Shown: positions 1-64,000 of the stretch, piece after piece
Numbering within the stretch: position 1 is the stretch's first letter
Layout of the letters: every line of letters starts with the position of its first letter
NCBI GenBank assembly: GCA_049724395.1
Contig: JAUGWO010000067.1
Span: 1-64,000 of the forward strand
Reading direction: 5' to 3'
DNA from: Spongospora subterranea f. sp. subterranea
Lineage: Eukaryota
DNA: 64,000 nucleotides
The notes under the pieces: generated by a model
The model's input: the letters and a program-made list of their open reading frames with translations, nothing else
Database searches by the model: none
What the model was told of the DNA's origin: nothing
Translations under genes and position numbers: made by a program

Positions 1-528
1 AAATTCGAAAGCCGTGGTCTCTCTTATTATTGTGGATTTCACTAAAAATGGACAGTCTGAGGAGTATATAAAACCCGGTCCGCAGTTTCCTTAAACATGG
101 CTCACCACGGATTTTTTAATCAAGAACTACCATTAGAGCTGGTGGTTGGCCCGTTCCAGAATCGAGACATCTTTGGAGACGAATTTTAATCTTGTTTCAT
201 TAAAACACTCGTGGGAAATGTGTTATTTATTACATCACGAATGATAATAGCGCACAACACGTCATAACCAAGTCATAACATGCATTGATTACTATTCAAT
301 ATCTGCAGCAGCAATGTTGTCGTCTAAATCTCCTTTGAAAACGGTATCTTTGCGGTTGTAGTTTTGGGATGGCCTCGGTCATTTGACAATGAATGACGTG
401 GGAAGCATGAGTCAATTACAGTTGACGTTATCTGTTTATTCTACTCTGCATGTCATAAGTCATTCATCGCCAAATGGACGAGACCGTCCCCGACAATTTG
501 ACCGCATCCTTGACCGTTTTCAAGGGAG

Positions 529-1335
529 ATGATACTGTCAGCAGACGGCACCATCATGCTGCTGCAGAAACTGATAGTATTCAATGGACTCTGTCACTTG
601 GATTTTGCGTTCTGCACGCCATCATTGTTCGCCACTTACGAACACACTCTTCCTAGGTCGAGTGTTCCTGATGAAATCAAACTGAAAATCAAACCTGCTG
701 TCCAAGCACCCCAAAGCAGGTTCATCGACCTTTCTGAAGACAATTTCGACGTGACTGTTCGACGCGTATATGCACAATCAGTGATTCGTCAGCGATTGTC
801 GCCCGAAAACGTCCTGATTCCACTGGTCGTTTTTATTTCCGAACAGGCGTCTGTAAGAAATTCGGGATCAACAAACCCTTCTGGTTTGCGAAGGGCGACC
901 ATAGGCAGGGTCCGTCTGGCAACAGAAGAAATCGTTGCTGCCATCCAGGCAAACCCTCCCAGTCTTCCTGATCGAGCCGTAATTGGCGAGATAGCGACGA
1001 ATATTTGGTCGAGGACCAGGGCGCGAGCTGTCAATCCTGAACCAGTCGAGCAATTGCCGGCCAGCAACACATTCCGGCAGGCGATGCGATTGGACTACCT
1101 CAGAAGTTCACTTGAAAATCAGGATGCGGACGAATTCGCCCAAATCGTGTTGGGGGTCAATAGGACTGAACTTGTCACTGTGGAGGTGAATATCGCAAGC
1201 CTTCGATCCGCCCTGGGTTTGCCACCATATCCGTTGTTCGGAAACGATATATTTCATTCCGACGAACCCGTTCCGGCAGTTGTTGGACAAGACCTTAACG
1301 ACGTCGATCATGTCCTATCGGACGACGAAAATTAA
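529..1335 (+). CDS. Hypothetical protein, partner ORF convergent with the IS630/Tc1 transposase (true start may be the ATG at 474, with a frameshift near 645)
   Basis: 268-aa intronless ORF. Its stop overlaps the transposase stop in the shared TTAA at 1332-1335. No recognisable catalytic motif. Confidence 0.6.
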   Translation: MILSADGTIMLLQKLIVFNGLCHLDFAFCTPSLFATYEHTLPRSSVPDEIKLKIKPAVQAPQSRFIDLSEDNFDVTVRRVYAQSVIRQRLSPENVLIPLVVFISEQASVRNSGSTNPSGLRRATIGRVRLATEEIVAAIQANPPSLPDRAVIGEIATNIWSRTRARAVNPEPVEQLPASNTFRQAMRLDYLRSSLENQDADEFAQIVLGVNRTELVTVEVNIASLRSALGLPPYPLFGNDIFHSDEPVPAVVGQDLNDVDHVLSDDEN

Positions 1336-2390
1336 AGATAGACCCCAAACATTGATTTATTTAGCTCAGTGTGACCGTACCCACAGGAATTGTAAAATTT
1401 ATGACCAATATGTCTTAGATTCTTCGTACACATTGGCATAGCCACTTTTAGAACAGCCTCAGGGCAAACCCTGAACGTCAGATCAGCATGTTTCTTGAGC
1501 CACTGCTTTAAAAGTGCAAAACCTTGCTCAATAGGGTTCAACTGTGGCGAATAAGGAGGCAGGAACATGAGTTTCGCTCCTGATCTGTGTATGACCTGTT
1601 CCAATTCCCGATACATATGGATCTGTGCATTATCTAAGATAACAATGCTCCTTGGAAGTGGCCACGGATTCAACTTCGGAGCGACGATTTCCAGGAAAGC
1701 ATCATGGAACTTCTGGCGAGTGAACGTCCCTTCGGTGCATTTCCAAGAGAAAAATCCCTTTGTATCGAACGCGGCGAAAACAGAGACTCTGTTCCCTCGT
1801 TGAAACGGTTGGCGTACCAGAGCTGGCGTGTTGATCCTAGACCATCCATGACGACGCAAACAGTCGCGACCGTCTTTGCTCGTTTCGTCCAGGAAAACTA
1901 GTTGCTCAGGATATGAATAGATTCGCGAAAGCTTTTGATAAAATTCTCTGAGCTGTTCAGGAACGCTCTCGCGAGCGCGCTTTTCCAGGATTTTTCTGGA
2001 CACTTTAAGATCATGACGAAGGGCCCGGCAAATTGTCGCAGACGATATATTCGTCAGTTCGGGAAATCTGAGAGCCAGCTCCTCTTGGAGTTCTTCAATA
2101 TAGAAACAGGGATTGTTGACGATGAAGGTGTGCACATAGTCGTAAACCTCGGTGGGCCATCTGGCAGACCTTTGTCGAACAGCGTCATTAACGACATTAC
2201 CAGTCCTTTCAAACAGGGCAATCCAACCTTTGATGCTAGTTTTCCCAACACCAAGAAGAACGGAGACGTTCTCTATTGATGTAGAATAAACGTAATGCAG
2301 AACAATGCATCGCCAACGTAGATCTCGACTCCACATCCGTAATACCAATCTGATCAACCGCCCCGCAGTATTTCTACCGGGTAGGACCAA
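1332..2390 (-). mobile_element. IS630/Tc1/mariner-superfamily DD34E transposase, apparently intact
   Basis: N-terminal HTH-like region (SRDLRWRCI...VSVLLGVGKTSIKGW) and catalytic motifs VFLDET, ILDNAQIH, FLPPYSPQLNPIE, with 34 residues between the second D and the E. First ATG at 2336. Confidence 0.92.
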
Positions 2391-2844
2391 AGGATTAGTG
2401 CAGGTTTTGGGCTAGTTGAACTAGTCCAATCAGAGGGGAAATAGTAAAACATTGCAGGCCTGCACGTAATAGGCCGCTCTTTATTCAGAGAAGCAATGTT
2501 TTAACCAATTTTGGCAGTCAAACTGTCAAACTAAAAACCACCTCCGGTCAAACTAAAACCTTGCTCGGAATTTGGTGACCCCCCTCGGACTTTTTTAAAA
2601 CCACGCTCATTTAGCACTGGGAGCCCAAAATATATGAAACCCACAATATGTGTTCTATGTTAAGATTTAATACAATGAGAAGAATGCATTTCTGACAGCC
2701 GCTTGATAGCATGTGCCCCGCTTGAACAATTTCAAGAAAAAAATGAAGAAGTTGTGATAGTTTTCCCTTTGTAATTAGAAAACGTAATGGGAAAGACGAC
2801 AGCTTTCGAAGCTGCCTTCCACATAGCAGCAGCATTGAGATGTG

Positions 2845-3165
2845 GCCGGCCTGTTGTGTGAATTAACGGTGTTCGTCGCTGCATTATGTGAGAAACTGAA
2901 TCAGCTCTGTAGAAAGACACACTATGACTTTGAAATTTCAAATTTTGGGCCAGTTTTTAAACAATTTTGCAGGTTTTGGCCAGCTAGTGCGGCCAGTGAA
3001 TTCTGTCACACCCTAGTTAGAATGTGAATTAACTGGCCGCAATCGCTGGCCTGTTTTGATCAATCAGGCCAGTGAATGCGGCCGGTTAATTCACACCCTA
3101 CCAGCGGCCTACAGAAAACACTGGCCACACTGCGGCCAGTTAGTGCGGCCAGTGAATTATAGCCG
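2845..3165. repeat. Cluster of GCGGCCAG(T)/TGTGAATTAAC repeats including a 31-bp-arm inverted repeat (3023-3053 / 3065-3095); probable DNA-transposon terminal or subterminal repeats
   Basis: tgtgaattaactggccgcaatcgctggcctg pairs with caggccagtgaatgcggccggttaattcaca with 3 mismatches. tcacacccta occurs at 3006 and 3091. Confidence 0.65.
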
Positions 3166-3748
3166 CCCGTAAAATACTCCATAACCGCAGAACAGCGTCA
3201 TGTTGTGCCGCACTTTTTTTCTCAACATATTCGCTGATTTGTGTTGTCAGAGCAGATGGGATCAGGTGGCGCAACAACACGTTCGGGAGAGGGAGAGGTT
3301 GATATTGGCAATATTGAGGAACAAGTAATGCTTAAGTAGTAGAACCTGTACAGGCTTGAACCACCAGGATTTCTGCTGTTGATACAAGAGGCAAACGCCA
3401 TTCCGGTACTATCAGAATCAACAGGGAAGGGTCGCCTCAGGATGGGATCAGGCGGCACACACAACGCCTGCTCTTGGAAGTTCGCCTGAACCGCTTTTCC
3501 GTTCAGTGGTGTCACACCAGACTGTGGCAATCTAAGCAGTCGTTTCCATACAATTGTCATTAACCTCATTTACAGTATCAAACCTTTATCAAAGCCAAAT
3601 CATATTCAATTTCTAGCCAATCATATTTCTATATAACATCGTTTGCACTTTTGCAACATGAATTAAATTTGTTATTCCCACATTTTTCATTTCGACATTC
3701 TTAATTTCCATTTTATTGATTCTTGATTTATACCTATCACATTCACCT

Positions 3749-4509
3749 TTGATTTAGGAATGTGGATTTTGCCAATGATATTTATTGGTAAATTTCTAAC
3801 CTGTCCAGTGGGGGTTGTTGGCTTTGGAGCCGATCTTTTACGTGCTGACTTTGCAGTACGTGGCTCATGGGCCGTGTTTTTGGATTTAGCGTGCTTCTCT
3901 TTGAGAGCTTCCGCTTCCAGAACTGCAGTGACTGTGGCTTGTTGTTTAACCCACTTGGCCATGCCTTCAGACGTCAATGTGCTGATTGCCATTGATATTG
4001 TCTCGTTGTCGAATGCCTCCAGCAAATGTTTCTCTTCACTTTGTTCAAGAAGCAAAAAATTAATGGCGGCGTGGCTCAACTGGTCTTCTAACGAAGACTT
4101 TTGAGCTTTGAGGGCTTCGATGACCTCTGGTTTGATGAGCCTGTTTACGCTCTTCAGGAGCCTTCGTTAGAAGACCAGTTGAGTTACGCCGCCATTAAAT
4201 TTTTGCTTCTTAAACAACGTGAAGAGAAACATTTGCTGGAGGCATTCGACAACGAGACAATATCAATGGCAATCAGCACATTGACGTCTGAAGGCATGGC
4301 CAAGTGGGTTAAACAACAAGCCACAGTCACTGCAGTTCTGGAAGCGGAAGCTCTCAAAGAGAAGCACGCTAAATCCAAAAACACGGCCCATGAGCCAAGT
4401 ACTGCAACGTCAGCACGTAAAAGATCGGCTCCAAAGCCAACAACCCCCACTGGTCAGGTTAGAAAACCACCCATCAATATCATTGGCAAAATCCACATTC
4501 CTGAATCAA
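3749..4509. repeat. ~350-bp inverted duplication (3749-4099 / 4159-4509) at the 5' end of the Penelope-like element
   Basis: Nearly the same peptide (EEKHLLEAFDNETISMAIST...INIIGKIHIP) is encoded on the - strand at 3687-4079 and the + strand at 4101-4664. Spacer ~59 bp; arms differ by scattered substitutions. Confidence 0.95.
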
Positions 4510-6200
4510 TATATAAGTTTTTAGGGCTCGGCGCCAGTTTCTGCTGTGAACAGACGCAGAGGCAAAGCCAAATCGTTCGTGACCCGAAATGCGAAGAAAT
4601 GAGCCGTAGTGATAATCACCCTGCCTTCACATTGGAGCAAGAGGAAAAAATTACGATCCAATAAAATCACACAAGAGATGTTTCAGGAAATCCAGAAATT
4701 ATTCTCATTTCTAGTAGAAACCGCTAATTGCGACCCAAACCAACTGTGGGGATCTTTCTGGGAAGCTGATATTAAACAAGCGGAACTCTGTGTATCCCTG
4801 TTCAAAATGTCAACAGCAACTCAAACACAAATCCGCAAAAGAAACTGATTGACTTTCTTAACACTAGAGATCTTATCATCAAGCTAGCGGATAAAAATGC
4901 TGGACTCACCATCATGAAAAAATCCTGGTACGAGAACAAAATGGAAGAGCATTTGCCCAGCGTAGGCACATATCAAAGGATTGAACAATGTCCCAAATAC
5001 GATATCCTACGCGGATTGGCCCAATTTTGCGCAAAGTACAAAAAAGCAAAGTGAGATTCTGGTACAAGGAGAAGGACACTAAAATAGTGCCCCCTCTAAT
5101 TTATTTGATGCCTAAAATTCACAAAACACCAATCGGAATTCGTCCTATAATTCCAAGTCACAGCTGGTGCACAACCTGTGCTGCAAAATATCTGCACCGC
5201 AAGCTATATCCGATCCTGAAAAATCATAAATGGGTCATAACGGTATAGACTGGAACTCATTCAAGAGCTCGAACAAAAAAAGTTCGACTCGTCGATAGTG
5301 AAACTGGCTACCATTGATGTATTTAACCGCACTATATACGTTGATTGATCTAGAAAGAGGACTCAATATCGTCGCAATTATTCTAAATAATTGTGTCGAA
5401 GAATTCCAAATTCCATTCTATGGGTGTTAACTAACAACTATTTCCAATTCAAAGGAAACTGGTACCAGCAAAGCAAAGGAGCGGCAATGGGAGGTAACGA
5501 CCTCTGATAGTTTCGCTGATCTTGTCTTGGTAGCTTTAAAGAAACACATTCTTCCTAAAGTACCGAAAGAACCTAAAGCTTTCCTATACAGACGATATCG
5601 CGATGTTATTCTTATCGCGGTGGACTCTCTGAAAAGTGCAAACGCCATCACAGACCACCTGAATGAAGCCAACATGTTGACCCTCAACATGGAACAGTTT
5701 GGTGATAAAGTAAACTTTTTGGATATAACCATATCCTTTGGCGAAAAGTTCAGCATCAAACGACAATGGATTTCAAACCATTCAGGAAACCAACTGCGAA
5801 TAACACATTCACACACTACGCGACGTATAAACCAGAGACCACTAAAACTAGCTGGATCACTGTAGAACAAATACGTATGCTGAGGGCTTGCCAAACTGAA
5901 AAAAAAAATCAGTCAGCTATGCTCGAATATCAGAAAAATCTTCTAAAATCTGGCTACCCTAAACAAGTAATCAGGTCACAATGCAGATACAAATTTGCCG
6001 ATCGCAACTGGCTGATCGAAAAGACAGAAAAAAAGACCAGGTCTGGTTTTAAACTTGATAATTCAAGAATGGCCCACGAAAAATGGATTTTTATTCAAAA
6101 TAACTTTAAACCGTCATTGAAATTCCACAATGTTCAAATAACAGCCAAAAAAGGCAGCACCACAATGGATGCTTTGAATGTAGCAGCAAAAAGTATGATA
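4101..6200 (+). mobile_element. Penelope-like retroelement (PLE) reverse transcriptase, frameshifted and decayed
   Basis: PLE motifs across shifting frames: IPESIYKFLGLGASF, IIKLADKNAGLTIMKKSWY, IYLMPKIHKTPIGIRPIIPS, TIDV..LYT, NNYFQFKGNWYQQSKGAAMG, YRRYRDV (degenerate YxDD), NFLDITI, FRKPT...IRMLRAC, LLKSGYP. Confidence 0.88.
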
Positions 6201-6204
6201 AAAG

Positions 6205-7191
6205 CATCGTCGGAGGAATCCGACTCAGCGGCCAGACAGCAACTGGATCTTGCAAATAGATCATGGGTGCTGATCGTGTTCGAGCCAGCTGAACAAACGA
6301 CATGGACGAACGTTGGATCTCAGAAATGATCCATCAAGCGAATGTTCTTGGACTTAGGGCGCAATCTGGCTTCCAACGGGAGGCGTGGGATGCCGCCGTC
6401 AAAAGCATCGTGTTTTAGTATTGAATGGCAGTATCAGTTGAGAAGGGATGTTGATACAGTAAATAGAATCAAAAACCTGAGTGGGTTTGGATGGGATGAC
6501 CGTCGGTATCTGGCGACAGCACCTACTCTTGTCTGGGAGGAATACATCGCCGTATGGTGTTGAGGTCGTATCAGCAACCATATTTGATAACCACCGTTCA
6601 GGCACATCCGAGGTGTAGAAAATGGATGACATTGTTCCAGTTACTGCAGCAACTATTTGAAGATGTTATCGCAAAAACGGGGAATTCGCTTATTCTGCAG
6701 GCGCCGGAGCGTTATCGGATCAGGAGGATTCTATTTCCGCCGATGTTTCCGCAGATATTTCGTCAAACAGCAATTCGGGCTCTTCTGCATCGGAGAAGCG
6801 AACCCCGATTCGAGAAGTAATTATGACGTGTTCAGCCCCGACCATAAAAAAGCTTCAGACTCCAAAGTCTACATCCAGCGCGAACACATCCAAAAAACGT
6901 GCTGCTAAGAGCAAACAAAACGGGGCCATGGCTCTGGCGCAAGTAATGACCCAGGCAAATCTCTTGTCCCAGCAAGAGTTGGAGTTTTTCAAAACCAGCA
7001 ATGTATTTCGGAAAGAAAACTCGGACACGGTTGATGCGCTGGCGATTGTTGATGAACTGGAGATGACAGATGAAGAGCGCCTAGATGCTTACGATGTGAT
7101 CGCGGACGAAAAAAAGGCAACTCTGTTTATTCATATGAAACCAGCGATGCATCGGCGCCTGTGGCTGTTTAGACAGTTGAAGTGTATTTAA
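6205..7191 (+). mobile_element. Harbinger-associated Myb/SANT-like DNA-binding protein (decayed, intron-containing); 5' boundary approximate
   Basis: WT...SGFGWD...ATAPTLVWEEYIA | AHP..RKW and C-terminal ATLFIHMKPAMHRRLWL are typical of PIF/Harbinger ORF1. Convergent with the transposase. Confidence 0.8.
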
Positions 7192-7220
7192 ATTAGTCAT
7201 TAATTTTTCTATTGTCGCCG

Positions 7221-8389
7221 TCAGTGTCGTGCTAAATAGCTTTGGTGATCCTTGAACATCGTTTCAGCAATTTTGTCCCGAAACGCTCGCGCCTCAGCAC
7301 TGGCCTGGGAAGAACACGGTGACACGTTTTTAAGTTTAGATCGTTTGTTCGAAGGAATCATGCGGCCGCCGTGCAATCGGATAAAATTATGAACTGTACA
7401 CAGTGCAATTACGATATCGACTTGAAATCGGTACGGGTATTGCATTTGGGGCGACCGAAACAGGAAATCGATTTTTCAAAACTCCAAATATCCTCTCAAT
7501 GTAATTGCGCAAACTTGCGTGCCTGAGGTTAAAAAGCTCTTCCTTAGTCTGTGGCCTACAACAATAATTGAGTCTCGGTTCATAGAAAGTTCTAGACGTT
7601 CTCACTTCTGTGTTCCTTGTCCCCATTCGTGAAGATGATATCTCGTCCCTCTGTAGGGAATTAGCATGTACGGGGTCAACGCAAAACCAGCATCTCCCAG
7701 GTCGAAAACTTTCCTTGATCGACTCGGTAATCATTCATTAGAGCATTTTCAAGCAATTTGCCGTCCCCTGGCCGTGCCCTCCCAGCCAGCCAAGACGCAT
7801 GTGAATTGTAAATCAAAAGTGCAAGCAACCAACACATTCTGCGTTTTCGGCCTCGGAACCGTTGCGCAACATTGGCGGGAACAAATACAGGTAAATGAGT
7901 ACCATCTATGGCCATCCGACAATTGTCAAAATAAGGGCTGAATTTGGGATTTTTTTCGGATATTTTTCACAAGGAATCGCGGCATCTGCTTCCGGAAGCT
8001 TTATGTAAGTTGAAGCCAAAGCCACCAAACCTTTGACGACTGCGTATAAACGCCTAGAATAAAAAATGAAATATTGCTCTGAAGACTTATGGCAAAATTT
8101 ACCTAGTTATCGTCTCTCCCGAATGCTGAAATCTCTCCTGCATTTGCCTATTGGTTGCCCTTTGGCCCGCAAAATACAAGAACAGGACTACCTGCTCTTT
8201 GGAGGAAACATTACGAGTGGGTTGTAGTAGCCCAGATTCAACCAGCTTGTCCACCAATAATCGAAAAACGACTCGATCCATACGAACAACATGTTTTCTT
8301 CTGTGAGGATTGCCGTTCAAAAGTTCTTCAACCCAGCCTGCCCCTTTAAAACTGGAGGCATGGCTGGGCTGCTTGATCATTGGTCTCAA
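7221..8389 (-). mobile_element. PIF/Harbinger DDE transposase, frameshifted pseudogene
   Basis: GAGWVEELLNG...RMDRVVFRLL...EQVVLFLY...ERFQHSGETITR; AIDGTH; ELFNLRHASLRNYIERIFGVLKNRF; IVIALCTVHNFIR. Confidence 0.9.
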
Positions 8390-9371
8390 AACCGAATTAA
8401 TTGGTTTAGTTTTTAATCATATACGTCATCAGTCTGTTCAAAACAGAGTTGGTCTGGGTGGTTGGCTCCATCATAGCTTGTTGCTGGCTGAACAATACTT
8501 TAATCATGAGTTCTGTCAGTTCTGTCAATCGCCAAAATGCGCTGACGGCAGCGACCGACATTCCTTGTGCAAGTCTGGTCGCGCCATGTGAATGGTCATC
8601 AACGCAGTCTGCATATAATATGGACAAGGGCCCTGCACAAGCGACGACGAAACCTTTCCAATCGCACGTTCTACAGCGACGCCATCTCCACCGTTGCCTC
8701 GCTGTGCGAATGGAATGGCGCCAATCGCCCCGCCCAATCGGGCAGACAATCAGGCCGCGAAACGACGTCCAGGTGGCAGCATACATGCCCAGGTTTGAAT
8801 TATATGCCCGGAAGCCATCTGCGTTGGACTCAAATAACCAACAGGCTGGACGATTTTGTTGCCTAGACAGAAACGTCATGGTATCATGGGCGCCGTAAAT
8901 CCAAGGTCGCTGCAAAAGATGCAGCTAATACGATCGCAAGATTGTATGCATTTCTCTTCGCGGACGATGATAATCACCTTATCTGTGTTGTGAGGAACTG
9001 CCCCAAAACTTACCCACTTCGTAGTTTCACTGTTGTTGAACCTGGTGACCCGGCGGTGTCTCCCTCCTACGTCAATCGACAACACGCTGTGGTTGACATT
9101 GATGGTGGAGGAGTTTTCCCATTCAGATATGTGAAAATTTTAATGTATAATTTGGTCAGGTTAATACGCCAAACGTTTATAACGTGGATCTGTGGGAAAC
9201 AGATCTGGTCATTATCAACAACACAGGGAGCACATGTTTTCCGTTGTCCAAGCGTGGTCATCGCCGTCCTGTAGGCGAGTCATGATTCTGATTCCCCAAT
9301 ACAACCAATAGGATACTTACCACAAGTCCATCATTGATGTCGAAGAGAAATGTGACGTACTATATGATTAC

Positions 9372-9598
9372 AAATTAACCCAATGTATTCGGTTTTGAAA
9401 CAAATATGTATTAATCCGCTCCCAAATGTGCAAGGCAGTTTGCTGAGTGAAATCCTTGCACGGTTCTTGTGCGATGAAATACCAGTCGAGCGGGCTACGA
9501 TGGGCCTATTGTCAAGGAATTCACTCAGCAAACTGCCTGGCAGATTAGGATCGGATTAACTCATATTTGCTTTGAAACCGGACTTAGTTAGATTAAAT
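9372..9598. repeat. Diverged inverted repeat (~85-bp arms, 9372-9458 / 9513-9598)
   Basis: aggcagtttgctgagtgaaatccttg pairs with caaggaattcactcagcaaactgcct; similarity extends outward with mismatches. Confidence 0.8.
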
Positions 9599-10309
9599 AA
9601 TTTTCTACAGAATTTACGTCTTCAGTTTGTTCAGAACCGGGTGGTTTACTCTATAATGGCTTGTTGCTGGCTGACCAATACTTCTTGAGTGCGTTCTGTC
9701 AGTTCTGTTGATCGCCTGATGTCATTGCTGCCTGATGCATTGACGGAAGCGACCGAAATACCTCGCGAGAGGTTCGTGACTTATTTGACATCGGCCCTTC
9801 TTTTTGGGTCGCTTCCCATCGAGATCACAGCCGTCGACATCGCAACCGTCGCTGTTGCCGTTCACCGGGTTGTGATGCGGCATGGTAATACTACTGATTG
9901 ATTAGGAACACAATCTTCGTCCCTCTCATAAGTTTTGTCTGCCAAGACTTACAATTCAAGCAGTCATGAATCATGACTTGCGGGCCATTCCTTCTGGCAA
10001 CCGAAATGATTCACAAAAGCGTTCCCCAGCATTAAGGAAGGAAGCTGACTGCCCTTTCTCACAGTGTTCAGTAGAAACAGAACAGCAAAAGTATGCTCGG
10101 GTTGAAGAAAATTTCACTCAATTTTCGCCGCAGAAAACAAAAACAATTCAAATACACACTTGTATTACACCTGGACTAGAGCAGTTTTTGCTACACAGAC
10201 CTCGTGCCTCCTCTAGATTTCAGTAGATCTTGTTCATACCCACAAGGTAATTGGTCATTCAGGTCTGCTTCAACGGACAAACGGAAGGTGGATTTCCAAC
10301 AACAATTGA

Positions 10310-13214
10310 TTATTCCAACCTACTCTCAGCTTTTAATCGCTCCAACACTTGTACAAATTGAGCTTTATCCACGAATGGGCTTTTTCTGACAGGATTTGAG
10401 TAGAAAAGATCTCCAACGTCAGACGAAACCGATAATGGTGATCGGTCTCGTGGCGAAACATTCCTGGAACAAGGCATGTTTGTTTCGATATCAGATTGCA
10501 CATAAATTTTAGATCGATCATGCTGTCGATGCCTGAGAGAAATCATCGCCTCGTCAAGCTGGGGAGATATCAGTTCTAGCGGTGTCTGCCTTGGTGAGCA
10601 AACAACCGATTCAGCCGGCGATGTGGTTTGGCTGGATTCCGACTGGTGGCGCCGCAATCTTTCGATTAAATAGCGAATCTGACGTTGCAATGGGTAAGCA
10701 TGACATGTCTATAGAGCTAAATCCCGAACCTGTGCGTCGCGTTCTTCAAGCTGAAATTTTAACGCTTCGTGATCAATGGCGGAGCGCCGCTGAGTTTGCA
10801 ATTTAGCCATTTCTTGAGAAACAGATTGCACTAAAGCAAAAAATTAGCCCATGTTGTAAAATTCAGTAGCGCGACAACCTAATTTCGACAAATGCGAACT
10901 ACTATGCTTCGATTTTCGAATTTGCTCAAGTTCGGCATCTCGGATACGTATTTCTTCTTCAAGTAAACTGTTTCGCTGTAAAAGATTTCGTTCCCTATCG
11001 CTGAAAATGGTCGCGAGAGTTGTTTCATTGTTGATCGTCTGAGTGGACGAAACCTATTCGGTCAAATGTTTATCCCATAATCGGCGTATAATCATAAACG
11101 CAGCAGTACCTGACTAGGTCGAACTGTGGAAGCTTCTTTGGCAGGTGCTAGTCTATGGCGGACTAACGACAAGACGCTCTCTTCAAGTAGCGCTTTTCTT
11201 TTTTTCAAGCTGTTAATATCTGTTGTTAACCGCAAACGTTCCTCATCAAGGTCTCGAATCATCGCTCGTTGCAACGAGGGCCGTTCGTGCGGCAAATGAG
11301 TGGTACGACTTTCTACCTCGGCATCTTCTTCAAAATGAGAATTCCCCCTCTCCTACACTCGTCAGCGGCTATTAACAATTAGGAACAGATATGGCTCTGA
11401 CCACGTCGGGGTTAGCCTTCCGTGCTGCTGCTAATGCAGTCCTGAGTCGGCCATTAGCCAAAATAACGCGCCGTAACCTGATCTCCATCTGAGTCTTGGC
11501 TGACTTGATGTCTCGAGAGGGTGCGTTTTCATGACTGCTATCAAGCACGACAATTAGCAAAAATTCGACATTCTTTGAAAAATGAACCTGAGATTATCAC
11601 CAGCGTTAGCGAATAATGCAAGCTTACAATGTACAGCTCCCAATTCTTTCTCAAGTTCTGCGATTTTTTGTTCCGATAAGTGAACGGCGCGTTCAAGTTC
11701 CTAAAAAATGTTGGTAACCAAAACCGAGCAGCAGATGTCCATAGACTGACAACTGAAGTAAACCACCTCTGGGTTAATTCTTCAGCAATTGGGAGTAACT
11801 GAGTTGTGGTTGTTTGCCAAGGCTCAAAATCATTAACTGTTTTAAACAATCCAAGTTGCTCAATACTACGAAAACGTTGCATTTTCGCTTCGAGAAGTCC
11901 TCGAGCAATCTACGAAGAGTGGGTTACAAGCAGCGTTGAAATTGCAATGACCCACTTTTAACTGATGATTTAGTGTTTTTTCCATTTCAGCAACTCGACT
12001 TTCAGCGGCAGCACGAGCATCTCTTTCCTTAATCAGCTCAGGCGACTCTTGCTCATTCTCCCGACTTTCAAGCATTGTAAAAGTCTCTGCCTGAAACAAT
12101 AAGCTAAGAAAACATGCCCGAAAAGTTGGCGGGAAACGACAGCATACTTGCTGTTCGAGATCGGCAAGTCGAACTTGATACTTCGAAATAGTCTCGGTAT
12201 TCTTCTTGATAACGGCAGATAAATCTTCCAGCTGAGCCGATTGCTGTTCATCGTTTCGTACGAGCTCTTGAAGTCTGGTGCGAAGGCTAAGCATGATCCG
12301 TTCGTCTTCGCGAAGCTGTGCTTCAGCGTCCGATAGTTGCTTCAACGTTCCTGACAGCGCAAGCACGCCACCAAAAAATAAGTTACAAAAAATGCAAAGT
12401 GTATTTCTTCATTCTGTACCAGAATGAAGAATAGACACAGCTTCAAGCTTCTGCTGTAACTGATTTAAAACTTCACGTTCAAAGCGCTCGGTCGCTGTTT
12501 TCCTGTCGGCTATAAGCACAGAATCACCATCTAAAACATCCAAGCTGGAAGGAAATTGGAGAACGTTTGTGATGTTAACATTGAACTGATTACCTTGGGA
12601 TCGCAAAAATCACAAACTGTCGAGCGTGAGGCAATTTCATCATCGGATTGCCATCGATACAGAGTCTGGTCAGGTTACCAGTACTGGCAAGCGCATGTAC
12701 GTCGTCAAGCTGACAACTGTCAGAGATGAAACGGAGAGATGGGAAGCTTTGCGTACTACACTGATTTTGTTTCTGGACAAGCGGAAATCCATCAGACGAC
12801 GATTCTGCTTCATCGTCGAAGGAATTGTTTGAATTTGATTGCCCGATAAATCTAGTACTTCCAAATTTGATAAAGACTCTAGTCCTTCGATAAGTTTCAC
12901 TCGATTATCGGATACATTCAACACGCGAAGGAATCGGAGGGCCGACAGGTTTTCCAATCGTGCGATTGCATTGAAACTCAGATTGAGCTCTCGACATCGA
13001 GGGACTAACTCTAGCTTCTCTATTCTCTGCAGCCACGAGATTAACACTGTCCACCTAGGAATACGAAAACAAAAAAACAAGACACCTTGATCTGGCCACG
13101 TCTGTCGGAATTGGCGCGGTAATGCAGGTCGACATGAGTGGCGGTCGGCAGCGTCTTGCCCTGTCCGCCGATGGCGTGCTGCAGTACGGCCACACTGATA
13201 TAGCAGACCGTCAT
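10310..13214 (-). CDS. Multi-exon leucine-rich-repeat plus coiled-coil protein, centriolin-like
   Basis: Exon 1 MTVCYISVAVLQ...GQIK splices to RIEKLELVP..LNLSFNAIARLENL..LNVSDNRVKLIEGLESLSNLEVLDLSGNQI (SDS22-type LRRs), followed by several coiled-coil exons. Confidence 0.7.
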
Positions 13215-15416
13215 GGCTGGCTCCTGCTACCAGCCGCAGAGAACGGCGGCGCCTTGATCTCGCCCGAATATCTGCGAGCGGTTAGACGAATGGCGTCTTA
13301 TCCCACGACATTGCGTCGAATGATGATGATCAGTCTGCTGAGTGCAGTTCCCACGTTTCAACCATAATAGCGTCCCCGGAAAGGATACAATAACAGCCGC
13401 CATCTCTGTCGGCAATCGGTCGGTCCAGACGAAATTTGATAGCCTGTCTGGTCCAGCAATCCTGCTGTCGCCGTTGGCGGTGGACGAAATCAGAAGACGC
13501 GAAAGGGTGTTCATCACAACCCCGTTATTGCTGGGGGCGTGTGGAGAATGCCAACGGTTTATTTTTTCATTATTTTTAGCCAGATGTTGGATGACTTTAT
13601 CCAACAGAACCTTCATCGACCACAATTTCGAATTCGTCAAGATCGCCAACATATTTGTCTTGAATTTTCAGAAAGGCGGGCTAACAAGCCGAAACTGATC
13701 TTGTTCGTCCTCCAGTACTTCCTCGTCAATGTTTTTCAGTTCGGTGGGATCATTATGGAACCCAACGACGCCAACATTCCAACGAATGAGCCCATACGTT
13801 TTTTTAAATGACTCTTTGCAACTGGGGCAGCGTTGAAGGCATCGCGACCTGCCGTTGACATGTTCCACGTCCTATCCGAATTCGTTGTTTGTGACGAACA
13901 CGTTTTCACGTCTTGTGATTCCTTTCACCGCCCGATCGAGAAATATCCGATCACAGCAATTCAATTCTAGAGACGGCGCCAGCGGATTGCTGTGAATTGC
14001 CAATAGCACCTTGCTCAAAGTTGCAGTTTTGCGATATCGATTTGCACCCCAGCCTGCTTTGTCGACATAAACAGGGATCCCTCTTGGTGTATTGATAAAC
14101 AATATGGGAACTGTTGCAGCAATGCTTCGCCTTGGGATGGTTCCGATGGGATGATGCGGTGCAGAGCCTTTCGACGTGCGTTCCCATGGCGTTGACTGAG
14201 ATCGCGGCTCATCTGGTTGAATAAAGGGTTTTAGAATCGGGAGCCAATTGATCGAAAACGTTTTTGTTGCGATCAAAACTTCGTCAGGAACAGATGCCAC
14301 GTTGAAAACGTCGTTCAAAAAATACCCAATGGCCGCGCACGATGGTTGTACAGTAACACCCGCCAAGGCCGTTGTTCCCTTCCAATGGTCGATATCTAGA
14401 ACAAAATGTCGTGTAGGTCGTGGCCGATGGTGACGTTTTTAAGATTTCTCGTCGTGCGATGGCGTTTGGCATGGGAACCAAGGCGGACTTCAACAGTAGA
14501 TTGAACGGCGAACACACATGTTGACCAGCGCGTTTTGGTAAATACAATCAGCCAATACTGTTTGCTCACAAAAGTGTCGTTGCTCTCCAGAAGATGAGCA
14601 TAGTTGACAATGTGATCGAACGAAGCTGTTTTTTTTGGACCTTGCAGTTTCCTCCAATCCACACCGACTTCGTTGAACCCGCACGGTGCACAGCCAAAGG
14701 CAAATACAAACCTATTGCTTTCCAGCGCCATTTTTTGTAGCGATTCACTACATTTGGAGAGTCAGTAGAAATTCGGCTGTCACAAGGAGACTCAGCTCAC
14801 CAGTTATGATCGCTATCGTTATTGTTCTCCAGCGGGGACATCATACGACGATCTCACCCGTCAAGGTCGATGCGATTCCGGCCGATAAAGGAGGAGCGTT
14901 GACCAGAATTTTCCGATACGCGCATGGGGTTCAGAACTGTTTCCAAGGAGCGATTGGAGGGAAAATCGTGGCCGTAATCGGCGCGTGGTTGGTCAAATCC
15001 AGGGCACCGAAGTCAGATTGGTCCAACGCCACATGGATTCATACGCACCATGTTGTAGGCATTCGTGATGCTGAGCAATGTCACAGAGAAATCCACCAAA
15101 GAGTATTACACTTCTTGGTGACAAAACGCAATTATATCTAACCAAAGAACTCTGCCCGAACTGCAATATTGATGCAATTATAATTGTTTTTGCAACATTG
15201 GTTCGAATTCCAGTTTGCACCTCCTCCTATAGATCCAACCGGTCCGTTTTGTTTTTTTCCAACAATGCAAGAGTTCTTGCGCCAGCGCCAGCGGCCTGAT
15301 TCTACAGTACAGTTGAATCGTACGTACAAAAAAGTGTACGTTGGATGGATGAACTGGCATGCCGACTGCTCTGAACAACTGCCCGAGTGTGGTTAGGTAC
15401 ACTTGACCGGCTTATC

Positions 15417-15482
15417 CGACTGGTGTACAGTTAGCGTTCGACTGGTGTACAGTTAGCGTGCGACTGGTGTACAGTTAGTGTA
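15417..15482. repeat. 22-bp tandem repeat x3 (cgactggtgtacagttagcgtt), ~150 bp upstream of UAP56
   Basis: Units start at 15417, 15439 and 15461. Confidence 0.95.
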
Positions 15483-15633
15483 CAATATGTGGAGAGGCGA
15501 TGCCGTGGCGCAGTTTCCTTAATTGAGGACGGTATCGGTGATATCGGTCACACACAGTATTGTCGTTAGTCGATTAGTGTGGTTTAGAGAAGTCGTTGGC
15601 GGTGGTGTTATTGGAACGGCTGGGAAAAGCGAC

Positions 15634-17196
15634 ATGGCGGACGACAAGAACTTGAATGATGAGGACCTAGTCGAGTACGAGGAGGAGGAGGTCGGGGAGA
15701 CCGTCAAAGGCGCTGGGGCCGCCGCAAAAGAACTGAAAAAGTAAGCAGATAACTGCGGCCAGATAGCGTCCATCTCCGTGTCAATCTACCCCATCTGGAG
15801 GAGGACGGGCCTCATTTTTGGAGACTTGTCGAGACCGATATCAATTATGTTCATCAGGGGGTCCTATTCCGGCATTCACGCATCTGGTTTCAGAGATTTT
15901 TTGCTGAAACCAGAGTTACTTCGGGCTGTCCGAGACTGCGGGTTCGAGCATCCTTCAGAAGGTCATTAATCTCCATCATTTTACGTCTAATTATTCTAAC
16001 GCTTCAAATTACAGTTCAACACGAATGTATCCCTCAGGCTATTCTTGGCATGGATATTGTTTGCCAGGCTAAATCTGGAATGGGGAAAACCGCGGTGTTC
16101 GTCTTAGCTGTTTTGCAGCAGTTGGAACCCGAGGCGGGCGTTGTCGATACATTAGTTCTTTGTCATACTCGCGAGCTTGCCTATCAGATCTGCCAGGAAT
16201 TTGAGAGGTTCAGTAAGTATTTTCCGGATGTCAAGACCGCTGTCCTTTTTGGTGGAATCAATATCCGTGAACATCGTCGAATGTTGAAGGAGGACACTCC
16301 CCATATTGTGGTTGGCACACCTGGTCGTACTCTTGCCCTTGCTAATGAAGGAGCGCTCAAGCTTGACAAACTTAAACGATTTGTTTTGGATGAATGTGAT
16401 TCACTGCTTGAGTCCCTAGATATGCGCAAAGATGTTCAGTCAATATTCAAACACACACCCCACGAAAAACAGGTACGTTCAATATATACAATTTCTGTGT
16501 GCATTGTTGTTTATATTTGTTTTATTAGGTCATGTTGTTTTCAGCAACAATCTCGAAAGACATGCGCGCCGTATGCCGTCGCTTTGCACAACATCCGTTG
16601 GAGATTTTTGTCGATGATGAATCCAAACTGACTCTGCACGGTCTGCAACAGCACTATGTCAAGCTCAGTGAATCGCAGAAAAACAGGAGGCTTAACCAGT
16701 TGCTGGACGACCTGGAATTCAACCAGGTATTCTTATATGGGCTGCGTAGTTCCTCAATATTTTTTATTAACGTTCTACTTAGGTTGTCATCTTCGTTAAC
16801 TCTGTTCATCGCGCGTCAGAGTTAAATAAGCTGCTAAATGAATGTGCGTTCCCTTCTATGTGCATTCATTCCCGAATGAAGCAAGAAGAGCGTATTGAGC
16901 GGTACAACAAGTTCAAAGAGTACAAATCCCGTATTCTAGTTTCGACTGACATTTTCGGACGTGGTGTTGATATTGAACGTGTCAATATCGTAATCAACTA
17001 TGATATGCCCAAGGAAAGCGACACTTATTTGCATCGTGTCGGTCGGGCTGGTCGTTTTGGAACAAAAGGGCTTGGAATTTCGTTCGTGAGTTCAGAAGAA
17101 GATTCAACTGTTTTGGAACAAGTCCAGTCTCGTTTCGAAGTCGAAATCACCGAATTGCCCGACAAGATTGATTCTAGCACGTACATGACGGCCTAA
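15634..17196 (+). CDS. SUB2: DECD-box RNA helicase UAP56/SUB2/DDX39 (5 exons)
   Basis: [84 protein letters not shown]. Confidence 0.97.
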
Positions 17197-18220
17197 ATCT
17201 ATGTTTCCGAAATCGTTTCTTGGGCCTTTATGCGGAATGACAGGGCCGCATGTTTGATTATAAATCCGGTCATCCTATTTCTTCTGTTTCAGCATGGATT
17301 GTTTCTTTCACATTGGGCGTAAACAAGTCAGGTATCAAAGCGTATAGGTTTCGAGGCCGTTTGCTGGAAGACGCTGATTTTCAAAAATGGACGGATTTTC
17401 TGCATTTCTGCGAATCATGATTAAGCGACTAACGCATCAGATGTTGCCGTAATGAGTTTACGATCAGGTTAAAAGTATATTTGGTAGCCCTCGATTTTTG
17501 ATGTAATAAACACGATTACTGTAGAATCAACTTTGACTCCGCTTGAAGAAGAGCGCATTTTTGAAAATGAGATCTCATGCAAGCATCCTTGAACTTCGAA
17601 CGAGGAGTTCACAACTCAGAATCGTGCTGTGTCATTTGATGATTGATTGTACTGTATCAACACACGATTGTGGAACTTGCTGAAATTCACCTGCAGCACA
17701 TTTGTGTGTTTGTTACTCCCAGGAACCAGCGAAGGCAATTGATCGTAACGACATAAAGGTCACTTACGTTGAGTGCATCATGATGAACTCACTCCAGCAC
17801 GATGTGATTCTTCATCGATTGAGTTAAACAATCCTCCTTTGTAGTAATCTCTGTTCAAGATAGGTAGAGCAACGGGAACTCATTGGCACCAGAGTACTGG
17901 AACATTGCACCCTTAGGGCATATCATGTCCAGTTTATTTTGGAAATTGGGAGTCGCTAATAATCCTTGAACAAAACATATGATGTAGGCCCGCTTCCACG
18001 CTAAGGGGGGCATCGACATTCCCCTTTGATTGGCGCTGAAGCAAAGATACTGCTTGAGCGGCGTTATTGCAAAGCAAGGAACTGTCTTGATGGTTCTCTC
18101 CTGCAACGGAAGCCTGTTATATTGAACGGTAGTCTAGTAGCTATAACCAAAATGATGAGCGCGACACCGATACGTTCAGACACATTCGCTCATTGTTGAA
18201 ATTCAACAAACCAACACTGT

Positions 18221-18295
18221 TATGGTTAACAACACACATCTATTGCTTCTATACTTCCTGATATGGTTAGCAACACACATCTACTGCTTCTATTC
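18221..18295. repeat. Tandem duplication, 41-bp period x2
   Basis: tatggttaacaacacacatctattgcttcta at 18221 and tatggttagcaacacacatctactgcttcta at 18262. Confidence 0.85.
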
Positions 18296-18332
18296 TAACC
18301 CAGATAAATAAATACAAGGATGTTTATAATTC

Positions 18333-19532
18333 TTAAACGGCTGGGGTATCGATATAAGGCTGGCGTTCATTAAGAATGTTCGTTATAAAAATTTCTCCAG
18401 CGCGGTACGATGATCTGACCAATGGGCCACTTGCCACGTACTTGAACCCCAGTGCTTCGCCTGAATTAGGACGTTAGTGACTGATTCAAAAAGTGGCGTT
18501 CTTATTATGGCGATGGTGTCCATTGTGACGTGATTGCAAAACACAACTAACCTTCGGCTTTGTAATATTGGAATTTTTCTGGAGTGACGAACGACTCAAC
18601 CTTCATATGACGCCGAGTAGGTTGCAGATATTGACCTAAAGTTAAGACAGAGACCCCTACGGCCAATAGGTCTTTCATAGTTTGTCGGAGATCGTCTTCG
18701 GTCTCCTCCAACGCCAAGCATGATTGATGATTTGGTGACCAGGTCTGGTTGTGCCTGAAAACAATAAGTTGCAAATAATAAACCCTCAGACGAGTAATGA
18801 ACCTGTTTAGCGAGTTCAAGAACACGCAGACTCTGACGATATTTGGCGCGATAATCTCTAACTTGGGGAGTGCATGCCTCAGTTGTCTCAACATTATGAG
18901 CGAACACATCCAGTCCCGACTTTGCGACAGTTTCGATTCTAGATTGATCTCCTGAAAAATCAGGCGTTAAACATTCCACGTATAAACGTTGTTCCGTCTT
19001 CTTTAGTTCTTTTACGGTGCGAGCAATATGAGCAGCCCCCTAACACTCCACTCAAGAAACGATAATGAAAACTGTAGACGCTAACCTGATCAGGAAGATC
19101 ATCTCGATCGACCGAAGTCAAAACAACGTAATCAAGACCCCATGAATGAATTGCTTTAGCAACTTTTAAAGGTTCATCCTCATCCAGGGGAGGGGGCGCA
19201 CGTGATGTTTTAACAGAGCAAAAGCGACAGCCGCGAGTGCAAGTATCGCCCATCAACATAATTGTAGCGGTGGCCGTTCCTTTCGCCCCGCCCCAACATT
19301 CACCGATATTCGGACACCTGGCTTCCTGGCAGACCGTTGCTAGGCCGAGAGTCTTCACGGTCTCGCGAAGTCGCTGGTAGTTGGGCCCGTCCGCCGGCTC
19401 GACTTTCAGCCAAGACGGCTTCGGGTATCGAATACGTGGCCGGGCTGGCATAAACGACTCCAGCGACGGGCCGGTACTTACTTGGGAACTAAAACGACAA
19501 ACATGACGAGAAGCGTTCCCACGATTGAACAT
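18333..19532 (-). CDS. LIP5: Lipoyl synthase, mitochondrial (radical SAM); apparent 1-nt frameshift near 18705
   Basis: [55 protein letters not shown], last exon [15 protein letters not shown]-terminus resembles a presequence. Confidence 0.96.
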
Positions 19533-20351
19533 GACCGGAAGTGATTCAAAACACGACGGGGGGTGAACATTAGATTAGATGGGAAACAAAACAGAAAGTA
19601 AAAGGCCGCGCGGCCGCAGATCCATTGCTTTCCCGTGGGACAGTACTGCGCACGATACGAATGAACACGTTACAGTACTGGATTTCTCACGTTGAAATTG
19701 TTACTCATTATGGGAAAACGATCAATACTAGATCTGGCGCTAATCGGCGAATGGTGTCCGGAACCGTTGAAAGTGCGACATCAGATACTCCGCTCAGTTG
19801 TTGTGGGGAACTTGGGAAGTTATTGTGTCCGGTTCTGCGTATCTGGATTGATGCACTGTTGGTGATCGTGAAGACTTTGTACTGTCTGCTGATTTGTGGG
19901 AAAAGTGTTGAATAAGTTTTCGAAAATTCTATTTGATACTGTAATCGTACAACCGCTGACTACCTGGGTTGTCGTATCTATCGCAAACAGAAGTTTGCCT
20001 CGAAAAGATTTACGACGACCATTGCCCCTCATGTCCGGGTCCGGGGTCCTCAGCGACTTTAGGCGCCGATAAAAAATGTATAAAATCAAAAGTGTAGACT
20101 TTGCGTAAGAGAGTACATTTTTCAACTCAAGCCCCTGTTCCGGTGTCTTTCCATCAGGTGCAAGCATTTGTGTTTCAATTGCCAATTGGCTGCGATTACA
20201 GGGAGCGTGCCAGTCTGCACTGAACTACAATTGGCGTTCACTAATCCCTATACACATGACTGCTCTCCGTATCTTCGGCGGTACATGAACTCTACAGAAC
20301 TGCATGTAGTGGATAATTTATGTGAGACAATATATAAGGATGAGCAAATGA

Positions 20352-21765
<1,414 letters not shown>

Positions 21766-22382
21766 TTTCTGATTATGATCGTTCGCTGAGCGGCGTTCAA
21801 AACGATCTAATTTGTTCACTGGGTACTGTACTCAATATTGACTGTGAAAGTTTTGTCTCCGAACTGCGCGGGGTAGTTGCCACAATTTGAAACAGCAAAA
21901 ATTCCAAATGGCCGATCTAATTTCTGGCTTTCGTTCTTGAGGTATTATCGCTGGCAACCAGGACATAAATTTGATCGCGGTTCCCCAGCCCGGCAGTCAG
22001 GACTGCTGTTTTATCAATGTTTCATCACATCCCGCTTGCAAATATACAACCTCATTTTGCCATTTCGTAGCAACAGCCATGACGGGGAGCAGGGAATGAT
22101 AACCTCACTCCTGGTTCACAGTAGTAGTTTTCTTTCTTTCACTATTCCATTTTGGTTAAGAAGCTCGCTATGTTTTTCCTAGTCACCTGGCTCCTGCGAT
22201 GATAGCAGACGTGTTTCTTCGAATGAGAATTATGCCGCACGTGACGTACAAGAGAGAAGTAAAAGAAATAAGATTTATATGTTATACTAAATTAGCTCAG
22301 ATACAGGTACAAAAGATGAAGTGTACAATGTGAAACTTGAATTTGATCTTCAAACCACACGCTCAAAAATGGCATGCACTTC

Positions 22383-22775
22383 TTATGTGGAACAGGTGGG
22401 TGCATAGGTTTGTTGAACCATGCTGATAGGACTGGCTTGTTGCGCCAGTAACATCCTTTTCTTCTCAGTCTTGCTTCGCTTTTGTTTGTTGGTTTCGGCA
22501 ATGCAGAGCAAGATGGTGGCCGCTTTCCACAATCTTTGGTCTTCCATTCCATCAGCTCCACACAGCTCGAGTTCGCCTGCTCTTTTCATCAGCATTCCCC
22601 TGTTGTTATCAAGCTCCACCGCGTAGAATCCGTGCCCACTCCTTTTGATGACACCAACTTCGCCTCGGTTCTTGGCGCTAATTACCTCAACCCTTTGGCC
22701 AATCCAGCTAGCCGTTCCGAAGCACCTTTTTGGGTCTACTTCTTCCCATGTATCTTGCTGATTGCACTGCTCCAT
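22383..22775 (-). CDS. Small hypothetical protein with a KOW/SH3-like beta motif
   Basis: ATG at 22775 (MEQCNQQ...). IGQRVEVISAKNRGEVGVIKRSGHGFYAVEL resembles a KOW motif. Gene structure uncertain. Confidence 0.5.
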   Translation of the reverse strand: MEQCNQQDTWEEVDPKRCFGTASWIGQRVEVISAKNRGEVGVIKRSGHGFYAVELDNNRGMLMKRAGELELCGADGMEDQRLWKAATILLCIAETNKQKRSKTEKKRMLLAQQASPISMVQQTYAPTCST

Positions 22776-23807
22776 GAAAGTAAACGTAGCCAGTTCGACA
22801 AACGATGATACGCCGACAACCGGGGCGATAACGCAGTGAGGCAGCAAGCTACTGTATCACCAGCGACCTCAGTCTTTACTCTAGAATACGCACTGATTTC
22901 CCAAGCCGGTTTAGCCACGGCACGTCCACGATACGTACATACGTAAAAGGGCAGACATCAGGACATACGGTTTAAGGAAACGTGACGTGATCGCACTACA
23001 CGCACGGACATGCCCCATGGGTCCCAATGTCCCGTAACCGACTTGCAACTGTCGTCCAGTGGCAGTGGCGGACCGGGCTCAGTCAACCTTTCATGCACAC
23101 TATTGCCCTTGGTTCCTGCGCTGGCTGGCAATCGGGAGGAAATAAGTCCCACGTGAGCACTTGAGTATCGGCAGCTTAAATGGTGCCCAGCACTGTTGCT
23201 GGCATGATATCAGCTGCGTGCTTATCAGGTTTTCAAGACACGCAATCTGTGTCGTCGACAATGGCCTCAGCACTTCAGTTTGGAATCCTTAAAGCGATGA
23301 AACACATCATAATCAAGCGGGCCAGGTTCATTTTACCTGCTGCACTTGTAGTGGCGACTTTGTTATGTTCTGATTAGATTAGGTCTCATCGCCCACACTC
23401 TGGCGCGACTTCTGATTGAGACACGCCAGATGCGTTGGGGCATTTGCAAGTGATCAACGGTCGAGCGCCTCGTGCATTAGATTGTTCATGCAGTAGAACT
23501 GTTGCTCCAATTACATCGAAATTGTAACAACTGCGGTGCTGCTTGGCAACTCAACAGAATTTTGATGCGAGCCAGGATCGACCTACTGAGAAAAAAACTG
23601 ACCATCTTTCCGGCGGATGGCCCCTTTCTGAACCGCGAGTTCCCGGGTAATAGCACCAGCGTTCCATTCATGTTTGAACTGAAATCAAGCTCTATTTGGT
23701 CCTTGGCCTGTGGTTTGGTTCAAAAACTATTGTTGCCCATACGAATATGGTTTTTCATTGTATAAAGCTTAGCATCCAGGCAAATATTAAACACATTGCC
23801 TCGTATT

Positions 23808-24524
23808 TTATACTATCGGATCTGGAATTTCAGGTGTGATGGGTTTCAATTCTTGGTGTGGTAATGTTTCGATGATTGTAGTTGTGGCCGTCTTAGAATT
23901 TTTTACATTGGAGCGGATCGATAAGAATGCCGTCCATGGGAGGTTAACCTGAGCGGCGTCAGTATAAATCACAAACACGAAGAGGTTGGTGTCCACCTAC
24001 CAAATTAATGAACACGATTCTGTACGACGAGGGTACTAACACCATGTTGATCACCTGAACAAGCGGCCAAACGGCCCAGTTTACTTTCAGCGTCGTCCAC
24101 AAATCGCTTTTTATGGCTGTCACCGCCTGTGTGACACCTCCGCCTTGGCAGATAGTTGTCCACAAATACATAAAGCATAGGATCACCGGCGACCAAAGTG
24201 ATTGGTCAAGTACAACTTTGGCAAATACGGGCCAGTACGTCTCACCTGGAAATAGTTTCTCTAATGCAGGATACCTAATAGCAACAACCTCTGTTAACTG
24301 GTGAAATGTCCTTCAGCCATCAACTACCAGAGATACGCTAACGGGGAAAAAACCAGAACCGCGAAACCTGTATGCCTTGCAAGTCGTAGAGGTTGGAATT
24401 GCTGCTTTGGGCGAATGATAACCTGAGCCAACACATCGCCTAAAGCCCAAAGTACTCCTGAACTGACCACCGTTGTCAGTAAGTAATTATCCGATTGCCA
24501 TTGCTGAAACTTTTCCATGGTCAT
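23808..24524 (-). CDS. Mpv17/PMP22 family membrane protein (3 exons)
   Basis: LWALGDVLAQ, AKVVLDQSLWSP, NWAVWPLVQVINMVLVP..YRIVFINLV..W.AFLS. Confidence 0.93.
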
Positions 24525-24912
24525 CACGCTACAGCACCGCTTGATATCTGAACAGATTCGTGTAAAGGGTTCCCTGTCCTTGATATGTGACCCGTTGAGT
24601 ATCCACACGGTCTAAGTTGTGTGTCGGTGTCAATGCGTCAGTACATTTTCCTTTAAATCATCTGCGATTCATATATTAATCTTCAGTTCGAAAGCTTCAG
24701 CAAACGTACAACTTTTAACACCGAAATGGTAACCATATTTGAGATCGACGAATGCCTCATGGTTACAGCTCTCATTGGAAGATGTTTTTGAGGACTGATG
24801 TTCTTGACACGAAACGTCCTGACATCTATCAGAATATTAATCATAATCACCACCCCTACCGTGTGAAGTTAGTGGCTGGCTGCATTAATCGTCAAATACA
24901 TATACAAATTAT

Positions 24913-26372
24913 TTATAGAAACGGAGAATACTTTGACGACCAGGTACCGAATTTACAAGCGAATAAAAAGTTTTCTCTGCTTTGAACTGCGCTACAAACA
25001 CGTCTTCCACACTGAACTGCTTCGGTTCTAGAAAGCAATGGAGACAGTATCGCCATCAATTGAATCGCAGCTGACCGGATTCCAAGTAGAGTATGCGAAG
25101 TACGAACTTCAAGAAAAATCTTTGGTGCGCATGGCATGCCTTTCATTGTACAAAAGACATGGCGATGCAAACGACACCAGTCTAAGGGGTCCTTAGAATT
25201 GTCCCGAAACGGTGGTCGGATACTTGTCGCCACCATCTGGCTACACTTCCTGCTGATAGCAATAACGTGCCGAACATTGGCATCTGAAATTCCCAGAAAC
25301 CCCCAAAGAAGGAGCAACAGGGGCACACTGTATCGCCGTTAGTAATCCAGCGGCGATCATCGACTGAGTAAACTGCTCTTTGTACCGCTGTAAATTCAGA
25401 ATATCATTAGGATCTGCCGTGATCTGAATTAGAAAAATTCCATCAGCGATGGCCGCAAGGTGCGCGTACACGAACGCATTACGATTAAACTCGGGAAGAC
25501 AAACCGGTGAGAACATATCAGACATGGACAGAACCGACATATGGTTAGCGAAGGTAATCAACAGTTGACAGTCCGAAAGTGTTAATGCATGTCCAGCACG
25601 ATGAGCTATTTGAACTAGGAATCTTCCTCTCAATAACAATAAAAATAGCACGTGAGACGACTGAACTCGATGGCGAATCATCAAATTAGATATTTTCTGA
25701 CGGATTTTGCTTGCCAAAACGAGAGACGGAATAGCCTCGAACTCAAACGAAAGATCTGTTGTCGTTCTACATATCTGGTTACGAATCATTGTGTCCACAC
25801 CTCCCATCAGGTTACGAAGATCATATTGCGGATGTGACTCTAGCATTTTGTGGACAGACCCAGACAAAAGTAGCAACATTTGATTGTGTACGTTGTTAGC
25901 TAGTACTTTGAGGGTGGATGCTTCAAAACGTTGGCTAACGACAACAACATATAAAGGACCATATTCGCCGAACACCATTGTTGTTTTCGGTGCAGACGGC
26001 GACGAGTAGGAAGACACCGATAGTAATTGATCGTCAAGAGCATGGATATTCTCGACAATGGCAGTAATTAATGCCATAAGCGACTCGTGACCATCGTTCA
26101 AATCAAACAGCGAAAATACGGGTCGAGCTGACCATGTGACAACAAATACGTGTTGGTCCTAAATCAAACAATTGTGAGTGGGTATTTGAAAAAATGAAGC
26201 ATATACGTCAGAGCATAATGACTACCTGTATATAAAACTGCTCCCTTTCCATGACGGTGTTCGCACCACTATCAGCACCGCTAAAGTCGGAATCTTGCCT
26301 AACCGCCGATACCGGCTGTGATTGGTTCTCTAGCGAATAAGGTAAACCGTCATCTTCCGGTTCAGGATCCAT
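24913..26372 (-). CDS. MON1: Vacuolar fusion protein MON1/SAND; apparent 1-nt frameshift near 25295
   Basis: HVFVVTWSARPVFS, MALITAIV, GPLYVVVVS, YDLRNLMGG, LLITF, FSPVCLPEFNRNAFVYAH, QLMAILSPL, ENFLF. Confidence 0.88.
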
Positions 26373-26799
26373 AAGCCGTAAAAAACCTGGCCGACTACAG
26401 TAGGCAAACGATGTGTTCTGGGGTGCGGAACGGGTTGGACCCTGGTCACGGACTGATGGGCAAGACGCACTCCTCAAACCTCACCAATGCAACTCGATTC
26501 CAATAATGATCATGGCTACTGTTTACGAAATGATCCCTTGGAACCTGAGGGTGCGGCATTGCTATGGAAACGGAAATAGGCGGTTACGTTTCTTAAATGC
26601 ATGATCAGGTGCCAACTGTACTGATTCGACAGAGACAAGATTTTTCGTTTCAACTGTTTCAACGTCTACTTGGTAAGTGCAACGTACTACTCCACTACTT
26701 AGTGGTAAGTGCTAAATTACAGTATGTAAAATAGGGAGCCATGGATGATAATATAATCAACATTGCGTCTTAAATCATAGTTTTACTGATTTGTACGTG

Positions 26800-27928
26800 T
26801 CATTTGAACAAAGGAATACAGGTCGGGTCCTTGCAGTGAGAACATGTTCCACCTAGATATTTTGGTATGCTGCTTTCGGGCATAATTTCCAGCAGGCGTG
26901 GTTTCCATTTAGAGCCAAGCACTTCAATTTTTTCTTGCGCTGCCTTGTCAATGCACAGGACCAGAACTTTCCACAGACTTGAGAATATTCGAGGCGCATT
27001 AATGACTATCAGCCTGTATAATGAACCAACTAGAAGTATTCAACAGTTATAGATACCACGACAATTACACACTCGTATTACCATAAACTTTTTGCATCAC
27101 TCCAACAGCAGCTTGAAACATTGAAATAACTTGAGAGTTTGCTGCGTCAAGAACACCGATCCCTTCAAGGTCAAATACAAATACGAAAGAATCGATGTGT
27201 TGCTTGAGAGTTGCTGATGTACGCCGGGCCAGCATCTGTCCGATTTCTTGAATACGGGCATACCTTAGTGCAACATCTTCTGGGTGGACGTTCTTGAAAA
27301 ACTCTTTGCGGTTCGCTTGACCAACTCTATCGAAAAATACCGGATGATGTTTGTGATCAAGACCGTGCCATTGTTGTGTGTGGAAAAATTTGAACTTCTC
27401 TTCACCAACGCTCAGAGGTCCTTTCCATACAATTTCCTCAATTTGCTGGCTATTTCTCCACTGTATAGCATATTCTAGCGCTTTTGCGGTCTGGTCAATG
27501 TTCATGTTGTAGCCTAGTAGAAAACGAAGAAGAATGTCGTCTGACGGAACCTTCGAGGTGCTGGTAAACGCGCTGATTTCCTCGCGGTTTTTCAACGAAT
27601 GTATTGCCTGAACCTGTTCCTCTGTAACTTTCCAGTATCGCAGCGATGAATCGACATTACTATTGACGAATTCCGGGTCTTGATTAATACAACTTGGATC
27701 GACCCACTTTTTTAGTGACATACATTCATCAGGGAGAAGCCCTGTTTGTTCAGCATATGACGACGCGGGTTCAGCACTTTTGGAGCCGAGCTGCTCATCG
27801 GTGAGTTTCTCATCGAAACTCATGACCGATGTACAAATGGCGGCTCGTGCCCCTCCACTATCCCCCACCAAACGGTCCATGGCCGATATCCCAAGCCCTA
27901 TATCCGATTTGCTCCCATTTATCACCAT
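26800..27928 (-). CDS. CRAL-TRIO / SEC14-like lipid-binding protein (start uncertain: 27928 or 27823)
   Basis: DDILLRFLLGYNMNIDQTAKAL..AIQWR, HGLDHKHHPVFFDRVG, VFDLEG, VINAPRIFSSLWK, IPKYLGG. Confidence 0.9.
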
Positions 27929-29353
27929 TGCATTGTTATCAAGTATCTTTGGCGAGGCACGTAACGGGTGACACGTCAGCTGGGGCCTCAAAGGCTGGAA
28001 TGTATCCCACCCCGCGCACTGACAACGGCGCACGTATATATATATATGACGAATAGCTTCTGTTTTCTCTGCTCGTGCAGCACGACCTAGAAGTTGACAT
28101 ATACATGGCGCTGCCGTTCGACTTTCTTCCGATTTTTTATGGAACTCAAGGGAAATCGTTACAATATATCGAGAAACCCTATGAAAACCGGTTCCATCAA
28201 TACAGGATCGAAGCGATATCGTCAGGTCTCTGGAGCTTTGAACGTGATATCTCGCATGCACCAGCCCCCGGAAAATGTTTGACAGGTTGTTGTATTGGAC
28301 CAGGGTTTTTGACACAATACATTTTACAAAGGCTCATGACAAGGCGAAAAGCAATGTGAAATGCTTTTTGAAAAGATTTGTGTGTTTTTGGCCGCAATGT
28401 CGCAATATGTGTTTATCTCGTCTTTGCGTATGCCAAATCAGCATTGCCAATAAACAAATTGTGGGATGACCGGGGTAGAGTACATGGTAGGTTTGCGGCA
28501 CATCGTCGCTGGCATTATTGAGAAGGGCAAAATGAAGAAAATGTGGGATAGTACTGAGAAAGCTACCGGTCGATCACCGCAGAGGCATGGCCCAGCAGCA
28601 AGGCTTGTCAGAACTTAGAAGGGAACCAGGTAAAATCTCGGCCTAGAAGGGGGCTGCAAGGCGTTGATGTAAAGGGTGCTAGCGATGCTGGAAGAACACG
28701 AACACGACCCCCATCTGCGGCCGGCGATATTTTGGGGTGTGAGAAAACTTGCCGACGTCGGTATATACAAAAAATAGAACGTTTATTGTGATCACCGACC
28801 GATGTATAAATATATTTAAGCTTTCAAAGTCTTTTCAAAAGCTTAGTCTTTCAAACCTTGACTGGTGTATTAAAAGACCCAGAGCACTATTCGAGAGCCG
28901 TCGTTAAGAAAATCTTGTATTTCGTTCCAATGTGAATACCTGAGATAATTCATGAACCCCAACCCTCATCTTACACTTCTCGGCCATCTGCATTCAGAAC
29001 TCATTTTTGTCTACTCTACTGTTCTGTCTTCAATCTTCATCAGAACAGTGTTTCCGCAGCCACCAACTGTCTGATCACGGTGCTATGATCGTGTCGCTGG
29101 GTGATGTGATCTAGTGATGTATCTGGAAACATGAAACCCGTCGCAAAAAACATTTTAGTTCCAAGTTCGAGTCTATTGTTACGGTCTTGGCGACATCCCG
29201 TCCTTTGCTGAGGTGGTCGCGTCCACGACGGTAGGTTTTATTTTGGTAACGCTAAAGCTTAAAGTTCAGTAAGTGTACAACGCGCTGCTGTGATTTTGGC
29301 CATTTCAAGTTTAAGTGTCAAATAACATTGTACAGCTGTAGCCCAGATCTCGA

Positions 29354-29709
29354 ATGTCGTCTCTGTTAGATAAGATCCTTAGCAACATCAAAAACCTCAA
29401 AGTACTTCCGTTTCCGATCTTGAATTGATTTTTTCCTGATAGCAGGTTCATAAACAGGTACCCGTAGTTAGTAACCGTTTGGGCGCTGTCGTATTAGGGA
29501 TATGTAACTTTTTCCTTTTCGGCGTCGGCACCATGGTTGCAGCCATATTGACCAGATCATTAGCCGACTTCATCATCGGCGCCCTTCAGACGTTCTTACC
29601 TATTATTGGGTATTCCGAAATTATTTCTGTTCATGTGTCCGCAATGATATTCCATTTCAGATGGATCTGGAGCGTCGTTTGGGGGATCCTCATGATCTTC
29701 GAGAAATGA
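29354..29709 (+). CDS. Small Spec3/Stum-like membrane protein (3 exons)
   Basis: Spliced product MSSLLDK...ICNFFLFGVGTMVAA...IGALQTFLPIIGWIWSVVWGILM. Confidence 0.75.
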
Positions 29710-30063
29710 ACGATTGAGATTAAAAAAATCCAAGAGTGCAGCACACTTTTATAAACGATGCGACATTTTCTATTCTGTCTCACATCAGAGATTACAGGAT
29801 TGTTGATAATTCCAAGTAAAACGCTGACTATGGCGGAATCGTATCGTTTTTTTTTAATAAGCACATTTACATTGAACAACAACTTTCAGAATGAGATTTT
29901 CCACTGCAGATGTATACGTCACAACCTTCATACATTCGATTGAAGTCATGAACAGGTCGTCTCTATCTAGCAATTTGACTTGACGTGAGATCGGTACGAT
30001 TATATTGTCAGAAGTCGATATCGTACCTGTACCCCTTAATTTGGCACCGGTTATCGGTTGGTG

Positions 30064-33000
30064 ATGTCAAATCGGGATGACGGCGATCCGGCTGTGAATG
30101 AAACTCTACCAGCTCTGGAGGAAAATGACTCTGATTCGTTTGTAGATGAGCAGGTGCAACTTTTGGACGTCAATGATGCCAAGTGGTCACTGATTCATCA
30201 TCCAGGTAGCTTATGATTCCAAACCGGCGTTACCGTTGAAGAATAGCAACGAGCAGCAGCTCAGTGACGAAGATGAAAAAGCACAGAATAGACGTAAACC
30301 TATGAGAGTCGTTGATGTAAACGCAGGTATACTGAGATTAGTCGTTTGGCTACTTCCTTTAATACTGAGTGCCGATCACACATTGAATGTAAACCTGTAG
30401 ACGAGAATAATGGAAAGGTCTCATCTGCTGCCTCAACTCCAGTGGAAGAAATGGTTGCGTTTGCCGGCAAAGATCGAGACACTAACGAACGGCGTCAAGC
30501 CGCATTCAGTTTCGCTCATTTCTCGACCGAAGAAGAAACGCAGTTCGCCATCGTCAAAATGAAACGGAACTACGGTTCGCTCCGGACCCAGCACCGTAAA
30601 CTAGTGCAGCTGATGTTTTGGTTACGACAGGGATACATGCAGTGTTAGGGCTGCTGAACTCTGGGGATCACATCTGTCAGCGGTATGCGGCTCTGTGCTT
30701 CGGAAACGTGGCAGCTCATCCCGAGCTGCGCAAAGACCTGGTCGCCAATGGGATATTGGAGCACATGATCCCAATCGCGATCAACGGCGACATCGACCTT
30801 GACACGCAACGGTAGGGGTCCGCTGCTGGCTAAGTCGGAATCCATCATGTATTGGGAACAGGTATGCGATCATGGCTGTGGCCAACCTTGCTGCTGACGT
30901 GGATACCCATAAATTACTGATGAAAAACATGCCAGCGATTTTGGATTTGGTCGATTCCCCAGACCGGGACCTGCATGAATGTGCGGTTCTAACCGTCCAG
31001 AATGTAAGCACACACACACACACACACGTGATGGAGCTCATGAATAGGTTATCTTACTTTGTGTTTTTTGCAAGGTTTCCTCAAACAAGAAGTTGACAAA
31101 GAAGCTGAAAGTGATCATTGGCCCGTTGGTGAACATGATCGCTAATCCGTTGATGGATGTCGAATCGATTACACATGCGGTTTCTGCATTGCGCGGATTA
31201 ACTTCTGATGATAATTTGAAGCTAGAGCTTTTGAGACTGAATGCATTAAAGGTTTGCCGATTACCAGCTCTCTGTCTCCACATAACGCAATCCACTGTTA
31301 GGAATTGGTAAATTTGGTAGATACTATCGATAAAAATGAGCTCCTGATCGAGATCGCTGCCACGATTGCTGGATTGGCAAACCTGATCGAAGCACACGTT
31401 GAACTGCTTCAGCCATCGGCAATCAATGCCATAATGGTATTGGCGTTAATGGACCTTAACCCTCAGGTACGAGCCATTACCATCGCTGCGACGTTGGAGT
31501 TTCCCGAATAAAATGAATCAATTTTAGGTTCAAGTTCACGCTGCGAACACGTTGGCCTCTTTGGCGTCCAATCCGGATTCTCATCCCAACATAGTCTATG
31601 CGAATGGTTGGCAGTGTAGCAACTTCTTGCCTGACTTAATTGTTGCATTGATTAGGTATTGATAATTTGGTACATCTAGCAATGTCTCGTGATGCCAATG
31701 TACGCCAAGGAGCTACACGAGCCTTGGCGAACCTATCATCGAATAGAGCGTATCAGGGAGATTTGATTCACGCCGGTCAGAACGCTAGATGAATTTTTGG
31801 CCTAAACCTGATTGTGACCCTATATTAGGCTGTCTTGACGTCATCACAGCTGCATTAAAAGATAATGACGAAGCATCGTTATTCTTTAGTTGCATAATGT
31901 GTGCAATCATATCCGAAAATAACGACTATCACAAGTTCATATGCGTTAAGGCTATTCTTCAGCCATTATCCCTTCTCGTAGATCTTGCGTCACGGTTCGT
32001 ATCTCATCTGTTTGCCGACTTCCTGCGTTAGGTGACATCCCTTGAACAAGACAACGAGCTCACACGATATGCACTATTGTCACTATCCAATTTAGCTGCT
32101 AATATCAATTCTCATGGGTTAATCATGGACGAGCTGCAAATGCAGCTAACCGTGTTCTTCGAATTAGCCAGCTCGAAAGACTCTGAAGTGCAACGATATT
32201 TTGCCATGTTGCTATCAAACCTGGCAACAAATGAGACATTGCACGAGTTTCTCAGCTCCAGAGCATGCTTTCAGGTATTGGACATATAACATTAGTTGCA
32301 GTCTCAAGTCCTAAAACTTGCAATTAGGCTGTGGAAAACATTTTGAACACTGATTCAATGAGTACTGCAAAATCGGCATTATCGTTCATTGTGACAATGT
32401 TGCGAGATAATGCCACCCGACAATGCTTCGCTGGCGTGTCTGTGAAAAGGATACTAGATATTGCACAAAAATGGTCGGATCAGCCTTATCAACTCTCGGT
32501 AATTGAAGTCCTGAGTAATATAACAAAGGCTCCAAAAGTATCACCCAGCAGTTTGACCAAATACTCCAATTGATTGTATAATGTTATAGGTTCGGACAGC
32601 ACATAAATGGTACAGGAACTTGGGGTTAATCGAGCACTTTTTAGGGCAGGTAGATGTCGTTATATGAGAAAAAACCCCTATGAATTCGTCCTTAGGAGTC
32701 AATCGACGTACAGCAGGAAGCACTGCGATTTTTCCTAAATATATGTGATATGGAAGAGGTGCAACGAACGATGATTGGTATGAAATTGCTTGAATACACA
32801 ACGAAAGCTGTCCGGAAAGGTATTCTGCAACATCATTACTTACCAGTACCATTGGTTGATGTCAGTTCAGGAACAATGGCTCAACAGTCTCTTGGAATCC
32901 ATATCCTCTGCCGGTTATGTGCTGGAATACCAGAAATATTAGAAGAGTTAAAACGCAATCGGATCATTCAGGTTATCGCTCCTTTTGTCCGCTCTCCTCA

Positions 33001-36000
33001 CACAGCATTCAGGAAGTACGCCTTCAACGGTTTAGGTATATAGCAGTTAGGGTTGTACCATTACTGCATCATGATCCGGTTCAATGAGTATTCTCTTCCA
33101 GGGTCATTTGCTAGCCATGAGCATACGCCTGTTGATCTAATGGACGTGAACGTGGTGAAATCGTTCCTGTCATTATGCGAAAGTTCCCAAGGCGATATCG
33201 GTTGGGTCCATTTTGATGGGCGCTCAGGGTTTTAACTGTTTTGAGTTCAGAGGAACGGAGATGCTGTATGTACGTCTTGGCTAACATCAGCTTTCACCTA
33301 ATAAACCAAGAACATCTGAGCGACGCTGGTCCGTTTATATTCCGAAGTCTTCCGGCTTTTGTTGAATTGGGAGATATCGAGATACTACAGGTAGCATATG
33401 ATAAATCACCGCATTGATTTTTGTTAAAACCTCATAGTATACGTCATTGTTTATGATTAACGTTGTTTCGACCATGTATAATCATTCGATGTTCGCTGTA
33501 CAATCTGTTATGGAAGCCTTCATTGCTGTGGCCAGGTTCGTCGACAACATTCCTAATTGTCAGTGCTTCGTTAAATGAATTCTTCAGGTGTTCAGATCCG
33601 TTAACAAAGGTGCAAGCATTGAGGTTGTTTGTTCTTTAAGCCATGTCAATTCGTCCTCTAAATAATATTCACATCAAACAGCGCACTATGCACTCTGGCC
33701 TTACACGAGAAGAATATTCGGTTTATGCAACTGGCAGGAATAACACCATTCCTACTTCAGGAGGGAGGCGAATGGAGTAAGCGGGACGTTGCTGTGGTAC
33801 GACAAGTGTAAATATCGGCATTACTTTCTGATCTCCAACCTAATGGTTTCGTGGATAGAGCCTTATTGATTACACAATTAACTACGTACGATATATGTGT
33901 GAAAGACATTGGGGAAGAGAGGGGAGTACCTATATTGGTGAACATGTTAGATCACGCAGACGTTCAGGTAAAACGAACCTTCTTCTTCCCGGCCTCAGGT
34001 CCAACATGTTTTACTAGGTTCGACGGCTAGTCACCAGAACATTCGCCAACTTTTCGTATTTTCCTCAATTCCGACAGTTTATCGTTCAGGATGGTGTATT
34101 TCCTCTTCTAAAATGCCTGAACGATGTAGACCGGGAAATACGTCATGCTGGTAATCGTTCACTCAACTAACCGGACACGTGAAGTGATCTCAAGTTCATT
34201 CTGTGTAAAGCATCCTGGGCTATAGGGCACATTTTGTCTTTAAAAGAAGTTCAATTGAAGATTGCTCGAGCCAGTGAGGACGACATATACGCTCAGTTAG
34301 TCGAATCAGCAGACGTTGATGTTCAAATGGCTTGTGTATGGGCTTTATCGAACTTTCATCACGAGGTTCTGCAATTTCGCGATGTCAACTCAAAGTCTGA
34401 TTGAGAAAGTCATGTATAGGCCAGTCCACTCGGACCGAATAATAGAGACATTCATTGTCTGGATAATCCGTCGGATGATCTTTTGCTGAAGCTTGCAAAG
34501 ACGGCCTTATCCAAACGAGTCGATTCTCGTATATCTAAATATGCCATTATTGCAATATGTAATTACACATCGGTACCAAACTGAAGGTCTAGACCATCTA
34601 TATTGTGTGTCAACAGTGTCCATAGGTCCCAAGATATCATTTCTATATTCTAAGGAATTGTGGTGAAGTCGTTAAAAGGGTCTTCGAATTAGCAATGAGA
34701 AACGACCCAGAGATTCGATACTGTCTTGCATTGATGTTGGCGAATTTGGCGGGGAACATAGACAACCACGAATTCATAGCAACTCATGTTGAGATGGGGC
34801 GACTGTCAATATTAGTTGGGTAATAGTCGCATTTTCGCAATAGATTGCAACACAGTTTTGCTCGATAGGAATCAAATATATGACGTTATCGTTCTAGATG
34901 TGATGATGAGGAGACGCAAGGTCATGCAATTGCAACTGTATCAGGATTAGCAATAACTGAGCGTAACGCCAAACGTATTGTGGAAAGTGGCCTGTTAATT
35001 CCCCAGATGTCTCGGGAATGCAGCTCGCCGCATGCATCAGTACAGGTATTTTGCGATAATGAATACCGGCATAATTCTCATATCTGTTTCAGAGATCTGT
35101 TGCGGCAGCGTTCCTGAACCTATCCCAACATGGCAGTATACTGGAGACGTTAATCGAACAAGATCTCATATCTGGGCTCTTATCGTTGCTGAACAGCTCA
35201 CAAGGTAGTCGGCGTTGAAACCAAACCACGATCGCCTCAACGCTAAGCTTGGTTTATCAATTTCAGAAATTACTCAGTTACCTGCCGCAAGGACGATGAA
35301 TGTGGCAATAAGTTCCCAGATAGGGGTCAATTCGCTGCTTGGTCAGGACCTGACCAAAATATCGAAAACGTTATGGAGTGCCGTCGCCAATGGGTCTGCT
35401 AAAGTAACGTTCCCGAATGGCTTGAATTAGAGGTGTATTCTTAATTATGATGTCCGCGTTTGTAAAGGTGTCAGCGCAAATCATAAGAGTATTGGCATTG
35501 CTATCTACTATGGAAGGAGCGGAGTCGATTCTCATCAATGAGCAAGGCATAAATGGTCTGCTGTCGTGCGCTAAACTACGTGCTGAAGGCGCTAGGTATA
35601 AAAGACATTATACCGCTTTATCGTGACTAACAAAATACACAACAGCGATGAAAGTAACTGTGAATTTCATAGCGCGATCATGATCCGTAAGCTTTGTTCA
35701 ATGAAGGAGGTGATACCGATGATGGTGAGGTTAGGAGTGGTATCTGGTAACTTGTCATGTCCCGCAAATGTTCGCACGTTCGTCCAACTGATGGTTTCCC
35801 ATTGCCAGCTTTATTAGCGTTAGGCGAGTCGAAAACGGGCAGCGTCGGAGTACACGAATTAGCCATGACCTCATTAGAAGACGTACTGGACCATCGTGAT
35901 GGCAGGTCTGCCGCGTTAGCCAACAGTCAACTCATTGATACCCTCATGAAACTATTGGTATCCGATAAAGTAAGATCTGCACATAGCTGATACTATGTTT

Positions 36001-39000
36001 CGACGTTGGCTGAACAAATTTTGAGAAGTTTGAATCGACATTTGTTTGCGGTGTCACATCGTCATAGCTGTAGTTTTCTATCCTAACGAAGTTCATTCCC
36101 CGAGCTTAGGCCGCAGTGCAAAGACATGCTCTTGGATGTGTCGTTCGACTTTCATTTGACGAGGATTGGAGTAAACGATTCCGTTTTAGGGGAGGTTTAA
36201 AATTAGTTTACAAAAGCGCTAGACATAAAGCGTATCCAATCCGAGCTTTTAGTGCCTGGACTATATCAATATTATCAACGTATAAGTAAGACTTCGTCAA
36301 TTCGCTGTACGCTGTAGTAAATAAATGATATTGGCAGAGAGTTTTTCGAGGAGTTAATTGCGGAGAGGTCGTTGAAGACGCTCCTGTTGGTGAATATCGG
36401 TGTTCCTTGAAAAATTGAAGGGATAAACAATCAATGATTTAGGTATTTGGCGGATCACGATCCAGACGATGCTCGCATAGCGTTGCATGTGGCAGTTGTC
36501 TTGGGGAATCTCTCGCAATACTCTGTATGCTGATGCCATATCTTGACCATATACGTACAGCTCTAAACCTGATTACGCTAGGCAATTATAGGATCTTTTG
36601 GAGAAGCTCAAGGGTTTGTAGATCCCCAAGCGCTTCAACCGTTCAATCCCGAGACGTCAGGAACCATACCTCTTTTTGTTCGCTTCCTATCATCGTCGAA
36701 CCCGTTAATCGCATCGTTGGCATTTATGGGTATGGTATTGGCCCGAGCCATTTCGCAATCTGATATCACGAAGGCATGTCGGCTAAATCTAAATCGGGCC
36801 CTTCCATGATATACGTTTTACGTGATGATGCCATGGACTTATTGGCCAAGCTAGGCGACTCGAAAGATGAGACGGTTTTACGCATGCTGGCTATGGCTCT
36901 GAACGTAAGTCGGCTTTGCGATTGGTCGTGACGAAAGGCAATTCAAGAAGAACACTTAGGTGATTTCATCAAATCCAGCTAACTATCCATATCTCAAGGG
37001 TAGGAATATGAACGGATTTGATGCTTTGTTCGAATTCGCAAGCTTCAATAATGTTGCCATTCGCTGGGCCTCATTAAAATCTGTTAATAACATGATCACC
37101 GAGAAATCGTTCAACGTCGCAGGGTAATAATATATCTACAATCTGGTGAAAATGTTTGCCTGATTGCTTCCTAACCAGATTCTTATTGCGCCCAGAATAT
37201 GTGATAACGTTAGTGGAGGTAGCTACCGCCAATGTCGATACCGATTTTGGGTTCAAAGCTCGATTCATGGCATTAGGAATATTCGCACAGCTAGCGTTCT
37301 ATCAGGTAAGAATATGGGCGTAGTCATTCAATGTCTGTTTATTAAGCTACAGAGCTATCACGATGCGTTATTACGACCAGATATACTAAGAATCACATTA
37401 GACACGCTTTTAGCGGCCCAGGTCAGCAAATCAATGCATCTAAACCTAAGACCAACGATTAAAGCGCCAATCTAGAGAAGCGTATCAAAAACCAAAAGCG
37501 ACAGGCTAAATCAGAATCAGTTAAAAAAGCTGCGAACTCATGTAATTAACAACCGGTGTTTGCCCTAACCAAACTTAATCATGGTTTAATAGGATGCAAA
37601 TCAGGGCAAGACACCAGGACTCCAAGACGATTCCGAAGACCAAGACACAGGTCTGGGCGAAAACGCTGCGTTAGACGGCGCTGTAGGCGACAGGTCTAGT
37701 CAATGAAATCTCGGTCGCTACCGGCTTGCTAACGGGCTCTACGTACCAGAGGCGAATTGGACGTGTCCAGCCAGATGCAATCTGACGACCCAATCCTGAA
37801 TGCACTGTTACTTCACGATCGCGATGCGATCGTTGAGGCTAACGCTGTCTCGACGTTGACGAATCTAGCTCTGAACCCGTCCTGCTATCCAGGTTGGACA
37901 GACATCAGCAACTACATTGTATCAACCTGACTCCGATACTACCAGGCCTATTATCACAGAATGCCGTCGAGACGCTCACCGATTTCATCAACTGCTCGCT
38001 TTCTAATGCTATAAATCAGGTGTGTGTCGTCAGCGGTGTCCGTAATTCAAAGTCTTCTTACCGAATGTTTTCGTCGTCAATATAGTGTATCGCCGCTGAA
38101 TCGTTGAGCAATTTAGTTTTTGCGTTGACCCCAGCTATGATCAAACAGTCTCTGTATTTTAGCATGACAAATGTCGCTGATGTGATGGCATCCATCTTAA
38201 AATATGGGCAAGGCGAAGAGGTTTTCAAGCGTACAGTGAATCCGTTACCTCGTTTTTACTCCCTCGATGTCAGGCGACCATGACCGAGAGATTCATGTCT
38301 TTGGCATTATGTCGATTAACATGTCATCCAGACTTCAAAGTATATGGCTATGATCGTCCATTCTTCGAAACGCGATGTCTACCAGCAATGCTTAGATCTC
38401 CTGATCCATTGACCCAGAAGTTCTCCTTCATATCACTTGTTAATATCGTAATGAAGGCTGAGAATATTGGTACGTGAAATTGCTTGGATGGTGATTGTCT
38501 CTAATCGAACATTTTTGGTCACATATAAGTTGAGTTAATGGAGAAAGAAAACCTCGTGTCACTTTTACTGGCCTATATCCATTCCAAGGATCGCTCAACG
38601 AAATGGCTTTGCCTTCTGTCGCTGATGCGCATATTACGGACTGGCCAGGTTCCACATTACGACAAAATTTGTAGCTATTGTAATTCATCGGCATAAACAG
38701 GGCACCCGATATTTGGTTAAAGATGAATATATTACGACCTTAATCGATTTATGCTTCTCCGATGACAAGCCAATATTCATATGCGTTGGAGATATCATAC
38801 ACTCTTTTGTGAAATTTGAAGGGTATGTCGGCCGCCAATTCAGTCTACGCCCCTAGTCATTGAACACGTCTTACAGATCAGTCGCTCTGCGTGGAAAATC
38901 CGAAAATTTGATTCCAGCGTTAGCACATTTATCTACTTGCTCTGACGAGAGAACAGGTTAAACCTCTGTTTGATCTGAGGCAAGTTTACTGATTAGTATA

Positions 39001-41183
39001 AGTACAGCAATGCTGGGGAGCGAAACACTAGGAATGTTCCTTGATTCACGTGAATCAATGGATATGCTGCTCGAATGTTCCAGTGAGGGATTCGCCGCCG
39101 TTTTAACATTGCTTCGTAGTACGAAAGAGAAGCTCAGATTACAATCGTTATATTCATTGGTTACCAACTCATATGATTACTCGCTGGTCATGTTACTGAT
39201 TTATCGCTATGGAATTACAGGCTGCTATATCTCATAATCCGGAATACGCCAACGAGATCATAGAGAGGAAAGGGTTTCAATTGATTACTGATCTGATTAT
39301 GGCCGATTCGGTAATCGATGGTTTTATGATGTGACTTGGCGGTTTCAAAAATTGGACATAACTATGGTTCTCGATCAGATTGGAGATCCCATCGACTGCG
39401 TCCATATACTGAGAAATGTAGCGCGCAATACGATCAATCACCAGGAGTTCATCGACCATCGAGGGATTGCAAGTCTTCATAAGCTGTCAAACCAGGCGGC
39501 AATAAAGATCAACGATAAAGTGGGATGAATGCGACGTTTTTGTTCATGGTGATAATTTTGGGTGATGTTAGGCTCAATTACTTATACTAAATGCACTATC
39601 CGACATCGCCCACTATTTTGAGGATTATTCTCTGTCATCGGATCAATTACAACTGATGGTTTCGACTTTGGTCAGCCCAATAAGGTTCCATTGGGCTAAG
39701 TCCGCTCTCCATGAAATTCACGTTCTACTACAGGGATATCGATAAGAAGGGTGGATCTAATGTCGACCCTGCTGTTATAGAATTATCTGTTTTCGCTCTC
39801 AACTGTCTCCTCGTTAATGACGATTGTAAATGGTCTGGGAAGTTGATTCAATGCATATCTGGAATCTGATCATAACGGATCCGCCATGAATAGGTTTGCT
39901 GCGATGGATGGCGTAGCTGCTCCGTTGAACCATATTTACAATTCCACAACGGACCTGCGTATGATGCGTGTTGCATTAGCACTGTTATTGAGCCAGGTGG
40001 AATGTCAACGGACACAAGTTCCATTTGCACTTAAAGGAGGCGTACGACTTCTTAAGGATCTAGCCTTACACAAGGTCGGCACGCTCTTAAAGGGCCAAAA
40101 CTATTTCTGACAAATTGGACAGGATTTGTCCTTGAAGAAGAGAAAGGCTGTAGGGCATTTAGCAAGATGGCAATGAACCCAGATACACATATGATGATGG
40201 TGGAGGCTAACGTGCTCCCGATATTGATGGTCACAAGGTCTCATCCGGATCTGGAATGTAGACGGTTGTCATTGGATGCTTTTTTGTCAATATTAGACAA
40301 CGGTATAGCCACAGGAATATACTGCATAAATATTCATGACAATGTCTTTTTTAGCGAAAATTCAAGCTACGATTGAAAAAGATGGCGAAATCATCGATAC
40401 TGTTATTGCTTTATCGAAATACGGTATTAGTTCTGCAGTTAAGGCGAAGGTAGGGAATCTGACAATCAGTGAATAAGGACACTGAGATTTTTTGAGTAGG
40501 CGACGTCAATACTAGTTAACCTAGCGCAGCGTAGAAAATCGACTCAATTCGGACAAGAACGAAGAGAGAGAATGGATCGTATAACTAAGATTACATCAGC
40601 AACAAACTCCAATGCTCCCAGTCACTTAGACCAAGTCCCCAAACCAAAAAGTGGTTTTATTGAAGATCGATTACCGATCCTGAAGGATAGTGAAATTCCC
40701 AGAGCACAGATGCAAAGGGTTACTGAAAACGAAAAAGTCAACGCAGGAATAGGAAAAAACGTCACATCAGCAATTAAGCTTCGTGAAATGTGCTCCACCG
40801 ATAGTGGGAGTGAGGACGCACGACTACCAGATCCCCAAGATTTACAAAATGCACCAAATACTTGTTCCAATGGTCAACACGAGCCAACTGAAGACATGGG
40901 GTCAAGAACCGGAAATAGAATGAGCAGTCAACTTCTAACCGGCCATTCTGAGGTTGCAAACGGGATTGAAGACAACATCACACAAAGACTTGAACCAGCT
41001 GGCTCGTCCATTCCAACCAGATCAACGCAATCATTGACTGAAGATATCATATCCAACATAATCTGTCAGATAGAAGTGTTGAACCAGAATGGATCTGCAG
41101 TAGCGTCCACCCAGGATAACGCTCAAGGTGTTTCGTCAGTAGACCGGTTTGCTGGAGTTGCGCCTGATAATTCTCCTGAGTGA
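30064..41183 (+). CDS. Very large armadillo-repeat protein (Vac8-like repeats), dozens of short introns
   Basis: Recurrent ARM helix-3 motifs in successive exons (QRYAALCFGNVA, RYAIMAVANLAA, ATRALANLS, RYALLSLSNLAAN, ALMLANLAGN). Low-complexity final exon ends at 41183. Confidence 0.8.
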
Positions 41184-41283
41184 CCCTTCGACAATAGCTG
41201 ATCCAATTCCATTTGGACAGAATTTTATACAAAAATACAGTTTGAGTTGCTGTTTTATAGCTTTGCAATGTATTGGGATGATA

Positions 41284-44200
41284 TTAGCTTCGCTGGGTTC
41301 TCGATATACGTTGAACATTTTGAGTGATTGCTGACCAATCGATATGAAGATGGTCATTTGGTCCGCCTGCAGGGGGATCTAGAGCATTACATCGGACGAG
41401 ATAGGAGAGGTAGACACGGACTGAGAACAAACAGCCAAGTCAATTTACGAACGGAAACAAGCGGCGACTAACAGATTTTATCAAGAGAAGGAAACGGTAT
41501 CGATGAGTACCGCGTAACGTTGGTTCTATCTAGATGGAGAGAGTTCGCGAGATCATCAGCCCATGTTTCCGTAAGATGCGATATGACCGAAGCCAGGGGA
41601 TTGGACTCTGAAGTTGACAGCGACTGCAAAAGTGAGTGTCGCCACGTCGAATACGGTAAATTCGAAATCGAGAATCCTACAAATTTCGTTTAACCATTTA
41701 TAGACAAATTTGTATCCATACCATAGTCTTGGATTTGCTTGAACATTGACACAAACCGCATGGGTTTAGGGTTTGTTACATGAAATATAACAATTGTCTT
41801 CTTGGCAATTTAGCACTAGACCAATAACAGTTTTGGTAACGTAGTCCACAGGGCTGATATCGACGCTATGGTTTTGTCCTAGAAAAAAAGACGTTAGCAC
41901 ATTCATCTAACTATCAGAAACAACGTTACCTAGACCGAATTCCAAAAATGGACAAGAACCCAGTTGAACGCAGCCTGTAACTATAAATACATGATATATG
42001 GAGGTGTGCTACCTTACCTTGCACAAGTCTGACTAAAAAGTCGTCGCTATTCCAAACTCCGGTACGAGAATCGCCAGTAACATATCCAAGTCTATATATG
42101 CTCGCTATTCGTAGCACAATTCAGAATATTCCCGATACAAGTCAAAGAATAGCAACCTTTGATGCCTTTCTGTCGAGCTTTGGTCACAATCTGCTCTGCA
42201 ACCCATTTTGATTGCGCATACCCACCAGAAATTCCTAAAGTCTGGTACAGTTAGGCAAAGTAAATTCTCGCACATGGCGTAACCGACCGGTGCAGTCATT
42301 ACTCAGAGGAGACTCCATTATTGACGACGACTTAGCTAACGATTTCGTTAATGATGTATCGAGGACTGATGTCGTGCTGAGTGGCGTAGATATTAAAAGG
42401 AGGTTAATCAACAACAAATAATTATTAACCTGATATAATGAAACGGCTTCATCTTGGTGGTAAGTGATAATCTTAAAAGGGTTTTCGTAGCATCGACGTT
42501 CACTGGCCGTAATTTCGAGTACGGAAGAAGCCAATGAACAAAAGCGGCATTGTGAATAATCAAATTGATGTCTTTCGCCAGACTTGAAAACGCCTCCTAT
42601 TAGAGGTTTGGCCAATATTGGGCAGTCGGCATCCATCAAGAATATTTACCGGCGATAACCCCAGGTTGGGCTTCGAAAAGTCCGATAAAACAGGGACAAT
42701 ACGTTTTTCGAACTCAGACTTCCAGACAAGATGCGCTTGCAATGCTTGAACGATCCTGAATGATGTCAGTCAGCAGAATTTGGGTTAAATCTACAAAAAC
42801 AAACCTTAGTTTACCGGCGTCAATGGACGACGCCCGCACGGTACAATGTACAGTGATGGACGGATTGGTTGTTAAAATTTCTGCCAACAAGAAACATCCT
42901 ACAAACCCGGTCGCACCTGTCAACTAAATACGGATTTAAAGACATGCAGATGCCGAATCGGATAGCACAAAACGATACCAAAATATGTTCGATGAATTCA
43001 CGCTCGCCTGTTTCGCATGAAGGCGCATCTAATCCAGAGCACCAATCCAAATTGACCTCAGAAAGTAAATCCAATTGTCCTTGTCCGTCGCAAGGTCTCA
43101 CAGATTTGATAGCATCAAAAGAGTCAATCGCTTCAGACAGCTTCCGAATTGTTGGATTGAGAAACAATGTGTTCAAAGGAAGTGCCAGACCAAAAACTCG
43201 CGAAAGTTCTAATTTTGTAACAGTGAACCAGAGATATACACATATGAGAACAGGACAAAGCAGACCTAATGTGACACGGGTCGCCAAAAGACTGTGTCCA
43301 CCGCAATCAAAAAAATCTGCATCAATATCGACATTGCCGTCGTTTGGAACGAGTCTCGCCCAAACCCGTTCGACTTTCATTTCGGATTCGGAAAGAAACT
43401 CAACAGGCTTCTCGCCTGATGTCTGATTATCTGGAACGCGAAGCGCAAGGCGATTGATTTTCCCGTTCGGCGTCAACGGCATCGCCTGAATGATGTGTAT
43501 CTCGCTGGGGACCATGTAAACAGGTAAAGTGGCGCGAAGGAATGACCGCAAGTCTGCTTTGATATCATTCGAATCACGCTCTTCGTACCTCGTGGGCGCG
43601 ACCAACACGACAAACGATGCCAGGCGCTTATCTGTGGCCACAGCGAAATTTCATCAGTACCAAACCAAACTGTGCAAAGTTGAATGACCGTTGATGGAGT
43701 TACTGTCAACAACTATACTGACACACTCCTTGACCATCTCATGTTGTGCTAACCGAGCATTAATTTCGCCCAATTCAATTCGGAAGCCTCGTATTTTGAC
43801 CTGGATTGCATCGTAAGCATAAATTTGCAAAACACACAACGCGTTGACCTGGTCATCAGCACGACCTGAGCATTCGACCCATCCCTTGGAGTTATACCGA
43901 CCCAAATCCCCAGTGCGGTACCTACAGATGAATTCACATCAATATGTTATCGACGTTGCATAGCAAACGACACACATTCGGTCCCCAGGTGATGGGTTTT
44001 CCATAAACCAGTTATTCAGGAATTTTTCCAGGGATTGTTCTGGCAGGTTAAGATACCCTTGTGCGAGATGTGGAGAACGGACGTATATTTCACCGCGTTC
44101 ACCAATAGAAGCAAGCTTTCCTGCTGCGTTGACAATGATCATCTGGACGTCTTTCATTCCAATTCCAACTGGAACCACATCTTTGATAGTTGTTAAATCC

Positions 44201-47200
44201 TCAGGAACGATTAAATGTCCAACGGCGCGCTGGGTTTCCGTTGACCCATACATATTGATGCATTTAACATTGGGCGCAATGTGGCGCAAACGAGCGACAT
44301 CGGACTTGATCAAACAATCGCCCACAAAGAAGACAAGACGAAGTGACCTTATAGTAGAGCGGGTTGTGGCAGATGTTAATAATTGACCCATAGCGGGTGT
44401 CAAACAAGAAACACTAATGTTTGAATCGCGCATCCATTGAGATAATGAGCCATCGTAGATTGTGGATTCATTTGGAATGCAGATGCGAGCGCCAAAGAAT
44501 AAAGGCGTAAAGATATCCCGCTGAAGAGGATCATGGGCAATGCCAGAGCACATACTATGCAGCAAATTACTCAAGCGACAATGAAAGAACAATAAAATTC
44601 GACTAACCTAAACCGGTCCTCGGAACTGATGTTAAATGTGCTTTTCATCCATGGATAAAAATGAGTAAGCGGGCCATGACGTCCGCACACACCTTTTGGC
44701 AAACCGGTCGATCCGGAAGTGAAAGTCACTACAGCGATACTGTCCTGCGTTATACTCACGGGTGTCGCTGCGTCCCGGCAAATAGGGGAATTATTTTCAA
44801 CAGGAATACTGATAAAATCCATCGGATTACTGAGATCAGGCAGCGCGATCTTGATTTTGAGATTTAACTGCTGATCTAAGAACGAAGAAATCTCGTCTGG
44901 AACGGCGCCGGCTGCATCAATGGAAATCCAAACCGATGGACGCGCGATTTTCAAACAGGATATAATCCTGGACGGTGGATATTTAGGGTCCATCATCGTA
45001 AAAGAGGCTCCAGCTTTAAGGGTTCCCATTATTGCCCAAACCACCGATGCGCTTCGGTGTCCGTATATGGCAACGATATCGTCGGTCTTGACACCACTGA
45101 GTCTGAGCGTAGCAGATAGCCAAGATGAGCACATATATAGATGATGATAAGTAATATTAACACCTAAATCAACTAAGTAAATGAGAATTGAAAGAAACTA
45201 GTGTAATTACCCTCTGAAGATATAGCAACGCAGTGCGCATAGTATTTGGCATTGCGAGCGAAGATGTCTGTAATGGGACCAGGCCAAGAAGCATCTAAAG
45301 GTTCGGCTGGGTCCGGGATGAGGTTCTTCCATTGGTTGCTGATCAGATTGACGTCTAAAATTGAAGCATTTCTTTCGTTCGTGGAAACAACGTGACAAAC
45401 CGAATCGGCAAACTCCTGGATTGATTCTGGCAGATACACGCTCGGGTTATAATCAATGGTGACGGCGCCATCGGGCCAGATCCGAAGAGACACGTCAGCG
45501 TCGCCAATTGTTTCTCGAAAAAGACTTCTCAAGCTCAAATTTCGCTCAGCGATGAATTCGAAATGTGGTTTGAAGTCAACAGAATTGGTAAATCTAACAG
45601 GAAGCTCTTGATGTGACATGGTATTGAACCACTGCTCACAAACATGGTTAAACAAATCCTTCAGCGTCATCGTATCAGAAATATCAAACCGGAGCAGTGC
45701 TCTCTCTTCAAACGGACCAATAGAATGTTTCAGCGATGACCTTAAGAGCAATTAATACATGGATATGCATGCAATGACTCCTATACCTGTTCCTATGATC
45801 GATGTAGGTCCCCAATAGAAAATTTGGCTCCAAAGTACGCCGATAGAGGATAAGGACGGCAGCCGTGAGAACAAACATTTCGGGATTGGGGATAGCACAC
45901 ATCGCTTCAGGAACAACAACGGAGTACCGAATTCTCAGGGAACTACTAAAAATAGTGTTAATTCTAACAAATGCACGAAAACATGAACAAAAGTACCTTT
46001 CCGATTCACAAGCAGAAAGATCTCCAGGAAGCTGAATATTCAAAAGATCGCTTCCTGGTGTGCCGTCAGACAGAAGGTTTTCCCAATAAGCACGGTCGTC
46101 GAGTAAAAGGCGAAACTGAGGGTTGTCATTTTCGCGACCAGAGAGCATTCTTTCTATCTGCGTCGTTTGCCAGCAATCAAAGTTGAGATATCCAATGGAG
46201 AAAGGGATTGGTTCGGGATTGGTGATTTGGCTAAGCAGAATCGATGCCGATGTTTGATCCGCGATTGCAGGATGAACCGCAAGCGCGATATGCTGGTTGG
46301 AAAGAAGTATTTGGATGGGCAAACCAGTTGCGATGAGATCGTTCGCAGTTTTGACCGCACGCGCTGCAAAGTCGTGAAATGTAGTTTGGTCATTCAATAC
46401 CGCAACGGTTTCATCCGATGAAAATTCACCCGTCGGTCTGATCACGCGAACAATTCCCTCTGAATCAATCTGCGTGTTAAGAATGGGAAGGCGTTGGCAA
46501 ATCTGCCTGACTCGATCTACGACAGAAGACTGGAAAGCTGAGATTGGACTTTCTGATGGTATCTCCTGTAACTCGACGACAGGAATACGTTTTCCGGGGT
46601 TGTGAAAGTGATCGGGCACATCCACTTCCAATTTGATTGACAGGCCCTCGACACAGGAAGAATAAACCGCCTTCGCACGTGCCCAAACGAGATCATCCTC
46701 AGACGTAAATAAGTCAAGCAACAGCGGAGCCAGCTGAGAGCTGAATTGTTTACTGGTTTCAAGCGGAATCAGACTGGGGAGATTCGGGATGGCGATCAAA
46801 TCCAGTGGACAGCGTCCATTTTGAGCTTCAATCAACGTCTGAGTGGGCGCCGCAAAAAACGAGGATTTTTGATAGATCGGGAAGGGGTTTTGGGCAGATC
46901 CTGGCTCACAACTGATATCGACAATGACGGACAACCGCCGCGGTTCCGTCCTGATAATCTCATTCGTCAGCCACGGTGTCGCCAATGACGCATCGCCAGG
47001 GTTAATTCTGATAGCGTTCACGACGATATCAAAGTCGAGAAGTTCAGGAAAAGGCCCCCCTCGAGAAGTCTGTTCACGCGTCCAGGTAACCACGTCAAGG
47101 CCCAGAGAAGACGCGAAATCAACCGCTCCGGAACCACAACGGCCTTGGGCACCGATAATGCAGCACCGGGGCTTTTTCTGTGTGAATTGTTCTGCCATTT

Positions 47201-47904
47201 TTACAAGGGCTTCAACACAGTCCATCGTCAAGTTCTCATACATTGTGGCGGGCAACGAGGCACCGGGATATCGACATGCCAAGGCTTGACTCGACCAGGC
47301 GAATAATCCACTGGGAAATACAGTTAGATAACGGCAGGGTCAGATGCAACGGCAGTTGCATACGATGATAGTCCAATTGCTCCAGCAGTATACCCGAATG
47401 ATGCAAGACGATTGTTGGAGTCGTCGGTCAGGTATTCGAAGTCCAACAGAGAACCTCCGCCTCGGATGAACGGAAGCAGATTGCGCTGCCATTGGGGTTG
47501 ACGCTTGAATGAATGCGCGAAATAGGCGTGATCATGAACAAATTTATCAGGGAGAGGATGAGGCTGACGCAACCCGACAATCAAAACTGTTGTTGGGGCA
47601 GACTGATAGGAGTTTGGATCGACAAGAACACATCCGCAATCGAAAAACTCCTTGTCGGAGAATGCTCTTTCCACTGACCGTTCAACAAAAACCCTAGGCA
47701 ATGACGTGTGAGCGGGTTCCGCGTTTCGTAAAAACATTTCGAGTAGATTTACTTGATTCCGCGCTGGATCAGCAATGCAGTTGAATCCGGAGTCAAGGGC
47801 GACCTTCGATCCACTGAACGATGATCGGGCCGTGCACCTCGTGGGCATACGCTTTCCGACTCGGCCCTTAGCCAGATTCCTGTATAGCGCCCATCAGGTC
47901 GCAT
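41284..47904 (-). CDS. Fusion protein: Lys1-type saccharopine dehydrogenase domain + condensation-like domain + Lys2-type L-2-aminoadipate reductase (A-T-R)
   Basis: Lys1 motifs: [69 protein letters not shown]. Lys2 motifs: [75 protein letters not shown], carrier [13 protein letters not shown], reductase [36 protein letters not shown] 45708-47282 spans the Lys1/C junction with no stop. Confidence 0.92.
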
Positions 47905-48310
47905 GATCCGCTCTTGTTATCTATTAAACTGCACTGATTTCTGAGCAACCGTTCGGAGCGACCGCCTCTTCTATAGCCTGTGTCTCGACAGTAACTATCG
48001 CGAGAGCCATGCGGACTGGGCTGAACAACAGCCACAGTCAGGAATGGGCGACGTGTCGCCGCGTTGATCGCCCCACATTTACTCATGTCCATAACGTACT
48101 GCAAGTTCTATTTTTAATTACGGCAAAGTCGCCCCCCACTGTGGAGTGTGGACTCGCAACGAAATCGACCAACTCTGGAACTTTGGTGCAGTGTGGACAT
48201 TCCGAAGGAATCTCGAAAGTCCGACTGGTGAAATCGCCACGTGCAACATGTGAACTTTTTTTTCCGGAAAGCGGATGCAACGCCAATAGGTGGAATTTGA
48301 AAGGTTCAAA

Positions 48311-48986
48311 ATGGGGTTTCCTGATTTGAAGTTGATCTGCTGCGACCGGGTTGGGCGTGCTGAGCCAATTCGACTGGCTCTGCATATATCGGATATACCT
48401 TTCGAGGATGAACGTTTGTCAGACCAGGAATGGGAGTCGTTCAGACGGAAAACCCCATTCGGTACCTGCCCAATCATGACGGTTAACGGCACCCTTTATT
48501 CCCAGACAGCAGCGCTTCTTCGCTATGCCGGCTATATTGGGGGATTAGAGCCCAGCAACCCAATCCTTAGGCTCGCCGTCGATCAGATACTCGGCGGAGT
48601 GGATGACGTCGTCAACGCGCTGGTTCCGTCGATCCACGAAACGGACGCAGCTAAGAAAATGCAGCTGCGAACTGAGGCTTTAGAGACCCAGCTGCCACCT
48701 TACCTACAAGGGCTCGATAGCCTGGCCGGGCAGACCTCTGAAGGCTTCTCAGTTGGAAATCAACTAACAATTGCAGATTTATCCATATACAGTTTATTGA
48801 ACTGGTTCAAATCTGGTATGGCCTGTTTGCTGCCGATAGCATTGCTCTAACCCCCTAACCAAAGGCGAGATTGAAGGCTGTCCTCCAGAGGCAATTGACA
48901 TATACGCGAACCTGACAGCGGTTCACAAAATGGTCTCCAAGAAGCACGGCAAAGTCGCTGACTGGATCGCGGCGCATCGCCCTTAA
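48311..48986 (+). CDS. Glutathione S-transferase, sigma-like (2 exons)
   Basis: GRAEPIRLAL...FEDERL, TPFGTCP, SQTAALLRY, LTIADL. Divergent from the fusion gene across ~400 bp. Confidence 0.93.
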
Positions 48987-49483
48987 GCAGTTTTATCTGC
49001 TGGACAACGGAACCATGCAACGACCCTACGGTTCCCGTTGACTTCAAGAACGACGCCACCGGATGTCCAGTGTCATTTGAAAACCTGTTCAGTTATATCA
49101 CAACGTTATTAAAGCAAAACACAAACGGTTCAGTTATTCTGCGATACGTCGTCTCGTACAGCACCTACCCCTGCCGAGCTCGCGTTTACCCGATGGATAA
49201 TGAAAGGGATGTTAGAAAATACAACAGACATAGCCGACACGTTGTTTCGCGATGGCAGAACCGGAATTATAAACCCCAGCAGTTGAGCGAACAGATCCGC
49301 GGGCTTCGTGAGTTCAAAATAATGTTAGTCTATGTTAAAAGCGAACCGTGAGATCAGCTTTTTTTACCAACGTTTACGGTCGCGGAGTTTGTCGTTGGAA
49401 AAAAAAGTCCGTTCCGGTGTCCGCGCTTGGCGGTGAGAAGCCAGGGCCTGAGAGAAGTACGGCTTCATCACGTTGATCGAGTA

Positions 49484-51099
49484 ATGGAGGATTTTCCTCG
49501 TTGCTTCGTGAAATTCGCCGCCTTGAAGATTTGATCTCTGATGATACATTGAACATCAACGAGATCCCTAAATTATTGCAGATCTTAGACGACAATTTGC
49601 TTTCTTTCAATATCGCACTTACCGCAATACAATCTCTTCGCCGAGTTCTCTATTCCCGAGCAGCCGACAATGGCGTTTTGGTACATGAGACAAGCGACAA
49701 TGACGCGGTTCAATGGTTGCAGGCAAAACTAGATTTCTTCATCTCCCTTCTGCTGCGCTGTCTCCACGGCGAGGATGAACGGCTTCATGTTGTTGCAATT
49801 GATTCTTTGATGGATCTGGTCAGCGTGCAGTGCGACATCCGCTCACCCTTTCCTATCGATTTGTTTCTCCGGTTGATCCGCTCGTTGACTGCTAATTCAT
49901 CCATCGGCAAGGCTGGGCGAATGCACTTTCTGAAGGCCTACATGGCTGAGTTCGATGACATTCAATACTGGACCCTTCGAGCATTAAAACTGGCTCTCGA
50001 TGACGTCGATGTGACTCTTGCCAATGTTATTGAATATGACGAGGACGCCTGCTCAGATATGGTTTATGAAAACTCGACATTGATCTTAATCCAGTGCGAA
50101 GTCTTCGTGGGAAAAGAAGAAGAGGCATTATCAGGAAGGTATTTTTCATCTGCAAAAAAGCACGGAAAGGCTGCTCAAGCAAAGTCGCATTCTAACGCGC
50201 TAAATCGTGCATGGAAATCGTTGCTCTGCAGTGAAGATCTACCTCGTTCTTTGATCAAGCTCATACTGTCGAACATGAAGAGTGTGATCATCCCGTGCTT
50301 CAGAGAGCCGCTGATGCTTTGCGATTTTCTCACTGATTCATATCATCACGGTGGCGTCATCACGATTCTGGCGCTGGAAGGTGTATTTATCCTAATAACT
50401 GAACACAATCTCGACTATCCGGATTTCTACAACGATCTGTACGCGGTGTTGACGTCCAGCATTTTTCACGTTAAATATCGCGAACGATTTCTCACACTTG
50501 TTTGGAAATTTCTGCGTTCAAGTCACCTGCCATCATATCTTGTCGCAGCGTTTATCAAAAAGTTTGCCCGCCTTGCAATAACTGCTCCCCCCTCTGGCGC
50601 ATTATTCGCGCTCGCAATCATTTTCAATCTTCTGCGACGTTTTCCTTCATGTCGAGGTCTGCTGGATCGCAAGGTAAACATCGGTCGTTCATCAAAATCA
50701 TAGCCCCAGCTGATCAGTTTCGCAGGACGCGGAATCACCGAATGGCACCGATCCGTATATCGACTCCGAAAAGGTTCCCAAAATGTCAAATGCTATTGAC
50801 AGCAGCTTGTGGGAATTGGTAACTTTGAAATCCCATTATTGTCCAGAAGTCGCTCGTTTAGCATCAAATCTGGACCTCTCCGGTTTACCAATCGTTGATT
50901 TTGATCTAAATACCTATTCGTCGTTCACGTACGAAACGGTTGGTCTCGGAACGTCCCAGCTGTCTCGCTGTTGTTTAACCTGTTCCACCAGTTGATTGCT
51001 AAGCATAAATCGAAGCGTAGGAAGGTCACCATGGCGATCGAGGCCCCAAAGTCACTCTTTCCAAGTTCTCTTTGCGAATACTTTACCATGCCTGTATAA
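49484..51099 (+). CDS. NOC4: Nucleolar complex protein 4 (CBF/Mak21 domain); nearest ATG is out of frame by 1 nt
   Basis: PLMLCDFLTDSY..GG...LALEGVFILITEHNLDYPDFY..LY, KYRERF, SSHLPSYLVAAFIKKFARL, SSLWEL..L..HY.P.V. Confidence 0.92.
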
Positions 51100-51279
51100 A
51101 CTGTGTAGATTTTTTTTGTTGCCTTGTTTACCCATTTCGCTTCCGGAAAGAGGTTTCTGGTCAGAAAATTAGGTGGGCTGGGCTTCGAACTCTCTAGGCT
51201 ATGTTTGTTTTTGCAATGGCTTTGAACGCTGTGGTATTTACCTACAGACGCAGTATTGCCGACGACGCATGTCTCAGTC

Positions 51280-53228
51280 ATGTACAGTGCGCAGTGGGTT
51301 TCCCGGTTCCTTCTGCGTTACGTGCGCAAGCTGCTGCTGTCGTTTCACCTGGCTGGTACACGTTTCCACAGCGACGGCCGATGGGAGATGTCACAACTCC
51401 GTCTGTTATCGCCAAATATATACGAGAGAATCAATGTTAGCGGGGAAGTGCTCACACCCCGTCTGGTCGACAAGGTTCGCAGCGTCCTGAACGCGAAAGG
51501 ACCGAAGACCTGCCGTGACCTTGGACTGTCGGCGCAGCTCGAGTCGATCGAGCATGTCTCAAACGTCGACTTCAGTGCGCTTCCTGCTTTTGTCAAGGCG
51601 TCTTGTGACCCCCGTCTCGCCGAGCACGCCACTAACAAAGGCTGTAAATTCGCATGCTCTACGGTAACTGATCGTGTTTACCTGTGTGCTCTGATTTTGA
51701 AGTAAACTTGTCAGTCTTCGGTCACTACAGCATTGTCGAACGTTTATTTCGCTGTTGGGCAACATCGCCCAGTCGACACGTCGTACCTTTCGCCATGCTA
51801 CCGAAGATTGCCTAGAAAAATGACCTACGGTGCCAAACTCCCGGCGTCCATTCTCCTCCATCGCTCTTCAGACAAGTTATGGATGATGGATAATAACTCA
51901 ACACCATCTACAGCCGAAAGTCGCATTTTGATGGATTTGGGGAAATCCTTGGAGCATAAGTTAACTTTAGACCATGAATATTATGCCCGTCTTGTTTTGA
52001 AAAATGCAATTGTTGCGCCGCTTCCCGTTTCACAGCCTGGATCATCTGCTGATCTGTTCATCTCTCGACATGAATCTTTCGCTTTTACACAAATAGGAAA
52101 TATCATGGTTAGATCTCAATTGGATTGCTCTGATCCACTTCTTCCTCTTCCTAACCAGACGTTTGATCTCAAAACACGCGCCGTGGTTGCTGTGCGCCAC
52201 AATCTCTCAACCTATGAACAACATCTTGCCTATGAAATTTCCACATTAAAAGGAGAATTCAATTCTTTTGAAAGAGAACTTTACGACTTGTCCAGGACCG
52301 CGATGCTCAAATACTCATTTCAGGTCGGTGCTTGATATTTTGCAAATCTTTCTTCACACTCCTTTTAGGTACGCCTGGGAAGGATGCATGGGGTTTTTAT
52401 TGCATACCACAACACGAGCAAATTTTTCGGGTCGGTTATTTGGTTTTTATGATGATATCACATTAATTGACCTGAATATGGCACCATCTAGGTTCGAATA
52501 TCTTTCGCTTGAAGAAATGGATAGAATTCTCTTCGGAGATTCTCGTGCTGCTGATCGGATGTTCGACATTTCCGTCAAGTTGCTCGAAAGAATGCTATCC
52601 GAAATCGTGAATGATTTTTCCAATGAACAAGCGTTGAAGCTTACTTTTCGGGCTCCACAGTCACCACTGGGTTTGTCGACATGAAATTCTCAATTTTGAA
52701 ACACATTTTTTTATCTGTAATGATCAGGGCGTCTTCAGGTATACGTTGAACTAGACCCTCGGATGAGCGACAAATTGACAGAGGAAGAGCTTCACCGCCG
52801 CTTAAAAGATGAATTCGGATTAATTATGCCCGAGGGAGCCACTATTGGAGCGGCACAAACCAGATATGATGAATGTCTCAAGGAGAGCGAGCTTCAGGTA
52901 AACCATGCGGATTCATTATCGGTTTTGTTAAGAATTTGCTTAGTCGCAAGTTTCATATGACATTCTTCCACTTTATGAAAAAGCATCTGCAGGCAGATTA
53001 TTCCTCTATACCTTGAGCGTTGATAATTTTATCAATGGCAAGAAAATCGAGTCCCACAAGGATTGGCTGAGGTTGAGCAGTCCCAGATCGAAGCTCACAA
53101 CACAATATCGGTTTCTCAACGAAACGTCACTTGGTCCGTTATGCATCGCCAGAGAATACTGGTATGCGATGAAAGAAGGAGATCGAGATGGGAAAGACCA
53201 TGGACCCAGGCTTTTCATGTATAAATAA
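51280..53228 (+). CDS. PET127: Mitochondrial RNA-processing exonuclease Pet127-like (multi-exon)
   Basis: LGKSLEHKLT, MVRSQLDCSDP.LP..TFDLKTRAV..VR, SFERELYDL.R.AMLKYSFQVRLG.M.GVFIAYHNT...FGFEY.SLEEMD. Confidence 0.9.
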
Positions 53229-54763
53229 CTCGTTTAACTTCATTTGAACAATGTGAGCGTTGTTGCCGACATATTCCTACGGTACGTTCTAGACTACCCT
53301 ACTCAGGTGCTCCATTCACCGCTCAGTCGACTATTACGAACCATAGAGGTGCCAGATGTGCATGGTACTGTAATCTTCGGTTTTTTTTTCAACAACGGGC
53401 GTAGGAGCTATATGAATCACTTAATTTTCTTGAAACGACTACTGTAGGTCCCAGAGAAATGGCCAGACGGAAATCGTTATCAAAATACGTTATCGATGTG
53501 ATGTGGTATTTTGTCACCTAAATCGTTGTCGATTCCGTGACCTCCAATGCAGTTGCTGCCGCGTTGGTACAGGTTTGCCACGATCTAGGAAAGTGACTAC
53601 GAGTTCTGAAGTGACGACGATCCAGGGAAGGTGACGAAGGTTCATCAGCAATTCGTTGATCCGGTTTGTTGGTAACGAATAGTCGAAGGTCTTTCGCAAT
53701 CCGATACATTCATCAGTCCTTGTGCCTGCAACTCGAACGGGCAAATATACATGACCGACATCTTGCCATAATATTGGCGATGCTAGACTCTTTCATGACG
53801 ATTGAAACCCCTGCTGGACATTGCAAAAGGAGCCGCGATTTGTGAAAAATTAACCTGGCTTGTTGAGATTGTGGCATCGTAGGCAGTGATGCGTTGTGTA
53901 TGGCAGCACCAAGTTTCACAAAGTTGTCTGCGCTGTATGTGAATGCACAGAGAAAAGGATACAGAGATCACAGGTTCTACAACTAACAGATTCTGCATCA
54001 GGCTGATGAACGAGACGAGACGGTGCTACAGCATCTACCCCATCTTCAGCATGATGAAGCCTGTCGCGTTGTCAGCATGATTATCCCCTTAATCATGCGC
54101 TGTATTACCATCTCATCTCGTTTACCACGTGCTGCAGAATGACAGCTGTTCAACATATTCTGTTTGTACTGTGTTGAATTTACATGTTGTACAGTGCAGA
54201 TCATTGCGCTTCACTGTTTCGATGAACAAGCACGATCTTCCTATGAAAGTGATCACTGCGTTCGGGCACCACAGCACCTTCAAAACAAGCGGAGACGTTG
54301 CCTCAGAAGCGAAGCTGATACAAACGCAAGTTTCAGAAACCGTTTGAATGGTTACAGCACCTTTGATTACATCTGCTTCTTTGTTTTCGACCATTGTTGA
54401 ATTAGTTTGTTAATACGCATGTATCCACTTCGAAAGGTATGCCTGTCTCCAGATACCGTCCTTTGGGAAACACCTGCCAATCTAAAATTGTCGCATAACA
54501 GCATTTCCAACGCCCCTGCCAAAAGCTGATTATTTCCCATTTCCCCTTCATCGATGGAAGCTGAATGAATGTCAAGGACGGGTGGTCAGGGGTTCCGCAC
54601 CAAAGTCCGCAACAATCTTTGGCAACTCCGTGGTTGCCAGACGCACTGTTCGGTTCGGCAACCAAGAAGGTTCGTCGAGGCCAATTCTCTTTGGTAAATC
54701 GTCTTCGATCCATCGACGTCGACGCTCAACTTTGTTTCCCCTTTTTGCGTCGAGGAGTACACT

Positions 54764-55114
54764 CTCAAAAATGCCCAGCCATGTGAAGGCAAGCGACGAT
54801 TGAACCGAAATTGACATCAAAATAGCCTTGTGCGATATTCGTACTACATTACGAATAGCCTATTTCTCCCTGACTTTCCCCTAAAAAACGAAACTCCATT
54901 TGATGCGAACTGTGTGACGCAATGAGATATGGTCATTAGAAACCTGGTCCAACATTATGAAAAGAATTGCGTCACACAGTTCGATAAAATGGCGTTTTGT
55001 TTTTTTAGGGGAAAGTCAGGTCGGAATAGGATATTCGTAATACATTACGAAGATCTCACAAGGCTATTAGATGTCAATTTCGGTTCAATCGTCGCATGGC
55101 TGGGCATTTTTGAG
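54764..55114. repeat. Diverged inverted repeat (~155-bp arms, 54764-54923 / 54966-55114)
   Basis: gcgacgattgaaccgaaattgacatc pairs with gatgtcaatttcggttcaatcgtcgc, and cgaactgtgtgacgcaat with attgcgtcacacagttcg. Confidence 0.9.
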
Positions 55115-55361
55115 TCGCTCACAATGCAGGGATGCAATAGAAAGATCAGGTCCCGTTGTCCCTTTGGCCACTCCGATGCGGCTATGTGAGTGTCGACACC
55201 AAATGAATGATAAACAACATTTGCTCCTTCCCAATGAACAAGTTCATCATTTTTATAAAACCACTGTTTCATCGTTATCTCCCGTCTGCCATTCATTAAA
55301 GCCAGTGATGTTGACTGTTTCTGTCGAGGTTGTCTCCGAACCTCTCAATGTTCGTCCAATA

Positions 55362-56020
55362 TCAAATATTTTCTTCTAGTGCTGGTAATATCTCACGCTG
55401 TCGCCAGTTTCTTTCGCTGGTGGAAAATAACAGTCCATGTCGTCCGCTGTGTTCCAACAATGGATGAGATACATGAACCGACGGCACGTATTGCAGTACG
55501 TCCTTACTTCTCTTTGTGAACTCAACGGTTTTCTTATTCCGATTTTTTTTGCAACTGACCAATCGCCTCCTTATGATCCTTGTATTAACAGAGTATTGCG
55601 GGACGATTGTCCTTGAAAAGATTGACAGGTCGCCGGTGGTGGTGCCATTAGCATTTCCTTTCCACCGTTGTAGATAATATCTGATACTGACTCGACGAGT
55701 GCAACAGACCTTTTGAAATTGTTGAAAAGTCTGTTGGGTACTTCGGCTTCGTCAACCAAATCACTACGGCGATGCGCTCTGTTGGCAATACCTTCGTTGA
55801 TGATCACCATAAAAATTGCCCTCAGAACAAGTTTGGTCTCGAAAGGCAAATTTATGAGAGGAAAGAACACTTGCGCCAGATAATCTGTAGCTCCATCCAC
55901 TCCACCTTTTGTCTTGAAATAAAGCGATTGAGAACAGTGCTTGAAGGTTTTGACTGGTTTCATCGGTCCATTCAGCTCATTCTCATCTCGAATTATTCGC
56001 CAAAATCTGTAATGTGACAT
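55362..56020 (-). mobile_element. Possible piggyBac-like transposase C-terminal remnant
   Basis: QSLYFKTKGGVDG resembles the piggyBac Y(N)xxxGGVD motif; frames are fragmented. Single-motif evidence only. Confidence 0.4.
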
Positions 56021-56597
56021 GATAAATATCTGATTCAGTTATGTTAACCTATTGTGGTATTACGACGTTTTGAGCGATGTCCATATTGTGGGCCCACGAT
56101 AGCACATGATCAGCAATGCTCGATAGCGCAGCCGCTACTTTGAATCCATTCGTTGATTAGCACTGTGATATCTGACAGACAATAGGGTGTCATTTAGGGA
56201 ATCGACATTGCTTACGGAAATTCAGCAATTGTTCGATATTTTTCTGTCTCCTTTCACGCAGGTGGCCCAAGTTCGGTTTGCGGTTTCTGAATCGCTCTTC
56301 TTTTGTCGCTGCTGTAAGGTTTGTTTTCCGTTGACGTAAGAACAAGGGTCAGGAAAAACGGTTGATTGATATTGGCTACGTGGAATATTTTACATTTCTG
56401 GGGTTTTTTAACGAGAGTTTGAAATTGCATATCCTGTTCTCTATATATTTCTTCACACCTTGTCATCATCAAATCAATTTCTCGTTGTTGCGCTTTGAAA
56501 AACTAATTACATTGCATTTTTTTCTGATTATTCTGAGATCTTTCGGCAACTGGCTGTGATTGTTGTAATTTGAGGCAACTTGTATTACTGTTTTCTT

Positions 56598-57974
56598 CTA
56601 ATTGGTAGGCAACTGGCTTTCATTCTCTTCATTGGCTTTTTTCACAAAACGGTATGCTTCTCTGAGCACTTTATCCAAGTCGTGGAATAACACCTCTTCT
56701 TGATCGTGACCGTTGAGTTCAAAACGGCGAACACGTTCCTGAACAAATTTCAACGCACTGACAAGCAGATCATTGTCACATTGTGGGGACCCCTTGAGGA
56801 TTTCTTGTTTGAAATTCTCTATCCCAGAAGTTGTGAGACTCTCTTTGTCAAAAAAAAGGGACAGCAGGCGTGTATTTTCATAAATAATCTTCTGACTTGC
56901 TTCGAAGTCGTCGTCCAGCAATTCAGTTTGATCCAGCTCTTGGCCCTCGTTCTTTATCGGTTTTTGGTTGTCAATTTGATCCAGCTCTTGGTCCTCGTTC
57001 TTGATCGGTTTTTGGTTGTCAATTTGATCCAGCTCTTGGTTCTCGTTCTTGATCGGTTTTTGGTTGTCAATTTGATCCAGCTCTTGGTCCTCGTTCTTGA
57101 TCGGTTTTTGGTTGTCAATTTGATCCAGCTCTTGGTCCTCGTCCTTGATCGGTTTTTGGTTGTCAATCTGATCCAGCTCTTGGTCCTCGTTCTTGATCGG
57201 TTTTTGGTTGTCAATTTGATCCAGCTCTTGGTCCTCGTTCTTGATCGGTTTTTTGTTGTCAATCTGATCCAGCTCTTGGTCCTCGTTCTTGATCGGTTTT
57301 TGGTTGTCAATCTGATCCAGCTCTTGGTCCTCGTTCTTGATCGGTTTTTGGTTGTCAATTTGATCCAGGTCTTGGTCCTCGTTCTTGATCGGTTTTTTGT
57401 TGTCAATTTGATCCAGGTCTTGGTCCTCGTTCTTGATCGGTTTTTTGTTGTCAATTTGATCCAGCTCTTGGTCCTCGTTCTTGATCGGTTTTTGGTTGTC
57501 AATCTGATCCAGCTCTTGGTCCTCGTTCTTGATCGGTTTTTGGTTGTCAATCTGATCCAGCTCTTGGTCCTCGTTCTTGATCGGTTTTTGGTTGTCAATC
57601 TGATCCAGCTCTTGGTCCTCGTTCTTGATCGGTTTTTGGTTGTCAATTTGATCCAGCTCTTGGTCCTCGTTCTTGATCGGTTTTTGGTTGTCAATTTGAT
57701 CCAGCTCTTGGTCCTCGTTCTTGATCGGTTTTTGGTTGTCAATTTGATCCAGCTCTTGGTCCTCGTTCTTTATCGGTTTTCGGTTGTCAATTTGATCCAG
57801 CTCTTGGTATTCGTTCTTTATCGGTTTTCGGTTATCATCATTCTGCCCTATTTCATTGAGATCAACAGGCTGGTGTTCTTGACGCAGTTGGGTCTCATCG
57901 TCCTTTAGTCCAATCCCTTGTGCAACACCGAACACTAGAGCGATTCCAAAGACGAAAATCATTGACACCTTCAT
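56598..57974 (-). CDS. Intronless secreted protein with 19 tandem 16-aa repeats; candidate effector or surface protein
   Basis: Signal-peptide-like MKVSMIFVFGIALVFGVAQG, repeat DNQKPIKNEDQELDQI, and a 108-aa unique C-terminal domain. Confidence 0.85.
   Translation of the reverse strand: MKVSMIFVFGIALVFGVAQGIGLKDDETQLRQEHQPVDLNEIGQNDDNRKPIKNEYQELDQIDNRKPIKNEDQELDQIDNQKPIKNEDQELDQIDNQKPIKNEDQELDQIDNQKPIKNEDQELDQIDNQKPIKNEDQELDQIDNQKPIKNEDQELDQIDNQKPIKNEDQELDQIDNKKPIKNEDQDLDQIDNKKPIKNEDQDLDQIDNQKPIKNEDQELDQIDNQKPIKNEDQELDQIDNKKPIKNEDQELDQIDNQKPIKNEDQELDQIDNQKPIKDEDQELDQIDNQKPIKNEDQELDQIDNQKPIKNENQELDQIDNQKPIKNEDQELDQIDNQKPIKNEGQELDQTELLDDDFEASQKIIYENTRLLSLFFDKESLTTSGIENFKQEILKGSPQCDNDLLVSALKFVQERVRRFELNGHDQEEVLFHDLDKVLREAYRFVKKANEENESQLPTN
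56925..57836. repeat. Coding minisatellite, 48 bp x19
   Basis: Unit ttgatccagctcttggtcctcgttcttgatcggtttttggttgtcaat with few substitutions; 304 aa = 19 x 16. Confidence 0.97.
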
Positions 57975-59587
57975 AGTTCAAACAATACTACTATGATTGA
58001 AAAGGTAGATGACGGGATCCTGCCCCGTCACCACTCCCCAGTCAAATGCCGCCGTATACTGACAAGCGCCACAGGTGCACTGTTGTACCGTAGTTTTGCG
58101 GACTGCGGCTGAACAGCCCCGCAAACCCTTAACTCCGTGAGTCGGAGTCCTGCTTACAGCTCCATGTTTTTCACCACCTTTAAGAGGGTCCACTGACTCC
58201 TGTTCCTGCGTATCAGTTGAATCACTTTGCGATTCTCTTTGAGATTACGAACATGGTATTGACTATTTGCCGATTTCTGCAAGTGTGATTACTGAATTTG
58301 AGGTCTCAGGTTTACGATAATGCGTGCAAGGTGACGATAGATAAGCCTCCTCCCCTAAAAAATTGTGTTTCTGTTCCGCAATCATTTCCATTTGATCTGC
58401 CGATGGGTAAGGTAAAGCCAATCTCTGCCGCGGGGGACCGTGGCAGCTTGATGTCAGTTGTACGAGTCGACCAGCCTGGCAAAAAAAATTAAAATCTCAT
58501 TCTGTCACTGCGGAGTTGCAGCATTTGAAGGTGGTCGCTTTATGGTCGACCTTAGTCGGAGTGGATAAGGAAGCAGCGTCTGCTCATGATGCCACTCGCC
58601 TTGCTCAGATTCAATTTCGTGAAGATCACATTCGTCGAAAGCAGGAGTGCCACGATTACGCAATGTGGCAAAAATTGAAAGCAGCATCAACGATGGTAAA
58701 ATATTCAAGGTGCCAGTTATCTCCCTGCCATCATGACGGCCCAAGGAGTTGACATGGCACGCGAGATCAATGATGATAGCGTTTTTTTTTTGCATTTTGT
58801 TGCATCCCCAGTTAGGACGTAACGATTTCGGTATATTCTCGTCCGTTTTTGGACATCTTGTCAAGCCAGAATCGAGACTGGCTTCGCAAGGAAAAGATTT
58901 ACAAATGGATTGACGTTGTGAGCTCTGTCACAAAGGACGACGTCTTGAAGTTTGTACCAGAGTCTAAACTGTCCATTCTTGAAGCAGGGTCAGGCGACAC
59001 TAAGGTCTTCAAGAAAATCCTTTCTGAGTACAAATCGAAAGCGGACGGTTTCAGCTGCAACCAACAGCAAATGACTTTATTGATCAACGATGGAAAATTT
59101 TCTTGTCAAAAGGCAGCTAATTTATCGTATACAAAAAAACAGGTCATGTACGTCAAGATCAACCAGGAGAAATCCCAGATGCCGGGCCGAAAAGGAAACT
59201 AGGAGCCCCTACTCGTTATGAGGAGCAGTGTGATTGGTTGGGAAACCTTATCATTTCACGTTTGCAGCGAGGAGAGCCAATGACACGTGAAGAGGCTTGT
59301 TCCGCAACGGTGATTCGGTGGAGTAAATCGAACGATGTCGACTACACATTATCACCTCATTTCACTTTTGACCACAAAAGTTTGACCTCCAAATGGGAAC
59401 AAATCCTGTGGTCTTATTCCGTGGTCTGCAGTTGACGTTGGCGGAGACGGCGCAGATCCAGTCGCAGGTTTTGAAGGAATCGGAGGTGTGGTAGTCGGTC
59501 GCATTGCGGCGCGAACCCAGTCCTCCCGCGCATTTATCCGGTCATGCGTTCGTCCTTCATGTGTTCCTCCAGATGTTCTGCTTTATC

Positions 59588-60268
59588 ATGTTTTTTTCAG
59601 TCGGAATTTGATACAACGGTTGTTAAAATTTTGACCAACATAACTGGACGCGGTGACCGGCATATTCAACCACGTCCTGGGGGGCGTTTCTCGTTGACGA
59701 CGGCCGAGTGTCGGACATGAATCTGCAATGTGGCCAACATCGCAGTACTGCTGGCCGACTCCGGTTGGGAAACCGGAGCCGTCGCGACTCACAAATTCCG
59801 TAAAGGGATTGAATGCTGACATTCAGGATCTACTGATGATGTTTGCTCACAAGGACGACCTGCACGAGCTTGAAAGACAGGCAAATGAATGCGCCAACCG
59901 CATTCTAACCCGACACTGTTGTCATGGCGACAACAAGATTTTCTCCGGCAGACAATCACGCTCCGTTGGACATCGGCGCAAGCATCGCTGCTGTTCGCAT
60001 GCAGATGACCGACATAAATCACGCTCAACCCCGCGGGGACGGCTCACCGCGGCGGAGCGCCAGCCACGGTTCGATCATGGCCTATGCCTTTATTGTGGTG
60101 GAGCTGGCCACATCGCAGATTCATGTCCGACACTGGGCCGCCGTAAACGACAACGGTTGCTCTGTATTTTGAACAACGCCCCAGGACGTGATTGAATATG
60201 CCGGTCACCACGTCCGTTGTTCAAAATACAGAGCAACCGTTGTATCAAATTCCGACTGAAACAAACAT
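59588..60268. repeat. Inverted repeat (59588-59736 / 60105-60268) with a nested perfect 29-bp hairpin (60150-60178 / 60215-60243)
   Basis: GHIADSCPTLGRR is encoded on both strands. acaacggttgctctgtattttgaacaacg is the exact reverse complement of cgttgttcaaaatacagagcaaccgttgt. Confidence 0.92.
59800..60145 (+). mobile_element. Ty3/gypsy-type Gag remnant with CCHC zinc knuckle
   Basis: KGLNADIQD...RGRLTAAERQPRFDHGLCLYCGGAGHIADSCP; frameshifted, no pol gene follows. Confidence 0.75.
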
Positions 60269-60612
60269 CCACTCTCCTCCTTCGTTCACGCAGAGTGTCA
60301 AACCGATGGCGCAAAGTCTGATACTGTATTTGAACGTACATTTTAATGTATTTACAGGGACTGCGTACTGTGTGGATCACAATCGAGTCGGGCACCGCCC
60401 CATGTACATCCACTCTGACATGTTGTCGTCACCCCGTGTACTGTATACTCATACGTACAGCTGCACAGCGAAAGGGGTCGCTCCGCTTTCGAATCGTGAT
60501 GGCGTCATACAATGTACACCAGCACGGTTCCTCTCTTGTATCATCAGCTCATGTGAGGAACACTATTGTAAAACACTTTATCGCTCGTGTCGAAGACGTT
60601 CGCTGCCTGCCA

Positions 60613-63158
60613 ATGGCACGCCCCGAGCAACATAACGACGATTGGGATAGACTTTGGAAGTCTGATGGGCTGAAAACCGCCAGGGACGTTGAGCAACAAC
60701 TTCGTGCAGATGCTTCTGAGAAGGTCTATTATCCGTTGCCCGAATTGAAATCCTTCAGCTCTGAATGTAAAACCTATAACTTCAGGTCGAGGAATTACGA
60801 AGTCTAATTGGAGACCGATTTCGTGATATTCTCCATACGGCAGATTCTATAGGATCCATGAATTGCGAATTATCTCAAGCCATCGCTGATATTCAAGGAC
60901 TGCTCTCGCAATTCATGAACGCAGGCGAACTTGTTGAGTCGATCAAACAGAAAACCTTATCCAGAATCGCATCTGAGGAAGCTCAAGAAAAGCAACTCCA
61001 ACTGTACCGATCAGCTCGTGTCTGCGCCGCTTTCACCCCTGAACGGGTTTGGCAGGCTATGGATTCTGGCAAATTGTGTGAGAGCGTATCTGAATATCTG
61101 AAGGGAATTGATGCGCTGCAACATTGCGACCTAATTGGCGACTTCTGGGTTGATCAAAGGGGGTCAATCGCCGATCTTAAGCGGCAAATTTTTGAATGTT
61201 GCCGGGATCGTGTCGCAGACGCTGTTGACCCTGTTGCGGACGAGGACGCCTTTAAAGCGATAACATTGCTTAATAAGCTGGACAGCCCGAGCGCGTTCGT
61301 TCAGTTTCTGGATCTACGATATCAGGGAATGCGCCATCTTCTGGAGTCCAATGCCAATAGCCATCAACTAGCCCATCAGATCCGTTTAACTTTTACCGAG
61401 TTTTATGACTGGTTTATCAAACCAGGAAGGCTGATAAATGACGCAATTGACGTCGCAAACCTGAGGTCTACTTTATCAGCGTGGTTCAACGAAAATTTTG
61501 TTGTGCTAGTCACGGGTACGCTCCCAAGTACCCTTAAAAGCTTTGACGCCGAAAGGCTTGCCGCTGATCGTGATCAAGTCTTACATGTATTGTATCGAGG
61601 CAAGACTGCTTCGTGGCCTGTGTCTTTATCAGAAAGCTTTTCCTCTGACATTGACTTATGGGATGCTGTATTCCATAACGCGTTTGAAGAGGCACTTGTT
61701 TTGCAGTCAACTCAGCTTTTTGATCACATTCCGTCATTGCTTTTAGAACATTTGGAGGAAACAATGAAGCTATTTGACGCTGGCGGTCTTAAACAAAGCC
61801 CGAGAAATGGCGCTAATGCACGCCGTAACAGCGTGTTTTGGAGAAAAATGATGGATAAGCAAGGAGAAACTTGGGATCCGATTTTCTCTATTCTGTCAAG
61901 TATTACTGATGTATTCACGAACGCGCTGCAATGCTCGTGTAGGACCTCCTTCTCGCTGACGGATTCATCTATCGCTAATTTATATTCATGTTCAAGACTA
62001 TCGAGTCTTATTTCCGACCGACTTTCACAAATAATTAGGGATCATTGTTTCAATGCGCTTAGATCTGCAGCTGAACTATGTGCTTCTAAAATCAGCGATG
62101 ATTCTGAAATTGAACGCGCTTTGTTTCTTGGGGCGTTATGCCAACGGCTGTGGTTGGGATCTGTCAGTGCTAAGGAAGTGCTTGATTCGGAACAGTTCGA
62201 AAAGTTACGTGGCATATTCTTGTCGGTGACGTTAAAGGCGTATTCTGTTTGGGTGCACTCCCAAGGATCGGCCCTGTGCAATAATCTCCAAATTGCAATC
62301 GTGAAGTCGTTCAAAACGTGGGAGACCATCAAGGTCAATGAACTTGTTGATACCAAAGCTTGGGTCGTCATTGATAATGTTCAAGTTCCCTGTTACGCTT
62401 CTCCGCATTTCACTTCATTGTTGTACAACCTCAATCAATGCATTCAGAATTTGCAGGAAGTGGAGTGTAACGCTGCCGTGTTTTCCTATATTCTTGGCCA
62501 CGTAAGCTCCCTGATCTCAGCAAACGCCACAGATATTCTCCCGGCATTAGCCAAGTTACCTCAACCTGCTCGCATTCAATTCCTTTTTGACGTTTCTTTC
62601 GTGTTTGCTTGCATTGCAATTCCAGCTAATGTACTCACGTCACATAATCTGTCCGATGACTATACTGTTCATGTTGCTACGTTATTAAGGTCTATCCGTT
62701 CCATGATAGATCCCGTTACGGTTTCTGCGATTGATCACCCTTTACGAGAAAATATTTCGGTTCATGTTGCGCGGTGCTCCGTTGTGTTGGGCTCAATATG
62801 TCGCAACGTCCCAGCGGTTTCTCTCCAGAAAATGCGAGCGTTTCAGTCAGCGGCAAACATTATTCCGTTAAGATCCGTCAATAATGTACATCTGCCAAAC
62901 ATTCCTGTTGGCCTTTACACATCCAGAGTCGTTAAGCGGGATGAAATGATTGAGGCAACATGTGATGCAGATCCCCTCAACGAAGCAATCCCTTTAACAG
63001 AATCGCCTAAGAAACCAGATGTATCTTCAGGCGTCGATGCTCGCGTAGCTGCTTCCGCTACGAAGTGGTTCAATGACGCCACTATCGGTATCAGTTCCGC
63101 CACAAGCGGGTTTTCTTCTATGTTCAAACATTATTCTAAACAGCAACATCCATCATAA
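60613..63158 (+). CDS. COG1: Conserved oligomeric Golgi complex subunit 1-like (Vps51/Vps67 N-terminus), 2 exons
   Basis: Spliced EK|VEELRSLIGDRFRDILHTADSI, TPERVWQAMD, and C-terminal IQFLFDV.F and IDP motifs. Confidence 0.8.
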
Positions 63159-63220
63159 GCTAGTTGTATCTGTCTATGATCAAATTCCGTACCTTTCAAA
63201 ACGATTACGGTTTCTAGGAA

Positions 63221-64000
63221 ATGGTTAGCTCGGCATTACAGTCGGCGATTCTCGACGTGGAATGTGATACAAGCGCAGCGTTCCGCGATGAAGAATTTGA
63301 GTCCTTGTCCAACGGTCTTGATCAGTTACAAACCGTTATTTCTGATGTTCAATTGGAGATGAGAGGCGTTCAGAGTATCAAGCAGCAATATGCAATTCTG
63401 CTTAACAAGTACCTGAGGCAGGCTGCAGAGTTGACCGAATTACAGACAACAATATCGCAGCTCAAAAAACAAAATTTCGATTTGGATGCAGCAAGTGCTA
63501 GATTACCGCAATGTGAGGAGCAGCTGCAAAAGCAGAAAAACCTCACTCAAGAAATCTCTGACGCACTACAATCAGCTACAGCCACATTAGCAAATCGAGA
63601 AGTTGAACATCAAACGGAAATTCAAACCAAAGAATCAATGCGAAAACATCAGGATCAGGTCATTGTCGATTTACACGAGAGGCTGCGTCAAACTCAAGCA
63701 AAGTCCGATATCGCAGTTCCATTTGCAGACACCGCTGCGACGGTGAAAGCTGATAACATGACGAAAGATGTTGATGTGCAGACGGAGAATGGCCCTTGTC
63801 CAGTGATTAGCTCTTATTTACAGCTGAAAGCTGTATCTACCTTACAGGAATGCGCTTTACGATCGAAATTCGGAGACCAGGATACCTCAAAAGAAAGCGC
63901 GTCCTTTTGGAATCGAATCAATACATACCAGCGCGAAACTGAGCAGCTAAAGAAGACGATTGATAAAATCAGCTCCTGTAACGTCAGAAGACGACGTTGT
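63221..64000 (+). CDS. Coiled-coil hypothetical protein, truncated by the window end
   Basis: Open frame from the ATG at 63221 (MVSSALQSAIL...) to the window end, rich in Q/E/L heptads. Confidence 0.65.
   Translation, partial: MVSSALQSAILDVECDTSAAFRDEEFESLSNGLDQLQTVISDVQLEMRGVQSIKQQYAILLNKYLRQAAELTELQTTISQLKKQNFDLDAASARLPQCEEQLQKQKNLTQEISDALQSATATLANREVEHQTEIQTKESMRKHQDQVIVDLHERLRQTQAKSDIAVPFADTAATVKADNMTKDVDVQTENGPCPVISSYLQLKAVSTLQECALRSKFGDQDTSKESASFWNRINTYQRETEQLKKTIDKISSCNVRRRRC

Follow-up and report, generated by a model that had tools for sequence, protein, structure and literature searches.

The gene at 41284..47904 on the minus strand of the window (the whole analysed stretch, 64,000 nucleotides of Spongospora subterranea f. 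sp. subterranea contig JAUGWO010000067.1) encodes, in a genuine single spliced reading frame, a Lys1-fold head of the AlaDH/PNT superfamily followed by condensation-like (C-like), adenylation (A), thiolation (T) and thioester reductase (R) domains. The C-A-T-R part is, by its sequence features, Lys2-type. The head carries two uniform active-site replacements on an otherwise well-preserved Lys1 scaffold. We tentatively propose an aminoadipate reductase whose head may trap the semialdehyde with glutamate as saccharopine, in the manner of Lys9.

Gene structure and reading frame

The gene model, built from spliced contigs and alignment, comprises 21 exons and 20 GT-AG introns of 43-59 nt and encodes 1,862 aa, from the ATG at 47904 to a stop codon that ends at 41284. 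The modelled protein is 40% identical to P0001 across 1,933 alignment columns. Spliced joints were present in contigs for 16 of the 20 introns, three further introns are consistent with depth arithmetic, and the intron at 41472-41421 was placed from the sequence and the open frame alone. The runs were taken as RNA by guess, and the contigs, which are unstranded and do not represent single molecules, are termed RNA-like because introns are absent from them. X1-X4 come from one sample, and X5 and X9 apparently from one data set. The whole coding region formed one contig in four runs; in X3 and X4, one contig apiece spanned 43100-48000 in full (30 of 30 bins), and the 10 introns there had all been removed. 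One contig extends into a GST gene on the opposite strand.

The junction between the head and the C-like region, at ~46640, lies inside one open exon (47310-45997, 438 codons) that starts in the NAD(P) lobe of the Lys1 fold and reads through into the C-like region. An earlier note on this DNA had proposed one polypeptide from a Lys1-type domain to A-T-R, beginning at the ATG at 47904 and interrupted by a 59-nt intron; the junction exon, the contigs spliced from head to R and the joint of intron 1 (47694..47752, minus strand) all bear this out. A second intron within the head (intron 2, 47311..47363, minus strand, 53 nt), also joined in contigs, had gone unmentioned. The ORF 45708-47282, described there as free of stops and introns, is unbroken across the junction exon, but it holds the in-frame intron 3 (45946..45996, 51 nt) and ends in intron 4 (45741..45786, 46 nt), which lies inside the C-like domain; both are on the minus strand and have joints in contigs. 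Intron 4 was spliced out in X3, X4 and X6 and, judging by piece ends, in X5/X9. It was retained in the X1 and X2 contigs (two of the four runs of one sample), giving a stop after 677 aa.

An extra base at 41792 (no strand assigned; located by contigs and frame count) breaks the frame of the R domain in the window, with a stop at codon 1735. The base is missing from the contigs in 4/4 runs covering the site, and is probably an assembly error or a strain difference.

The Lys2-type module

Pfam searches of single ORFs and exons returned AlaDh_PNT_N, AlaDh_PNT_C (weak), Condensation (weak, E 0.08), AMP-binding, AMP-binding_C, PP-binding and NAD_binding_4. TIGR03443 was the top NCBIfam family in 7/7 fusion orthologues scanned (856-1036 bits, one above and six below the curated cut-off of 1030.1 bits), and two exons of the window, which was scanned by exon, also scored best on it. 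The core motifs A3, A7, A10 Lys, GGHS, GxxGxxG and YxxxK are intact in 9/9 fusions including the window. The Lys2 signatures read earlier in the A, T and R domains are supported.

The A domain (43432..45283, minus strand; pocket code DPRCFVMRA-K) matches, with DPRCFVMRAK, nine of the ten positions of the Lys2 code, taken here as DPRHFVMRAK. All 10 fusion A domains have Cys278 where fungal Lys2 presumably carries His, so aminoadipate is a probable rather than an assured substrate. The T domain (43120..43389, minus strand) contains GGHS, with the codon of Ser1382 at 43293-43291, and the R domain (41383..42993, minus strand) was assigned by motif and Pfam.

The C-like domain (45326..46637, minus strand, about aa 386-790) was recognised by the weak Pfam match, by motif and by orthologue matches. 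It is strongly diverged in this organism (hhalign prob 13.7), and the Condensation match is strong in orthologues P0004-P0006 (E 1.8e-45 to 1.6e-59). None of the nine fusions retains the second His of HHxxxDG (the window reads HPAIADQ). This loss, together with the single module and the absence of a cluster among the long ORFs scanned, ruled out a peptide-forming NRPS C domain.

With fungal Lys2/NPS3 (ADA-A-T-R; TIGR03443) the fusion shares the A-T-R order, the HDPxQRD and TETQRA motifs, the GGHS carrier, the thioester reductase and a non-catalytic C-derived domain in front of the A domain. It differs by the extra 385-aa Lys1-fold head, by Cys278 and by its hosts, which are non-fungal protists. 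The C-like domain is longer than the fungal activating domain (ADA), being full-length and two-lobed in several of the orthologues, where Pfam matches 4-450 of 456, whereas the available text of PMC7884236 describes the C-derived ADA of fungal Lys2 as a C-lobe only. Because fungal Lys2 already possesses a C-derived domain and the second His is gone from all nine fusions, we do not regard the C-like domain as the new assembly-line part suggested earlier.

Fold and active site of the head

The head (46638..47904, minus strand, aa 1-385, exons 1-3) was assigned from Pfam, PDB matches and an orthologue model. Its closest solved structure is yeast Lys1 (PDB matches with E 7e-29 and 3e-20); against the LOR/LKR of AASS the E-value was 1e-19, versus 1e-89 for Lys1. 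The model of the Phalansterium head, built from an alignment of mostly ordinary Lys1-like sequences, has pLDDT 93.7 and superposes on 3ugk with TM 0.85 and rmsd 2.8 Å. The PDB matches and this model both show the two-lobe AlaDH/PNT fold of Lys1, and an ESM Atlas look-up with the head returned Lys1-like clusters only. Thus, the full Lys1-type domain proposed earlier holds for the fold and fails in the active site, where K77, the K13 loop, D227 and D319 (yeast numbering) are changed.

According to the alignment, Arg93 (47567..47569, minus strand) occupies the position of the catalytic Lys77 of yeast Lys1, and Pro336 (46785..46787, minus strand) that of Asp319. Position 77 is Arg in 5/5 fusions covering the site and in 2/3 fragments, whereas the unfused domains have Lys in 138/142 and Arg in one; position 319 is Pro in 9/9 fusions versus 1/140 unfused domains. 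The K13 loop is replaced by a fusion-specific insertion of 11-27 residues in 5/5 complete N-termini. Further changes relative to Lys1 are the variable E78, C249A and Y251R/K/H. Thr238-Arg239 (47076..47081, minus strand) stands in place of Asp227-Ile228 and forms an NADPH-type cofactor loop; T/G/R plus Arg is found here in 9/9 fusions, and the NAD-selecting Asp is gone. The loop is not fusion-specific, as it also occurs in 52/143 unfused domains and three sister sequences. The same swap gives the Ser266-Arg267 NADPH pair of human LOR, as described in the accessible portion of PMC9490328.

R18, the catalytic H96, R131 and D277 are retained in every fused row covering them, K99 in 7/7, E122 in 6/7 and D/E281 in 9/9, and Q101 and the A-G nicotinamide motif in 10/10 fused heads. 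The three carboxylate sites (R18, R131, K99/Q101) and the closing latch K99-D281 are therefore intact. The fused heads preserve 47 of the 53 columns whose invariance across 144 unfused Lys1-like domains reaches 85% or more, which ruled out simple decay, and K77R and D319P are the two radical, uniform changes. This combination indicates targeted change. Mean identity among the fusions is 48% for the head, 46% for R and 25% for C, and the GxxGxxG loop of the head drifts in some members.

Relative to Lys1 (EC 1.5.1.7; PDB 3UH1), the head thus shares the fold and the residues R18, H96, K99, Q101, E122, R131, D277 and D281, and departs in K77R, D319P, the insertion at the K13 loop, E78, D227T with R228, C249A and Y251R/K/H, as well as in being joined to a reductase. 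In the LOR/LKR of bifunctional AASS, too, the N-terminal part of a fusion has the Lys1 fold and a hydroxyl/Gly plus Arg pair for NADPH. LOR, however, possesses the catalytic Lys and the Asp-Asn motif and is joined to a Lys9-type domain in an enzyme of lysine breakdown, and the present fusion has neither that Lys nor a Lys9-type partner. The KVKEP lysine and HLA motif of alanine dehydrogenases (TIGR00518) are absent from the head, and the loss of Asp319 is the only shared trait. Alanine dehydrogenases and transhydrogenase domain I also have no Asp at 319 (A/S/T/P-N), which hints that a lysine skeleton may not be a substrate of the head in any form.

Distribution and genomic context

The architecture is not unique to this genome. 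It recurs in eight further clusters of proteins, among them those of Phalansterium (Amoebozoa) and Rigifila (CRuMs), and Paulinella (Rhizaria) has a partial copy. In a tree of 152 rows, from which the duplicates P0008 and P0009 and the degenerate P0057, P0102, P0152 and P0157 were left out, the fused heads form one clade (support 0.995), and the unfused sister group keeps K77 and D319. In the A-T search, 119 of the 120 rows listed were multi-module bacterial NRPS, with no fungal Lys2 among the matches listed; owing to this crowding, the position of the fusions with respect to fungal Lys2 cannot be read from an A-domain tree. Scans for close relatives gave no fusion, either in metagenome contigs (one locus, 29% identity, without the head) or in prokaryote genomes (eight loci, of which none matched residues 1-356). 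Other samples do contain fusions of Lys9 with Lys1, in which the active sites are of the ordinary kind. The literature searched, in which subscription papers were not covered, gave no description of a Lys1 head on a C-A-T-R module, in line with the view that the architecture is undescribed.

The neighbouring genes are of housekeeping type (GST, CBF/Mak21, Pet127, DEAD helicase, lipoyl synthase and similar). These neighbours, with no biosynthetic cluster among the long ORFs scanned, ruled out a secondary-metabolite cluster and lend no support to the earlier idea of an assembly line for a new opine-like metabolite. No tRNA was found in the window.

Proposed reaction and alternatives

By analogy with fungal Lys2, the reductase half very probably converts aminoadipate to its semialdehyde through the A, T and R domains. 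The A domain would adenylate aminoadipate with ATP and transfer it to the phosphopantetheine arm of Ser1382, from which the R domain would release the aldehyde with NADPH; the C-like domain would be a structural part, like the ADA. The head may then bind NADPH and join the semialdehyde with glutamate to saccharopine, which is the step of fungal Lys9. Closure on a saccharopine-shaped ligand would be preserved through R18, R131, K99/Q101 and the K99-D281 latch, and a base for deprotonating the lysine ε-amine would no longer be needed (K77, K13 and E78 lost). D319P with C249A and Y251R/K/H might place the nicotinamide against the carbon on the opposite side of the nitrogen. Two consecutive steps would then be linked within one protein and less of the self-cyclising aldehyde would escape, with a separate, ordinary Lys1 completing the pathway. 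We know of no Lys1-fold enzyme for the Lys9 reaction. The likeness to Lys9 (EC 1.5.1.10) is one of working and not of membership, since only the proposed reaction is shared; the folds are unrelated, and Sacchrp_dh_NADP/Sacchrp_dh_C had no match in the eight fusions scanned. A function within the lysine pathway or alongside it, as in the earlier interpretation, is supported.

Retained binding residues with a lost catalytic residue are equally the pattern of a pseudo-enzyme sensor. The main rival, doubtful in our view, is a non-catalytic head that senses saccharopine, 2-oxoglutarate/glutamate or NADPH and, on closure, switches the reductase on or off as feedback on an ATP- and NADPH-costly step. 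The loss of K77 and its helpers beside an intact latch would fit, the insertion at the K13 loop could be a docking surface, and the drifting GxxGxxG loop points the same way. However, the strict retention of H96, D277, D281 and the A-G nicotinamide motif goes beyond the needs of a pure sensor, and Arg at 77 would disfavour binding of the lysine ε-amine, the obvious feedback signal.

Less in favour, and rather unlikely, is other reductive chemistry, namely ammonia-dependent conversion of 2-oxoadipate to aminoadipate, formation of pipecolate by reduction of cyclic P6C, or synthesis of a new opine-like compound. P-N at 319-320 resembles the A/S/T-N of alanine dehydrogenases that use ammonia, and one homologue below the threshold has P-N itself. 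Amination of that type, feeding the A domain, would require no change at the keto-acid site or in hydride geometry and would suit the N-to-C domain order. Nevertheless, alanine dehydrogenases keep Lys at 77 (4/4 over the cut-off), the third, lysine-side carboxylate site K99/Q101 is retained in the head, and the gene has no surrounding biosynthetic cluster. A precedent for an additional reductase domain, both here and in the saccharopine-forming reading, is the fungal glycine betaine reductase ATRR (A-T-R1-R2), an NRPS-like reductase whose second oxidoreductase domain could act on the released aldehyde (bioRxiv 10.1101/559534). In ATRR the added domain, a short-chain reductase of demonstrated activity, sits at the C-terminus, whereas here an AlaDH/PNT-fold domain of putative activity sits at the N-terminus.

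That the head is still a working saccharopine dehydrogenase (saccharopine to lysine), which would fuse two non-consecutive steps, is unlikely, because changes in the fused clade affect not only the catalytic lysine but also the K13 loop, D227 and D319, and we give this reading little credence. In sequence, features and fold alike the nearest family is Lys1, and the 47 retained columns speak for this reading; nonetheless, Arg77 and Pro319 are almost absent from unfused domains, and an NADPH-type loop would drive the reaction in the direction opposite to lysine formation. In yeast K77 has a catalytic role, and human LOR conserves it, as stated in the accessible text of PMC13763937, which also covers the roles of the equivalent LOR residues. 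Finally, two neighbouring genes or an assembly artefact mimicking a fusion are strongly disfavoured: the contigs are unstranded, one runs into the opposite-strand GST gene and two keep intron 4 with its head-only 677-aa product, but one exon crosses the junction, one contig spans the coding region in four runs, and eight independent clusters repeat the domain order.

Implications

Returning to the saccharopine-forming head, a broader reading, for and against which we find the case evenly balanced, is an ancient eukaryotic variant of the aminoadipate pathway (Amoebozoa, CRuMs, Rhizaria). A duplicated Lys1 would have been remade into a second saccharopine-forming reductase of unrelated fold, or into another new reductive step, and joined to Lys2 as a megaenzyme that carries aminoadipate past the free semialdehyde. 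If true, this would add a new catalytic activity to those of the AlaDH/PNT fold. It would also overturn the view of aminoadipate reductase as a mark of fungi and their close kin; in the text available of PMC2823734 and PMC8779187, the enzyme is treated as fungal-specific or shared only with Corallochytrium, and Rhizaria are assigned to the diaminopimelate route in that of PMC3287585. Conservation of the fused form across three supergroups of eukaryotes suggests that the pathway is far older, or has spread widely by transfer. Automatic annotation would miscall the head as a working saccharopine dehydrogenase, or overlook the fusion. Because two active-site positions are cleanly replaced in a Lys1 scaffold that is otherwise preserved, the head offers a directly testable case of enzyme repurposing, whether towards new chemistry or a built-in sensor.

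Gene structure and transcripts

Six-frame reading placed a single fusion gene on the minus strand of the window, from 47904 to 41284, which GT-AG boundaries divided into 21 exons; the 20 introns measured 43-59 nt. Exon 3 (47310-45997, minus strand) linked the second lobe of the head, a Lys1-like domain, to the condensation-like (C) region without a break, bearing out the uninterrupted head-to-C frame of an earlier note. Pfam also recovered the domain series proposed there (Lys1-type, condensation-like, A, T, reductase) as AlaDh_PNT_N/C, Condensation, AMP-binding, PP-binding and NAD_binding_4, in that order, the Condensation match being weak. One surplus base at 41792 introduced a stop at codon 1735; with that base left out, 1,862 codons were open. 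This base was absent from the RNA-like contigs in all four runs covering the site, and an automatic gene model on the window assembly would cut the R domain short at the insertion.

Thirteen public runs, with no RNA label in their records, covered part of the window, and the contigs of eight were examined; runs X1-X4 represented one sample, and the contigs were unstranded and not single molecules. Intron joints listed in the contigs (14, and two more) showed 16 of the 20 introns directly. Three further introns, at the 3′ end, agreed with the contig depth table, and one was based on sequence alone. In X1 and X2, single contigs (5,720 and 6,295 nt, respectively) had listed pieces reaching from head to R domain. 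In X3 and in X4, one contig covered the whole of 43100-48000 and lacked each of the 10 introns there. The head/C junction was bridged in other samples by single contigs of X5 (46047-46916) and X6 (46597-47024); no single contig from samples beyond X1-X4, such as these, reached from the head to the A domain.

Intron 4 (45786-45741, minus strand) was retained in the X1 and X2 contigs, i.e. in two of the four runs of one sample, where the other listed introns were spliced; it was removed in X3, X4 and X6 and, judged by piece ends, in X5/X9, which look like one data set. The retaining form has a stop after 677 aa and would yield a head-plus-half-C product of that length or undergo degradation; the retention may reflect regulation or simply slow splicing. 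Window and contigs differed at 12 single bases of the coding region (seven silent, five residue-changing), the residue changes all falling at aa 383-622, in the linker and C-like domain.

A glutathione S-transferase gene (48290-49190, plus strand), whose own contigs showed many variants, lay head-to-head with the fusion gene at less than 400 bases from the fusion ATG. One contig extended out of the fusion gene and into the transferase gene. At the other end, contig piece 40940-41420 showed the 3′ end of a neighbouring plus-strand transcript (40500-41420) overlapping the fusion gene at its last exon. Elsewhere, the window held a Tc1/mariner-like DDE_3 transposase ORF (1332-2411, minus strand) and, at 56000-58000, probably a repeat region, with strong AT skew (-0.36) and three long ORFs, overlapping and spread over both strands, that had no clear Pfam match.

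The reductase half

TIGR03443 (Lys2) was the best family for all seven scanned fusions (856-1036 bits, cut-off 1030), and two window exons likewise scored best on it. The A, T and R core motifs were all intact in 9/9 fusions. The pocket code of the window A domain was DPRCFVMRA-K; that of fungal Lys2 is DPRHFVMRAK. The C-like domain lacked the second His of HHxxxDG in all nine fusions and was their least conserved part (mean identity 25%). Such a domain is expected, since the ADA domain of fungal Lys2, which is required for adenylation (PMC7884236), is itself C-derived; unlike ADA, it retained both lobes in several orthologues. The C-A-T-R half very probably has aminoadipate reductase activity.

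The Lys1-derived head

The head has the Lys1 fold. By sequence its best PDB match was yeast Lys1, as it was by structure for the Phalansterium head modelled with AlphaFold (pLDDT 93.7, TM 0.85, rmsd 2.8 Å). Its conservation among the fusions was close to that of the R domain (48% vs 46%). In yeast numbering, taken from the PDB alignments, the fused heads retained R18, H96, K99, Q101, E122, R131, the A-G motif, D277 and D281. In human LOR, the Lys1-fold domain of AASS, the equivalent residues hold saccharopine by its three carboxylates and make up a closing latch, and the catalytic pair Lys93/His111 corresponds to yeast K77/H96 (PMC13763937).

Among 53 near-invariant columns, 47 were retained, and the sole radical uniform changes were K77R and D319P. 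Arg replaced K77 in 5/5 fusions and 2/3 fragments (Lys in 138/142 unfused domains), and Pro replaced D319 in 9/9 fusions (Asp in 126/140). Asp at 319 was likewise absent from alanine dehydrogenases and transhydrogenase domain I of five bacterial genomes, whereas the four true alanine dehydrogenases all retained the Lys at 77 that is Arg in the fusions. An insertion took the place of the K13 loop, with an E11-R18 spacing of 18-34 in 5/5 fusions and 7 in 124/130 unfused domains. E78 was variable, C249 became Ala, and Y251 became Arg, Lys or His. D227-I228 was replaced by T/G/R plus Arg, a swap that confers NADPH preference on human LOR at the equivalent positions (PMC9490328); it also occurred in 52/143 unfused domains and is therefore older than the fusion. 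Overall, the head appears to keep the residues needed for closing, together with NADPH, around a saccharopine-shaped molecule and to have lost those that activate the lysine ε-amine.

Relatives and phylogeny

Searches with the junction exon, one head and a head profile found eight further protein clusters with head-C-A-T-R order by Pfam (P0001, P0002, P0004, P0005, P0006, P0007, P0106, P0153), five with heads shortened at the predicted start, and three fusion fragments (P0015, P0017, P0085). P0004 belongs to Phalansterium solitarium, P0153 to Rigifila ramosa, and P0015, covering the head and following stretch only, to Paulinella micropora; the three sources are members of Amoebozoa, CRuMs and Rhizaria, respectively. 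In a tree of 152 Lys1-like domains, the 12 fused heads formed one clade (support 0.995), sister to three unfused proteins with ordinary K77 and D319 (0.989); the window head clustered with P0001, P0002 and Paulinella (0.86). By this grouping the source organism is probably a rhizarian, and on general genome traits it may be a phytomyxid parasite. Ten fusion A domains formed one clade against bacterial NRPS modules (1.0) in a tree built without fungal Lys2. Scans of prokaryote genomes and metagenome contigs, in which close relatives were detectable, found no prokaryotic fusion.

Other architectures were also met. Bacterial multi-module NRPS (P0159-P0277) had Lys2-like DP-type pockets (DPRH, DPRN and others) in 110/322 A domains, with at most 48% identity to the window A domain. 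Seven clusters (P0003, P0013, P0029, P0034, P0040, P0064, P0073) joined Lys9 to Lys1, the opposite of the AASS order, and P0030 had the domains reversed relative to the P0003 type; the Lys9-Lys1 proteins keep ordinary K77/D227/D319. P0158 (763 aa) joins an ATP-grasp domain to a Lys1-fold domain and is possibly an opine- or metallophore-type enzyme.

Possible role of the head

The reading that best links the head residues to the reductase partner is a Lys9-like step on the semialdehyde from R. Because we infer this reaction, and know of no precedent for it in a Lys1 fold, we propose it only tentatively. Glutamate would sit in the R18/R131 site and the semialdehyde released by R would enter the K99/Q101 site; H96 may aid imine formation, with hydride delivered from a repositioned NADPH. 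A Lys9-like head would make the protein a fusion of consecutive pathway steps, resembling ATRR (bioRxiv 10.1101/559534).

The same residues also fit a non-catalytic sensor, a somewhat less likely reading. Amination of 2-oxoadipate, P6C reduction or formation of a new opine seems unlikely, and the neighbourhood within the 64-kb window consists of housekeeping genes with no sign of a metabolite cluster. Ordinary Lys1 activity is quite improbable for a head with Arg at 77 and Pro at 319, and an artefactual fusion is scarcely credible beside contigs extending from head to R domain.

We found no description of the head-C-A-T-R architecture in the open literature; subscription papers or supplements could mention one. 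The fusion is real and conserved; it seems not to have been described before, and amounts to an aminoadipate reductase variant whose head derives from Lys1 and has been repurposed.

Follow-up and report, generated by a model that had tools for sequence, protein, structure and literature searches.

In the alpha-aminoadipate route to lysine, Lys1, Lys9 and Lys2 are textbook enzymes with well-studied active sites. According to a passage on the Flammulina enzyme (PMC8779187), K77 and H96 of Lys1 (yeast numbering throughout) have acid-base roles, and the carboxylates of the glutaryl moiety are held by R18 and R131. For the human NADPH-dependent LOR, PMC9490328 places Ser266-Arg267 where an Asp of the yeast enzyme binds ribose. 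As for Lys2, it has been proposed that the ADA piece of the fungal protein descends from the condensation (C) domain of an elongation module (PMC7884236). A full-text search of the literature found no paper on a fusion of Lys1-like, C, A, T and R domains.

The window analysed here (64,000 nt; Spongospora subterranea f. sp. subterranea, GCA_049724395.1, contig JAUGWO010000067.1, positions 1 to 64,000) carries such a fusion. Positions 47904-41288 of the minus strand form one intron-rich gene of about 1,830 codons, and the proteins P0001, P0151 and P0002, used as tblastn queries, cover 47877-41287. The gene has the following features:

41288..47904, minus strand: the whole gene; the Lys1-like head is followed by a degenerate condensation domain and by an A-T-R tail of the Lys2 type (tblastn, spliced contigs)
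46660..47904, minus strand: Lys1-like head (saccharopine dehydrogenase / AlaDH-PNT fold) in three exons (matches to yeast Lys1 PDB entries, Pfam)
47694..47752, minus strand: intron 1, 59 nt, GTAAAT..CCTAG (joint 47692|47752, cut +1, in runs X3, X7 and X8, absent from X1)
47311..47363, minus strand: intron 2, 53 nt, GTATGC..CCCAG (joint 47310|47364 in X3, X7 and X8)
45211..46659, minus strand: condensation-like domain (Pfam Condensation matches residues 397-856 of the relative P0156, E-value 1.8e-45)
43266..45163, minus strand: adenylation domain, with the carrier serine at the 3' end (Pfam AMP-binding, PP-binding)
41288..42923, minus strand: thioester-reductase domain (Pfam NAD_binding_4)
41792, no strand: extra base in the window, missing from all four runs; the reductase frame is open once it is removed

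Introns 1 and 2 split the head, whose start codon is ATG 47904, into its three exons. Contigs from X3, X7 and X8, runs that carry three different study codes and are presumed to be RNA, show at least 15 GT..AG joints; those listed are absent from the DNA run X1. The pieces of one 5720-nt X3 contig span the head through to the reductase domain, and the open frame assembled from the contig joints continues for 1,682 codons without interruption, the last exons and the stop of the gene having been assigned by eye. Head and tail are spliced as a single message. Within the region of the Lys1-like fold, contigs of the four runs differ from the window at 47507 and 46944 only, the former being a silent third base, and the differences at 46646/46647 fall just past this region. 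The codons on which the preliminary description of this locus had relied are identical in all four runs. Complete fused ORFs also occur elsewhere, in a transcriptome record (P0156) and in a metagenome record (P0279, 1927 aa), and another transcriptome record (P0003) holds a fused ORF whose head is missing its first lobe. That the fusion or its substitutions arose as an assembly or gene-model artefact, or that the gene is a decaying pseudogene, is hardly credible. The additional base that the window has at 41792, within the reductase part, and the 46-nt intron (45786-45741) retained in an X3 contig would fit such an explanation, but they are opposed by the joining of head and tail in spliced contigs from three studies, by the agreement of the runs on the key codons, by the fused ORFs of the other records and by the length of the open frame.

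HMMER matched the third exon of the head (236 aa) to the yeast Lys1 entries 2q99/3ugk (E-value, 2.4e-29) and the second exon to 3ugk (E-value, 1.1e-20), and Pfam AlaDh_PNT_N scored 32.3 bits on the head. In the second exon, the yeast motifs IIGLKE, FAHCYK, DLEFL and RRVAAFG are paired with IVGLRQ, FAHSFK, DFEYL and NRLASFG of the window; in the third, yeast KWDIKETSRGGPF lies opposite a 13-residue stretch with Thr-Arg, and SIDHLPSL is also paired. The head of the relative P0279, which is 38% identical to yeast Lys1, was modelled with a pLDDT of 94.6 and a TM-score of 0.91 to 3UGK/3UH1. The head thus has the Lys1 fold, i.e., the two lobes of the AlaDH/PNT type with significant similarity to Lys1. 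Residues are numbered by position along 3ugk (373 aa), in which the C205S mutation falls at 205; counting in this way gives K77, E78, H96, K99, E122, R131, D227, I228, D319 and H320, and the numbers first assigned hold. The active-site features of the head, with counts for the clade of fused proteins described below, are:

47812..47859, minus strand: stretch between the E11 and R18 equivalents that holds a 12-residue insertion with a PRG motif (alignment)
47803..47805, minus strand: Arg, equivalent of yeast R18, kept (R in 6/6 of the clade)
47564..47569, minus strand: Arg-Gln for yeast K77-E78 (alignment; clade)
47513..47515, minus strand: His, equivalent of yeast H96, kept (H in 10/10 of the clade)
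47408..47410, minus strand: Arg, equivalent of yeast R131, kept (R in 10/10 of the clade)
47124..47153, minus strand: glycine-rich dinucleotide-binding loop (GRCGSGA), kept (G203 equivalent in 13/13 clade rows)
47076..47081, minus strand: Thr-Arg for yeast D227-I228, a predicted contact of the NADP 2'-phosphate (alignment; human LOR precedent)
47013..47015, minus strand: Ala for yeast C249 (alignment; clade)
46782..46787, minus strand: Pro-Asn for yeast D319-H320 (alignment; clade)

Compared with yeast Lys1, the head carries K77R, E78Q, D227T/I228R, C249A, D319P and H320N. The HMMER alignments confirmed the motifs at the places first described; on the minus strand, the codons of the Arg-Gln, Thr-Arg and Pro-Asn pairs are 47569-47564, 47081-47076 and 46787-46782. 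Alignment to yeast Lys1 bore out the retention of the FAH His and the Lys that follows it, the Glu of DFEYL, the Arg of RLASFG, and GRCGSGA. K99 and E122 are kept in the window, and each in 9 of 10 clade members. At position 77, the clade has Arg in 7/8 and Gly in 1/8, and Lys is found in 85 of the 89 other homologues; the Gly is that of the P0279 lineage, so that even the positive charge is dispensable there. The clade residues at position 78 are Asp (three), Ala (two), Val, Gln and Pro (one each), so E78 is simply unconstrained in the clade. Pro319 is present in 14/14 clade members (Asp in 92/96 other homologues), as is Ala249 (Cys in 70/96). What K77, E78 and D319 do in detail is taken here from the Flammulina passage, a secondary source, and from general background.

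The preliminary description spoke of a rewired active site. The catalytic residues are indeed changed, but the expression is overstated: a search of the clade for a new polar invariant residue found none, and the changes specific to it (K77, E78, C249 and D319) are losses. It also asked whether orthologs keep RQ and WTR; in the clade, Arg77 is found in 7/8, Gln78 in 1/8 and Arg228 in 14/14. Regarding its concern that the same substitutions might be common in ordinary Lys1 proteins, H320N does occur in 30 of the 96 other homologues, human LOR having Asn as well, and a 227/228 pair of the window's type occurs in 22/96; both changes are common in homologues with the catalytic set retained. The loss of K77 and D319P, by contrast, mark the clade.

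The database sources label head fragments as saccharopine dehydrogenase (NAD+, L-lysine-forming). This label would suit a Lys1 of the ordinary kind, NAD-dependent and lysine-forming, to which Lys2 simply happens to be joined, as would the fold and the 38% identity of P0279 and the retained H96 and carboxylate-binding R18 and R131. That reading is nevertheless very improbable, as none of K77, E78, D227 and D319 is left, and their replacement is fixed in the clade. The K77/H96 acid-base pair is broken, with H96 kept and K77 changed to Arg, the acidic residue to which the adenosine ribose of NAD binds (D227) is absent, and so is Asp319 of the I-D-H/N-L-P motif. The earlier view that the head is no ordinary Lys1 stands; the lost K77 and D319 are near-invariant in the family.

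The same description regarded Thr-Arg for Asp-Ile as an NADP(H) signature, and this is credible. Arg228 is found in 14/14 clade members, residue 227 is acidic in 0/14, and the human LOR pair Ser266-Arg267 (PMC9490328) is a precedent. Together with the general Rossmann-fold rule, this precedent points to use of NADPH, and the head is credibly predicted to bind NADP(H) rather than NAD. A small residue followed by Arg or Lys is found at 227/228 in 22/96 other homologues, all of which keep K77; judging from these proteins, the NADP-type pair is not special to the fusion. The head thus shares with LKR/LOR-type enzymes (EC 1.5.1.8) the small or hydroxyl residue plus Arg at 227/228, but not the K77 and D319 equivalents, both of which LOR keeps and neither of which the window has.

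Judging by the alignments and trees, the K77 loss (8/8) and D319P (14/14) mark one well-supported monophyletic clade of fused proteins, which come from distant protists; three members carry source names (Paulinella, Phalansterium and Rigifila). When five full-length members are compared pairwise, identity averages 48.3% in the head, 51.7% in A-T-R and 28.2% in the condensation-like domain; the head is nearly as conserved as A-T-R, and far more so than the condensation-like domain. The 12-residue insertion is common to P0001, P0151 and P0156 and absent from P0279. P0266 of Planoprotostelium, another Lys1-Lys2 fusion, keeps K77, E78, D227 and D319 and has Asn at H96, a pattern that would fit relaxed catalytic constraint after fusion. 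In the FastTree phylogeny, P0266, P0061 and P0143 adjoin the rewired clade (support 95; 13 for the same node in a quick IQ-TREE search), and an AU test did not reject P0266 and the rewired proteins as one clade (p-AU 0.875). In the reductase tree, fused and unfused long forms are interleaved, and many of the short rows are short contigs, perhaps truncated models. When the window was searched by tblastn, the queries being fusions in the orders Lys9-Lys1 and Lys1-Lys9 as well as a plain Lys1, the only match was the head itself.

In the tail, the Lys2 signatures are present, and the motifs of the A (including A3), T and R domains are intact. The adenylation domain has the Lys2-type A4 signature at 44547-44497, the A10 Lys at 43461-43459 and the carrier Ser at 43293-43291, and the reductase domain has GATGFVG (GxxGxxG) at 42917-42897 and YAQSK (YxxxK) at 42220-42206. 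The two Lys2 signature motifs of the window are common to proteins named L-aminoadipate-semialdehyde dehydrogenase, and bacterial NRPS rows differ. TIGR01746 matches the reductase domain of the relatives, and their C-terminal 1,300 residues match TIGR03443 end to end, with scores of 1036.1 bits for P0156 and 855.8 bits for P0001 (curated cut-off, 1030.1). Based on this family membership, the A domain would activate alpha-aminoadipate and the R domain would release its semialdehyde. In the condensation-like domain, the C3 motif reads HPAIADQ (46274-46254), without the second, catalytic His of HHxxxDG that marks active condensation domains; this His is found in 0/24 long-form relatives. A secondary-metabolite NRPS cluster was ruled out, the neighbours being housekeeping genes and the C domain lacking its catalytic His. 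The presence of a full-length condensation-like domain in the fused proteins agrees with the published proposal that ADA derives from a C domain (PMC7884236).

We tentatively favour the head as an NADP(H)-binding reductive partner of its own Lys2-type module, which would reduce an imine of the alpha-aminoadipate semialdehyde with NADPH. The imine may be the Schiff base that the semialdehyde forms with glutamate, whose reduction would yield saccharopine as in the Lys9 reaction, or else piperideine-6-carboxylate, which is cyclic. Such a reaction would need the ligand-binding residues, which the head keeps; it could dispense with the acid-base chemistry by which Lys1 handles a ketone or ketimine, and it is the residues for this chemistry that are lost. 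Consistent with it are the fused architecture and single transcript, the Lys2 nature of the tail, the NADP-type 227/228 pair with its human precedent, the retention of R18, H96, K99, E122, R131 and G203 across the clade, the strong constraint on the head, and the confident Lys1 fold of P0279. There is also an analogy in the A-T-R1-R2 glycine betaine reductase, whose extra reductase acts on an aldehyde, according to the portion of the preprint considered (bioRxiv 10.1101/559534). Against it, the clade-specific changes are losses with no new polar invariant residue, position 77 can be Gly, the P0266 fusion with H96N fits relaxed constraint, and, by our own reasoning, the carbon receiving hydride is two bonds away from that in Lys1. 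Human LOR, moreover, is NADPH-dependent and reductive and yet keeps K77 and D319, so reaction direction and cofactor do not account for their loss. The narrower proposal that the head takes over the post-Lys2 step with NADPH, either making saccharopine from the semialdehyde and glutamate as a non-homologous stand-in for Lys9 or aminating the semialdehyde directly towards lysine, seems rather unlikely.

The losses that weaken imine reduction would be expected of a non-catalytic pseudo-dehydrogenase, which would bind NADP(H) and a ligand resembling saccharopine, lysine or 2-oxoglutarate and tune or scaffold the Lys2-type reductase, e.g., as an end-product or redox sensor. We consider this alternative, which the preliminary description had also raised, nearly as likely as imine reduction. 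Both residues that are near-invariant in other homologues, and kept in LOR, are gone; Gly is possible at 77, E78 is unconstrained, and nothing polar and invariant has replaced them, while the residues for ligand binding remain, as does the dinucleotide loop. P0266 has lost a different catalytic residue (H96N), and the AU test accommodates it in one clade with the rewired proteins. In Penicillium, lysine inhibits alpha-aminoadipate reductase, which would suit a sensor. On the other hand, the conservation of the head is close to that of the catalytic A-T-R part and well above that of the condensation-like domain, the invariant NADP-type Arg and H96 fit hydride chemistry at least as well, and fused pathway domains are usually active enzymes.

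An active NADPH dehydrogenase for another reaction, on a 2-oxo-dicarboxylate, for instance one converting 2-oxoadipate to alpha-aminoadipate upstream of the A domain or carrying out LKR-like opine synthesis with another amine, is improbable. The Lys and Asp missing here, which LOR keeps, are used by dehydrogenases of this fold that act on amino acids or make opines, and no sequence feature indicates 2-oxoadipate. The same applies to the Lys and Asp of alanine dehydrogenase, for which there is a D270A mutant entry (2vhv). In its favour, R18 and R131, the glutaryl carboxylate holders of the PMC8779187 passage, are kept, the lysine-side residues E78 and D319 are lost, and stand-alone NADPH-type relatives with full catalytic sets exist (the 22/96 above); a protein-atlas match to N5-(carboxyethyl)ornithine synthase clusters (score 0.86) serves as a lead only.

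Under any of the functional readings, an old conserved clade joins a Lys1-derived domain to Lys2 and lacks the Lys and Asp that other family members keep. Should the head be active, a saccharopine dehydrogenase scaffold would have been turned to other NADPH imine chemistry, and the pathway map of several protist groups would need revision; if it takes over the post-Lys2 step, the fused protein would be a channelled two-step lysine-pathway enzyme across Rhizaria, Amoebozoa and CRuMs. A sensor role, in turn, would clearly exemplify the reuse of a pathway enzyme as the regulatory module of an NRPS-like reductase.

Among known systems, yeast Lys1 (2Q99/3UGK/3UH1) shares with the head its fold, R18, H96, K99, E122, R131 and the GRCGSGA loop; unlike the head, it is free-standing rather than N-terminal on a C-A-T-R protein, and it differs in the substitutions at 77, 78, 227/228, 249, 319 and 320 and in the insertion before R18. 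Human AASS LOR/LKR (8E8T/8E8U) is likewise a Lys1 homologue with Asn at 320 and with a hydroxyl residue plus Arg at the ribose site (PMC9490328), but it keeps the equivalents of K77, H96, K99, E122, R131 and D319, and its fusion partner is a Lys9-type domain instead of a reductase of the Lys2 type. Lys9 itself, which acts after Lys2 and uses NADPH to form saccharopine from the semialdehyde and glutamate, resembles the head in proposed function only, its fold being unrelated (Pfam PF03435/PF16653, as on the Lys1-Lys9 fusion P0152). The tail has the signature motifs of fungal Lys2/NPS3 (ADA-A-T-R; TIGR03443), in which only a truncated ADA/C* piece is found (PMC7884236), whereas the window encodes a full-length condensation-like domain and the additional head. 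Finally, the glycine betaine reductase ATRR (A-T-R1-R2) is also reported to combine a carboxylate-reducing A-T-R unit with an extra nicotinamide-dependent domain for the aldehyde, but there that domain is a C-terminal short-chain reductase yielding the alcohol, and here it is N-terminal and of the Lys1 type.

The Lys1-like N-terminal domain (hereafter, the head) and a Lys2-type reductase are encoded by one gene, as judged from reading frames, Pfam, tblastn and spliced contigs:

47904–41288, minus strand: fused gene, from the ATG at 47904 to a stop near 41288
45211–46659, minus strand: condensation-like domain, with a Pfam match in the relative P0156

Stop-to-stop frames and Pfam gave the domain order AlaDH/PNT N-terminal, a weak AlaDH/PNT C-terminal, AMP-binding, AMP-binding_C, PP-binding and NAD_binding_4, and collinear tblastn pieces from three long relatives span 47877–41287. 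Contigs of runs X3, X7 and X8, whose RNA nature is our guess, contain 15 listed joints, each skipping 47–59 bases that begin with GT and end with AG when read on the minus strand; none of these joints was found in the DNA run X1. The pieces of one 5720-nt X3 contig begin in the head and reach the reductase domain. With the joints and two introns added from frame and consensus (45786–45741 and 43265–43209), the open frame comprises 1,682 codons, the last exons being assigned by eye. The 46-nt GT..AG intron at 45741–45786 is required for frame and homology; the 5720-nt contig reads through it, which could be intron retention or a contig-building effect, and the X7 and X8 contigs end at 45738. 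In addition, the window has a base at 41792 that is missing from all four runs compared, X1 included. With this base the reductase frame breaks, without it the frame continues in the pattern usual for such domains, and the extra base is probably an assembly error.

Every motif listed in the preliminary description was reproduced in HMMER alignments to the solved yeast Lys1 (3ugk). From yeast to the window, IIGLKE reads IVGLRQ, FAHCYK reads FAHSFK, DLEFL reads DFEYL and RRVAAFG reads NRLASFG (E-value, 1.1e-20), while GRCGSGA is retained, SIDHLP reads AIPNLP, and yeast KWDIKETSRGGPF is aligned to a 13-residue counterpart (E-value, 2.4e-29). The yeast numbers K77, E78, H96, K99, E122, R131, D227, I228, D319 and H320 hold when counted along 3ugk, in which the count puts the C205S mutation at 205, and the proposed codon coordinates agree with those computed here. 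The motifs had been placed correctly; the head starts further upstream than the span first assigned to it. It has two introns, retains R18, just before which lies a 12-residue insertion, and has Ala at the C249 position. No difference was seen at any key codon in the four runs compared, so the codons are supported by reads; that the fusion or the substitutions are artefacts is scarcely credible. Single-base differences from contigs of other runs at 47507, 46944 and 46646–46647 look like strain variation; the first, a silent third base adjoining the K99 codon, is found in X1, X3, X7 and X8.

Searching the third exon against 1.84 billion cluster representatives yielded 669 matches (E ≤ 0.001), the best 150 of which were used; three word-index searches and two cluster look-ups contributed further proteins. 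The comparison set comprised 96 rows outside the fused clade covering H96–P322, with shorter fragments and the fused protein P0266 excluded. In this sample (best 150 of 669 plus added proteins), position 77 is Lys in 85 of 89 rows, 78 is Glu in 76 of 89, 96 is His in 93 of 96 and 319 is Asp in 92 of 96; at position 320, 63 of 96 rows have His and 30 have Asn. An acidic residue occupies 227 in 71 of 95 rows, and in 22 of 96 the 227/228 pair consists of a small residue and then Arg or Lys; among these 22, K77 is kept in all and D319 in 20. By these counts, H320N and the NADP-type pair are ordinary variation in the Lys1 family, whereas the losses of K77 and D319, rare in the 96 rows, are not. The 22 representatives with the pair and K77, about a quarter of the set (P0012, P0056, P0061, P0143 and 18 others), include a fungal paralogue from Cercophora newfieldiana named saccharopine dehydrogenase, and could be enzymes that use NADP but are annotated as NAD-dependent.

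The clade of fused proteins comprises 14 rows, some closely related to each other: the window, P0001, P0151, P0156, P0198, P0274, P0279 and P0087, and the N-truncated P0002, P0157, P0003, P0037, P0054 and P0169. It is monophyletic (FastTree support 99, 105 rows; IQ-TREE quick search SH-aLRT 100, 100 rows). Named members belong to Phalansterium solitarium (Amoebozoa), Rigifila ramosa (CRuMs) and Paulinella micropora (Rhizaria), the others being metagenome or run assemblies. Position 77 is Arg in 7/8 rows and Gly in 1/8, and 78 is variable (D3, A2, V1, Q1, P1). R18 (6/6), H96 (10/10), K99 (9/10), E122 (9/10) and R131 (10/10) are retained; residue 227 is T7, G3, R3, S1; R228, A249 and P319 are each present in 14/14; and 320 is N7, T7. 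A scan found only positions 77, 78, 132 (Leu), one helix Cys, 249, 319 and one C-terminal position to separate the clade, and no new polar residue. P. micropora P0087 and P0237 (P018386 and P018385, consecutive record numbers) share an identical overlap of ~18 residues, the end of one being the start of the other, and between them span the head and the C, A, T and R domains, which suggests a single fused gene that annotation has divided in two. A second kind of Lys1-Lys2 fusion is seen in Planoprotostelium fungivorum (P0266, 1767 aa), where the C domain is missing its N-terminal half; the P0266 head retains K77, E78, D227, I228 and D319 and has Asn at H96. A single clade of the rewired proteins and P0266 is compatible with the data (AU test, p-AU 0.875).

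A passage of PMC8779187 places the equivalent Asp of Flammulina Lys1 at the ribose of AMP, and one of PMC9490328 attributes the NADPH use of the human lysine-2-oxoglutarate reductase domain (LOR) to Ser266 and Arg267 at the yeast Asp site. The Thr-Arg of the head mirrors this solution and its Arg is invariant in the clade, so the head is likely to bind NADP(H). The proposed NADP(H) signature is credible given the LOR precedent as described there; the pair is not peculiar to the fusion (22/96 homologues, best 150 of 669 plus added).

In a profile alignment, the NADPH-dependent LOR retains the equivalents of K77, H96, K99, E122, R131 and D319, with Asn at 320. Since the head has neither K77 nor D319, it is most unlikely to carry out the canonical chemistry of Lys1 or LKR, and that the head is an ordinary Lys1 is highly improbable. 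Among five full-length members, mean identity is 48.3% in the head, 51.7% in A-T-R and 28.2% in the C-like domain, and the head model of a clade member (pLDDT 94.6) folds onto yeast Lys1 with a TM of 0.91; the identities and the confident predicted fold are evidence that the head is not decaying. The kept residues are the ones that bind the carboxylates of saccharopine and the dinucleotide, and the lost ones take part in the acid-base steps on ketone and ketimine. This pattern fits a head that takes the same type of ligand but only reduces, with NADPH, an imine of the aldehyde from its own reductase (candidates: Lys9-like or piperideine-6-carboxylate); such catalysis on the module's own aldehyde is our tentative reading. 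The same pattern also fits binding without catalysis, and three observations point in this direction: the clade changes are losses only, Gly occupies position 77 in one lineage, and P0266 has a different loss (H96 to Asn). A non-catalytic binding domain is only slightly less likely than the catalytic reading. An enzyme for another NADPH reaction seems improbable.

Housekeeping genes surround the fused gene (GST, CBF/Mak21, Pet127, a MON1-like protein, lipoyl synthase, DEAD helicase), which rules out a secondary-metabolite cluster. Upstream, 48290–52335 (plus strand) encodes a glutathione S-transferase, a CBF/Mak21 protein and a Pet127-like mitochondrial protein, with no tailoring enzymes or transporters typical of biosynthetic clusters. 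Full-text searches, whose coverage mostly excludes subscription journals, returned no paper on a Lys1-like/C/A/T/R fusion.

In relatives, the whole of TIGR03443 (L-aminoadipate-semialdehyde dehydrogenase, NCBIfam) aligns with the C-terminal 1,300 residues, scoring 1036.1 bits for P0156 and 855.8 for P0001 (cut-off, 1030.1). The Lys2-type A4 and A5 signatures are common to the window and proteins named L-aminoadipate-semialdehyde dehydrogenase by their sources, whereas bacterial NRPS rows differ; A3, the A10 Lys, the carrier Ser, GxxGxxG and YxxxK are all intact in the window. The middle domain of P0156 is a full-length condensation domain (E-value, 1.8e-45), as carried by protist Lys2-type reductases (the window, P0156, P0207–P0243). 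In its C3 motif, HHxxxDG, the first His is kept in 22 of 24 rows and the second, catalytic His in none, with or without a head. According to PMC7884236, fungal Lys2 carries, in place of the full-length domain seen here, no more than a truncated C-like piece (ADA), which adenylation requires. The missing His and this C-like piece argue that the fused protein is, by its motifs, a long form of Lys2 and not a peptide-forming module. The protist condensation-like domains agree with the published view (PMC7884236) of the ADA piece as a remnant of an elongation-module C domain.
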